This document shows positions 1-64,000 of a DNA stretch of 64,000 nucleotides, piece after piece. Every line of letters starts with the position of its first letter. Positions within the stretch are counted from its first letter, which is position 1. The notes under the pieces are model-generated. The model was given only the letters and a program-made list of their open reading frames with translations. It did not search any database and was not told the origin of the DNA. The stretch is from Mobula hypostoma (taxonomy: Eukaryota), in the NCBI RefSeq assembly GCF_963921235.1, contig NC_086097.1, positions 136,402,001-136,466,000 of the forward strand, in the 5' to 3' direction. A program made the translations under genes and the position numbers.

Positions 1-247
1 GCTGTTTTTAAGGAGTTTGTATGTTCTCATGGGTTTCCCCTGAGTGCGCTGGTTTCCTCCCAAATTCCAGACACATATGGTTCCGGTTAATGAGTTGTAG
101 ACATGCTATGTTGGCACTGAAACCATGGTGACACTTGCAGACTGCCCAACTCAGTCCTCGCTGATTTGATTTGATGCTATTGCATTTCACCGTGCGTTTT
201 AATGTTTCAATGTGCATGTGACAAATAAAGATAATATTAAATCTTTA
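1..247 (+). mobile_element. V-domain-type tRNA SINE, 3' part (truncated by window start)
   Basis: GGAGTTTGTATGTTCTC..GGGTTTCCCCTGAGTGCGCTGGTTTCCTCCCA central domain, repeated many times in the window; AATAAA followed by an AATCT-like tail. Confidence 0.65.
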
Positions 248-2862
248 ACCCAATCTGCCTGAACATAGTGCATATCCCTTTGTTCTGCACATACTTCAGT
301 GTCTATCGAGGAACCTGCAGTCTTTAGAGACTATTAATTTTGGCCAGCAGCCTGTTACTTAGTTATAATTCAAAACTCATTAGATTTGGTCATTAATCAG
401 CTGCAAACCTATCATAGTGTTAGACAGAAGTACAAAATCCTATTTGTCCAATTTGGAATATAGAACATACAGGACAAGAACAGACCTGTTGGTCCATGAT
501 GTCCACACTGAACATGATACCAAACCAACTTAAATCCTTTCTGCCCGTAAATAATTAATATCCCTCGATTCCCTGCATATCTGTGTGTCCAACAGCCTCT
601 TAAACACCGCTATCGTACCTGCTGAATTGTTGTCTGTTAATGTAGCATCAATGGCACATCTCGCCCTTGTGATGAAATATCACTGAGCTGAGATTCCTTT
701 CACTCTCCACAGTGGGGACAACACATTTGGTGCGGCTGACAGAGTGAGTGACACACAGCTCCAGTGAGCTCGTTGGAAACTAATGAGCCAATGTGAATTG
801 TCCCCTGTGTGCAGGTAAATAGTAGAATCAGGGGGATATTGAGGGGAATGTGGGGAGAATAAGACAGGATTACTGTAGGATGTTTTCTCTTATTAGTGTA
901 GGATTGGTGTAAATATGTAGTTCATGGTCAGCGGGCCAAAGTCCCTACCATTTGGCTTTATGAACTCTCCGAAGATGCTGTCTGGCCTGCCCAGTTCAAG
1001 TTCTACTTTACCAAGGTATAAATGCTATGAAAATGAGGTGTTTACAGCAGCAGCACAGTACATTAAAAACATGTTAAATTCCAATTATGTAAACTTAAAT
1101 TAGCATAAATTATTCATAATTTACACAACATGATAAACAAAAATAAACATTGATGTCAGAGCAAGTGAAGGGGACAGGAATCTGAGGTAGAATTAGGGTG
1201 TTTTCATGTTGGTTCAAGAACCAGATGGAAGCTGTGGTTGAACCTTGAGGAGTGGGCCTTCAGGTTCCTGCATGTCATGCCTGCTGACAGCATCGAGAAG
1301 AGGGCATGGGTCAGATGGGGGTCCTTAATGATGGATGTTATCTTCCTCAGTGATCACCCCTTAGAGATGTTTTCAATTGTAGGGGAGAGCTGGTCAAGTA
1401 CATCCCATGTTATCTGGTTTTATTACAGGCTGGATTTGGTTGGCCTTTCACCAGGTGATGTCTCTGCATCTGAAGACACACAGTTTGTGTTGGAAATGAG
1501 AGTTGTGTTCATAATTCTGATTCCTGGGAAGAGAAAATGCTCCCTTGAAGGGAGACAGAGTAGGCAAGGCCCATGCTCACTGAGAATTTAAGAACAAGAG
1601 GTAATCTTTTCGCATTGCTGGTTTCTACAAGGACAGGGCATTTGGAGAGGTCTCAGGAGAAGGAGTTGGCCAGACAGGACAGAAATAAGGGTGGATTTCT
1701 TCTCTTGGATCCTTACTGTAGCTCAGCAGGCTGGATATAATTGATCAATTATTGTGTGCTGCTGACAACACAAGGCATCAGCACACAGTCTCCAAAGTCC
1801 AAAGAATAAATTTGAAAGATTGGGTCCTATTTAGGGTTGTGAAGACAAGGTCAAATTCATGATTATGAACTGCAGCTTCTAACTCATGCTGCCTGGATTG
1901 GAGAAGATCTGGGGAGAGGTTGGAACGTTTGGGCTTGTTTACCCTGGACTGGAGGGAGCTGAACAGCAACCTAAGGCTGGCATGTGAAATTATAAGAGAC
2001 ATGGATAGGGTAGGTCATCAGAATCATTTTTTCCAAGGTAGGGGTTACAAAACCTAATAGCTTTAAGTGAAAGTCAAGTTTTTATCATATACACAAATAC
2101 ATATATGCATAGGGACAATGAAAAATTTATTGCACATAGAATTATGGAAACACCGTTCACAAGAAAAAGATAAATTAAGCATAAATTGTACACAAAGAAA
2201 GAACGGAATGAGAACCAAGTCCATTTTAGTGCAAAGTGATCAAAGAGGTCATAGTGTTTCTAAACTCTAGTGATTAGGTTTGGGCTGGTTGGTTCAAGAA
2301 CCAAATGGATGAAGGTATGTCGCTGATTTTGAACTTGGTGCTGTGGGACTTCAGGCTTCCATACCTTCTGCCCGATGGTGGCTGCTAGAAGATGGCATCA
2401 CCCTGACGATGGGAAGATGGATTATACATTGATGAAAGAGGTAGCAAAGAATATAAAAGGGGATTTGAGGGGAAAATGTCTTTACAGAGTGATTGATATC
2501 CGGAACTCATGGCCTGAGAAAGTGGTGGAATCAGATACATTCGCTATACAAAGAAACTTAAATAGATAAGGCACAGGAGGATGCAGTCCTAATGCGGGCA
2601 GATGGGATTAATGAAGATGGACAAAAGGGTTGACATTGAGATGACATGCTGAAGGGCCTGTTTGGGTGCCGTATGACTCTATGTTCAGACAGGTGAACTG
2701 AATTTCGGTGTCTGTGGAACCAAGGGTTATAGAGAACCAAATGGAGAATGGAAGTGAGGCCAGGATCAGGTCAGTCATGATCTCATCGAATGGTGGAGCA
2801 GAAGTAAGGGGCCGAATGGCCTACTTCCACTTTTAATCTTTCTGTTTTGCACAATTCAGTTT

Positions 2863-4497
2863 CATAGAACAGTACAGTATAGGAACAGCTCACAATATTG
2901 TGCCAGACCAATTAAATTAATAATCCAATATCCAGCTGAACTAATCCCCTCTACTTGCACAATATCTATATCCTTCCACTCATGAGCTTATCCAAATGTC
3001 TCTTCAAAGTCCCTCTACCATCCCACCCTGGGTGGTAGAGGTGGTATCTGCCGCTACCACTACCTCAGGCAGCACATTCTAAGCACCCACCGCTCTCTGC
3101 ATAAAAAAAATTTGCCCCTCGTAGCTCCTTTGAAATTATCACCTCTCACCTTATATGCATGCCCTGAGTATTAGACATTGAAATTCTGGAAAAAGGATGC
3201 TGTCTGTTTACTCTATCTATGCCTCTCATAAACTTATAAACCTGTATCAGATCTCCCCCTTCACTACTCCAGAGAAATCCACCCAAATCTGTCCATCCTC
3301 TCATTTAGCACATGCCCTCTAATCTAGGCAACATCTCTTTGGCAGTATCTCCAAAGCCTCAACATCTTTCCTATAATGCGGCAATCAGAACTCAACGCAA
3401 TGCTCCAGATGTGGCCTAACTAGAGTTTGGTGAAACTACAACATTACTTCCTGACTTTTAAACTCACTGCCTGAACTATAAAGAGAAGCTTATTGTAAGC
3501 CTTCTTAACCACCCTATCAACTTGTGTAGCCACTTTCAGGGAACTATGAACTTGGAACCTAAGATCTCTCTGCTTAAGAGACTTGCCCTTAAGAATGGAC
3601 TATCTCCTTACATTTGACCTTCTGTGACACAACACCTCACATTTACCTGGGTTAAACTCCATCTGCCATTTCTCTGTCCATCCCTGCAACTGATCTGTAT
3701 TCTGCCCTATTCTTTGCCAGTCTTTTACATTATACAACATCAATGATCTTCATATCATCTGCAAACTTGCTAACCTACCAATCTACATTTTAATCTGGGT
3801 CATTTATATACATCACAAACAGCAGGGGTCCCAGTACAGATCCCTGTCACAGACCTCGAGCTAGAATAAGTCCCTTCTGTCTTCTATGGCAAGCCAGTTC
3901 TGAATCTAAATGACCAATACACCATGGATTACATCCTTCTAAATGAGTCTCCCATGAGGGATCTTGTCAAAAGCCTTACTAAAATCCGTGTAGACAACAT
4001 ACACAGTTCTACCTCTATCAATCACCCTTATCATCTTGTCAAAAAACTGAATCAAGTTAGTAAGAAAAGACTTGCCCCACACAAAGCCATGCTGGCTCCC
4101 CCTAATTAAACTATGGTTTTTCAAATGCTCAGAAATCTTATCCCCAAGAATTCTCTCCAGTAACTTCTCTACCAATGACATGGAACTCATCAATCTATAT
4201 TTTCCAGGATTACCCCTGGTTCCCTTCTTGAACAATTCAGCAACATTTGCTACTCGCTGCTCCTCTGGGATCTCATCTGGGGCTAGAGAGGACATGAATA
4301 TATCGATCGAAGTTCCAGCAATCTCATTTCTTGTCATGCTCAATAACATGGGGTATATATCCCATCAGGCCCTGGGAAAACTGACCTTAATGTTCTTTAA
4401 GAGACCCAACATAACGTCCTCCTTTACCTCAAAATGCCCCAATATACCAATACGCTCAACACTGATCTCTCTATCCTCCACGTCCTTCTCCTTGGTA
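2863..4497 (-). mobile_element. CR1 LINE, 5'-truncated ORF2 (RT) to 3' tail, degenerate
   Basis: ORF 3939-4349 contains ANVAELFKKG..PGKYRL..SQHGF..FLTNLIQFF..VYTDFSKAFDKIPH, typical CR1 RT; TGTACTGTTCTATG tail at the left end. Confidence 0.9.
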
Positions 4498-4639
4498 CAT
4501 GGCTGGAAAGATTTAGAAAAGTTATGGGTCAAATTCAGGCAAATGAGACTAGCTAGAATAAGACATTTTAGTCAGCGTAGATCTGTTGGGCCAGAGGGCC
4601 TGTTTCTGTGCTGTATCACTCCATGAACTGTGCTTATCT

Positions 4640-4960
4640 CAAGACATCATTAAACTGGAAAAAGTGCAAATAAGATATAGGAGAACTATACCAGGATTCA
4701 AGGGTCTGAACTACAGGGAGAGGTTGAGCAGGCTCGGCCTTATAAATGGGACTGGCTTATATAGGTACCTTGGTTGGCATGGATGAGTTAGGCTGAATAG
4801 CCTCTTTCTGTGCTCTATTACTGTAAGACTATATTGTGAAGTGAATGGGGGAACAATTGGAACTAGGTTGGATAAGTATCTTGGGCAGCATGGATGAGTT
4901 GGGCTGAATAGCCTCTTTCTGGGCTGCATTACTGTATGACCATATTGTGGAGTGAATGCA
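4640..4960 (+). mobile_element. CR1 3' remnant with tandemly duplicated tail
   Basis: DIIKLEKVQIRYRRTIPGFKGLNYRERLSRLGL; GCATGGATGAGTT..GGCTGAATAGCCTCTTTCTG occurs twice about 111 bp apart. Confidence 0.75.
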
Positions 4961-6468
4961 CCACGTCAGACGCTGCTTCACTCTGAAATACAGGAGCAAT
5001 TCTTACAATGATGTTCCTTCTCTGGAATTGTGTATCAGATCTGGATAGGACATCAGACTGAAGCAACTGGAGAATGCAAATGAACAATGACCTCAATGGC
5101 CAGCTCTGTTGCTATCACTCAGGTCTGATACTGAAATTCGAATATGCAGGAACGTAAGAAGCTGCTGAGAGCTGTGGCTCAGCCCAATATATCAAGGGCA
5201 CATTCCTCTCCTCAATCAGTAGCAACTACAGGAGGCACTCCCTCAAGAAGATAACAACATCCATCAGCAAAGATCCCCATCATCCAGGCCAAGCCACCTT
5301 GCAGCTCATGCAGGAGGTATAGAAAACTGAAGTCCCACCTCAGTAGATTCAAAAGCACCTACTTCCCTTCAACCATTCCGTTCTTGAATCAACTGGTATA
5401 ATCCTAATTACTACCTCTGTATAGCAACACATGACCAATTTGCCTAGTTGGGACTACAATTGGCTTTTGTTCTAATTGTCTTTTTGTGTGATAGTGTGTA
5501 ATTTATGTTGTGAATGTCATGTCTCTAATGCTAGGGGCCTGCAATGCTGCTGCAAGTAATATTTTCATTGCACTTGGACATATGGCAATGAACTCAAAGT
5601 CTTGAATTCCTCTCTCTCTTGCTCGTGACATCAAGACCGTTCACTTCAGTGGAAGTGGAACTGACTCGCTCGATAATCATGTGAAATTAACAGAGTTGAA
5701 AGCGGAGATTTACCCTTGCATTCATGCTGCTTTTTATGCTTACTTAAGCCCAATAGTTGGTCATTTTTCACCTAATAGATTGTTCTTTTAAGAATGAAAC
5801 CAATGTGAAAATCTGTCATATTTCTAGACTGATCTCTGGGAGCAGGAAGGCAGGGTTGATGTACTTCCAAACACAACTTGGTTGTACAAATTTACTCTGC
5901 AAATTTAATTAGCTTCCGGATTAGCAAATTTCAAGCGTAATGAGAAACAGCAGGAATGCTCTACCCTATGTCACAATCTCTGAGTATCTTGGACACCCAG
6001 GCATCCTTTTTTTCCTGTTGGTCTGAGGATTGTGTAGTGTTTCCAAGTAACATTGAGAGAACAAGCCAAAAACAAAGGGAAATATCTTGTCACTTAAAAC
6101 TCTACTTCCACACTACTCTTGAAGGAGAAAAGAACAAGGGTCTCTCTCGCTCGTTCTCTCTGCTTTCACTTTCATTCTTATTCTCTCTAACATTAACAAA
6201 ACAGAATTACCTTGATTCCATGCCAAGGGAAATGGGCTATTCAGCCCCTCTGCTCTCTATCAGTGTTTCTTCTCCACACCAGTTGCCTCTAGTTGAAGAC
6301 TATGCATGGGGAACAGTGGAGCAGAGCCACACTTTCAAAGGGCACGGCCGTACCACTGAAGTTATGAACTGTGATGGAATGCCCTTCCATTTTGAAAGGG
6401 AAGCTTCTAGATCTTATCCCAGGCATAGAAATGGTTAAGGACAGTAAAAGAGGCTCTTTAAATGCAAA

Positions 6469-6707
6469 CACGAGAAAATCTGCAGATGCTGGAAATTCAA
6501 GCATCGCACACAAAATTGCTGGCGAACGCAGCAGGCCAGGCAGCATCTATAGGAAGAAGTACAGTCAACGTTTCGGGCCGAGACCCTTCGTCAGGACTAA
6601 CGCCAGGATCAGTTCTGACGAAGGGTCTCGGCCCGAAACGTCGACTGTACTTCTTGCTATAGATGCTGCCTGGCCTGCTGTGTTCCACCAGCGTTTTGTG
6701 TGTGCTA
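6469..6707. mobile_element. Inverted pair of Penelope-derived terminal repeats, each with a minimal hammerhead ribozyme motif
   Basis: Arms ~6507-6599 and ~6610-6706 are near-perfect reverse complements; CTGACGA-AGGGTCTCGGCCC-GAAACG on each strand; 12-bp direct repeat TTTAAATGCAAA at 6457-6468 and 6708-6719. Confidence 0.88.
6611..6645 (+). ncRNA. Minimal type I hammerhead ribozyme motif (Penelope-associated)
   Basis: AGTT-CTGACGA-A-GGGTC TCG GCCC-GAAA-CGTC-GACT: CUGANGA and GAAA cores, stem II, palindromic short stem III, GUC cleavage triplet. Confidence 0.8.
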
Positions 6708-7324
6708 TTTAAATGCAAATCTTTTTTCTTCTATATGCAGGTCATAAGAGTAAGATGCCTCAGACTTTACACAAAATGTTATTGATTTGCCAGGGATTGG
6801 AAAATGTCCAGCCAGATTGGAAGGAATGAGGGGGCGAGGCTGAAGAAGATTTGTCACAAGCCTTCAAACATAGCCTCTCTATCACCCAGTATGTGCTGAG
6901 TTTGTCAGACCAAGATCTGGAAAACAGAACTGACAAGGATATCAGTAACACTCCTTCGCCCTACAGCTTTCCCAGCCCTTGGAAAGTGCCTCAAGATGTT
7001 CCTCAACATCAAAGATGCTCTACAAGTGTTACTTTGTTATAATTGAATAATGCAGCAACTGTGATCCTAAAAAATTGCTTTGGAGCCAAGTTTAGAAGTC
7101 TGTTCCTAAGATATGATTACTTTGTGAACTCTGAGCAGAATTCACAGGGAGAATATCAAACTAGCTTTCATTTCTATTTTTCAGCAAATTAAACAATAGA
7201 TATAATTAATTGGAAACATAAGCAAGAAAGCAGTCGATAGTTAAAGGTAGTGCTACACTCTCAATGGAGAGTAGTGCAGTAAGGAAAGACACTAGTGGAG
7301 AAACACACTACAGAAAATTGGATG

Positions 7325-7972
7325 GTGATAGATGCGCAGTAGAGAGCATCCTGACTGGTAGCATCACCACCAGGTATGGAAACATTAATGCCCTTGAATG
7401 GAAAATCCTACAGAAAGAGGTGGATATGGCCCAGTCAATCACAGGTAAAGCTCTCCCCGCCATTGAGCACATCTACACAGATGCTGTCACAGGAAAGAAT
7501 CATCTATCATATGCACCCCCTGCCCCACCAACACCCAGGTCATGCTCTCTTCTCACTGCTGCCATCAGGAAGAAGGTACAGGAGCTTCAGGACTCACACC
7601 ACCAGGTTCAGGAACAGTTACTACCCCTCAACCATCAGGCACTTGAACCGAAGGGGATAATGTCACTCAACTTCGCTTACCCCAAAACTGAAATGCTCCC
7701 ACAACCTATGGACTCACATTCAAGAACTCCTCATCTCATGCTCTCAATACTTACTGCTTACTTATTTTTTATTATAATTATTATTTCTTGTTTTTATTTC
7801 TTTCTGTATTTGCACTATTTGTTGCCTTTTGCACACTGGTTGTCCGCCCAGTCGGTGCAGTCTTTCATTAATCCTATTATAGTTATGGTATTTATTAAGT
7901 AGGTCTGCAAGGAAATGAACCTCAGGGATGTACGCCGTATGTACACTGATAATAAATTTACTTTGAGCTTTG
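7325..7972 (+). mobile_element. Rex1/Babar-like LINE 3' end, degenerate
   Basis: RCAVESILTGSITTRYG.. and HPGHALFSLLPSGRRYRSFRTHTTRFRNSYYPSTIRHLN; AATAAA plus TTTGA-repeat tail. Confidence 0.8.
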
Positions 7973-8367
7973 AATGGAGGCTCCAATGTACAAGATCAAA
8001 AGTAGCTGCAGATGGTTGTAGACCCAACCAGCTCCGTCGTGTGCACGTGCTTCAACATTGAGGACATCTTCAAAAGGCATCGTGAAGGTAGAAGCCATCA
8101 TTGAGCACCCTCGCCATCCCGGAGGTGCCCTCTTCTCATTGCAACCAACACAGAGGAGGTAGGGTAGCTTGAGGACATGCAGTCAACATTTCAGGAGCAG
8201 CTTCTTCCCCTTTGTCATTCGATTTCTGACCAGTCCCTGAGCTCAAAAACAAGACTTCTTTGCATTATTAATTTATATTTTTTATTGAAATAGAGTAATC
8301 TTTTTGTACTGTACCATTGTCTCAAAACAACAAATTTCACGGCATATAGTGTCTATAAAGAGTATTC

Positions 8368-9255
8368 TTCCCTTCCTCCACCATCAACACTGCCTTTAAC
8401 AGCATCTCTTCCATTTCACACACGTCTGCTCTCACCCCATCCTCCCGCCACCCTACCAGGGATAGGGTTCCTCTTGTCCTCACCTACCACCCCACCAGCC
8501 TCCGCATCCAGCACATAATTCTCCAAAACTTCCGCCCCCTCTAACAAGATCCCACCACCAAGTACATCTTTCCCTCCCCCACCCCAATTTCTGCCCTCTG
8601 CAGGGTTCACTCCCTACAGGACTCCCTTGTCCTTTTGTCCCTCCCCACTGATCTCCCTTCTGGCACTCATCCTTGCAAGCGGAACAAGTGCTACACCTGC
8701 CCCATTTTACTTCCACTTCCCATTCCCATTCCGATATGTCCATCCATGGCTTCCTCCATTGTCATGATGAGGCCACACTTAGGTTGGAGGAACAACACTT
8801 TATATTTTGTTTGTGTAGCCTCCAACCTGATGTCATGAACGTTGATTACTCAAGCATCCAGTAGTGCCCCCCCCAACAGCCCACCCTTCTCCATTCCCCA
8901 TCCCCTTTCCCCCCCTCACCTTATCTGCTTGCCCACCCATCACCTCCTTCTGATGCTCCTTCTCCATTTTTCTTTCTTCCTTGGCCTTCTGTCTCTTTCA
9001 CCAATCGATTCCCAGCTCCTTACTTCATCCCTCCCCCTCCAGGGTGCATACAACAACTGGTGGTTCTCTCTCTCTCTCCCCTCCCCCCACCTTTTAAATC
9101 TACTCCTCAGCTGTTTTCCTCCAGTCCTACCAAAGGATTTTGGCCCGAAACATTGACTGTACTTTTTTCCATAGATGCTGCCTGGCCTGTTGAGTTTCTC
9201 CGGCATTTTGTGTTTGTTGCTCGGATTTCCAGCATCTGCAGATTTTCTCTTGTTT
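8368..9255 (+). mobile_element. Penelope-like element 3' fragment with internal deletion, inserted in the left TIR of the Tc1
   Basis: DRVPLVLTYHPTSLRIQHII, GTHPCKRNKCYTCP, HFTSTSHSHSDMSIHG..RLEEQHFIF..LQPDVMN (linker and GIY-YIG domain C-terminus); pyrimidine-rich UTR, degenerate hammerhead ~9123-9158, GCATCTGCAGATTTTCTC end. Confidence 0.87.
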
Positions 9256-10309
9256 GTTCACCCCCCCCTTGGAAGTTTTCATGTTTTATTTTTTAAGACA
9301 TTGAATGACGGTGGATTTAATGTGGCTTCTTTCGACACTGATCAACAAAAAAAAATTTGTGGCAAAGTAAAAACAGATCTCTACAAGGCGATCTAAATTA
9401 AATACAAATATAAAACACAAAACAATTGATTGCTTATGTATTTACCCGTTCAAGTCAGTATTTAGTAGATGCACCTTTGGCAACAATTACAGCATTGAGT
9501 CTGTGTAGAAAGGCCTCTGTCAGCTTTGCATACCTGAACACTGCAATTTTTCTCCATTCTTCTTTACAAAACTGCTCAAGCTCTGTCATGGGGATCGTGA
9601 GTGAACAGCCCTTATCAAGTCCAGCCACAAATTCTCAGATGGTTTGAGGTCTGGACTCTGACCTGTCCACTCTAGGACATTAACTTTGTCGTTTTTAAGC
9701 CATTCCTGTGTAGCTTTGGCTTTATGCTTGAGGTCATTCTCTTGCTGTAAAGCAAATCTTCTCCCAAGTTGGAATTCTCTTGCAGACTACATCAGGTTTT
9801 CCTCCAGGATTTCCCTGTACTTTGCTGAATTCATTTTACCCTCTACCTTCACAAGCCTTCCAGGGCCTGCTGCAGTGAAGCATCCCCACAGCATGATGCA
9901 GCCATCACCATGCTTCATGATAGGGACGGTGCATTTCTGATGATGTGTGGTGTTTGGCTTACACCAAACATAGCATTTAGTCTGATGGTCAAAAAGCTCA
10001 ATTTCGGTTTCATCAAACCATAGAACCTTCTTCCAGCTAACTTCAAAGCTCTCAAATGCCTTCTGGCAATCTCTAACTGAGATTTCATGTAAGATTTTTT
10101 CAACAATGGCTTTCTCTCTGTCATTCTCCCATAAAGCTGTGACTGGTGAAGCACCCAGGCAACAGTTGTTGTCTGCACAGTCTCTCCCATCTCAGCCACT
10201 GAAGCTTGTAACTCCTCCAGAGTTGTCACAGGTCTCTTGGTGACCTCCCTCACTAGTCCCCTTCTTGCTCAGTTTTTGAGGACAGCCTGCTCTAGGCAGA
10301 TTTACAGCT

Positions 10310-11602
10310 CATCATCATAGCTTGTCACACCAGACAGCCAGCCACTCTAGTGTTGTTTGGTTGATGCTGAGCAGGTCAGTGTCAGCTAAATCAGGTGAGA
10401 GTGGGAAATTGCACAGAATGTGTTCAACGTTCTGCATCCTTTCGCCACACTCACAGGATTCGCTGGTCTTTAAACCCCACTTCACCATATTGTCTCCTGT
10501 CCTACAAACTCCCGCTCTCACTCTGTTCAGAGTGCACCACTTCCGTCTGTCAAGCCGTGCCCCGTCTGGCAACATTTCTATGGAGTCTTGCACTGTATTG
10601 TTTGGCGGGGTTCTGGCTTCTGTTTTTTGCCGGAGGTCAATCCTGTATGTTTGGGGGGATGTTCCGTGCGGTAGTTCCTCCGCTGTAGCAAAGCTTTTCC
10701 TCGATTTTAGGCATTTGGAAATTGGCACATGATGATGTAGTGGGTGCTGTGGATCTGAGTTCTGTTTACCTTTTCCAATTTTTGTTGTAGTGTGTCTTCG
10801 GATCTCTGGGGGAGCAATGCCTGCAAGTCTGTAAATGATGTTAGTGGGTGTGGGGTGCAGTGTGCCCGTGATTATTCGGCAGGCTTCGTTAAGCAGCGGG
10901 TCTATTTTCTTGCATGGGCTGATCTGCTCCACACAGGTGCACAGTATCCTGCAGTTGCATAGCAGAATGCTAGGGCAGTTGATCTAAGTGTGTGAGCATT
11001 AGCTCCCCATTTCGTGCCTGCTAATTTTGTCCTGGAGATCTAGGTTAGGTGGCCACATGAATGGTTCATTAGGGGGTTTGTAGACCAAGATGATATTTAC
11101 GTGTTTTGTTTCAACTTTCAGAAGTTCCATTGAGCCAGCTTGGATGTTTGCTGTGATCATTACTCTAGATTTATCTTTAACAAAGATTGCACTTCCATAA
11201 ACGTCGACTGATTGTTTCCACTGATGCTGACTGACCTGCTGAGTTCCTCCAGCATGTTGTGAGTGTTGCTTTGATCCCAGCATCTGCAGATTATTTTGTG
11301 TTTGCACTTCCATAAGTTTGGCTAGGGGTGTCAATAGCCAAGTGCATTCTTGGCACATAGGGTTGGTTGTTCAGCCAATGAGTTTCTTGTATGCACAAGA
11401 TGTCCGCTTTTAAGTTTGCCAGGATTTCTGCTTTACTGTGGCTGAAGCCTTCGATGTTGTGGCTAACGATTTTCATGATTTCCAGTGGGCCGAGGGTTTA
11501 TCCTTTTACCACCCGCTGGATCAATTGGTCTGGCACGTAATGTCAGGTTTGGTCTCCTTTCGGATTAACAGGGTCATGGCGTGAATGTTCCTGACTCGAC
11601 CC
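10310..11602 (-). mobile_element. Vingi/Ingi-like non-LTR element, internally deleted (endonuclease N-terminus fused to C-terminus, no RT)
   Basis: MKIVSHNIEGFS..ADILCIQETH..VYKPP (APE endonuclease) joined at ~11028 to KLAGTKWGANAHTLRSTALA..LNEACRIITGTLHPTP..LAGIAPPEIRR..CECGE..EHIL; (ATG)n tail; 13-bp TSD CAGATTTACAGCT at 10297-10309 and 11603-11615. Confidence 0.82.
11201..11301 (+). mobile_element. Short Penelope-derived terminal fragment inserted in the Vingi-like endonuclease region
   Basis: ACGTCGACTG..CTGCTGAGTTCCTCCAGCA..GCATCTGCAGA; 14-bp TSD TTGCACTTCCATAA at 11187-11200 and 11302-11315. Confidence 0.88.
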
Positions 11603-12667
11603 CAGATTTACAGCTGTGCCATATTCTTTCCATTTCTTAGAGTTCTTAACCAATTGATTCCCAGCTCTTAAGGGATATTCAGTGACTTTGAAATTTTCTT
11701 GTATCCATTTTGTGACTTATGCTTTTCAATAATCATTCCACAGAGATGCTTGGAGTGTGCTTTTGTCTTCATGGTGTAGTGTTTACCAGGATACTGACTC
11801 ACCAGCAGTTGGACCTTCCAGATACAGGTGTATTTTTACTACAATCAATTGAAACACCTTGACTGCACACAGGTGATCTCCATTTAACCAATTATGTGAC
11901 TTCAAAAACCAATTGACTGACCCAGTGATGATTTGGTGTGTCACATTAAAGGCTGTGAATACTTATGCAATCAATTATTTTGTGTTTTATATTTATAGTT
12001 AATTTAGATTACAGTACTTTGCAGAAATCTGTTTTCACTTTGACATGAAAGAGTCTTTTTCTGTTGATCGGTGTCAAAAAAGCCAAATTAATTCCGGTGT
12101 AATTCAATGTTGTAAGACAATAAAACATGAAAACTTCCAAGGGTGGGGGGTTGAATACTTTTTATAGGCACAGTATGCCAGTGATAATAAACATGATTCT
12201 CATTCTCATTCTCGTGCCTCCAGCTTCTGTCAGTTCAAGCCCTCTCCCTTCCAAATAGTCTAGGCACACGCTTGTTTGAAGATGGGTCTACACATGGTCC
12301 ATCTTCTTAATGATGCTTAGAGCATCAGACACACGACAGTTCATTACTGTGCGAACAGTACCCGAGCCAAACATCCTCAATGAGTAAGAGAGGTTGTGGT
12401 CCTGAGCTGAAGGTCAGCATTGATGATATGTGTCGCAGGCCGCGGTTTCCTGTAGCCATGGCCCATGTTGTTACAAAGGTCCCAGTGGTGGTATTTGGCC
12501 ACAGACAGCCCCTTCCGTAAAAACTCTCGGTCAATAGGGTGGTGCAGAATCAGAATATGGTTTACTATCACTGACAAGTTAAAAAGATTAGTTGTTTTGC
12601 AGCAGTAAGTGCAATACATAAATGGACTACAAATAATAATAACTATATATACTGTATAGTATAAAGA

Positions 12668-13265
12668 TAACCATATAACCATATAACAATTACAGCACAG
12701 AAACAGGCCATCTCGGCCCTTCTAATCCATGCCGAACTCTTACTCTCACCTAGTTCCACCGACCTGCACTCAGCCCATAACCCTCCATTCCTTTCCTGTC
12801 CATATACCTATCCAATTTAACTTTAAATGACAACATCGAACCTGCCTCAACCACTTCTGCTGGAAGCTTGTTCCACACAGCTACCACTCTCTGAGTAAAG
12901 AAGTCCCCCCTCATGTTACCCCTAAACTTCTGCCCTTTAATTCTCAACTCATGTCCTCTTGTTTGAATCTCCCCCACTCTCAATGGAAAAAGCCTATCCA
13001 CGTCAACTCTATCTACCCCCCTCATAATTTTAAATACCTCTATCAAGTCCCCCCTCAACCTTCTACGTTCCACAGAATAAAGACCCAACTTGTTCAACCT
13101 TTCTCTGTCACGCAGGTGATGAAACCCAGGTAACATTCTAGTAAACCTTCCCTGTACTCTCTCTATTTTGTTGACATCTTTCCTATAGTTTGGTGACCAA
13201 AACTGTATACAATACTCCGAATTTGGCCTCACCAATGCCTTGTACAATTTCAGCATTACATCCCA
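12668..13265 (-). mobile_element. CR1 LINE 3' end, well preserved
   Basis: Uninterrupted 168-aa frame LKLYKALVRP..EYCIQFWSP..ERVQGRFTRMLPG..RRLRGDLIEVFKI..FFTQRVVAVWNKLP; (GTTATATG)n tail. Confidence 0.93.
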
Positions 13266-13281
13266 AAAAAAATAGTGAGGT

Positions 13282-13353
13282 CACAAACAGGAGAAAATCT
13301 GCAGATGCTGGAAATCCAAAGCAACTCATACAAAATGTGTGAATTCCTTCAGC
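13282..13353 (-). mobile_element. Short Penelope-derived terminal fragment
   Basis: GAGAAAATCTGCAGATGCTGGAAATCC; 14-bp TSD AAAAATAGTGAGGT at 13268-13281 and 13354-13367. Confidence 0.82.
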
Positions 13354-13538
13354 AAAAATAGTGAGGTAGTGCTCTTAGTTTCATTGTCCAGAAATTTGAT
13401 GGCAGAGGGGAAGAAGGTGTTCTGAAAATGCGTGAGTCCTCAGGATGTTATACCCCCTCTCTGGTGGTATCAGTGAGAAGAAGCCATATCCTGGATGGTG
13501 GGAGTTCTTAATAATGGACGCTACTTTTTTTGAAGACA

Positions 13539-13660
13539 CTGGTCACTGTGTGGTTCAGCCCTCATCACAGAGTGGGTCAGGCCTGGTCAGCGAATGGCTC
13601 CGCCCTGGTAACTGACTGGTTCAGCTTTGTCCATTGCTTGGTTCAGCCCTGGTCAATAGA
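13539..13660. repeat. Degenerate 22-bp tandem repeat, about 5.5 units
   Basis: Units start at 13551, 13573, 13595, 13617 and 13639; consensus TGGTTCAGCCCTGGTCA followed by 5 variable bases. Confidence 0.8.
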
Positions 13661-14024
13661 TGAGAGGGGATCTCACTGAAAACAGAGAGAGACCTGCGTA
13701 GGGTTGACATGGAGAGGATGTTTCCATTTGTCAAAGAGTCTCAAAATCCACAGCTCAGCCTCAGAATAAAGGGACACCCCTTTAAAACTGAGATGAGGAA
13801 GCATTTCTTCAGCCAACGGTTGGTGAGTCTGTGGAATTCATTGTCACAGAGGATTGTGGAGGCCAAGTCATTTATGGTAGAGATTGATAGCTTCTTGATT
13901 GGTAATGGGGTCAAGGGTTATGGGGAGAAGTCAGGAAAATGGGGTTGAAAATAATTAGCCTTGATTGAATGGTGAAGTAAACTAGATGGGCTGAATGGCC
14001 TAATTCTGCTCCAATGTGTTATGG
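13657..14024 (+). mobile_element. CR1 LINE 3' end
   Basis: ERMFP..SLRIKGHPFKTEMRKHFFSQRLVSLWNSL; GATGGGCTGAATGGCCTAATTCTGCTCC tail. Confidence 0.88.
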
Positions 14025-14688
14025 TGTAAGCGTGGTGGGAAACAGTTGAGGCTTAGCACCACAACAGTGTGGCTGATGAGTTTATTAGGATAAGCATGTT
14101 TGTAAACTGTCTGCTGAGCACCAGCTGGGAGGCCGCACAGTTCCAGCTGCCACCAGATCTTGTGCTTTGGAAGTGATGAGCGTAATTCAAGACTCGTAAA
14201 CCGCAAGCACCTCGCTCAAGTCAGGGATGCTGCACAAAGAATTTACGATTGCTTCGGAGCAGAGGAGGCTGAGGGGGGACATAAACAGAGGCTGAGAGGT
14301 CGAGAGAGGGTGAATGAAAAGGACTTATTTCACTTTGCAGACTAGTTACAGAATTTAAGGGACAGGGATTTAAAGTTAATAAAACGAAAAGACAAGAGAG
14401 TAGATGAGGAAAGATTAACAAAGATGAGCAAATCTGGCGTGTGCCGCATGATAAAGGGACTTGGAGGCTGGGTTTGTGTTCCTTAGGGTCAAGGAGAATA
14501 AACAAAAAGCTTATTTAAACATCTAAGATCCTAAGGAGAGCTCCACAGGGCAGATGTTAAGATGTTTCCTCTGTACAGAGTCACAAATGAGGGGACATAG
14601 TTACAAGATAAAAAGTCTTTCATTTAAAACCTCTAGAATTCTCGGTCCCTGAGAGTGATGGAGAACAAGTCATTAGTGATACTTAAGG

Positions 14689-14766
14689 CAGGGGTTCCCA
14701 ATCATTTTTATGCCATGGAGCCTTACCATTAACCAAGGGTCCATGGACCCCAAGTTGGGAACCCCG
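14689..14766. mobile_element. 78-bp hAT (Charlie-like) MITE inserted in a CR1 remnant
   Basis: TIRs CAGGGGTTCCCAA and TTGGGAACCCCG; perfect 8-bp TSD ACTTAAGG at 14681-14688 and 14767-14774. Confidence 0.88.
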
Positions 14767-15039
14767 ACTTAAGGTGAAGGTAGATAAATATATGGAAGAT
14801 TGAGGAATAGCATGTTATGGAAAACTGGCTCAAATAAGATGTTCCAGCCAGCATTGATCAGCCATGGTCATAGCAAATAGTTGGACAGGTTGGAAAGGCT
14901 TTGTGGTCTACTTCTGCGCCTGTTTTCCTGAGTTCTCATGACTGTGAAGCCAAACGTCACATTTAAAATGTACTTGTAATACTTGGAGTTTAATCTGAGA
15001 AGTGTGAGGGTTACATTTTGGGGTGGGGGGAGGTCTAAT

Positions 15040-15722
15040 GTAAGCAGAAAATACAAAGTTAACAGCAGGACCTTTAACAGCTTTGATGTACAAATCCATA
15101 GGTCCTTGAAAGTGCCACATCAATGGATAGGGTGGTGAAGAAGATGTAGACCATGCCAGCCTTCATTGGTCAGGACATGTTGCAGCTATATCAAACTTTG
15201 GTTCGATTGCCCTGGTGTGCACTCCTGGTTGCGTTATTATAAGAAGGATGTTGAAGTTTTGGAGAGGTGCAGAAGGGGTTTACCAAGATGCTGCCTGGAT
15301 TAAAGGATATGAGCCATAAGGGGAGGTTGTACAAGCTTGTTTTTTTTTCAGAAGCACGACAGGCCGAGGGGAAACCTGATAGAAGTTTATAACATTATCT
15401 GAGGTATACATAGGTAGAGTGTCAATACTTTGTCCATGGTAGAACTGTCAAATACTAGGATATACTTATAAGGTGAGAGGGGGAAAGTTTAAAGATGTTC
15501 ATGGCAAGTGTTTTTACACAGAGAGTGGTTGGTGCCTGGAACAGGCTGCCAGGAGTAGTACTGGAAGCAGATACAATAGTGGCTTTCAAGAAGTTGTTGG
15601 ATCAACACAGGAATATGCAGGGAATAGAGGGATATGGACCAAATACAGGTGATAAAATCTAGTTTAATTTGACATCACGATGAGGCAGATAGACCTTTTC
15701 CTGTGCTGTAACTGTTCTACTG
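15040..15722 (+). mobile_element. CR1 LINE 3' fragment, degenerate
   Basis: Follows CR1 ORF2 C-terminal sequence (TTTACCAAGATGCTGCCTGGATT, TTTTACACAGAGAGTGGT) to a CTGTGCTGTAACTGTTCTA tail. Confidence 0.8.
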
Positions 15723-16721
15723 ATGATCTTAGTGTACTGTGACCTATTGGAACTATGGGCGAATATGTGGGATTATCCACATATAATAGCACTTCTTCTA
15801 TAATGACCAGATTGGTCACCCGAAAGGCTGTGAACTTCTCTGTGTGTTTAGTGACAAGAGTATTTCCATCCTTTTTCAGGATGTGTTCCACAGCAGAGCA
15901 CACACTTTCATGATAACTGGCGAGAATCTTGCTGTGGGTTGTATCATCACAGCAGGTTTAATGCAGTTTAATTCCCTCTGACTGTACAGTTTATTGGCAT
16001 TGTGAACAGGCAATCACGGGGAGCCCAGCTTGGGCTGAAGGGCAAACTGCTGCAAGTGCTGGGATTTTGAACTTAAACCAGAAAATGCTGGGAGCAGTGT
16101 CTGAGGAGAGAGAGAGAAACAGAGTTAATGTTTCAGGTCAATTAACCTTTATCGGGGTTTGAAATCAAACATTTTAAGTTCCAAAGGAGGGGGAGGGGTG
16201 GGGCGAACAAAGGGAATGTCAGTGATAGGATGGAGACCAGTGGTGGTGGTGCTGGTTGAGAGGGCGGGGTTCAGTGGGGGGGGGGAGAGATTTAAAAGTA
16301 CTTGAAGGACAACTTCACACAGAGAGTGGTGCATATATGGAACAAGCTGCCAGAAGTGGTTGAGGTGGGTAAAATAGTAACCTTTAAAAGACAGTTGAGC
16401 GGGTGCATGGATTGGAAAAGTTTAGAGGGATATGGGTCAAACACAGGCATATGGGACCAGCTAAGGTGGGCATCTTGGTCAGCAGGGAAGAGTTGGCTGA
16501 AAGGCCTGTGTCTGTAACACCTTTAAAACAGTTCACCAGCAGCATTCAATGATTGTAAAGGGCACTACCTAAATGCATGTTGTTATGGAGTAGGCCAACA
16601 TCAAAATCAGAACCAGGCTTATCAGTCTTGGATTTATTATCACTGATTTACGTGACATGAAATTTGTTGTTTTGCAGCAGCTGTCCAGTGCAAAGACATA
16701 AATTATTACAAATTACAAAAA

Positions 16722-17268
16722 GTTTTGGTATGTCAACAAATACACACAAAAACTTCCATAGTTGTACTGCAGAGAGCATTCTGACAGTCTGGTATTGGAG
16801 GGGAGGGGGCTACTGCACAGGACCGAAAGCGCTGCAGAGGGTTGCAAATTTAGTCAGCTCCATCTTGGGCACTAGCCTACAATGTACCCAGGAAATCTTC
16901 AAGGAGTGGTGTCTCAGAAAGGCAGCGTCCATTACTAAGGACTCCCAGCACCCAGGGCATGCCCTTTTCTCACTGTTACCATCAGGTAGGAGGTACAGAA
17001 GCCTGAAGGTACACACTCAGCGATTCAGGAACAGCTTCTTCCCTCCTGCCATCTGATTCCTGAATGAACTTTGAACCCGTGAACACTACCTCACATTTTT
17101 AATATATATTATTTCTGTTTTTGCACGATTTTTAATCTATTTAATATACGTAAACTGTAACAGATTTACTTATTTTTTTCTATATGATGTATTGCAGTGA
17201 ACTGCTGCTGCTAAGTTAACACATTTCACGACACATGCCGGTGATAATAAACCTGATTCTGATTCTGA
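16722..17268 (+). mobile_element. Rex1/Babar-like LINE 3' end
   Basis: FGMSTNTHKNFHSCTAESILT..CLRKAASITKDSQHPGHALFSLLPSGRRYRSLK; AATAAACCTGATTCTGATTCTG tail. Confidence 0.85.
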
Positions 17269-18814
17269 GAATAAATAAACAGCACAAACTAAAGGAATAC
17301 AAGGAAGTGTACATGGGTTCATGGACTGTTCGACAGAGGAAGAACAGCCGTTCCTGAATTGTTGAGTGTGAGCCATTAGGCTCCTCTACCTCCTTCCTGA
17401 TGGTAGTAACAAGTAGAGGACATTTTTGTGTTGCTTTGAGTTTGTTGCAATATTATGTTCACAGAAGCACTTTGTGTGAGTGCACGAATTTGAAGCAGCC
17501 CAAGTTTGGTGCCAGTGCAGAGTATGTATCGATGTTTATACATAGGAAGGCAAGTCGTTGTTCAGACTGCTAAATGCTGTAAGCTGTTAAACTCTGCACA
17601 GTATCAGCAAGGAAGGAGTGATATAGAAATGAAACACTGACAGATCTTCCATTCACTGATTCATGGGCTATACTGTGAACTGACTTGAGAGGCTCCCTCA
17701 ATGCAACAAATGCTGTCAATGGACGGTTCTGTTCAAGCTGCATAATCCGAGCATTTATAACATCAGAACGGGACCCGGAACCAGGTCTGCGATTGACCTC
17801 ACCCTGCATAGTTGATGCCCAGTGATCAACTTGTATCCTTTCCAGCTAAACTACTGCTGCTCTCCCCCTCCTTCCCTAAGGGCGATTGGTGGTCTTGAAA
17901 AGAGTGCCTCTTCTACTATCACAGATCTAATCCAGACATTATCTCATCTTTACATCAAACTGCTGAAAGTTTTCCAGTGCAGCCCTGGCAGCAGGCCTGT
18001 CTGACTATTGTTTGTTTGATGGCTGCAGATATGGAAGGCGTTCCTTCTTTCGCAATGAGCTTGATACTGGAGTGGGGGGGGGGTGTGGGGATGTATAAAC
18101 AGTGGTTTTGTGCGTGGACAGGCACACTTCCAAGGTCTGACGTCCAATGCTAGACAAAGAACAAGAAACTAATTTAGTCTCCAGTGCATGGTGCTGTGTG
18201 ATATATTTTCAGGAATAAGGTTAAAAGGAACTTAATTTCACTGTTGTAAATGGGTTCTTGATGTGGCAGGGAATGGCATTTAACTTGGATAGCTGACATA
18301 CTACTGATTAGAGGGGGGAGGAATCAGATCCAACACAAAGCAGTGCTACGGTATACAACCAGGTCACATTTCAAGATTCCAGATTATTTATTCTTGTTCT
18401 TCATTACGTGAGTGTAAAGGAGAGCGAAATGATTGTTGTTGAATCTGATGCAGCAGCTTAAGAGCACAACAAGCATAAAGAAACAGAAAACTCCACAATA
18501 AATATAAATACCAAAGCAATGCTATAAACATAATGTGCATGTAACCGTTACATACATGGTGAGCTGGGTTACTGGGTGGAAGTGTTGATCAGCCTGACAG
18601 CTTGAGGGAAGTATCTATTTCTGAGTCTGATGTCCAGGTGTGCATGCTAAGTAGCCTCTTTCCAGATGGGAGTGGGACGAACAGTCCATGAGCAAGACGG
18701 GTGGGGTCCTTCATGATACTGCTGGCCTTCCTCTGGCACCTTTCTGTCTATATACCCTTGATGGCAGGTAGACTGGTGCCGGTGACGTGGCGACTTCTGC
18801 CAGTTATGGGTGAC

Positions 18815-19469
18815 TCAGCGCGCAGCAGCCACTCCGATGATGAATATCTGTTATCTGTCAAGGAGGGTGCCATGTACAATCCTGATTTGATGGAGGCAGA
18901 TGTGACAGCACGGAGGAACATCTGGTGAAACTTCTGAAATGCCTGCTTCACTGCCACTGCTACTGTGTGATCCAGAATCTCCGGAGGGGAAGGCCCTGAG
19001 TCCTTGGCTTTGCTTGTTGCTCGGCGGCCGGGGCGGGGTCAAAGCACTCGGCAGAGATGGTGTTCGGTGCTCGGTGTCGGAGGGCTGGTTGGAGGCTCGA
19101 AGTTTTCGGACAGAGTCAGAGTCAGCTGTTATCGGGTGCTTCCAGGGTGCTGCATCAGGAAGTTTGCAGTGCTGGAGGTTCATGGTAGGGAGAGTTTCTC
19201 CCTTCTACCATCTGCATGAGATGATGAGGCTATTGAGACTTTGAGACTTTTTTTTACCGTGCCCATGGTCTGGTCTTTATCAAATTACAGTATTGCTTTG
19301 TACTGTTGTAACTATATGTTAGAATTATGTGGTTTTTGTCAGTTTTAGTCTTGGTCTGTCCTGTGTTTCTGTGATATCATACTGGAGAAACATTGTATCA
19401 TTTCTTAATGCATGCATTTCTAAATGACAATAAATGAGGACTGAGTGTCCTCATAATCTAACCTAATCT
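18815..19469 (+). mobile_element. Non-coding ~650-bp retroposon, copy 1 (5' end degraded)
   Basis: Colinear with copies at 25083, 32674 and 43965 (AAACTTCTGAAATGCC; TTACCGTGCCCATGG; AATGACAATAAA..CATAATCT). Confidence 0.85.
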
Positions 19470-20188
19470 GTATGCCAAGGTTCTTTGACGTGCAGTCAGC
19501 AGTGTGTCAATGTGAGATGTATGGCAGTGAGTTCGTGCACAGAAAGCTCCCAGAAAAAGCAAGATAATCACCACCAGATATATACTGTACGGGGATGCCA
19601 AGACTCAAGAGGTTGATTTATTGGGAGAGGTTGGACAGGTTGGCACTTTATTCCTTGGAGTTTAGGGGAATAATGAGTGATCTGATAGAGGTGTATCAAT
19701 CCTGGGGGTGTGCATAGGATAAGTACAGACAGTCTTTCTCCAGGGGAAAAAGAACCAAAAATTAGGGGGCATTGGTATAAGGTATATGGGCAAGATTTAA
19801 AAGAAGCAACAAATTCTGAGAGGCACCTTTTTGACACAGGTTGTGGTGAGTATATGGGACAAGTGTTTGAGGCAGGGACAATGAGAGCATTTAAAAGAGA
19901 TGACAAACACATGGACAGGAAAGGTTTAGAGGGAAGTAGGCCAAACATGGGCAGATTTTGGGCTGAAGGGCCAGTTTCTCTGTGACTATAGGAGGAGAGT
20001 TATTGGCCATGGAGTCTTTTCCATCCACCAGGGAGAGGAGGCAGGACCTCAGTTCAACTCGTCGAAAGGGCAGCCCCCCAGCAATGGAGCACTCCCTCAG
20101 GCAAAGCTTTGGAGAGGTTTTACACTTTAGCTTTGAGGTTGTACTTTAGTGTGTGGTTAGAGGTGAAAGAGCAGCACAATGAAAGCTT

Positions 20189-20576
20189 TTGTTCACTTGC
20201 CCCTCAGCAACCCCTTCCCCATTTCCCATCCCCTTTTCCTTCTCTCACCTTATCTCCTTGCCCACACATCGAGTCCCTCTGGTGCTCCTCCCCACTCTTC
20301 TTTCTTCCATGGCCTTCTGTCTGTTTCACCAAACAACTTCCCAGCCTTTACTTCATCCTCCCCTTCCAGGTTTCACCCATCACCTGGTGTTTCTCTCTCC
20401 CCTCCCCCACCTTTCAAATCTACTCCTCAGCATTTTTTCTCCAGTCCTGCTGAAGGGTTTCAGCCCGAAACGTCAACTGTACTCTTTTCTTAGATGTTGC
20501 CTGGCCTGCTGAGTTCCTCCAGCATTTTGTGTGTGTTGCTCGGATTTCCAGCATCTGCAGATTTTCTCTTGTTTGT
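20189..20576 (+). mobile_element. Penelope-derived 3' UTR/terminal repeat with hammerhead-like motif
   Basis: Homologous to 8880-9255; AGTCCTGCTGAAGGGTTTCAGCCCGAAACGTC at ~20443-20474; flanked by TTTGTTCACTTG and TTTGTTTACTTG. Confidence 0.8.
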
Positions 20577-20749
20577 TTACTTGATTCAATTGTTTGTGGG
20601 TTTTGGAGAGGGATTTTCCTGCTCATGATAGCTGTGAGTGCTGTTCTATTGACACGGCCCAGAATTTCCTTGTCTGCTGTGAGTCATAAAACAATTTAGA
20701 AGACCGCTGTCTTCTTCCTCTCATCCACTCTCACAACTATGTTGACACT

Positions 20750-21475
20750 GCGGCAAAGAAGGTACAGCACCACCTTTACTTCCTTGAAAGGCTAACGAAA
20801 TTCGGCGTGTTCCAGATGATCCTCACCAATTTTTATTGATATATCATGGCAAGTGTTCTATCCGGGTACATCTCGCTTGGCATGGCAACTGCTTTGCCCA
20901 GGACTGCAAGAAATTGCAGCAGCTAGGAACACAGCCCCATCCATCATTCAAAGCAGCCTCATCGCCATGGACACCGTTTATACCTCCCACTGTCCCAGGA
21001 AAGCAACCAGCGTAATCAAGGATTCCTCCCCCACCAGTCATCCTCCCTTCTCCTCTCTCCCATCAGGCTGAAGGTACAAAAGCTTCAATATCACCAAATT
21101 CAAGGACCGTTCAAAGATTCAAACAGCATTCATTATCAAAGAATGTATAAATTTTACAACCTTGAGATTTGTTTGCTTACAGGCAGTCGCAAAGCAAGGA
21201 AATCGAAAGAACCATTGTCATCAGACTAGTGAACAGACCTCTTGTATGATAAAATTGACCTCTTGATCTTCCAACCTACCTTGTCACAGCCCTTGCACCT
21301 TTATCTGCTAATGTGCATTGCAGCACATTTTCTGTAACTGTAACACTCTATTCTGCTTCCTGTTATTGCTTTTCCTTCGTACAACCTCGGTGTGTGGAAT
21401 GTTCTGTCTAGATGGCATGCAAAAGAAAAGTTTTTCACTGTGATTTGTTACATGTGCCAACATTTAAACCAAATA
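20750..21475 (+). mobile_element. Rex1/Babar-like LINE 3' end, degenerate, with a small minus-strand insertion at ~21112-21215
   Basis: TVYTSHCPRKATSVIKDS..PPFSSLPSG; 3' UTR shared with 33390-33725 and 39000-39335. Confidence 0.7.
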
Positions 21476-23100
21476 GCAATTAATCAACAATCACTATCAT
21501 TCAATGTGAACAGGGATTGGAGATAAAGCTGACCTTGGATTTTGGGAAATTTTGTTTTTGCATGCAATCATGTTGTCTGTGAACATCTGCTCCAAAAGCT
21601 AGATGTACAAATTGACCATCAGTAACATTTTTCTCAGCAGTGGCTGAGAAGGTAAATTCCACATTTCAGTCAATTACTCTGATTTCAGAAGTATTCAGAA
21701 CTAAACTTTATCCTGTCTCAGAGTGCTGTGGGTGTTTTTTTTGATCCAACTAGCCATGGAGTAGTCAAACCAAATTAGGAAACCACACTTGCCAATAACT
21801 CACTAACTTGGCAACATGATATTGGTGCCTCAATTCACTTAGCAACGCTGAAAGGCCCTTTGTGATATCATTCGCCAAGGTCTGTATCAGAGTGTTAAGA
21901 GGAACTTTCTCCCCTTGGTTTCACTGTCAGAAAGGTTCCAGCTGTGCATATTTGGTAATTCTGGGTCTGGTTTCACAATCCCCCTGGGCCTTATAAGTTA
22001 TATTATTTTTGAAGAAAAATAATGTCTGATGAAAATTGCCACTGTATATTTGCCAATGGATTTTATCATAATCCAAAAGCAGGACATCACAGAGTCTGAA
22101 AATGTGAACTAAAGCAATCAGCAGGTCAGGCAGCATCTCAGGAGAGCAAAATAAAACAAATACTTTCATCAGAGCTAAGGGTATTGGGCCTGAAATATTA
22201 CCTCTGTTCCTCTCTCCATGGATGCTGTCCAGTTTGCTGTGTATTTCCAGCTTTTGTTATAGATTTTTAATGCCATTTGGACCAGGGATCCAGGCGATTG
22301 AACTTGCAATTTAATACGTTTCACATCAATCCTAACGCTTCACTTACTCTCACACCGATTCCAACGCTGGCAGAGGACATTCAGAATCAAAGTCCAAGAT
22401 ACATTTATTCAAAGCTCAACGTACATTTATTGTCAATGTATGTATGCATGATGCAATCTTGAGATCCGTCTCCTTACAGGCAGCTACAAAACAAAGAAAC
22501 ACAGAAGAACCCATAAAAAAATGACAAACACCCCAATGTGCAGGGAGAGAGAGAGAAATCAAAAACAAATCGTGCAAACAATGGAAGTAAGCAAATAGCA
22601 TTTGGAACGAGAGTGAGTCCTCAGGCATGGAGCCTGGGGCAGTCGGAACAGGCTCACAACCACAACCAAGAGCCGAGTAAATGTCAGGTGCAGAACCAGA
22701 ATCCGATTTATTATCGCTGGCTTTTATGATGTGGAATTGGTTGTTTTGCAGCAGCAATGCTGTGCAAAGGCACCAACTACAAAATTAAACAAATAATGCA
22801 AGAAAGTAACATCGAGGTAGAATTCATGGGTTCATGGACCTTTCAGAAATATGACAGCAGTGGGGAAGAAATTGTTTCTGAATCACTGAGTGTGGGTCTT
22901 CAGGTTCCTGTTCCTCTACCCTGGTGATAGTGATAAGAAGACTGAATGGTCCAGATGATAGGGGGCCTCAGTGATGGATGTGCCTTCTTGGGTCACTGCC
23001 TCTTTGTTCCTGCCCTCCTCTGTGAGGGGGTTATCCAAATAATCACCATCCCACCTTGCCCATCCCTACAGTTATCTCCCATGGTCCAGTATTCATCTAA

Positions 23101-24129
23101 TTCTGACTGACAGGGTGCAGCAAGTGAGACTGGGGAGCATCGTTTCTAGCACCCGGACAATCAGTACCGGTGCCCCCCAGGGATGTGTGCTCTCCCCACT
23201 GCTCTTCTCCCTTTACACTAATGACTGCACCTCACAGGATCCATCTGTTAAACTCCTGAAGTTTGCAGACGACACTGTCATGGGCCTTATCCGAGACGGT
23301 GATGAGTCTGCATACAGATGGGTGGTGGAACGGCTGGCCCTCTGGTGTGGTCAGAACAATCTAGAGCTAAGTATGCTCAAGACTGTGGAGATGACAGTGG
23401 ACTTCAGGAGGAGCCCCCCAGTACTCCCCCCACTCACTATACTCAACAGTATTGTGTCTGCTGTGGAGACCTTCAGGTTTCTGGGTGTCACAATCTCCCA
23501 GGACCTGAAGTGAACACCCAACGCGGACACTCTTATCAAAAAGGCTCAACAGAGGTTGTATTTCCTACGTCAACTCAGGAAGTACAACCTGCCTCAGGAG
23601 CTGCTGATTCAATTCTATTCAGGAATAATCCAGTATGTTCTCTGTTCGTCCATCACTGTCTGGTTTGGATCAGCTACCAAACAAGACAAGAATAGACTCC
23701 AAAGAACCGTCAGGGCTGCAGAAAGGATTATTGGTGTGAAGCTGCCCTCGATCCAGGACTTATATGCATCTAGAGTCAGGAAGCGAGCAAGCAGCATCAT
23801 TGTAGACCCATCACACCCTGGACATCACCTGATCTAACTCCTTCCTTCTGGTAGGCGCTTTAGATCACTGCATGCCAGGACAAATAGGTACAAGAACAGT
23901 TTCTTTCCGTACGTTATCAGTCTTATGAACACTTGAATTTTAGTCTATTATAAACCAAGTCCACCTGTACATACAAAGGTATACTTCATTGTATATAGTT
24001 CATGATTATTTGCACTATTGTTTTGTTTGCTTTTTGATTCTGTACAGCGAGAGCTCAGGGAAATCGGCATCAAATTCCCTGTATGTGTCCACATACTTCG
24101 CGATAATAAAGGACTCTGATTCTGATTCT
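23101..24129 (+). mobile_element. Rex1/Babar-clade LINE, 5'-truncated RT to tail, relatively young
   Basis: STGAPQGCVLSPLLFSLYTNDC..KLLKFADDT..KTVEMTVDFRR..YFLRQLRK..DPSHPGH; (ATTCTG)n tail; possible TSD TCTAATTC at 23096-23103 and 24127-24134. Confidence 0.92.
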
Positions 24130-25082
24130 AATTCCATTATAAAATTCCCTCCACCACCCTTTTAGGAATCACATCCCAGATCTTCCATCACCCAGGACAT
24201 ACCCTCTCCTCATTGTTACCATCAGGTAGGACATACAGAAGCCTGAAGCCAAACACTCAGCGATACAGGAACAGCTCCTTCCCCTCTGCCATCCGATTCC
24301 TGAATTAACATTGAACCCTTGAAAACTACCTCTCCTTTTGTTCCAATTATTTCTGTTTTTGCACTATTTTTAATTTAACTATTTAATATACATATATACA
24401 CTTACCATAATTGCTTTATTTATTTATTGTTCTATATTCTCATGTATGGCATTGTCCTGCTGCCGCTAAGTTAACAAATTTCGTGACTTATGCCGGTGAT
24501 ATCACGCCTGATTCTGATTTTAGTCTCAGCAATTTATCACATCAAAGCTAATCATTTGCTCAGCCAATAATGATCATTAGAAATTGGTTTATTATTGTTG
24601 TATATATCAATGTACAGTGAAAAACTTTGTTTTGTATTTTGTCCATAAAAATCACATTGGTACATAGAGTTGGTACAAGGGAAAAGCAATAACAGAATGC
24701 AGAATAGAGTGTTACAGTTACAGAGAAAGTGCAATGCAGGCAAACAATAAGATGCAGGGTCATAATGAGGTAGATTGCAAGGTCAAGAGTCCATCTTATC
24801 ACACAAGAGGTTCATTCATTGGTCTTATAACAGCTGGATAGAAACAATCCTTGAGAAGCTGTCTCGGAACTAAGTCCTTGACCAGAAGCCTTCTCTTTCC
24901 ATACTTGCCGCCTGACCAGTTGACCACCACCATCTGTTTCCATTTAAGCGATACAGCTGGAAGCATTGTGCACACACAAGAGATTCTGCAGATGCTGGAA
25001 CTCTTTAGCAACACATAGAAAATGCTGGACAAAAATCAGCAAGTCAGGCAGCATCTAGGAAGGGGAATAAATAGGCATCTAG

Positions 25083-25760
25083 GGAGGAGGAGAAGATGGC
25101 GGCGCAACGCAGCGTGCGCGACCACTTCGGTGGTGATGTCTGTTATTTGTCAAGTAGGGTACCGTGCACAATTCTGATTTAATGGAGACAGACGTGAGAG
25201 TACGGAGGAACATCTGGAGAAACTTCTGAAATGCCCGCTTCGCTGCCGCTGTTACTGTGTGGTCCGGAATCTCCGGAGGGGAAGGCCCCGATATCCTCGG
25301 CTTTGCTTGTTTCGGCGGCCGGGCAGGTCGACGGCGTTCGGCAGAGGATGGTGCTCGGGAGGCTGTATCGGAGGGGCTGGTCAGAGGCTCGAAGTTTTCG
25401 GATGGACAGACTCACTGTCGGCTGTGATCGGGTGCTTCCAATGCATTAGCAGTTGTCGGTGCCTGGAGGTTTATGGCAGGGAGTTTCTCCCTTCGCCGCC
25501 TGCTATCGGGGACTTGGGAGTTGATCGACTCGGGACTTTGAGATTTTTTTTTACCGTGCCCATGATCTGTTCTTTATCAAATTATGATATTGTTTTGCAC
25601 TGCTGTAACTATATGTTATAATTATGTGGTTCTGTCAGTGTTAGTCTTTGGTTTGTCCTGTTTTTCTGTGATATTACTCCAGAGAAACATTGTATCATTT
25701 CTTAATGCACACATGCATCTCTAAATGATAATAAACGAGGACCGAGTGTTCTCAGAATCT
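25083..25760 (+). mobile_element. Non-coding retroposon, copy 2, inserted in a minus-strand Penelope-derived repeat (~24970-25990)
   Basis: Starts GGAGGAGAAGATGGCGGCG, ends AATAAACGAGGACCGAGTGTTCTCAGAATCT; host sequence TAAATAG present on both sides. Confidence 0.87.
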
Positions 25761-26067
25761 AAATAGTTGGCATTTCGTATGAAGACCCTTCATTAGGACT
25801 GGAAAGGAAGGGAGCAGAAGCCAAAATAAGAAGGTGGAGAGAGTGGAAGGAGTACAAGGTGGCAGGTGATAGATAAAACCAGATGAGGGGTGGGAGGAAG
25901 GTAGATGGATGGGGGAAAGGAGATGGTGAGAAGCTGGGTGGTGATAGGTGGAAGTTGTAAAGGGCCAAAGAAAAGGAAGTCTCTGAAATAGTATCTGAAG
26001 TGAGATTTGAACCTGCGGACACCTGACTCAGAGCCACTACTGAGCCACAGCTGAAACAGAACATTTG

Positions 26068-26387
26068 GCCCAGTGGCACAGCAGGTAGAGCTGCTGTCTC
26101 ACAGCTCCATCACCCTGGCTCAATCCTGAACTCTGGGGCTGTCCGCGTGGAGTGTGCACAATCTCCCTGTGACCATTTGTGTTTTCTCCTAGTGCTCCAT
26201 TTGCCCCTACATCCCAAAGAAAGCACAGACTGGTGAGTTAATTGTCCTCTGTAAATTGCCCCCAATGTGAGGGTAAGCAGTAGAATCTGGGCGGGGGGAG
26301 GTGATGGGAGCCTGGGGAGAATAACAATGGACAGTGTAAACAGATACTAGTTGGTCAACACAGACTCGATGGGCCGAAGGGCTTGTT
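26068..26387 (+). mobile_element. HE1/V-SINE-like tRNA SINE; its CR1-type tail is interrupted by the LTR element and resumes at 32030
   Basis: GTGGCACAGCAGGTAGAGCTGCTG head, V-like domain, GATGGGCCGAAGGGC then CTGTTTCCACGCAGTACAATACTATG after the 3' LTR. Confidence 0.8.
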
Positions 26388-26811
26388 TGTCACAACCACA
26401 GATTCGGCAGCGCAGTAGATACGGCAATTGCGTTTGTGAATATGCACGTGTCAGCTAATTATTATTTAATCATGATAGTATTTAACTCCATACTTGTCAT
26501 CGTGCTTGTCAAGACTTGAACAGAGCACAGCAGCGCTTCGCTGCCTGTTTGCATTCGGCCTTCACTGAGAAATTGGACTGTCAAGTCAACTGACTCTGAA
26601 GACTAGCGGTATTCACTTAATGTTTAGATGTTCTTTTCAGCCACAGTGTAGGCTTCATTTTCCATTTGAGAATTTTAATTAACAGCCCTGTTTGGCCTAG
26701 CATTCATTGTTTTACTTTCTCTTTAACACTACTCGCATTAAAGTCTGTGAACTATCGACCTGCTTCAGTTTTTCTCACTCCGCACTTGGGCCATATCCGA
26801 ACCCGTTAACA
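26388..26811 (+). repeat. 5' LTR of the chromovirus-like element
   Basis: TGTCACAACCAC...CCGTTAACA; aligns along its length with 31625-32029. Confidence 0.95.
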
Positions 26812-26957
26812 GCAAGTCTTGAACACACAAAGATAGACCCAGCAGAAGAGAGAGAGATCAGCTGAACTTGGCTGTGAGATTCATTGGTCAGGTATGAGAC
26901 AAGCTACAGGCAATGGAATCTGTTAAGGAAGCAATGTGGCAGATAACCTCATGCCGA

Positions 26958-27602
26958 TGTAAGGATCTTTGCCCCACTGACCCCTTGTTGCCCAGGGTGA
27001 ATAGCCGTCAACCCCGCCAAACAATGCAATTGCTTTGGTGTGGATAAGGTGTGAGTCACCCAATGATCAGCCACGATACAAATATGAAACAATATACAAA
27101 ATGTGAGTAAAGAATTATACTTCATAGCAAATTTTTGGTGATGGGTTAGTAGAAAACAACTACAAGAAAAGGCGCCACATAAGTAACTTATCAGTCTTGT
27201 GCACATAATATTTTAATACGTTGGAGCTCACGCCTCCGATTCCATCCACAACGTCCTTCCGAGACTCCGGCCACCCTCCGAACGCCCAAGGTCCGGTGTC
27301 CGCCGCCCTGGAACCGCTGTCTGTTCCTCACACATCCGTCCTCTCTGCTTGCTTCCTGAAAAAGCCCCCGTTCCTCAACTCAGCACACATATACAAGATA
27401 ACAGAACATGACTTCCATTGGCTAACAAATGAATACAATTTCCATTACCTCCCTGTATAACCCGAAGATTGCAGTTACAGAGAACCCCTTGCTCAGCAGT
27501 TAACATTACAAGAAGCCATTTTAATATAACACTTCAGAGAAGCCATTTTGGCAATAAGCGATCAACAGTTAACAGTCCATCTAGTATACTGAGAGTCCTA
27601 CA
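26958..27602 (-). repeat. 3' LTR of the nested minus-strand Gypsy element
   Basis: Read on the minus strand it starts TGTAGG at 27602 directly after the polypurine tract GGTGAGGGGAGGA and ends CCTTACA at 26958; no second copy in the window. Confidence 0.8.
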
Positions 27603-27623
27603 TCCTCCCCTCACCGAAATAAG

Positions 27624-30600
27624 TCATGCCCCCATGACGCTCAGATAATTCGCCATCCCTTCCTGCAGAACACACAGCCCAATCCACATGCAGAAAGCAG
27701 TGATCTGACTCCCCAACACAGTGGAGACCACACCTTGTTCCCCGGGTGCTATGTAGGTCAACCTTTCTGGGGGTTTCTGACTCCTCTGAGGCCTACGTAC
27801 CCCCTCGTCTACCCCTTCTGCCTCGGATACTACAGGGGACCCTTTGAAACTACAAGGCAAATCCTCCCCTGAGCAGTCACCCAAGCCCCTCTGCACCTCG
27901 GAACCCTCTATCTCTGGTCCAGGCCCTACATCCTCTCCTCCAGCGCCCCGCTGTGCCACGGACTGCCCCTCACTAGTCCCTTCTAACCCAGTGGGGGAAA
28001 GGCCAGGAGTCTCTTCCTCCATCCCGGGAGCATCAGCGAACGGCAGAATGTACCAACCATCCCAGTCATCATCTTCTGAATCAGTATCCCTCACAGGGGC
28101 TGGGCCCGGGCCCGTCTCTCCCGGGGTAGGCACGTCCTCCACCCTGCGGGGACGCAGAGTCCTGGCACAGGGTGCAGCCACCTCTTCGGGCTCCTGCTCT
28201 ACTTGCAGATCTTGCCCCAGGGGCAACAGGTGATTCCGATGAAGAATCTTGACAGGCCCCTTTCCATCCCAAGGCCGTACCTGGAAAACCGGCAGGTTTG
28301 GCATCTGACTCTCCACCACATAGGGCGTGGCTGCCCGGCGATCAGCCAGCTTTTGTTTTCCCGGTAATACCAGATGCCTAATGAGGACTCGGTCTCCCAG
28401 CAGGAGTTGAGAGAACTTTACTTTCCAGTTGTACCTCCTCTTATTTCCCTGATTCTACTGGATGGCAGCCTCCCTGGCCAACTCGTAAGCTCTTTTCAGT
28501 TCTTGCCTCATATCAGACACATACTTCAAGTAAGGCTTTGGTGACACCTCACCCGCATCAGTCCTGAAACTAAGGTCAATAGACAACCTGGCCTCGCGCC
28601 CAAATATAAGATAATAGGGCGAGTAACCAGTAGCTTCATTGCGTGTACAGTTGTAACAGTGAACAAGATGCCCAATATGTCGACTCCAACGATTCTTTTT
28701 GCTAATCTCCAGAGTCCCGAGCATGTCCATTAGTGTCCGATTGAACCTTTCTGGCTGGGGATCACCCTGCGGATGATAGGCTGCGGTCCTCGATTTCTCA
28801 ACCCCCAGCATGCCTAGCAAATCATAGATGAGTTTGCTCTCAAAGTCTCGTCCCTGGTCACTATGGATCTGCCGAGGAAGATCATAATGCACAAAATACT
28901 TCTTCCATAGCATTTTCACCACTGTAGTTGCCCTCTGATCCCTAGTAGGAAAAGCTTGAGCATACCTGGTGTAGTGGTCCGTGATGACCAAGACATTTGC
29001 CATGTTGCTGGCATCAGGTTCTATGGACAGGAAATCCACACACACCAGGTCCAAAGGCCCCGCACTCTGCAATTGGGACAAAGGGGCAGCCTGCCCGGAC
29101 AGCATCTTCCGTCATAGGCAATGAATGCAGGACTTGCAGTACTCTTCAACCTCTGTCCTCATTCGGGGCCAGTAAAACCGATCCTTGAGCAATCCATAGG
29201 TCTTTTCCACCCCCAAATGTCCAGAGTCATCATGGAGGGACTTCAACACAACCTTCCAATACTTCTCCAGCAAGACCAGCTGCCAACACCGAGGTCAGTC
29301 TGGGGGTGACGTTACCCGGTATAACATTTGATTCTTCAACCTCAATCAAAGCCATTCTTTCAGTAACAGGGAACACGGGACCGTGCTTAGCCTTCTCTGC
29401 CCGTGTCACATCCCCCTCTTCCACAGCATGCCAGACCGGACCTATGTCTGGGTCATCTCGCTGCGCAGCGGTCACTTCCCCAGGGCTTAACCCTGGCAGC
29501 TGCGTGGTCTTCAGAGCAGTCAGGTCACAGTACACTAGGGGCAGAGCATCATCCGATGCCCCCAATGAGTCCACTGCTGGATCTGGCCTCTCCTTCTCCT
29601 CAGCCTGCACGGTGATAGCAAACTGGCACATTGCCTTCACCCCGGACGCAGGAACACTCTTCCACTCCTCGTCCTTCCCCGGCTCCTCATGGCCCCATCA
29701 GGACAGAGCATCCGCGCCGACATTCCGGCTCCCCGGCCGGTACTTCAGGCTGAAATCATAGGAAGACAAAGCTGCCAGCCACCGATGGCCTGTGGCATCC
29801 AGTTTTGCTGAGGTCGATATGTAAGCGAATGGGTTGTTGTCGATCCGCACCTCAAACTTGGCCCTGTAGAGATAGTCACTCAGCTTATCCACCACCGCCC
29901 ATTTCAATGCCAGGAACTCCAACTTGTGAGTGGGATAGTTTCTCTCTGAAGGTGACAAACTCCGGCTGACAAATGCTACAGGCCTCAGGCCAGCGCCCTG
30001 ATCCTGATGCAGAACGGCCCCTAACCCCTCATGACTGGCATCAGTGTGTAGCACATAGGGCAATCGGGGTCTGCAAAAGCCAGCACCGGCGCCTGAGTCA
30101 ACATCTCCTTCAGTGACTGGAAAGCCGCTTCACTTTTGTCATCCCATCTCTGTCCGGATGGCTCTGATGGGTTCAAATATTCTCCCACCTCCCGTCCTTT
30201 CCTCACTATCCCCCTCTGCCCCAGGGGAGGGTAGCCACACAGAAGCTGGTTCAAGGGATGATTCACCTTGGTATAGCCCTTCATGAATCTCCGATAGTAC
30301 CCACAGAACCCTAGGAACGAGCGCAGAGCACTTACGGTCTGGGGCCTCAGCCAGGCGGTCATTGCTTCGATCTTAGCCGGATCGGTTGCTACACCATTCC
30401 ACGAGACAATGTGTCCAACATAACTAACAGATGTCTGGCAGAACTGGCACTTGTCCAGGGAAAGCTTCAACCCTTCCAGCTTCAGCTGGGTGAGCACCTT
30501 CATTAGCCTCGCTTCGTGTTCTTCCAAGGTGGATCCAAATACTATGAAATCATCCAAATATACCAACACTTCGAGTAGGTTCATATCCCCCACTGTCTTC

Positions 30601-31286
30601 TCCATGACCCTCTGGAAGGTGGCAGGGGCCCCCGATATGCCCTGGGGCATCCCTTCGAACTGGTAAAAGCCCAAAGGTCAAATGAAGGCCGACTTCTCCT
30701 TATTGGCCTCACTCATCGGGATCTGGTAATACCCACTCCTCAAATCCAGCACACTAAACCACTTCGCCCCACTCAGACAGGCCAGCGCATCTTCCACCTG
30801 GGGGACCGTGTACTGATCAGGGACCATGCGCCTGTTCAATGTTCTATAGTCCACACACATACGAACATTCCCATTCTTCTTCCGGGCCACTATGATAGGA
30901 GACGCATACGGACTTCGGGGCTCCGTGATGATCCCGGCCTCCTTCAACTTGCCCAAATGCTGTCGCATGTCTTCCACATCTGCAGAGGCCAGTCGCCGTG
31001 ATGGTTCTCTAAACGGAGTATCCTCAGTCACCCGTATGGTGTGGCAAGTGCTCCTGGAACAACCCACATCAAATTCATCAAGGGAAAAAACATCTGTCAT
31101 CGTCAACATCTTCTTCACCAGCCTCCGCTTCCAACCCTCTGGTACAGGTGATGCCCCCAAAGTTAAAAAGCTTCAGCAGTCAACTTGGGCCTTTTTCCCG
31201 TCTGTTCTTCCCCAACTGGCCTCACGGGGGCGCTATGCATCACCGTCACTGGGAACAAATGCGCCACAGGCATTCCTCGCTTAAAG
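27624..31286 (-). pseudogene. Gypsy pol pseudogene (RT, RNase H, integrase), frameshifted and 5'-truncated
   Basis: SPYASPIIVARKKNG.VRMCVDYRTLN, LDLRSGYYQI, MPQGISGAPATFQR, VYLDD (RT); LHTDASHEGLGAVL..ERNYPTHKLEFLALKWAV (RNase H); VDFL..ITDHYTRY..IHSDQGRDFES..AYHPQGDPQPERFNRTL (integrase). Confidence 0.95.
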
Positions 31287-31624
31287 GTGTCCTATAGATT
31301 GCATCTACCAGCATCACTGAAGATCCACCCAGTATTCCATGTTTCCCAGCTCAAGCCGATTACTACCTCTCCCCTTGCTCCAGTCACCCCACCTCCCCCT
31401 TCTCCCCACCTGGTAGATGGTTCCCTTGTCTATACTGTGCGGTGCCTCCTGGCATCTCGCCGGGTACGTGATAAGGTCCAATACCTTGTAGACTGGGAGG
31501 GGTATGGCCCAGAAGAACGTACTTGGATCCCAGCGAAGGACATCTTGGACAAGTCACTGATCCAGGACTTCCAGCGGACACAGGTCTGTGGCACCTCAGG
31601 GGCTGCGCTTAGAGAGGGAGGCCC
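31287..31624 (+). pseudogene. Integrase C-terminus (end of GPY/F module) plus chromodomain, remnant
   Basis: VSYRLHLPASLKIHPVFHVSQLKP..PPPP..YTVRCLLASRRVRDKVQYLVDWEGYGPEERTWIPAKDILDKSLIQDF. Confidence 0.92.
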
Positions 31625-32029
31625 TGTCACAACCACGGATTCGGCAGCGCAGTAGATATGGCAATTGCACTTATTATTATTTAATCGTGATAGTATTTAA
31701 CTCCATTCTTGTCATCGTTGTGCTTGTTGAGACTTGGACAGAGCACAGCAACGCTTCGCTGCCTGTTTGCATTCGGCCTTCACTGAGAAATTGGACTGTC
31801 GAGTCAACTGACTCTGAAGACCAGCAGTACTTGTTTAATATTTAGATGTTCTTTTCAGCCGCAGTGTAGGCTTCGTTTTCCATTTGAGCGTTTTAATTAA
31901 CGGCCCTGTTTGGCCTAGCGTTTATTGTTTTACTTTCCCTTTAACACTGTTCGCATTAAGGTCTGTGAACGATCGACCTGCTTCAGTGTCTCTCACTCCG
32001 CACTTGGGCCATATCCCAACCTGGTAACA
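31625..32029 (+). repeat. 3' LTR of the chromovirus-like element
   Basis: TGTCACAACCAC...CTGGTAACA; scattered substitutions and a ~20-25 bp deletion relative to the 5' LTR. Confidence 0.95.
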
Positions 32030-32673
32030 CTGTTTCCACGCAGTACAATACTATGGCCCAATGGCTTAAGGGGAGAAGTGGAGAAGAGGAGGAATCCTTG
32101 TGTAGAGAATGGGAACACACTGCCTGAAGAGACTATGCAAATACATTCCATTGATGTTTCCCAAGGCATCTGGGTGTACACGTGAAGGTGAAATGTTGCC
32201 AGGGCTGTGGGAAAAGAGGAGGGGAATGGGACGGCATCAGAAAAGCAACGATACCTACAGAAAGGGCAAAATCTGAATACAAGAAATAAAGCAGGAACAG
32301 GCCACCCAACTCTGATATTCAATAAGTTTTGGCTCATTTTTCCCTCAGCATAAACTTCCTGCACTAACCCTATTTCCCCGGAGGATCCAGACAACTATCA
32401 GTCTACCAGTGTGAATATACTCAATGACTGTCTGCTAAGATCTTTCGGCTACAGAATTTTAAAGATTCACATTCCACTGGGAAAGACATTTCATCTCCCT
32501 ACTGTGCTAATTGGCTGACACTTTACTTTGAGACTGTGACCCCTGGTACTGGACATTCCAGCTGAAGTTAGCACCTATAACATCAGGCCTGTCAGGATTT
32601 CCTTGAATGTACATTTGTGGGGACAATACTATCACCTTGGTTCCTAGTAATCTTTGCAAACAGTAAGTAAGGC

Positions 32674-33290
32674 AGGAGGAGAAGATGGCAGCACGCCACG
32701 CGTGCACAGCTCTCCAGTGAAAAATAATGTTGTATCTGTTAAATAGGGGCCGTGGACAATTTCTCATTTGATGCAGATAGACGTGAAAGCACAGAGGAAC
32801 ATTTGGAGAAATTTCTGAAACGCCCATCCGCTGCTGTCGTTACTGTGTGGTCGGGAATCTTTCGGAGGGTAGGCCTCAAAATCCCCGGCCTTGCCTGCTT
32901 TTGGCGACCGAGAAAGAGGTCCAATCGCTCGGACAGAGATGGCGCTCAGTACTCGGTGTCGGACAGCTGATCAGAGCTCAAAGTTTTCGGATGACTCAGA
33001 TTCGGTTTGTGGTCGGCATGGCAGGGAGAGTTTTTCTTCCTTCTCCCGTCTGCATGAGATGTGGGACATTTGAGAAACTTTGAACTTTACTGTGCTCATG
33101 AACTTCTTCATCAAGTTATGGTATTGTGCACTGTTGTAACTATATGTATAATTATGTGGTTTTGTCAGTTTTTTCAGTCTTGGTTTGTCCTGTGTTTTTG
33201 TGATATCACACCGGAGGAAATATTGTATCATTTCTTAATGCATGCATTACTAAATGACAATAAAAGGGACTACGTGTCTTCATAATCTAA
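32674..33290 (+). mobile_element. Non-coding retroposon, copy 3
   Basis: GGAGGAGAAGATGGCAGC...AATGACAATAAAAGGGACTACGTGTCTTCATAATCTAA. Confidence 0.87.
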
Positions 33291-34699
33291 CCAGGAACAT
33301 AAGCACAGGGCTGGAATTTTAACTAGGTATCTTTTAGAATTGTAAGCGCATTGTAAGGAATTTCTCAGTACTACCAATGAAACTTCTCAGTCCCACCCCG
33401 GACATTCTCTCTTCTCCCCTCTTGCATCGGACAGAAGACACAAAAGCCTGGAAGGACATAGCATAAGGCTCAGGGGAAGCTTCTGCCCTGCTATTATAAG
33501 ACAACTAAATGGTTCTTAGTATGATAAGATGGACTCTTGACCTCACAATCTACCTTGTTATGGCATTGCACCTGATTGTCTGCTTGCTATTGCTGTTACA
33601 TTTCACTCTTCATTCCGTTATTGTTTTACCTTGATGCCTTGTGCAGTGATTTGATCTGTACAGAGAGTATGCAAGACAAGCTTTTCACTGTATCTCAGTA
33701 CATGTGACAATAATAAACCAATTACAACAATGAGACAGACATTCTCAGTCTTCATCATTCCAACTGAACCTCTCTCAACTTTAATTGTTTTCTGTAGCCC
33801 TTATTTTGAAATGAGCAGATATCTAAATGCAAATCACGGCTTTTCTCCAAACAAGGTCCCAATCTGCATGCTCAAATATCTTTTATCTCATAAATGGTTG
33901 CTTCTACAAGCAGGTCCTTTTGACAAGTTGCCTGAACTCTTCCTGGGATGGAACTTTTCTCGCTTCTCTGATGATCTTCTTTCTCCGTCAGCTGGACAGG
34001 GCAGACCTCTGCTTGCAACCCACAATGAGCACAGAAGACTGCACAGAATGGGTTGAATCTTCGGAAGATTTGTTCTCTCCCTCCATTCACACTCCACCTG
34101 GCCAATCCAGTCTTCAGCCGTTCCTTGGTACAAAGCAACTGTCTACTCCAGAAGTCAAAAAAGGTGATGGAAGAAGAATGCACCCTGTGAAGGTGGAAAG
34201 ATATCTGGTAGACAACCTTAAGAGCAGCCATCAGCATAAGCACCAGGAAATGATTGTGATGGATTGTGAGACAGATATTTCTGAGGGTTAATGTTAGTCT
34301 CCTGCTCACAAAAGCCTCACGGGGACTCCCCATTGCTCGTTGCCTTTCATGTCGAAACATCTGTCTCTGAGTCTCACACTGAACATTGTCTGTTCAGTGC
34401 AAGTCTTGTGAGTTGGTGTGAGAGCATTGCCAATGCAAACATCAACATGTGTTTAATAACTAAACATCTGTCTGGAGAGTATATAAAAATCCCCAGGTTA
34501 ATCTGCATTTCTCTGTCATGGTGTGGCTGCGTGTGCTTTGTTCCAGCTGGTCCAAATGCTCCCTTGAGGAACCTCGTGAGGACAGTCCCTGCAACAGGAA
34601 GTTACCTGCGCGTTCATGGGGTAGTTGTCTCCTGCTAGTGATGTGGCTCCTTTAAATAAAACTCAAGGTTTATTTACTTATTTACAGAATGTAACTTAC

Positions 34700-35185
34700 A
34701 TAGAACGCAGAACAGTACAGCATGGGAACAGGTCCTTCGACCCATGTGCCAAATTAAACTAAATCACTCTTGTCTATACATGATCAATATCCCTATCCCT
34801 GCATACTTGTTTGTCCGCTCAGCATTACTATCATATCTGATTCTGCCAATTCCCCTGGCAGTGCATCCCGGGCATCTCTATGTGAAAACTCACCTCATAA
34901 ATCTCTTTTAAACTTTCTCCCTCTCACCTTCAGTATACTGTATGCCCTATTTCAGTATGGAAAAAGGTAGTGCTCATTCACCCTGTTTATAACCCTCATG
35001 ATTTTATAATGATCTCTGCTCATTATCCTACGCTCCAATGGGTAAAGTCCTAGCCTGCTCAACGTATCTCTACAAACTGATCCCCTGAGCCTCAGCAACA
35101 TCCTTCTAAGTCATTTTTACAAACTTTCCAGCTTAATGGCATCTTTCCTATAGCAGGCCGACCAAAATTAAACATGATATTCCAA
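34700..35185 (-). mobile_element. CR1 LINE 3' fragment
   Basis: CATAGAACGCAGAACAGTACAGCA tail on +; colinear with 2863-3420. Confidence 0.75.
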
Positions 35186-35494
35186 TTGCACCTTCTATAC
35201 TCACTATTTGTGGGATCTTGCAATGCCACAACTGCCTGTCAATTCTGCCACAGCTGCTAATGAAACAATCCTTTCCTCTTGTCTGGGCAGATGTGTGTCC
35301 CACCAGGCCGACACTTGGCTCTGCATCCGTTTTCATTGCGGGAATTCTTGCTAATTTTGGTGACCTTGAGTTTTGCTCTCACCTGCAGCAGCTGGTCACT
35401 TGACGAAGGAGGGCATTCTCTCTGGTCGCACTCTCTGCTCACAGTCCATAGCTCAGTCACAGCCTACACCCAGGTTGGGTATCCTTGCTGTAAC

Positions 35495-36386
35495 CGGCGA
35501 GGGAGAGGTGGTGCACTTGGGGAAATCAAATATAAAGCGGAAGTTTACACTGGTAACCTTTAGCAGTGTTGACCTACACAGTGATTTTGAGATTCAAGTC
35601 CATAGCTCCCTGAAAGTGGCCACCTACACTGGTAGGGTGGTAAAGAAGGAGTACGGCATGCTTGCCTCCGTTGGTCAAGGCACTCAGTTCAAGAGTAGGG
35701 AGAATATGTTGCAGATTTATAAAACTTTGGTTCGCCTATGTCAGAAGTATTTCATTCAGTTCTGGTCACCCTATTATAGGAGAGATGTGAAGGATTTGGA
35801 GGGGATGCTGAAAACTTTTACCAGGATGCTGCATGCACTAGAGGGCATGAGCTACGTTGAGGTTGGGAAAACATAAGGTTGTTTTCTCTGCAGTGGAAGA
35901 AAGACCTGATAGAAGTTTTTAAAATTAGGAGAGGCATAGATCGACACACAGTATTTTTCTCCCAGAGTCAATCGCCTAATAGTAGAGGGCATGTATTTAA
36001 GATGAGAAGGCGTAAATTGAAAGGAGATGTGCGTAGAACCTAGAACAGTATAGAACAGTACAGGCCCTTCAGTGTTGTGTGAACTGTTTAACCTACTTTG
36101 AGATTAAATCTAACACTTCCCTCCCACATAGTCTTCCATTTTTCTTTCATCCATGTACCAATCTAGGAGAACAGATGAAAGGGAAAGAGTGGTGGTTCCT
36201 GGAATGCACTGTGGGGGTGGCGATGGAGGCAGGTGCAAAAGAAGCATTTAAGAGGCTCTTAAATTAGTTCACGAATATGCAGGAAAGAAGGGATATGGGT
36301 CATGTGCAGAAGGAATTAGGTGTCATTAGCTAATTAGTTCAGAAAACATTGCAGGCTAAAGGGCCTGGTTCATGTGCTGTACTGTG
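35495..36386 (+). mobile_element. CR1 LINE 3' fragment with a short minus-strand CR1 tail inserted at ~36035-36165
   Basis: EVVHLGKSN..QVHSSLKVAT..RVVKKEYGMLA..LQIYKTLVRL..IQFWSPYYRRDV. Confidence 0.82.
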
Positions 36387-37458
36387 TTAACAGAGGCTTG
36401 GAGCAGGCCTGACTGGGGTGTCTGAGAGAAAGTGGGGCGTTGAAAATGTGGGGGAGAAATGCTACTCTACGTTTGTTTCCCCACCCAGGATTGTGGTCAT
36501 GCCCGGGGATGAATGAAGGAAAGGAAGGCCTGGCAGTGCTGCACTCCTCGGGTGGGACAGGGGTTCTGGGTAGATTTTCCACTTGAGTCCAAATCCAGCA
36601 CAACGGCTGGGGAATTTAAATTCAGCTAATTAAATAAATTTGGCTAAAATTCAACTTTAATTATCATTCAACCATATATGAATACCCACAAGTACAGCCA
36701 AATGGAACAATGTTCCTCTGGGCCAAGGTGCAAAACATAGTACTAACTCTCATTCCCAGAATAAATTATATATAGCACATATAAGATAGCAGCAAAATTC
36801 ATAGTCACAGGAAAAAGCATATCATAGACCAAGTCCCTAGGGGATATGTCCTGTAAATTGATGGTGCATGGGTGGCAACAGCAAGAACAAGCAGCTCTCA
36901 GCAGTCTGCAGATGAATGTACGCACACATGCAATTCAGCTTGTCATTACGCCAATTGAACACTGGGGGCAGCACTGATGGGAGAGGTCCGCTCCCAACCC
37001 AGCATGGTTGCCACGCTACACCGCCTCAGATATCTCCTCTGCTGAACTGCAACAACAGGCAAGCTTGTGGCTTGAGGACTGGTCCTCACTACAACCGAGG
37101 CCATGCAGATCCCTCGCCGCCTGTCTCACCAATAAACAAGGGAAACGGACTTGCAGCATTTTACATTATCAGGGTCTTGTGATCGCAAGAGAAACATCCA
37201 AGACAATCACTCGCTGTTACAGTGCGCACTGCCTTCATGCATTGACTCTGATGTCTTCCTGGAGCAGGTAGTAACACGGTCCGTACCAGGTCCAGCTCCT
37301 CCACTCGTCCACCAACAAGCAGCTCGCTGATGGGGTAGACCTGTAGTTCCTGAATTTTTTAATTTCTAGCTTTGTCCTGCAATTGTAAAAAAAAGAAAAA
37401 CAACACTTTTGAATAGCCCCCGAGAGGTCCCTGTGTCGAAAAGCACTGCCATCTTACT

Positions 37459-37724
37459 TTTTTTTAAAGTGTGTGACACCAGACAGTCAGCCATTCCTAT
37501 CTGGCGTGTGGTGTCAGGATTGGTCTCCTTTCGGATTAACCAGGTCACGATACGAACGTTCCTGACTCAACCATTTTTTTTTTAACGAGGTCGAGTGGCT
37601 AGCTCGACGCTCAACCTGGCACGGATGGTGGGAAGTGTGCTCAGGGGGTGGCCCGACTTGGATTCGAACTCAGGAGCCTTCGTTCCGGAGTCCAGCGCTG
37701 ATGCCATTGTACCACCAGCTGGCC
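37459..37724 (-). mobile_element. Composite SINE: tRNA-like head, RTE-5'-like segment, A-rich linker, Vingi 5' end, Vingi 3' end, oligo(A)
   Basis: A box TGGTACAATGG and B box GAGTTCGAATCC; 37513-37572 matches 11542-11602; 37468-37497 matches 10319-10348; flanking direct repeat GCCATCTTACT at 37448-37458 and 37722-37732. Confidence 0.85.
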
Positions 37725-37855
37725 ATCTTACTGAAAGTGACAGTGACTGTAACTTTGAAACTCTAGGACTATTGAAAAACTATCTGGTTCAGTCATGTTC
37801 TTCAGGGAAGGGAGTCTACAGTCCTCGCCCAGCTTGGCTTTCATGTGAGCATCAC

Positions 37856-38197
37856 TGTGATACAGTGGGTAAAGCTGCTGCCCTACAGTTTGCAGAGACC
37901 CAAGTTCGATCCTGACCTCGGGCACTGTCTGTGTGAGGTCTGCATGTCCTTCCTGTGACTGTATGGATTTTCTCCAGATGCTCCAGGCTCCCCTTGCATC
38001 CCAAAAATGTGTGGATCGGAAAATGAATTGGCTGCTGTAAAATGCTCCAGTGTTGTATGTCAGAGGTAGAATCATGGAGATTCTGATGGGAATGTTGGGA
38101 GAATAAAATGGGATTGAGGTGGGATAGATGTAACTGGGCATTTGGTGGTCAGCACAGATTCGATGGGCCAAAGGGCCCAGCTCTGTGCTGTATGACC
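37856..38197 (+). mobile_element. HE1/V-SINE-like tRNA SINE
   Basis: Head with GTTCGATCCTGACCTCGGG, V-like domain, CR1-type tail GATGGGCCAAAGGGCC..CTGTGCTGTATGAC. Confidence 0.8.
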
Positions 38198-38429
38198 ACA
38201 GCAAGGATGTGACTCAGACCAAGAAATATGCTGAATCTTGACTACTTTCTCACATCAGGGAGCATCAGGGATGGAGATCATCCTGTAAATAAATAATTTT
38301 TTTAGAAGAATTTTAGCAATAAATCCAGTGTGAAATTCAAGGGTAGGTTCCTCCCCCAGATGGTGGACATGAATGTAGAGCCCCATAGCCATAATGGGAG
38401 GTCAGAAGGGGAGGAAGCTCTAACTCCAT

Positions 38430-39338
38430 CTACAGGTTTGCAGATAATACCATTGTAGTGGGTTGCGTATCAAATAACAATGATTCTAAGTACAGGATGG
38501 AGGCAAAGAGCTTAGTGACATGGTTTCATGACAACAACCTTTCTCTCAATGTCAATAAAACAAAAGAGCTTGTCAATGACTTCAGAAAAAGGGACTGTGC
38601 ACATGCTCCTGTCTACATCAACAGTGTTGGGGTTGAGTGGGTTGAGAACTTCAAGTCCCCAGGAGCGAACATCACCGATAGCCTGACCTGGTCCAATCAC
38701 GATGATGTCACAGGCAAGAAAGCTCACCAACACCTCTACTTCCTGAGGAGGCATAAGGAATTTAGTATGGCCTTGTTGACTTTTACCAATTTTTATGATG
38801 CACCATAGACGGCATTCTGTCTGGATGCAAAATGCCTCGGTGTGGCAGCCGCTCTGCACGTGACCACAAGAAGCTGCAGAATTGCGGACACAGCTCATCA
38901 CATCACCGGAATCAGCCCCGCCCTCCCCCCCCATGCCCCCGTGGACTCTGTCCATATTCTCACTGCTTCAGTAAAGCAGCCAGTATAATCAAAGATGCTA
39001 CCCTACCCAGACATTCTCTCTTCTCCCCTTCTCTCATTGAGCAGGAGATACAAAAGTCTGAAGGCATGTACCATCAGGCTCAAGGACAGCTTCTATCCTG
39101 CTGTTATTAGACTCTTGAAAGGACCTCTTCTACGATAAGGTGTACTCACAATTTACCTCGCTATAATCTTACACTTTATTGTTTACCTGAAAGGTTCCCT
39201 TTCAGTAGTTTTCACACTTCATTCTGCATTGTCATTGCTTTATCTTATTCAAGCTCAATGCATGGTGCAATGGTTTGATCTGTATAACAGTATGCAAACA
39301 ACCACCTTGGTACACGTGACATTAATACACCAACACCA
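38430..39338 (+). mobile_element. Rex1/Babar-like LINE RT to 3' end, degenerate
   Basis: RFADNTIVVGCVSNNNDSKYR..LVTWFHDNNLSLNVNKTKELVNDFRK..KKAHQHLYFLRR. Confidence 0.87.
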
Positions 39339-42300
39339 GTACGTGAGTCAGTGAAAACGTTTTACAGTAAAGTTGTCTCTAGTCGTATTGTCACCAAGGA
39401 AAACAATGTCAGTCAACCTCACAGCTGATATCCCACTCCCTGAAATCACTTTGGTAAATCTTTTCTCCAGACCCATCACATCTGCCTACTGCATACGTCC
39501 ACAGTTTGCTTGGGTTCTAATAGAATAATTGATGAGATCTCTTCTCACTACTACTATTAGGCAGGAGGTACAGGGGCCTTAGATCCCATATCACTGGGTT
39601 CAGGAACTTTACAATCATCAGATTCCTGAACTGACATGGATAACTTCATTCACCACAAACTGAACTTATTCCACAACATACAGACTCAATTTCAAACACT
39701 CCACAACTCATATTCTCAGTTTTTTTTTATTTGCGAAATTTGTCTTCTTTTGCACGGTTGTTTGTCAGTCTTTGTTTGTGTATAGTTTTGTTTTTATAAT
39801 TTTATTACATTTCCGTATTTTCCTGTAAATTCTTGTAAGAAAATGAATCATCTCAAGATAGCTTATGGTGACATATACATACTTCGATAACAATGTACTT
39901 AGACATTGACCTTGATTTTATGTTCCCACAGACAGGGCAGTGGGTAGGCTAACGCAAATGGATAAAACAGAACTGTGAAATAAGAGCTTTAGGTGATACG
40001 AATGGAACAGATTTAACCAGTGCAGTTTTATAGATTTTATACAGTAGTAAAAACAAACAGGCCTTGGGCCCATCTGTTCCATTCTGGTATTTCTATGCCT
40101 CAATAGCCCTCTCTGTCTCCCTCAATTCATCATCTCCTGCTGTTTCTTTACGCCTCTTGTGATACAGAGTCTCCTCTTAAACCCATCTCTGTCACTAAAC
40201 CCAACTCCTCCCCATACAAGGAAAGAATTCCTCGCGTTGTCACTTCTCATTATTGAGAGTTACCCACAGCTGGAAGCAACGCCTCCACATCTGTCCTAGC
40301 CAACCCCAGAGCCCTGAAATAGTCTTGACTAAAGGGATGTCAACAGTCCCTTTGTCTCCACAGATGTTTCTCGACATGCAGAGATCCTCCTGCCATTTCT
40401 GTTTTGCTCCAATTTCAAAATCTTCCAATATGATAGCAAACATTTAAAAAATAATTTCTGTTTTTATATTAAAGCAGAACAGCGCAGAAGTGTAGTGGTT
40501 AGTGGAATCTCCCTTTAAAATTGCTCCACCCAAACAGGATTGAAGCTGTTCTCTGGTGCTACAAGGGAGCAGCTCAACTGAATGTGTCACTTTGTGACCG
40601 AGTGTTACCAGAAATTTCTGTTTAAATTTCATGTTTCTAGCATCTGCAGCTTTCTGCTTTTTAAACATTAATCAATGCCAGTCTGAAACTTCTAATTATC
40701 CCTGATCTCAGCTAGTTTTTTTGGGGAAAGAGATCTTGCCCCCTAACTTTGTGTGGGGAAAGTCTTCTGATAACATCTCTGAATGCGCGGGTTCGAAGTT
40801 GTTGATTCTTTCTTTAGTTCTGGACTCCGAATGACCAGAGGAAGCAGTTTTCTTTGATCAACCTGATCAGATCTATTAATCTTCTTAAATACTTTAATTG
40901 AATCGATCCCATAACTTCTCACAACTTCTCTTCTCGTGACTCATCCAGTTAATGGGTTCAGCAATAGTAGAACTAAAGAAAATATGATCTTCACTTGTAA
41001 CGTGCAGATTGAAACATCGAAACATACAGTGAAGTGCATTGTCTACATCAAATCAAGTCAGCGAGGATTGTGCTGGGCAGCCCACAAGAGTCACAGGGCT
41101 TCTGGAGCCAACGTGACCTGCCCACAATTTACTAAACTTAACTCATACATTATTGAAATGAGAGAGGGAACCAAAGCATCTGAGGAAACCCACACAGTCA
41201 TGGTACTGCCTCACATATCAGTGATCCAGGTTAAATTCTGACCTCTGGTGTTGTCTGTGTGGAGTTTGCATGTTCGTATTCTTCTTTCAACCATGCAGAT
41301 CTCCCCTGGGTCCCCTGGTTTCCTCTCTCAACCCAACAACGTGCAGGTTGATCAGTGTAGGGGGAGGGAGTTATTGGGAATGTGAGGAATAGATTTTCGG
41401 AGAGTGGGAGTACCTTGTGATCTAACACTGACTTGAAGGGCCAAATTGCCTCCTGTGTTTTCAGGAACTATGGAAATGTATGGAAGAGATAGTGGTGTGG
41501 GGATATAGGAATGCACTGTGGTGAGTCTGAGGTGGGGAATAGTTTTATTTGCATTATCAATCAAAATTTGTTAAGTGACGGCACCGGAAGCTACAGAACA
41601 AGGTGGGTTATTGAAACTGATGTTCAGATTGGCCAAACTAATTGAATGATGGTTCAGTCCCTCGGGGCAGAATGTCAATACAAATAGCCAGCTCTGGTAA
41701 CCCAAACTTGCACCTCGTGGATGGAGTACAAGGTGGACTGACTGAGCTACAGCATCTGATCAGAATTTATAAAACAAGTCCGCGGGAGTGTGAAATCGCT
41801 GGCGCTAAGCCACTTGGGAACGCCAGGACGGAGCCCGAGGAGACACTTGGGGTTGCACTCTCTCTCTTGGGGTAGCTGCATCCCAGATGTTAGACGGGTG
41901 CACGTATCTCTGGGCACTGGAGTCAACCCACACTGGCCTGACGCTGCAGGCCCCGGTAACTCTGTAGACAAACTTGGAGAGCTCCCAACTGTGGAACTAA
42001 ATCTTTCCCCTTGACAGGTAAATTGGGGACCAGTGACAGTGAGGCTGGAAATTAAACCCCCAGCTCATTGTCCTAAAAACATTTTGCTTCATCAGCTCTA
42101 CAGTGTCCTTTGCAGAAACACATTCACGGAGAGACACAGCACAGAAATGGGTCCTTCAGCCCGCCAAGGTCTTGCTGACCCCCAACCACCCTTTTACTCT
42201 AAACTCACACCAACCCCATTTTGTTCCCCTACCCCCACCCCCCGATTTTACCACTCTCCTATACACTTAAGGTAATTTACAGTGGCCAATTAATCCACCG

Positions 42301-43964
42301 ACGCACGTCTTTGGGATGTGGGAGGAACGTGGAGCATTCAGGGAAACCCACATTGTCACTGGGAGAACGTGCTAAGCTCCTGGACCTGAACCTCTAGACT
42401 CCTAGATCGCCTAGCCCCCTCCTCGGCAGATAGAATGCATATTGTGCGATCTCTATCCCCAAGGATGAGGCCACGTTCATCGGAAGCAGCAGGAACCATG
42501 GCGGGCACGCGCTTTGAAAGTGCGTACAATTACCAGGTCAGACAGAAAGGCCTTTCACATTTCATCTGATTCAGAGAGGTCACCGGATGTGACCTTGCCC
42601 TTCACAGTACGAGGCAAGGGATGTGGACTGCGCAGCTGTGGCTGGTCTGATGCACACTCGCTGCATTTTGATCTCAACAAAGTCCCTTTCATAGAAGCTG
42701 GAGTTAATGTGGAAGATATTCTAGAGGTACATATGTAACTCATTGTGGCAACATAAATTAATTCAGTCTACAGCTCTCAATAATTGAAAGCACATCTGCA
42801 GTAGGTATCGCCTAAATGAGGCAATCCTAATGGTGTCATTGAAAACTTTTAATGATACTTCAGTTACATATCGCATTCACAAAGGTGCTTTCAGTGATCT
42901 CATCTCTGAATCTACAGACTTTAAAGCAGAAATCCAATAACATAGCAAACATTAACCTATTCCAATCCTGCAGCCTCTGAGAGCATTGAAATCCCCGACC
43001 ATCACCTCTTGTATCTCCATCTGACCTCTTCGGACAGCAGAGATGGGCAGCTAGCAGAGCCCCAGTGGCTCTGCTTCGATTCTGACTTCCGGCGTGGAGT
43101 TTCCATGTTCTCCCTGTGCCACTGGCTTTCCTCTGGTTGCTCCGGTTTCCATCCGCACCCCAAAGGTTTACGAGTGGGTTGGTTAATTGCCCTGGTGTGT
43201 GGGTGAATGGTGGGATCTGACACTGTTCATGGGGATGTAGGGGAGAATAAGGCCAGTTAGTGTAGATAACCTTTCCTAGTAACCCCACCCTTACAGTATG
43301 TTCTCCAGACATTGCCCCTTCATGGTGGGGGTACCCGACCTTGAAGACCCACACCTCAAGGTTCAACAGTCGGCTTTTCCTCACTGCCATCAGGTTCCTG
43401 AACATAGCTGAAAAACCCCAACACTACATCAGACTATATTTATTTCTCTCTCTTTCAACTTGCATGATGTTTATTTAATTCTGTAATTTATGTTTATTTA
43501 TTACGTTTGCCTTGTTTGTAATGTTCTGTGCTGCTGCTTCTGCAAAAAGCTAGCTTTCGTGGCATTTACACCCAGGATAATAAACCCAGGTTTGGCCTGA
43601 AACCTCCCCCATGATTCACGGTGCTTCCGTGTGCCGCACAAAGGAGCTTTGGCTGGAACCCAAACGCGTTCCCTGTCCTGATATTCCGTTGGTTCTCTGT
43701 GTGAAAGTTGCCCCTCTGGATGAAGAGCGTTGTGATGCAAAGTATCCATGGATATCACTTGCATCAAGTTTTACTACACACCGGGATTGGGAGTAGCCCA
43801 GGCGTGGGACACGGAAGCAGTGCAAACCAGACGCATGAGCCTCTCACCCAGAGTTGGATCAAGGGTCCGCTGTTACCTGACTGAGAATCCAAGCTGCTGA
43901 GCTTCTTATGTTTGCGCAAGAATGGCAGATGCTGGAATCTAAAGCAACACACAACACACAAGGG

Positions 43965-45735
43965 AGGGAGGAGAAGATGGCGGCGTGATGCAGCGCGCGC
44001 GGCCGTTCCGAATGAATATCCATTATATGTAACTAGGGGCCGTGCACAATCCGGATTTGATGGAGACAACCGTGAGAAGCACAGAGGAAGACCTAGAGTA
44101 GCTTCTGAAATGCCTGCTTCGCTACCATTGCTACTGTGCGATCGCAAATCTCCGGAGACAAAGGCCCCAAATCCTCGGCTTTGCGTATCACCTGTTGCCG
44201 GGGCCAGGGTCGAAACGCTCGGCAGAGATGGTGCTCAGTGCTCAGTGTCGAAGAGGTGGTCGGAGGCTTGGAGTTCTTCGGACAGACTCGGAGTCGGACT
44301 GTGGTCGGATGCTTCCGGGATGCTGCATCGGCAAGTTGGCGGCACTGGAGGTTTACCGTCTGCGTGAGGTGATGGGACTTTCGAGAGACTTTGAGACTTT
44401 TTTTTTAAATCTTTTTATTGAGTAAGTATACAAAAAAGGTAAGCCATATAAACCTTAATACAATGTTAAAGTATAATAAAATTCCAAAAGATAACAATAC
44501 CAGAAAGAAAATACTACAAACAATGTAATTTAAGCATAAGAAACCAAAATAACATAATAGTATACTAGATTTTATATATATCAATGGAAAAAAAAGAAAA
44601 AAAAAACCCCAAAAAAAAACCCACCGTGCAACTAACTAAAAGCAAAGCAAAGCAATGGGCTAACTTGAAACCAAACAGAGTTAAACTTAAAATCACGTCC
44701 TCAATCCCGACCTCCATTAAAACAGTGAAAAAAAAACAAGAAGGGTAAATATTACATTAAATGAAAATATCGAATAAAAGGTCCCCAAATCTGTTCAAAT
44801 TTAAATGAAGAATCATGAAGGTTACTTCTAATTTTCTCCAGATTCAAACATAAAATCGTCTGAGAAAACCAAAAAAAGGTAGTTGGAGCATTAAGCTCTT
44901 TCCAATGTTGTAAAATACATCTTTTCGCCATTAAAGTAAGAAATGCAATCATTCTACGGGCTGAAGGGGAAAGATTACTAGAAATTTTAGGTAGTCCAAA
45001 GATAGCAGTAATAGGGTGAGGAGAGATATCTATATTTAATACCTTAGAAATAATATTGAAAATATCTCTCCAAAAAGTTTCCAAAGTAGGGCAAGACCAA
45101 AACATATGAGTTAAAGAGGCTATCTGCCCCGAACATCTATCACAGAAAGGATTAATATGCGAGTAAAAACGCGCTAACTTATCTTTGGACATATGTGCTC
45201 TATGCACCACTTTAAATTGAATTAGGGAATGTTTAGCACAAATAGAAGAAGTATTAACTAATTGTAAAATCTGCCCCCAATCATCCACAGAAATGGTAAG
45301 CCCCAATTCCTGTTCCCAATCTACCCTAATCTTATCAAATGGAGCTTTCCTGAGTTTCATAATAATATTATAAATCATAGCCGATGCACCTTTCTGACAT
45401 GGATTAAGGTTAATTATCGAATCTAAAATATATATAGGAGGAAGCATTGGAAAGGAAGGAAGTATAGTACTTAGAAAATTTCTAACTTGTAAATATCTAA
45501 AAAAATGTATTCTTGATAGGTTAGAGACTTTTACCGTGCCATGGTCTGTTCTTATCAAATTATGGTATTGCTTTGCGCTGTTGTAACTATATGTTATAAT
45601 TATGTGGTTTTTGTTAGTTTTTAAGTCGGTTTGTCATGTGTTTTTGTAATATCATTCTGGGAAAATATTGTATCATTTCTTAATGCATGCATTACTAAAT
45701 GACAATAAAAGGGGACTGCGTGACTTCATAATCAT
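43965..45735 (+). mobile_element. Non-coding retroposon, copy 4, split by an L1 insertion (pieces 43965-44401 and 45524-45735)
   Basis: Same 5' GGAGGAGAAGATGGCGGCG and 3' CATAATC ends; family sequence resumes at TTACCGTGCCATGG after the L1; embedded in a minus-strand Penelope-derived repeat. Confidence 0.88.
44402..45523 (-). mobile_element. L1-clade LINE 3' fragment (ORF2 C-terminus, 3' UTR, poly(A))
   Basis: HFFRYLQVRNF..WEQELG..LIQFKVVHRAH..CDRCSGQIASLTHMFWSCP..ILQHWK..LNLEKI; AATAAA plus A tail; TSD GAGACTTTT at 44393-44401 and 45524-45532. Confidence 0.92.
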
Positions 45736-45980
45736 AAACATAGATGATGGAGGAACTCAGTGGGTCAGACAGCATCTGTGGAGGGAAATAGACTGTTGAT
45801 GTATTGGGTCCAGATCCTTCATTAAGAGCATTTTCCATTTTACCTGTATATACATTCTCTCGTGCATCTGGAAAGAGAACACTTGACTTCATCCAGATGT
45901 TCCTTTCTCTCCACAGATGCTGCCTGACCTGTTGAATTCCCCAAGCATTTTGTTTCTTGATCTTTTGGTAATTTCCCTAT

Positions 45981-46280
45981 TGGTGGCACAGTGGTGCAGA
46001 TACTGGAGCCACTGCCTCAACTCCAGTGACCTGATTTCTATCACAAGCTCCAACACCATCCATCCATGGAGTTGGTATGTTCTCCCTGTAGCTGTGTTGG
46101 TTTCCCTTGGGTGCTCCACTTTCCTCCCACACCCAAAGGCTTGTGGTTCAATGGGCTAAATGGCCAATGTGAATTGCCTCCAGTGTGCGAGTGAGGGGTA
46201 GAATCACTGGGGAGTTGAAGAGGATTGCAGGGAATGAAATAGGTTGGAGGAGCGTGAATGGGTTTTGATGGTCATCCGAA
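45981..46280 (+). mobile_element. HE1/V-SINE-like tRNA SINE
   Basis: GGTGGCACAGTGGTGCAG head and GGAGTTGGTATGTTCTCCCTGT..GGGTGCTCCACTTTCCTCCCACACCCAAAG domain. Confidence 0.75.
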
Positions 46281-46494
46281 AACCAATTTTCCCTGGGATT
46301 AATAAAGTATGACTATGACTATGACTATGATTACTGAGTTTCTCCAGCATTTTGTAGCTGTTGCTCAAGATTTCCAGCATCTGCAGAGTCACTTGTGTCT
46401 CTGTTCTTGGCACTTGTTCCCTCAGTTTAACGGCAGCCATGGCTACCCAGTATAAGATAGCCCACAGGCTTGGCTTAGTGGGGGGGGGGGGTGA

Positions 46495-46775
46495 CGCAAG
46501 TGACAAAGTAGCGTGGCAGTTGGCACCGCTCTGTGTAGTCCAGTGACCCAGGTGCCACTCCTGCCACTGCCTGTGAGGGGTTTGTATGTTCTCCCCGTGA
46601 CCATGTGGGTTTCCTCTGGGCATCCCGATTTCCTCCCACAGTCCAATGGCCTACTGTTTGGTGGGTTGATCAGTCATTGTGAATTACCCCACGATTAGGA
46701 TGAGGCTAAATCGGGGGTGGCTGGGCCAGATTCATGCTGTATCTCAATAAATTAAAAATAAATAAATAAATAAAC
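46495..46775 (+). mobile_element. V-domain-type SINE with (AAAT)n tail
   Basis: TTTGTATGTTCTCCCCGTGACCATGTGGGTTTCCTCTGGG domain; GCTGTATCTCAATAAA..AAATAAATAAATAAA tail. Confidence 0.72.
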
Positions 46776-47304
46776 CTGGCTAGACAAGATAAATGAAGAT
46801 TAATCTATATCTTTCAAATTGATTTAGAATTTTTTACATTCTTTACTTAATTAGTTATTAAATTATTTAATTTAAACTATGTATTTAGATTGTTAACTAT
46901 TTAACTTGACCCTATTGGTTTCAGTGACTGATGTAAGCATTATTTGGAAAGCTCTTTAACAGCAAGGTTTGTGAAGGAGCATCAAGTCAGCCCAGGGGCG
47001 GAGCTTCGAGATTCTCAGCCTGACACCTCATTGGTTCACCCAACCAACTCCATGTTGAGGGACAGCATGTCAGTAAGGGCTCTAACTCTTTTCTGCGGTG
47101 GGAGATGATCAGCTTGGCTGGGAAAATACATGGGTGACGGGGCAAATTCAATGTGAGGGTCCAGCCAAACAGATAATTTTCTCCACTCTTGCTCCTTAAT
47201 GTTTTAAACGCCTTCACTAGATCACAACTTAATATTCTCAAACCGAGGGAATTTGAACTTTTCTGCACAATCACACGCCACAAGTTAACCATATAGGCCA
47301 AAGA

Positions 47305-47830
47305 CCACACTTTGAGTCTTGTGAGTGGTTTTGGGCCCCTTAATTAAGAAAAGATGCACTGGCATTGGAGAGGGTCCACAAGAATGATTCTGGGAATGAA
47401 AGGGTTAACATATGAGGAGCACTGGATGACCCTGGGCCTGTACTCATTGAAGTTTAGATGAATGAGGGGGGATCTCATTGAAGCCTATCGAATATTGAAA
47501 AGCCTAAAGAGAATAAATGTGGGGAGAATGTTTCCTATAGTGGGTGAATCTAGCCTTAGAATAGAGGGACACAAATTCAGTACAGAGATAACGATGTTTT
47601 TAGCCTGAAGATGGTAAAACTGTGGAACTCAATGCCACAGATGGCCAAGAAGGCCATGTCGTTGAGTACACTTAAAGCAGAGGTTGACAGGTTCTTGATT
47701 AGTCAGGACATCGAAGGTTATGGGAAGAAGGCCGGAGAATGGGGTTGAGATGGATAAGCAATCAACCGTGCTGGAATGGCAAAGCAGACGTAGTTGTTTA
47801 AGTGGTCTAGTTCTGCTCCTATATCTTATT
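47305..47830 (+). mobile_element. CR1 LINE 3' fragment
   Basis: TTTTGGGCCCCTTAA..GCATTGGAGAGGGTCCA..GAATGAGGGGGGATCTCATTGAA; colinear with 13657-14024. Confidence 0.82.
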
Positions 47831-50800
47831 TCTCCTGCTTTATATCAGTAACATTTGAAATGAAGGCTTTTATTCTTCACAGAATAAACAATATATCATC
47901 ATCAAGAAACGCACCATACTGATTTCCAGAATTCACCTAGACTCTGATGAAAGCTTCACTAAAACCCCTCACCTCCTCCTGCCGTTTAGATTTTTTAAAA
48001 CTTTCCCCCAGAAACATTGGATGAAAATCCGTGGGGAATAATTTCCATGTTTTAATCAAAGTATATCCAGAAACCAGTGCCATATGTAGCCCCTTCAAAG
48101 AAAGTGGCACACCATGTGTATTTCTTTTCTAAAGAACATTAATCCAGAGACACACTCACCTGCAGATTTCCACTGCACTCCCCTGATCGTTTTAAGTTAT
48201 ACCTTTCAAAGTTAATTTGAAATTCATAAAATAGAATAGAAATATTGAAACTATAATGATTAAGGAAAATATATATTTCCTTACACATAGATGAAGGCCA
48301 TGCAGGCCACTAAGTTCAAGCCAGCTCTCAATACTAATCATTCCCTTGTAAGCCATTCCTTCTTTGACACAGCCAACAATAACCCCTGATTCTCAGGTCA
48401 GCCACCTACACTAAGATACTCCAAGGGGCAACTTGCAGCGCTCAGTTAATCAGCTTGCATGCCTTCGGGATTTGGGAGGGAGCTGATGCAATCAGGGGAA
48501 ACCCACTCACTTGCAAACATGGAGAACATGCAAACTCCACTCAGGCAGTAGTGGAGTTCAGGATCGAACCTGGGTCACTGAAGCTTAGGCGCAGGCCGCA
48601 GCTCCACCTCCTGCGGTACCGAGCTGTTCAGTCCGGTCCCACGTATCGGTGCAGGTGACGCTGAACCAGCCTCTGAACCACCAGAGCCACTCACTTCAAG
48701 GGCATTTAGGGATGGACAAATAGATGTTGGGCTTTAACCATGATGGTCACACCTTGTGAAGTATTTTTAGCAGGAAAAATTAAGCTGAAAATGATTACCC
48801 GTCAGCAAACATGGCAGAATAAAATGTATAAGTAGGTTTGAGGTGAGCAGTAAGAGGTTTAGAGGGGAGCTGAGCAAGAATTTTCTTTCGCACAGACAGT
48901 GGTTAGCATCTGAACTGCACTGCCTGAGTCTCACCACATTTTGGAAACATCTGGAGGAGCACTTAAGTCACCTCACCAGACAAGGCTGCAGACCCAGTAC
49001 AGAGTATACAAGTGATTAGTATACGGGTGTAGTTGATGGTTAGCAGAGAAGGATATGGATCATGTGCAGGCGGAAGGAATTAGTTCAATTAGAGGTTATT
49101 CGCTTAATTAGTTTGGCACAGCATTGTTGGCTATAGTCTTCCATGTTATATGGTATCCAGAAACCCGACACCTTTCAGTCTGGTCTAACAGGTGTAGGTA
49201 ACCCGGGTGGAAGGAGACACCAAGGTATGGTTGTTGAATTTGCCAATGGCACAAAGACGGGTTTGGAAAGTAGGTTGTGGAGGAGGTGATCAGAACACAT
49301 CCAGACCGAAGTGGCATGCAAATTCCGGACCACACAGCAAAAAATAAACATTGGAATAACACGTAAAGTCAGGCAGCATTGGTGGAGGGAGATGGACAGT
49401 TGGCATTTTGGGTCGAAACTCTTCACCTGGACTGGGAGTGGATGATGGAATGACAGGTTAATAATATGTTATCAATAGGAAAAACAGTCTGGTAAGTGCT
49501 GTACGATATGCAAAATTGTCCTCTTTGATAAGAAAAATGGAAACAGAATGAAATGCTCCAAATGGTGAGATATCACACACCTCTGAGGTACTGGGGGATC
49601 CTAGTACCTGATTCACAAACAGTTCAAATGCAGGCACAGCAAGTAATTGGGAAAGCTAACAGGATGTTAGTGTTTGTTGAGCAAGGAATTAAATACAAAG
49701 GTAGGGTGGATGCACTGCAGTTATATGAAGCACTGGGGAGAGCACATCTGGAGCCCAGTTAAGAATGTAATTGTCATGGAAACAGTTCAGAGGAGGTTTG
49801 CTGTGAAATCTGGGATGGGCAGGTTCTGGGGAAAGGTTGGACAGGCTCACAGTGGTATCCAGGGAGCTTAAAAGAGTGTGGAGCAACATGATTGTAACAT
49901 ATAGTTTGATGACTGTCATTCAGAGCATTGATGTGGGGAGGAGCTCTGGGAAATGTGGGCAGCTGGTAGAATCACTATCTGACCACAGGTTCAATCCTGA
50001 CCTCAGGTCCTGTCTGTGTTGTGTTTGCACATTCACCCTGTGACTGCGTAGGCTTCCCTGGATGGTCTGGCTTCTTCCCGCATCCCAAAGACCCACAGGC
50101 TGACGGGTTAATTGGCTACTTTAAATCGTCTGTTTCCCATATGAAATTAAAAGCTTTTTTTCCCTCTCTGTCAAAGGATTGTGAGTTCTTGGAACTCCCT
50201 TCATCAGAAGAGGTGAATAGTTTGAAGATCAGTTTCTTGATAAGGAAGGGGGTGAAAAGTTACTGAGGATGGACAAGAGTGGGTATTGTAGGTTACAAGT
50301 GGGTCAGCCATGATCATATTGACTGGTGGGTTAGGGTCGTGGGGCTGAGTGGCCCAGTCTTACTCTAATCCCTATGTTCATATTTTTGTAGCAGGATTAG
50401 ACTATTCAGACCCTCTATCACAGCGGCTAAGAATTTTTTTTTCATTTTAAAGATTAGAGTTTTGCAACATGAGCCAGCAGTTAAATTCCCATCGCTAAGT
50501 TGCCTTTGTGAAAGTGGTGGTGACCTGCCTTCTTGAGACACTGCAGTCCTTGAGGTGTTGGTATCCCCACAATTCTATTGGGGGAGGCATTTCCAGGATT
50601 TTGACATAGTTACAGTGAAGAAAGTGATATACTCCCAAGTCAGGACAGTGCGTGGCTTGGAGGGCATGGGTGGTGCCCCCATGCGTTTGCTGCCATTGTC
50701 CCCCTCACTGGCAGAGCTGGTGGCTTTGAAGTGTTCTATCTCAGAAATCTTGGTGAGTCACTGCAAAACATCCTGTAGATGGTACAAGCTGCTGCTACTG

Positions 50801-51124
50801 CGCACTGGTGGACAGTTGTGCATGGGGTGACCATCAGCTGGCCTATATGTCCTATATGGCATCGAGCTTCTTGAGTATCATTGAAGCTGCTCTCAGCAAG
50901 GCAAGTGGAGAGTAGTCACACAAATTGGAAACAGTGCCACTTATACTGCCCATAAAACCACAGGATTGTCATAAAAACTTAACTGGTTCACTGATATCCT
51001 TCAGGAAAGGAAACCTACCATACTTCTCTGGTCGGTGTGAAACCCAGATTCTCAGTGATGTGATTAATTAATCAATGCTCTGTAAAACAATTCACCACGA
51101 TATGGCTTGGTGCTGCAGAAGCTC

Positions 51125-52005
51125 ATTGAATCCGGCAGCACTGGTGGAGGGAAATAGACAGTGGATCTTTCAAGTCAAGACCCTGCATCTTGGCTAAAAG
51201 AGGGGAGGGGAGGTAGCCAATGTAAAGAGGTGAAAGGAAGGAACATGTTAGGAGCTGACAGGAGATAGGAAGGGTGATAGACAGATGGAGGAATCCAGAG
51301 TTGGAATAATGCCAGAAGTTGGGAGGCGATAGGCAGAAGTCACAGTGATAGATTGAAGACGTGATGAAGTATCTCAGCCCAAAGCATCAACTTTTTATTT
51401 CCCTCCACAGATGCTGCTTGACTTCTTGAGTTCCTCCAGCATTCTGCGTGCATCTGCAGAATCTCTTGTCTCCGGAAAGGCTGAAGATGATGGAATCCAC
51501 CAGGAGAAGAAGGTGGACATGCACTAAAGGAAGTAAGCTGAGGAGTGGAACTATTTGGAGGAGGGAAAGGAGAAGTGGCGATAGAGGGCAAGGTAATTTC
51601 ATGAGGAGAAAGAAAAGAGATGGGGGAGCGATTACTGGAAGTAGGAGAAATCAATGTTGAGTCTGTCAGCTTGCAGACTACCCAGGTGGAATATGAAATG
51701 CTATCCTTCTGCTTTGGGGTTGGCCTCATCTTGGCAGTCGTGGAGACTGAGGACAGACATGGCAGTTTGGAAATGGAGAGGAGAATTATACTGCCTCAGG
51801 AGATGCACTTGGCCACAGAGAGGACGGAGCAAAGGTGCTTGGCAAAGCCGTCATCTGCTTCTAGTCTCACTGGAGGCAACAACAGGGGTACTGGATGCAA
51901 TAAATAATGCCAGGGATGTGCATGTGAAAGAATGCTTCACCTGGAAGGGCTGGTTAGAACCTGGATGGTGGTGAGAAGGAGGAACAGAGACCGGGGTTCC
52001 ACCTC
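51125..52005 (-). mobile_element. Degenerate Penelope-like element fragments
   Basis: On +: GGAGAAATCAATGTTGAGTCTGTCAGCTTGCAGACTACCCAGGTGGAATATGAAATGCT, the reverse complement of the QHxIFxLGSLQ..LNIDF C-terminus also seen at 8790-8850. Confidence 0.72.
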
Positions 52006-54478
52006 TGGCAGTTTACTGGGGAGACGGCCTTGGGGAGGGAGGGGTATGAGCACAGTTTGGAGGGTGGGTGGACCCTACTGCCTGATCATTCCAGTGACTT
52101 CCATGTCCCATGAATGAAAATCGGGTAAGAGTGGGTGGAAAAAGCAATGACTTTTAAAAGGAAAACTCCCACCAACTCCACTGTAATTTTTCCAATGCAA
52201 GGTGATCGTGATGAAATTTATAACTACCACATCACGTATATTAAATAACAAGGTTCTGACCGAGAAAGATATACATCAGCCCTTCAGTACAATGAGCTGC
52301 TGGGAGAGCAGCCAACACAAACAGTACCTTATAATGAGCTGCTCTGCTCGGTGGGCTCTCACTGATATTTTATACAAGTGTAAAGCTCTGTTTGTGTTGG
52401 CAGTCAGCAGGGAAAATGCTACAACTCCCCGTCCCCATTCTTCCACGAGATACATTGTCATCTGCTGGCTCACCTGGACAAACTCTTCCACTGCTGCCGC
52501 GTCCAGCCATGTTATCTGGATTACCAGGGGCCTGTCTAACCATGATCAAGGACCAAGACACAATACCCGCTTTCAGTAGCGGGGGTTGTATATCCAGTAA
52601 TGTGTGTTCGTGTGCTGGCCTTCATGCCCAAGAATGTTCTCCAGCTAATGAGCAGTATGGACATGATGTGCAGATGGTCTATTTTAGACAAGCTGGTTGC
52701 TCAATAATTATTCTCCAAGACACCTTCCAAGGATGGTGGAGGTTTTGGCGAGGATGCAGCAGACGTTTACCAGGATGCTACCCAGGTTAAAGGGTATGAG
52801 CTATAAGGAGACGTTGGACAAACTTGGGTTATTTTTCCAGAGTGTCAGTAGCCCAGGATAGAAGTATCAAATACTAGAGGATGTACATTGGAGGTGAGGT
52901 TGGGGGGGGGGGGCGGGGACTGTAGTTTAAAGCAGATGTATGGGGCAACATTTTTCCAGGAATGGAACGTGCATGGAACAAGCTGTCAGGGGTGATGGTG
53001 GAAGTAGATACGATAGTGGCATAAGAAGAGTTAGACATAAATACACTAAATACACAGGGAATGGAGAATATGAACACGCACAGGATGAGATATTGTTTAA
53101 TTTTACGTTGTGCTTTGCATAGACATTGTAGGCCTAAGAGCCTGTCCTGATGTACTGTTCACGTTCTAGAATGTAACCCACATCTCTGATGGCTGCATAG
53201 GGTCCTTCATAACCTGCTACGTGTGGCCTTGATGCAATATCTCATCTAAACATCAGCACCTCTGACAGTACAGAAACCCACAGTTCTGCACCGCATCCTC
53301 GTTTCTCTAATCTCCAGACTTCTGTTCTAGGGGGCAAAGTGCTATCCACTCAGAGAATCACAACTTGGGGGGGTGGAGGGTGTTGGCTAAGATTGGTTCT
53401 GGTGTATTGGTTGGAGCTTGCTCCTATAAATGGAATTCAATTACTCTTATCCCCATGTCCCCCCCCCCCCTGCCCTCAAGTAAAACCTCTTTAGCTCAAT
53501 TGATGTCTCAGGGCCTGTACTTGATAAAGTTCAGAAGGCTGAAAAGGGATTTCATTTCATTTCATTTCCTGCCAAATGCTGAAGGGCCTGGATGGAGTGG
53601 AAGTGGAGAGGAGGTTTCCGTTAGTACTGTAGGAGAACCTAACATCTGAGGATATAATCTTAAAGTAAAAGAATTTGTCCCTTTTTAACCAAGGCGAGGA
53701 GCTATTTCTTCAGCCTGTGGATGACGTGTCTGTGAAATTCATTGCTACAGAAGGCTATAGCGGCCACGTCATTAGATATATTTAAGGCAAATATTGATTG
53801 ACTTTTGATTGGTAAGGAATTAAGGGCTATGAGGAGAAAGAATTAGATTTGGGGGGGAAATCAGCTGTGATTGAATGATGGAGCAGATCAATAGGCTGAA
53901 TGGCCTTATTCTCCTCAAACATCTTATGGTATACTAGAAACAGCCTTGGATGATGGAATCTCTTAGTTAAAGTATCCTCATTTTTGCTCAAGCAATCAGT
54001 TGATATAAGTCCTACATCTCCAGGGTCATTAACTATATTTATCAGCCATTAGAATCATGGAATATATGATTTGGTTCATTGTCTCAATGTTGTTTTCCAA
54101 CGTCAGACCCACTACACTCTTCTTATTTCCCTGAATCCCAGCAATTTATTCTCTTTCACATCCTTATCAACTCTACTTAATTATTTTTTCCCACTCAACT
54201 ATACAGAGGTCATTTAATGTAGACATATAACCAAACAGCATATTTTTAGGAAACCCATGCAGTCACAGGGAATATGTAGCAACTCCACTGGGACAGTGTC
54301 GGAGGTCAGGATCAAACCAGGGTCACTGAAGATAGCAATGTTTGAGATTGGAAATGGTTTATTATTGTCACAAGCACAGTGAGAACCCTGTCTTGCATGC
54401 TGTTCATACAGGTCAGATCATCACACAGTGCTTAGCGGTAGAACAAGATAAAGCAATAACAATGCTGAAAAAGTGTAA

Positions 54479-54869
54479 CATAGAAACATAGAAAACTTAC
54501 AGAACAATACAGGACCTTCGGCCCACAAAGCTGTGCCAAACATGTCCTTACCCTAGAACTAACTAGGCTTACCCATAGCCCTCTATTTTTCTAAGCTCCA
54601 TCTATCCATCCAGGAGTCTCTTAAAAGACCCTATCGTTTCCACTTCCACCACCGCCGCCAGCAGCCCATTCCACGCACTCACCACTCTGCATAAAAAACT
54701 TACCTCTGACATCTCCTCTGTACCTACTTCCAAGCACCTTAAAACTGTGTCCTCTCGTGCTAGCCACTTCAGCCCTGGGAAAAAGCCTCAGACTATCCAC
54801 ACGATCAATGCCTCTCATTATCTTGTACACCTCTATCAGGTCACCTCTCACCCTCTGTCGCTCCAAGGA
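54479..54869 (-). mobile_element. CR1 LINE 3' end inserted in a Rex-like 3' UTR
   Basis: ERQRVRGDLIEVYKIMRGIDRVDS..TRGHSFKVLGSRYRGDVRGKFF; (TTTCTATG)n tail. Confidence 0.9.
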
Positions 54870-55489
54870 GAACAGTTACAGGAAGAGTGCAGTGTGGTAA
54901 GCAATAAGGTGGAACATCATAGTAAGGTAGATTGTGAGGTCAAGAATCCATCTTATCATGCTCTTTAGTAGTTTTATAACAGTGGAGTAGAAATTGAGCT
55001 GGGTCTTAAGTGCTTTCAGGCTTTCGTATTGAAAAGGGAAGAGGGGAGAAGAGTAAATGTCTAGAGAGGTGGGATCTTTGATTGTGCTGACTGCTTTACT
55101 GAGGCAGTGAGATGTATAGATAGAGCCTATGGGGAAGACAGTTTCCATGATGTGCTGAGCTGTGTCCATGATTCCTTGCGGTTTCTAGTGGCCATGTGCA
55201 GAGCGGCTACAATACAAAAGTGTTTTGCATGCAGAGAGTATGTTTTCTGTGGTGCACCAAACAGAACTGGTAGGAGTTGATGGGGACATGCTACATTTCC
55301 TTAGCATCCTGAGGAAGTAGAGGCATTGGCGAGCTTCCTTCGTCATGATGTTTGTGTGGTTGAACCAGAACAGGCTATAGGTGACGTTCATTCCTAAGAA
55401 CTTCGCGCTCTGCTCTCAAACTATCTCTCCAAGGCCCTTCAGAAAATTTCTGTTGAACCTGCTCTCTTCTTTCCAGATCACTGTACCTT

Positions 55490-56357
55490 CAGGCACAGTG
55501 ATACAGACTGTAGAAGCGCTGCTTACAGCTCCAATGACAACAAGAACCTCTCGCTCAACATCATCAAAACCAAAGAGCTGATTATTAACCACAAGAAGAG
55601 GAAACCAGAGGTCCCTGACCCAGTCCTCATTGGTGGAGAGAGTCAGTAACTTTAAATCCCTCAGCATTATCATTTCAGAAGATCTGTTTTGGGTCCAGCA
55701 CTAAAGTGCCATTACAAAGGACTGCAGCAGCACCTCTACTTTTTCATAAGTTTGCAAAGATACAACATCATGGTGCAGAGTATTCTGACTGGTTGAATCA
55801 CTGGTATGAAAACACCAATGCCCTTGAACAGAAAAGCCTACAAAAAGTAGTGGATATGACCTAGCCCATGACAGATAAAGCCCTTCCCACCATTGAGCAT
55901 ATCTACAAGGAGAGCTGCCACAGAAAAGCAGCATCTATCATCAAGGTCGCCCATCATCCAGGTCACACTCTCTTATTCCTGTTGCAGTCAGGAAGAAGGT
56001 ACAGGAGCCTTAGGTTCCACACCGCCAAGTTCAGGAACAGTTATTACCCCTCAACCATCAGGATCTTGAACTAAAGGGGAGATCTTCACTCACCCCGGAC
56101 ACTGAACTAGTTTCACAGCCTATGGACTCGCTTTCAAGGACTTTACAGTTCATGCTTTCAATAGTTATTACTGATTTTTTTGTAATTCCACAATTTGCTC
56201 TCTTGAACCTTGGTTGTTTGTCTGCCTTTGTCTGCAGGTGTTCATTAATTCCATTGTGTTTCTTTGTATTTACTGTGAATGCCTGAAAGGAAATGAATCT
56301 CAGGGTAGTATGTGGTGACATATCTGTACGTTGATCATACATATACTTTGAACTCTG
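55490..56357 (+). mobile_element. Rex1/Babar-like LINE 3' fragment
   Basis: DKALPTIEHIYKESCHRKAASIIK..HHPGHTLLFLLQSGRRYRSLRFHTAKFRNSYYPSTIRILN; colinear with 7325-7972. Confidence 0.85.
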
Positions 56358-59300
56358 ACCTGAGCGCATTCCTGACTTTCGGCATCATCTGTGCAGAGTT
56401 TTGCATTCTCTCTGTGACCGCGTGGATTTCATTCTTGTACTCCAGTTCCTTTTCACATCCCAGATTGGTAAGGTAAGTGGCCACTGTAACTTCCTCCCAG
56501 TGTGTAGGTGAGCGGTAAGCTTGGTGAATGTTGATGGGAATATGGGAAGAATAAAATGAGATTAGAATGGGAAATGTGTAAATATGCAGTCGCTGGTCAG
56601 CTCGGGACCTGTCTCTGTTTTGTATATCCACAATACTCAATCAGTTCTTTAAGCTCAGGCAAGTCTACTCGATCTGTTCTGGTAAGGCAGACCTGCCATC
56701 CCTGGAAGCAGTCTATTGAACTTTTGCCTCTATGGCAAGTACGTGGTGCAGTCTTAGCAAGGTTCCACACAACTAAAGGAAGACTCCTTTACTTCAGAGG
56801 TCATAATGTTGGAAGCACTCCACAGGTCAGGTAGCATCTGTCAGAAGTAAAGCATCTTGTCGAAGGGGTTTCAACGTGGAACATTAAGCCTGTTTTTCCG
56901 AGTGTTTCTAGCATTTTCTGTTACTATTTCACATTTCCAGCATTTGCAGTGTTCAGATTATCTGTGCCACTGAGCTCAACTCCCATTGCAATAGAGGTTA
57001 ACATATCAATTACACTCATTGGGGATTCACGGCTCTTTTTCAGAGTCTGAGGGATTCGTTACATCATCAAAGACACTTACAAATGCCTGTAGATGTGCAG
57101 TAGAGTAGAGAGTGTTCTGGCCACATCACAGTCTGGTACGGAGGCTCCAATGCACCGGATCACAAGGGGCTGCAGAGGTTATTAGACTCAGCCAGCCTGA
57201 TCACGGGCACAACCCTCCCCACCATTGATGACGTCTACAAGAGGCAGTGCCCCAAGGTGGTGGTATACATCATTAAGGGCCCTCGTTCCCTCTTCATGTT
57301 ACTGCCATCAGGGAGGAGGTACAAGAGCCTGACGACTCATACATAACAATTCTATCCCTTGGCCATCAGATTTCTGAATGGTCCATGAACACTAACTACC
57401 CCATCGTTTCTTTACTTTGCTATTTATCTGTACCAGGTCCCTCACTTATTGGTGTAATGTTGAGTAATTTTATGCCTTTGCACTGTACTGCTGCCACACA
57501 GCAGCATATTTCACAGGTCACAGAGATTAATGGTAAATCTGATTCAGGCATTGCTAGTCGCTTGCCGGTCCTACACAGTAGTTTTCTTTGACATGTACAG
57601 GAATACCTAGGTCCCTTTGAACATCAAAGTTATCCACTCGCTCCCCACCTTAAAGTACTTGTTTTTTCCCTCTGACCGTAATGAATCATTGGAACCTTTG
57701 ACATTGGACATTGCTGATTGGAATGAAGGGATCAACACATCAACCCATTAACCCAGCTGACCACACACCCCGCCACCAATACTGTATAATTTTCTATCAG
57801 AGTCAGCTTATGTATAGTTACTCCTGTACCTGGTGTCACTTTAACCAATCAGTCTATGTCTATAAGCTAATCTAATGTATTTATATTTACTGTGTTTTTA
57901 ATGCTTTATGCTTACTGTGTCATTTTTTATGCTTCATCAGATCTGGAGTAGCAATCATTTTGTTCTCCTTTACACTAGTGTATTGACCAATGACAACGAC
58001 CAATCTTGAATTGTATAGGCAGAAAGGATGAGGTAGTTAGGCACACCATAATGGGCTGAAGGGCCTGTTCCTGTGCTGTTCTCCTTTTATCGAATGGTGA
58101 GCATATTCAAGGGACAGAATGGCCTTCAGGTCCCAGGTCATTTTCTGGGATTCACTTTTACAAAATCTATAGTCAACGCACCAGTTCAACGAGTTAATAA
58201 ACTCTCACATGAAAATGAGCCATACTGGTGCTGCTGAGGGTTGGATTGGCCGGACAAGTCTATCTCCACTACTGGACCACCTAGACATGTCCAGCTCAAC
58301 CAATGGATTGGTTAGCCGTGTCCGAATCCACAACCAGATCAGCTTTTAAAAATGGACGAAACAATTCTCAGTCTTGCTTTCAAATCCCAGCATGGTCTCA
58401 GAATTTAGCCCTAGGAATTAAGGAAACAGTGCCAGAGCTTGGGCTCCAAGAGCTGAAGGCTTGGCTACCATAGTAGAGCACTTATAAAAGGGAGCACCGA
58501 AGTGGACAAAATGAGGAAACCACAGAGATCTCAAAGAATTATAAACAAGAGGACAGAGATAGACAGGGGTATGTCACTCTGCTGGTATCATTACTAACCA
58601 TTAAATATCAGAAGGAGACTTTGTACTGCTAAATTTGTAATCGCTGGTCTCATTAAGCTTATAAAATTAACACAACAGTGTTAACGATTGGCTTTGCGTC
58701 TAACTGAGAATTAGAGTAATTCAGTCCAGTTGCATACTGTGTGGAATTGTAAACTTTACCAGAATTATAGAGCCATAGAATGAAATGACACAGACCAACT
58801 GAGCTTTGAAAGAGCTCTTCAATTAGTCCATCTGACTGTCTTTACCTTCTGCAAGAGCTTGCCCAACAGATTTTTGAAATTTGGGATTGAACCTCTTTCT
58901 ACTACCCCTCCTGGGACAAAGCTTTAAGCTCTGCCAAGCAACACCTGGAATCTGACACTGTAGATATTTAAAATTGGCCTTATATTAGTTGTAGAACCAC
59001 AAGGGAAGGCATATGAGAGTCTGTTTGTTTTTGAGATGGCCATTGAAGATATTGTGTGCGGAGTGAGTGGGGAAGGGAGGAAGTCATGTGACGAAACTTC
59101 CTGGATCACAGCCAATCAGGAACAGTGCAGTCACTGAGTTCCTTCTGCTGTCCAGGGTCTCAAATTGGTTAAAAAGGTCTCCTCTGGTGGAAGTTCATGT
59201 GGAACATTGATAGAACCAGAACCTATCCAGATTATTTAGGGTTGGCACCCCAATTGACTATGGTTTCATTGTTAGTGACTACGTTGTTAGAGAATGGAGC

Positions 59301-60244
59301 CTGATTCAAAGCTAAAGGAAGGCTTTCACTTACTGACGTATTTCAAATTCCCAAGCGAGACACATTTTGGCATCCGTTACCATTTATTGTTTCTAAGTTC
59401 CACTTAATGTTCCTCTCAGTTCTACAAATTGAAATCATGTTTTCTCCTTCATTTGGAACTCAAAGCAGCACTTGTGACCATTTATTCCAGAAGGATACAT
59501 TTTCCCCTGAACAATGAGTAAGTACTTGGGGATCTGTTTGCAATTGAGCAGAACACTGTGCCATTTGCAACAGCAAATCTGAAACAAAAATGATGTTTAT
59601 GACACCATGCCTGGAAAGCTCCAAATATCATCAACATCCCTAATAAAATAGAGGAAATTAGCTTTTAATGTCCTGCACTTACTTGCCCAGGTAACTTCAA
59701 CAGTTCCTCCCAAACTGTGACCTCTATCACCAGAAGTGAACAGACAGCAGGCACAAGGGAACACCCCCACCTTGAGTTTCCTAAACAGCTTACCGTCCAG
59801 ACTCGAAAATAAATGTACATCTGCACCTTCATTGTTACTGAATCTAAATTCCAGGACTCCCCACCCAGGTGGTTCAAATAGATGGCTAACCACCACCTTC
59901 TCAAAGGCAATTAGAGATGATGGATATAGACAACTACACCAGTGGGACTTGGAGCCTGAATATGAACAAGAAAACGTCACCATCAAATACAGCTGAGGCT
60001 TTAATAGCAGAGAAGGGGAGAGAGGTAATTTTAGAGGTTGGGCTATTTCAAAATTTTTATGACCAAATATAGGGACTGATGTCATGGACAAGGTTGGTGA
60101 GTGGGAATATCAGCATCTTGTTTTGACAGATGAAGGGTATTACAGCAACTGAGGATTGCCCCAATCCCCAACCTTCAGCCATTTCAGCCGTACGTTGGCC
60201 GTGAGTGCTTTTCAAGTTGGCTAGGGTCCTATCGAAGTCGTGAT

Positions 60245-60842
60245 CTGGAGCTCAGCTCAAACTATGGTTCTCCACGAGTGATGGGTTCCCGTTCTAGCCG
60301 CGCGACCGGGTGCTTCAGTATCTCCAGGTGCGGCCTGGAAGACTCGCGCCATCAAGGTGCAGCCCCGTGGATGACCCAGCTCCTCGCTGATGTCACTGAC
60401 TGAACCGTTGTGGGAGATTAAAATGTTGGGACAACGGGTGGTGTACATTACCGTCAGAAGGCCCCTGCACTCGAGCGATTTCTCTCTCTCTCTCGATGGT
60501 GAGTGAGAGTCTGTTGGTCCTCGAGTCGGACAAGCAATACGGCAGATGGGTGGCGGTCGGTGCATGGTGGGCGGGGTCGGTGCTTGATGGGTGGCTGGGG
60601 GGGGTCGGTGCTTGGTGGGGGTCGGTGCATGGTGGGGGGGGTCGGTGCTTTGTGGGTGGCTGGGGGGGAAGGGTTGATGCTTTTACTGCTGCTTGTGCGT
60701 GGGAGGGGGAAGGGGGCTTTGTCGCTCTAACATTTCTATCGTTCATTCCTTGGAGATTTTTTTCCGTTTCATGCATGTCTGTGAAGAGTAAGGATTTCAG
60801 GTTGTATACTGTAGACATTCTGTGATATTAACTTTAACCATT
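60245..60842 (+). mobile_element. Probable non-coding retroposon (CpG-rich 5' part, G-rich GGGGTCGGTGC repeats, LINE-like tail)
   Basis: 3' end GTGAAGAGTAAGGATTTCAGGTTGTATACTG resembles the Rex-like 3' tails elsewhere in the window; four GGTCGGTGC units at ~60555-60650. Confidence 0.5.
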
Positions 60843-61049
60843 GGTACAGCGCCAAGGCCGAGGAGGAGGTTACAGCCACACACACCTGGGAGGTTTACAA
60901 GGCACAGGGATGATCCCAACAACCTCCCCCAGCAGTGTGTCTCTGTAGCAGACTCTCTATGGCCTTGTGGAACAGCTCTCCAGCTGTCTGCTCTTCATGT
61001 CCCTCTCAGTAGTCTGGGAGCAAACTCTCAGTTATATCACCTTATCACT

Positions 61050-64000
61050 TCCCCATCCCCTCACCTCTTCTCCCCTCCTCACTGTCCCCCCACCTCTCCT
61101 CCCCTCCTCACTGTCCCCCCACCTCTCCTCCCCTCCTCACTGTCCCCCCACCTCTCCTCCCCTCCTCACTGTCCCCTCACCTCTCCTCTCCTCCTCACTT
61201 CTCCGCCCCTCTCCTCTCCTCCTCACTGTCCCTCCACCTCTCCTCCCCTCCTCACTGTCCCCTCACCTCTCCTCCCCTCCTCACTGTCCCCTCACCTCTC
61301 CTCCTCACTGTCCCCCCACCTCTTCTCCCCTCCTCACTGTCCCCCCACCTCTCCTCCCCTCCTCACTGTCCCCCCACCTCTCCTCCCCTCCTCACTGTCC
61401 CCCCACCTCTCCTCCCCTCCTCACTGTCCCCTCACCTCTCCTCTCCTCCTCACTTCTCCGCCCCTCTCCTCTCCTCCTCACTGTCCCTCCACCTCTCCTC
61501 TCCTCCTCACTGTCCCTCCACCTCTCCTCCCCTCCTCACTGTCCCCTCACCTCTCCTCCCCTCCTCACTGTCCCCTCACCTCTCCTCCTCACTGTCCCTC
61601 CACCTCTCCTCCCCTCCTCACTGTCCCCCACCTCTCCTCCGCTCCTCACTGTCCCCTCACCTCTCCTCCCCTCCTCGCTGTCCCCTCACCTCTCCTCCCC
61701 TCCTCACTGTCCCTCCACCTCTCCTCCCCTCCTCACTGTCCCCCACCTCTCCTCCCCTCCTCACTGTCCCCCACCTCTCCTCACTGTCCCCTCACCTCTC
61801 CTCCCCTCCTCACTGTCCTCCACCTCTCCTCCTCACTGTCCCTCACCTCTCCTCCCCTCGTCACTGTCCCCCACTTCTCCTCCTCACTGTCCCTCAACCT
61901 CTCCTCCTCACTGTCCCTCCACTTCTCCTCCCCTCCTCACTGTCCCCCACCTCTCCTCCCCTCCTCACTTTCCCCTCACCTCTCCTCCCCTCCTCGCTGT
62001 CCCCTCACCTCTCCTCCCCTCCTCACTGTCCTCCACCTCTCCTCCCCTCCTCACTGTCCCTTCAACTCTCCTCCCCTCCTCATTGTCCTCCACATCTCCT
62101 CCCCTCCTCGCTGGCCCCTCACCTCTCCTCCCTCCTCTCTGTCCCCTCACCTCTCCTCCCCTCACTGTACCCTCACCTCTCCTCCCCTCCTCCCTGTCCT
62201 CCACCTCTCCTCCCCTCCTCACTGTACCCCCACCTCTCCTCCCCTCCTCACTGTCCTCCACCTCTCCTCCCCTCCTCACTGTCCCCCACCTCTCCTCCCC
62301 TCCTCACTGTCCCCTCACCTCTCCTCCCCTCCTCGCTGTCCCCTCACCTCTCCTCCCCTCGTCACTGTCCCCCACTTCTCCTCACTGTCCCTCCACCTCT
62401 CCTCCTCACTGTCCCTCCACCTCTCCTCCCCTCCTCACTGTCCCCCACCTCTCCTCCCCTCCTCACTTTCCCCTCACCTCTCCTCCCCTCCTCGCTGTCC
62501 CCTCACCTCTCCTCCCCTCCTCACTGTCCTCCACCTCTCCTCCCCTCCTCACTGTCCCTTCAACTCTCCTCCCCTCCTCATTGTCCTCCACATCTCCTCC
62601 CCTCCTCGCTGTCCCCTCACCTCTCCTCCCTCCTCTCTATCCCCTCACCTCTCCTCCCCTCACTGTACCCTCACCTCTCCTCCCCTCCTCACTGTCCTCC
62701 ACCTCTCCTCCCCTCCTCCACTGTACCCCCACCTCTCCTCCCCTCCTCACTGTCCTCCACCTCTCCTCCCCTCCTCACTGTCCCTCCACCTCACCTCTCC
62801 TCCCCTCACTGTACCCTCACCTCTCCTCCCCTCCTCACTGTCCCTCACCTCTCCTCCCCTCCTCACTGTCCCTCCACCTCTCCTCCCCTCCTCACTGTCC
62901 CTCACTTCTCCTCCCCTCCTCACTGTCCCTCCACCTCTCCTCCCCTCCTCACTGTCCCCTCACCTCTCCTCCCGTCCTCACTGTCCCCTCACCTCTCCTC
63001 CCCTCACTGTACCCTCACCTCTCCTCCCCTCCTCACTGTCCTCCACCTCTCCTCCCCTCCTCACTGTACCCCCACCTCTCCTCCCCTCCTCACTGTCCTC
63101 CACCTCTCCTCCCCTCCTCACTGTCCCTCCACCTCACCTCTCCTCCCCTCACTGTACCCTCACCTCTCCTTCCCTCTTCACTGTCCCCTCACCTCTCCTC
63201 CCCTCCTCACTGTCCCTCCACCTCTCCTCCCCTCCTCACTGTCCCTCACCTCTCCTCACCTCCTCACTGTCCTCCACCTCTCCTCCCCTCCTCACTGTCC
63301 CTTCACCTCTCCTCCCCTCCTCACCTCTCCTCCCCTCCTCACTGTCCCTCACTCCTCCCCTCCTCACTGTCCCTCCACCTCTCCTCCCCTCCTCACTGTC
63401 CCTCACCTCTCCTCCCCTCCTCACTGTCCCTCCACCTCTCCTCTCCTCCTCACTGTCCCCCACCTCTCCTCCCCTCCTCTGTCCCCTCAACTCTCCTCCC
63501 CTCCTCACTGTCCCTCCACCTCTCCTCCCCTCCTCACTGTCCCCTCACCTCTCCTCCTGACTGTACCCTCACCTCTCCACCCCTCCTCACTGTCCCCTCA
63601 CCTCTCCTCCCCGTCCCCCACCTCTCCACCCTCCTCACTGTCCCCTCACCTCTCCTCCCCTCCTCACTGTCCCCTCACTTCTCCTCCCTCCTCACTGTCC
63701 CCTCACCTCTCCTCCCCTCCTCACTGTCCCCCACCTCTCCTCCCCTCCTCACTGTCCCCTCACTTCTCCTCCCCTCCTCACTGTCCCTCCACCTCTCCTC
63801 CCCTCCTCACTGTCCCCACCTCTCCTCCCCTCCTCACTGTCCTCCACCTCTCCTCCTCACTGTCCCTCACCTCTCCTCTCCTCCTCACTATACCCTCACT
63901 TCTCCTCCCCTCCTCACTGTCCCCCACCTCTCCTCCCCTCCTCACTGTCCCCTAACCTCTCCTCCCCTCCTCACTGTCCCCTCACCTCTCCTCCCCTCCT
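61050..64000. repeat. Polypyrimidine/polypurine minisatellite, unit ~28-30 bp (CCCTCACCTCTCCTCCCCTCCTCACTGTC), runs off the window end
   Basis: Roughly 100 variant units; the plus strand is almost all C/T apart from CAC and ACTG. Confidence 0.97.

Follow-up and report, generated by a model that had tools for sequence, protein, structure and literature searches.

A high-copy composite SINE family of batoid fishes with Vingi-like and RTE-like parts and a ribozyme-type fold that looks disabled

Results

Organization of the element

The window that we analysed is a 64,000-nt stretch of Mobula hypostoma contig NC_086097.1 (positions 136,402,001 to 136,466,000), and all coordinates below are window coordinates. 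On its minus strand, from 37724 to 37459, lies a 266-bp element composed in order of a tRNA-like head, an RTE-like hairpin, an A-run, a Vingi-like LINE's 5' end together with its last 11 codons, and an A-tail. In Table 1, we report the parts of this element together with those of a Vingi-like LINE copy found in the same window.

Table 1. Features of the composite SINE and of the Vingi-like LINE copy in the window.
Feature	Position	Strand	Description
5' target-site duplication	37725..37732	-	8 bp are secure, 11 bp when 37724-37722 are included
tRNA-like head	37649..37724	-	A box 37714-37704 and B box 37669-37661; recognised by the A+B box pair
Linker	37618..37648	-	small insertions here relative to most copies; at least two linker variants exist (contig tables)
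Module B	37584..37617	-	hairpin resembling an RTE 5'UTR motif; folding, and by-eye comparison with RTE-2_EBu/RTE-4_EBu as well as with RTE-2_DPl/HaSE1
Internal A-run	37574..37583	-	10 nt, end of the RTE-like motif; 37574 is the ribozyme G1 position in the Vingi register
Module C	37499..37573	-	Vingi 5' end; HDV/CPEB3-type fold 37574-37513; P2, P3 and P4 are paired, G1.U and G25 altered
Module D	37464..37496	-	last ten codons and stop of the Vingi ORF; 26/33 nt identical to the Vingi copy
Oligo(A) tail	37459..37465	-	common to 4/32 contigs among those listed
3' target-site duplication	37448..37458	-	direct repeat
Internally deleted Vingi-like LINE	10310..11603	-	start of APE fused to the C-terminal part; tail of TGA repeats; sits in a Tc1-type transposase
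Predicted HDV/CPEB3-type ribozyme	11542..11603	-	lies exactly at the 5' end of the Vingi-like copy, with G1 at 11603 and the position of the catalytic C at 11552

Comparing the window with itself, we find that 73 nt of module C (37572-37500) are 80.8% identical to 11601-11529 (E 2e-14), that module D (37496-37472) matches 10347-10323 at 22 of 25 positions (E 0.004), and that the window holds no second copy of the SINE. The original prediction, made from the letters of the window, had described four modules on the minus strand within one direct repeat and had assigned the last two to the 5' and 3' ends of a Vingi-like LINE; modules, repeat and assignment all hold. The repeat measures 11 nt (37732-37722 and 37458-37448). 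Among 20,000 random pairs of sites in the window, a repeat of at least 11 nt was seen once and one of at least 8 nt 65 times. It does flank the whole unit as predicted, with a secure length of 8 bp and three further ambiguous letters, because other copies of the element end at 37724.

The head had been called tRNA-like, which is right for its Pol III A and B boxes: this pair (37714-37661) is the sole one in the first 60.7 kb of the window, and 3 of 100 shuffles had one. The description does not extend to a tRNA that ARAGORN would recognise at its default or at thresholds down to 75% (at 70% it gives an unassigned call), and an Rfam search up to E 10 returns no tRNA match in the SINE region. 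On the sense strand, the first TTTT lies 17 nt beyond the tail and might be used as a Pol III stop. In its A/B-box head, its many short, dispersed and uniform copies, and its target-site duplication (TSD) and simple-repeat tail, the element agrees with a tRNA-derived SINE (SINE2).

The window is repeat-rich in general. It includes a CR1-type ORF remnant at 12753-13280, whose best named matches are from Mobula hypostoma (84%) and Leucoraja erinacea (81%), and the broken pol region of a Gypsy-type LTR retrotransposon at 27624-31172 on the minus strand, with RT, RNase H and integrase-like frames. Positions 60792-64000, at the end of the window, form a tandem C/T-rich array of low complexity. Its GC and AT skew is extreme, and it may be subtelomeric.

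A high-copy family

We aligned the contigs of four of 24 runs, each of the four with its own organism label (X1, X5, X11 and X13), to positions 37340-37830 at 80% likeness, which placed 3377, 3046, 1452 and 2677 contigs in the four runs. In X1, the summed depth, which we take as a sign of a high-copy repeat and not as a copy number, is about 14 just outside the head, reaches 5,000-88,000 over bins 37476-37730, and drops at both TSD borders. The depth profiles of X5, X11 and X13 have the same shape; X13 has zero cover at 37731-37764, a gap that we left out of the reading. In X13, the depth over the head is also far above that over module B.

The contigs also show how the modules are joined elsewhere. 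Among the 32 records listed, of about 10,600 matches, 22 bridge the joint between modules B and C with at least 31 nt on each side, 12 run from module C into the head, and four run from the tail into module B; none of these 32 holds a whole paralogous copy with both TSDs in one contig. Each bridging record has 7-37 differing letters, so these records come from other loci. The check set by the original prediction was whether other copies join the tRNA monomer to the Vingi 5'+3' monomer, and such copies occur at other loci in the contigs of all four runs. Together with the one TSD, these joined copies bear out the claim of a single retroposed unit.

The contigs that bridge B and C, and those that run from C into the head, indicate one family instead of two adjoining insertions. 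Two separate events, a tRNA SINE that ended in the A-run and then a short Vingi-derived element beside it, would accord with the tail-like look of the internal 10-nt A-run, with a dip in depth at the junction bin, and with the occurrence of head and module B in front of other 3' parts too. We find this very improbable nonetheless, given the single TSD that encloses the whole unit and a bridged junction that has fixed family letters across the joint in four runs. That we are dealing with a single composite SINE family is, in our judgement, nearly certain.

The limits and variants of the family can be read from loose contig ends. The 5' end is placed at 37724 by two rows, of 44 and 52 contigs, whose flanks are unrelated. 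Past the A-run, further loose ends (37+40 contigs in X1, 28 in X5 and 32 in X11) agree with each other in the first nine or so letters of another 3' continuation, pointing to sister SINE families that would have the same head and module B and other 3' parts. Loose ends at 37575-37580, 37628 and 37659 are likewise of the kind expected from sister families and at least two linker variants. In X11, one contig covers the head together with the upstream flank; as it has 8 differences in 136 nt, flank included, the insertion at this locus is probably shared with the X11 organism.

The Vingi-like LINE copy

The window's Vingi-like LINE has its own 12-bp TSD, at 11615-11604 and 10309-10298. This corrects the predicted 5' end by one base, from 11602 to 11603. 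The copy matches the N- and C-terminal parts of full-length relatives. A Vingi-like LINE is present as predicted, but not an intact one: it lacks what corresponds to residues about 128-757 of a full-length relative, and since these include the RT core, the copy is dead. Its C-terminal part has 13 relatives among 578 candidates, with identities of 31-90%. All five of the full-length relatives scanned (912-1020 aa) have APE and RT, four of the five give a weak C-terminal zinc-binding match, and none has RNase H. In the part of PMC13708176 available to us, a single ORF with APE and RT and without RNase H is what distinguishes Vingi from Ingi. On the domain architecture of its relatives, we classify the LINE as probably Vingi-like, noting that no named Vingi protein is among the matches.

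The copy splits a transposase remnant on the minus strand (9787-11950), which we read from its translation as Tc1-type and whose frame resumes across the 12-bp TSD. Inside the APE region of the LINE sits a repeat fragment of about 100 bp (11201-11301) with a 14-bp duplication, and similar pieces occur at 6460, 9148, 20468, 24968 and elsewhere. A search for other Vingi loci gave four GTDB contigs, none of which includes a 5' end, and no viral contig. The Vingi-like eukaryotic LINE fragments (L005-L008) are in two prokaryotic GTDB MAGs and are likely binning contamination. A 20-mer of module C hits four metagenome contigs, which we rejected as prokaryote-like chance matches limited to 20-23 nt; behind this chance match there is a prokaryotic transposase-like ORF common to L001, L003 and L004 (around 722 onward), unrelated to the SINE. 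Neither this 20-mer nor one from module B has a match in viral contigs.

The 3' ends of SINE and LINE are not the same. Module D reads CHTL at its end and is followed by an A-tail, while the LINE copy reads CDKL followed by TGA repeats; the close relatives have CDKL or RDKI/L. A sibling Vingi subfamily as the source of module D is a weakened candidate, as the close relatives end like the Vingi copy of the window. A different reading accepts the composite SINE, takes its Vingi parts as relics, and names as its mover another LINE that takes A-tailed RNA, of the L1/Tx1 type. To this one may count the A-tail as against the TGA-repeat tail of the Vingi copy, the last 12 nt of module D, where only 7 of 12 agree and the conserved DK[LI] end is broken, and an L1-like ORF remnant in the window (44752-45633, from our reading of open frames). 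However, the module at the 3' terminus of the SINE is the end of a Vingi ORF, the normal site of partner recognition according to the available text of PMC5786205; the TSD of 8-11 is near the 12 of the Vingi copy; and a tail exchange that brings in both Vingi ends is sensible only with Vingi doing the work. We consider a mover other than Vingi distinctly unlikely, and a Vingi-type LINE is our preferred partner for this SINE.

A ribozyme-type fold at the Vingi 5' end

Module C was correctly identified as a Vingi 5' end in the original prediction, which missed that this end has a ribozyme-type fold. The Rfam CPEB3 model (RF00622) aligns to 11615-11542 with 12.5 bits and E 0.9, a score that does not reach the gathering score of 35; in the SINE region there is no Rfam ribozyme match up to E 10. 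In a register with a 6-bp P1, G1 is 11603, right at the TSD border, so that the predicted cut site coincides with the first base of the LINE as defined by its TSD. In the Vingi copy, P1 has 6/6 pairs, with a G.U first pair, P2 has 6/7, P3 1/3, P4 3/3 and P1.1 1/1; L3 is CPEB3-like, and U20/G25 and the catalytic C of J4/2 are present. Both breaks in P3 are CpG-type changes. The SINE module C has P2 7/7, P3 3/3 and P4 3/3. Against the printed Rfam consensus, 4 of the 10 P2/P3 pairs are changed on both sides, and all are Watson-Crick (compared by eye, with a rough chance of 2e-5). Our data include one Vingi 5' end and, with its P3 of 1/3 and P2 of 6/7, no intact Vingi ribozyme.

Descriptor searches give a mixed picture. 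A strict HDV descriptor finds neither site and has one unrelated match, which is about the shuffle rate. A scored descriptor, which was written after the sites had been seen, ranks the two sites first and second of 339 scored, with a site as good as the second-ranked one in 4 of 40 shuffles; the Vingi and SINE sites are homologous and hence not independent in this ranking.

The fold has the order and pairing of the CPEB3 ribozyme (RF00622) and of the L1Tc/ingi Pr77 ribozyme (PMC4035085, as far as available), with P1, P2, P3, P1.1, P4, the L3 loop and the J4/2 C. It is also like Pr77 in its position, at the first base of an Ingi-group element (same source). It differs from both in its 6-bp P1 (one short of CPEB3), its very short P4 and its sub-threshold Rfam score, and in being known from sequence alone; the SINE version differs further in having letters of the catalytic core changed. 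[quoted passage not shown] Kojima (2018) gives six clades with a 5' ribozyme, and Vingi is not listed in the text at hand (PMC5786205). From these models, the Vingi 5' end appears to fold as a CPEB3-type HDV-like ribozyme, for which we predict self-cleavage.

Changed catalytic letters in the SINE

With the majority letters of the family, module C is identical to the Vingi copy at 65 of 76 positions. Taking CPEB3 as the outgroup, four of the differences are SINE-derived: G1 to A (37574), its U partner to G (37541), C24 to T (37552) and G25 to A (37551). The first pair is A.G, and an A stands at the G25 position; the copy in the window and the majority letters of the four runs agree in this. The Vingi-type letter has less than 8% of the depth in all four runs for G at 37574, G at 37551 and T at 37541 (minus strand), as every T>C place is explained by other positions and the tally of changes lists no C>A place; for the C24 position it has less than 8% of the depth in three runs.

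Changes at these places have been studied in other ribozymes of this type. [quoted passage not shown] Judged by its letters, the ribozyme copy in the SINE looks disabled. In the available text of Kojima (2018), it is argued that a SINE would be truncated by an active ribozyme lying downstream of its RNA head (PMC5786205). The change of G1.U and G25 with the stems kept would fit this conjecture, since the promoter in the head would be retained.

The fold in Vingi may be real and the changes in the SINE have another cause: neutral drift of a master copy, or cleavage in another register, in which case the SINE would shed head-less monomers of modules C and D. The SINE-derived changes number only four, the clustering test that we applied to them (0.0013, with one Vingi 5' end as the reference) is post hoc, and an alternative SINE register can be drawn, with a G1-C pair, a 6-bp P1 and a 2-bp P3, which the family letters permit. 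On the other hand, all four fall at the equivalents of G1, its partner, C24 and G25 and leave P2, P3 and P4 untouched, and, in a comparison by eye, the alligator SINE2-1_AMi has also changed U20 and shortened P1 relative to Vingi-2_Gav. Drift or another register seems to us unlikely, though by no means negligible; we prefer a disabled ribozyme.

Module B and RTE

The second segment had been likened to an RTE 5'UTR motif, and this comparison stands as one made by eye: about 25 of 38 letters (~65%) of module B agree with the 5'UTR motif of RTE-2_EBu/RTE-4_EBu (PMC7245038, the part available). A pattern drawn from the RTE motif has module B as its sole match in the window and no match in 100 shuffles, although it was tuned after the site had been seen. 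Module B folds as a hairpin with z -1.8, the single-strand folding z-scores being modest overall (-0.1 to -1.8). In published excerpts, the motifs of RTE-2_DPl and RTE-2/4_EBu have the same start, the same spacing and the same A-run end as module B. As the A-run is part of the RTE motif, it need not be an old tail.

Module B could instead be an unrelated SINE body, which would make the element an ordinary SINE of tRNA head, body and bipartite Vingi part, like SINE2-1_ACar. The window is without an RTE LINE for comparison, the likeness to the published RTE motifs is one of ~65% over 38 nt by eye, and an exact-word search of the accessible Kojima 2018 supplement does not find the motif. Against this, two RTE lineages agree in the layout just described, and the pattern is unique in the window and absent from the shuffles. 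We assign an unrelated body a small but real probability, and regard an RTE origin of module B as likely from its letters. The alternatives weighed in this and the preceding sections are not mutually exclusive.

Discussion

Proposed origin and mechanism

We explain the element best as one copy from a batoid-fish family of tRNA-derived SINEs, high in copy number, that arose by tail exchange. In the sequence of events that we propose, an older SINE made of a tRNA head and an RTE 5'UTR would have lost its 3' part and, by tail exchange, gained a short, internally deleted Vingi derivative in which the 5' end was joined to the 3' end. Pol III would transcribe the result from the A and B boxes, a Vingi-type LINE protein would bind the Vingi-derived 3' end of the SINE RNA, and target-primed reverse transcription would insert it, leaving a duplication of 8-11 bp. 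In the LINE, the CPEB3-type ribozyme would cut the transcript to produce its exact 5' end. The same cut in the SINE would strip off the head with its promoter, and the family that spread would be one in which the G1.U pair and G25 had changed while stems P2-P4 were still paired. The whole chain, from the tRNA and RTE-5' SINE through the exchange with a bipartite Vingi, Pol III transcription and insertion by Vingi to a folded, inactive ribozyme, is one that we favour with moderate confidence.

Known relatives

Composite SINEs of this general layout have been described. Excerpts of Kojima (2020; PMC7245038) report the hagfish SINE1-1_EBu and SINE2-1_EBu as RTE 5', RTE 5' and RTE 3' parts brought together by tail exchange. 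Like the element presented here, they have an RNA-gene head, an orphan 5'UTR of one LINE and the 5' and 3' parts of a second, and their RTE motif resembles module B. Both of their donors are RTE, whereas here the second donor is Vingi-like and contributes its extreme 5' end with the ribozyme-type fold. The anole SINE2-1_ACar and SINE2-1B_ACar have a tRNA head with Vingi 5' and 3' parts (PMC5786205, PMC4494074); they come from a lizard and not a batoid, and the available descriptions, by which we set SINE2-1_ACar apart, include no RTE-like module. The alligator SINE2-1_AMi (PMC5786205) likewise places a Vingi 5' end after its tRNA head, with a ribozyme-like core that by eye is altered relative to its donor. 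It differs in a 3' part of unknown origin and in having no RTE-like module, and its Vingi 5' end is not called a ribozyme in the accessible text of that paper.

Our literature search, outside of which lay the sequences in Repbase, Dfam and SINEBase, found no SINE combining RTE and Vingi and no batoid family of such a kind. The layout is already known from hagfish and anole, and the combination of RTE and Vingi, as set apart from the literature alone, was not found in print and is a candidate novelty. The same search, outside of which also lay Kojima 2011 and Ruminski 2011, which may bear on the matter, found no Vingi ribozyme and no link of Vingi to a ribozyme in the text available.

A possible source of the CPEB3 ribozyme

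Leaving aside the interior of P4, positions 2-74 of the crocodilian Vingi-2_Gav agree by eye with the Rfam RF00622 CPEB3 consensus at 52 of 54 letters. The CPEB3 ribozyme is said, in the available part of PMC8233481, to lack a non-mammalian counterpart, and the literature that we searched does not state an origin from Vingi. This comparison raises the possibility that the mammalian CPEB3 ribozyme was exapted from the 5' end of a Vingi element. The joint proposition that Vingi starts with a working CPEB3-type ribozyme, that the ray SINE spread after a switch-off at G1.U and G25 in parallel with SINE2-1_AMi, and that CPEB3 was exapted is one that we hold tentatively, at somewhat less than an even chance.

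Significance

Should the ribozyme part fall, the finding reduces to a new but ordinary SINE family of rays. If the ribozyme part is true, Vingi would join those clades that have HDV-like ribozymes at the 5' end, a point of relevance to gene-writing templates based on Vingi-1 in which the native 5'UTR is kept (PMC13708176, available portion), and the comparison of Vingi-2_Gav with CPEB3 would provide a testable origin for the mammalian ribozyme. For the family itself, the proposed history would describe a SINE assembled from two LINE clades in which the fold was retained and the chemistry is predicted to be lost, and it would amount to a natural test of the conjecture of Kojima (2018) that 5' ribozymes limit which LINE ends enter SINEs.
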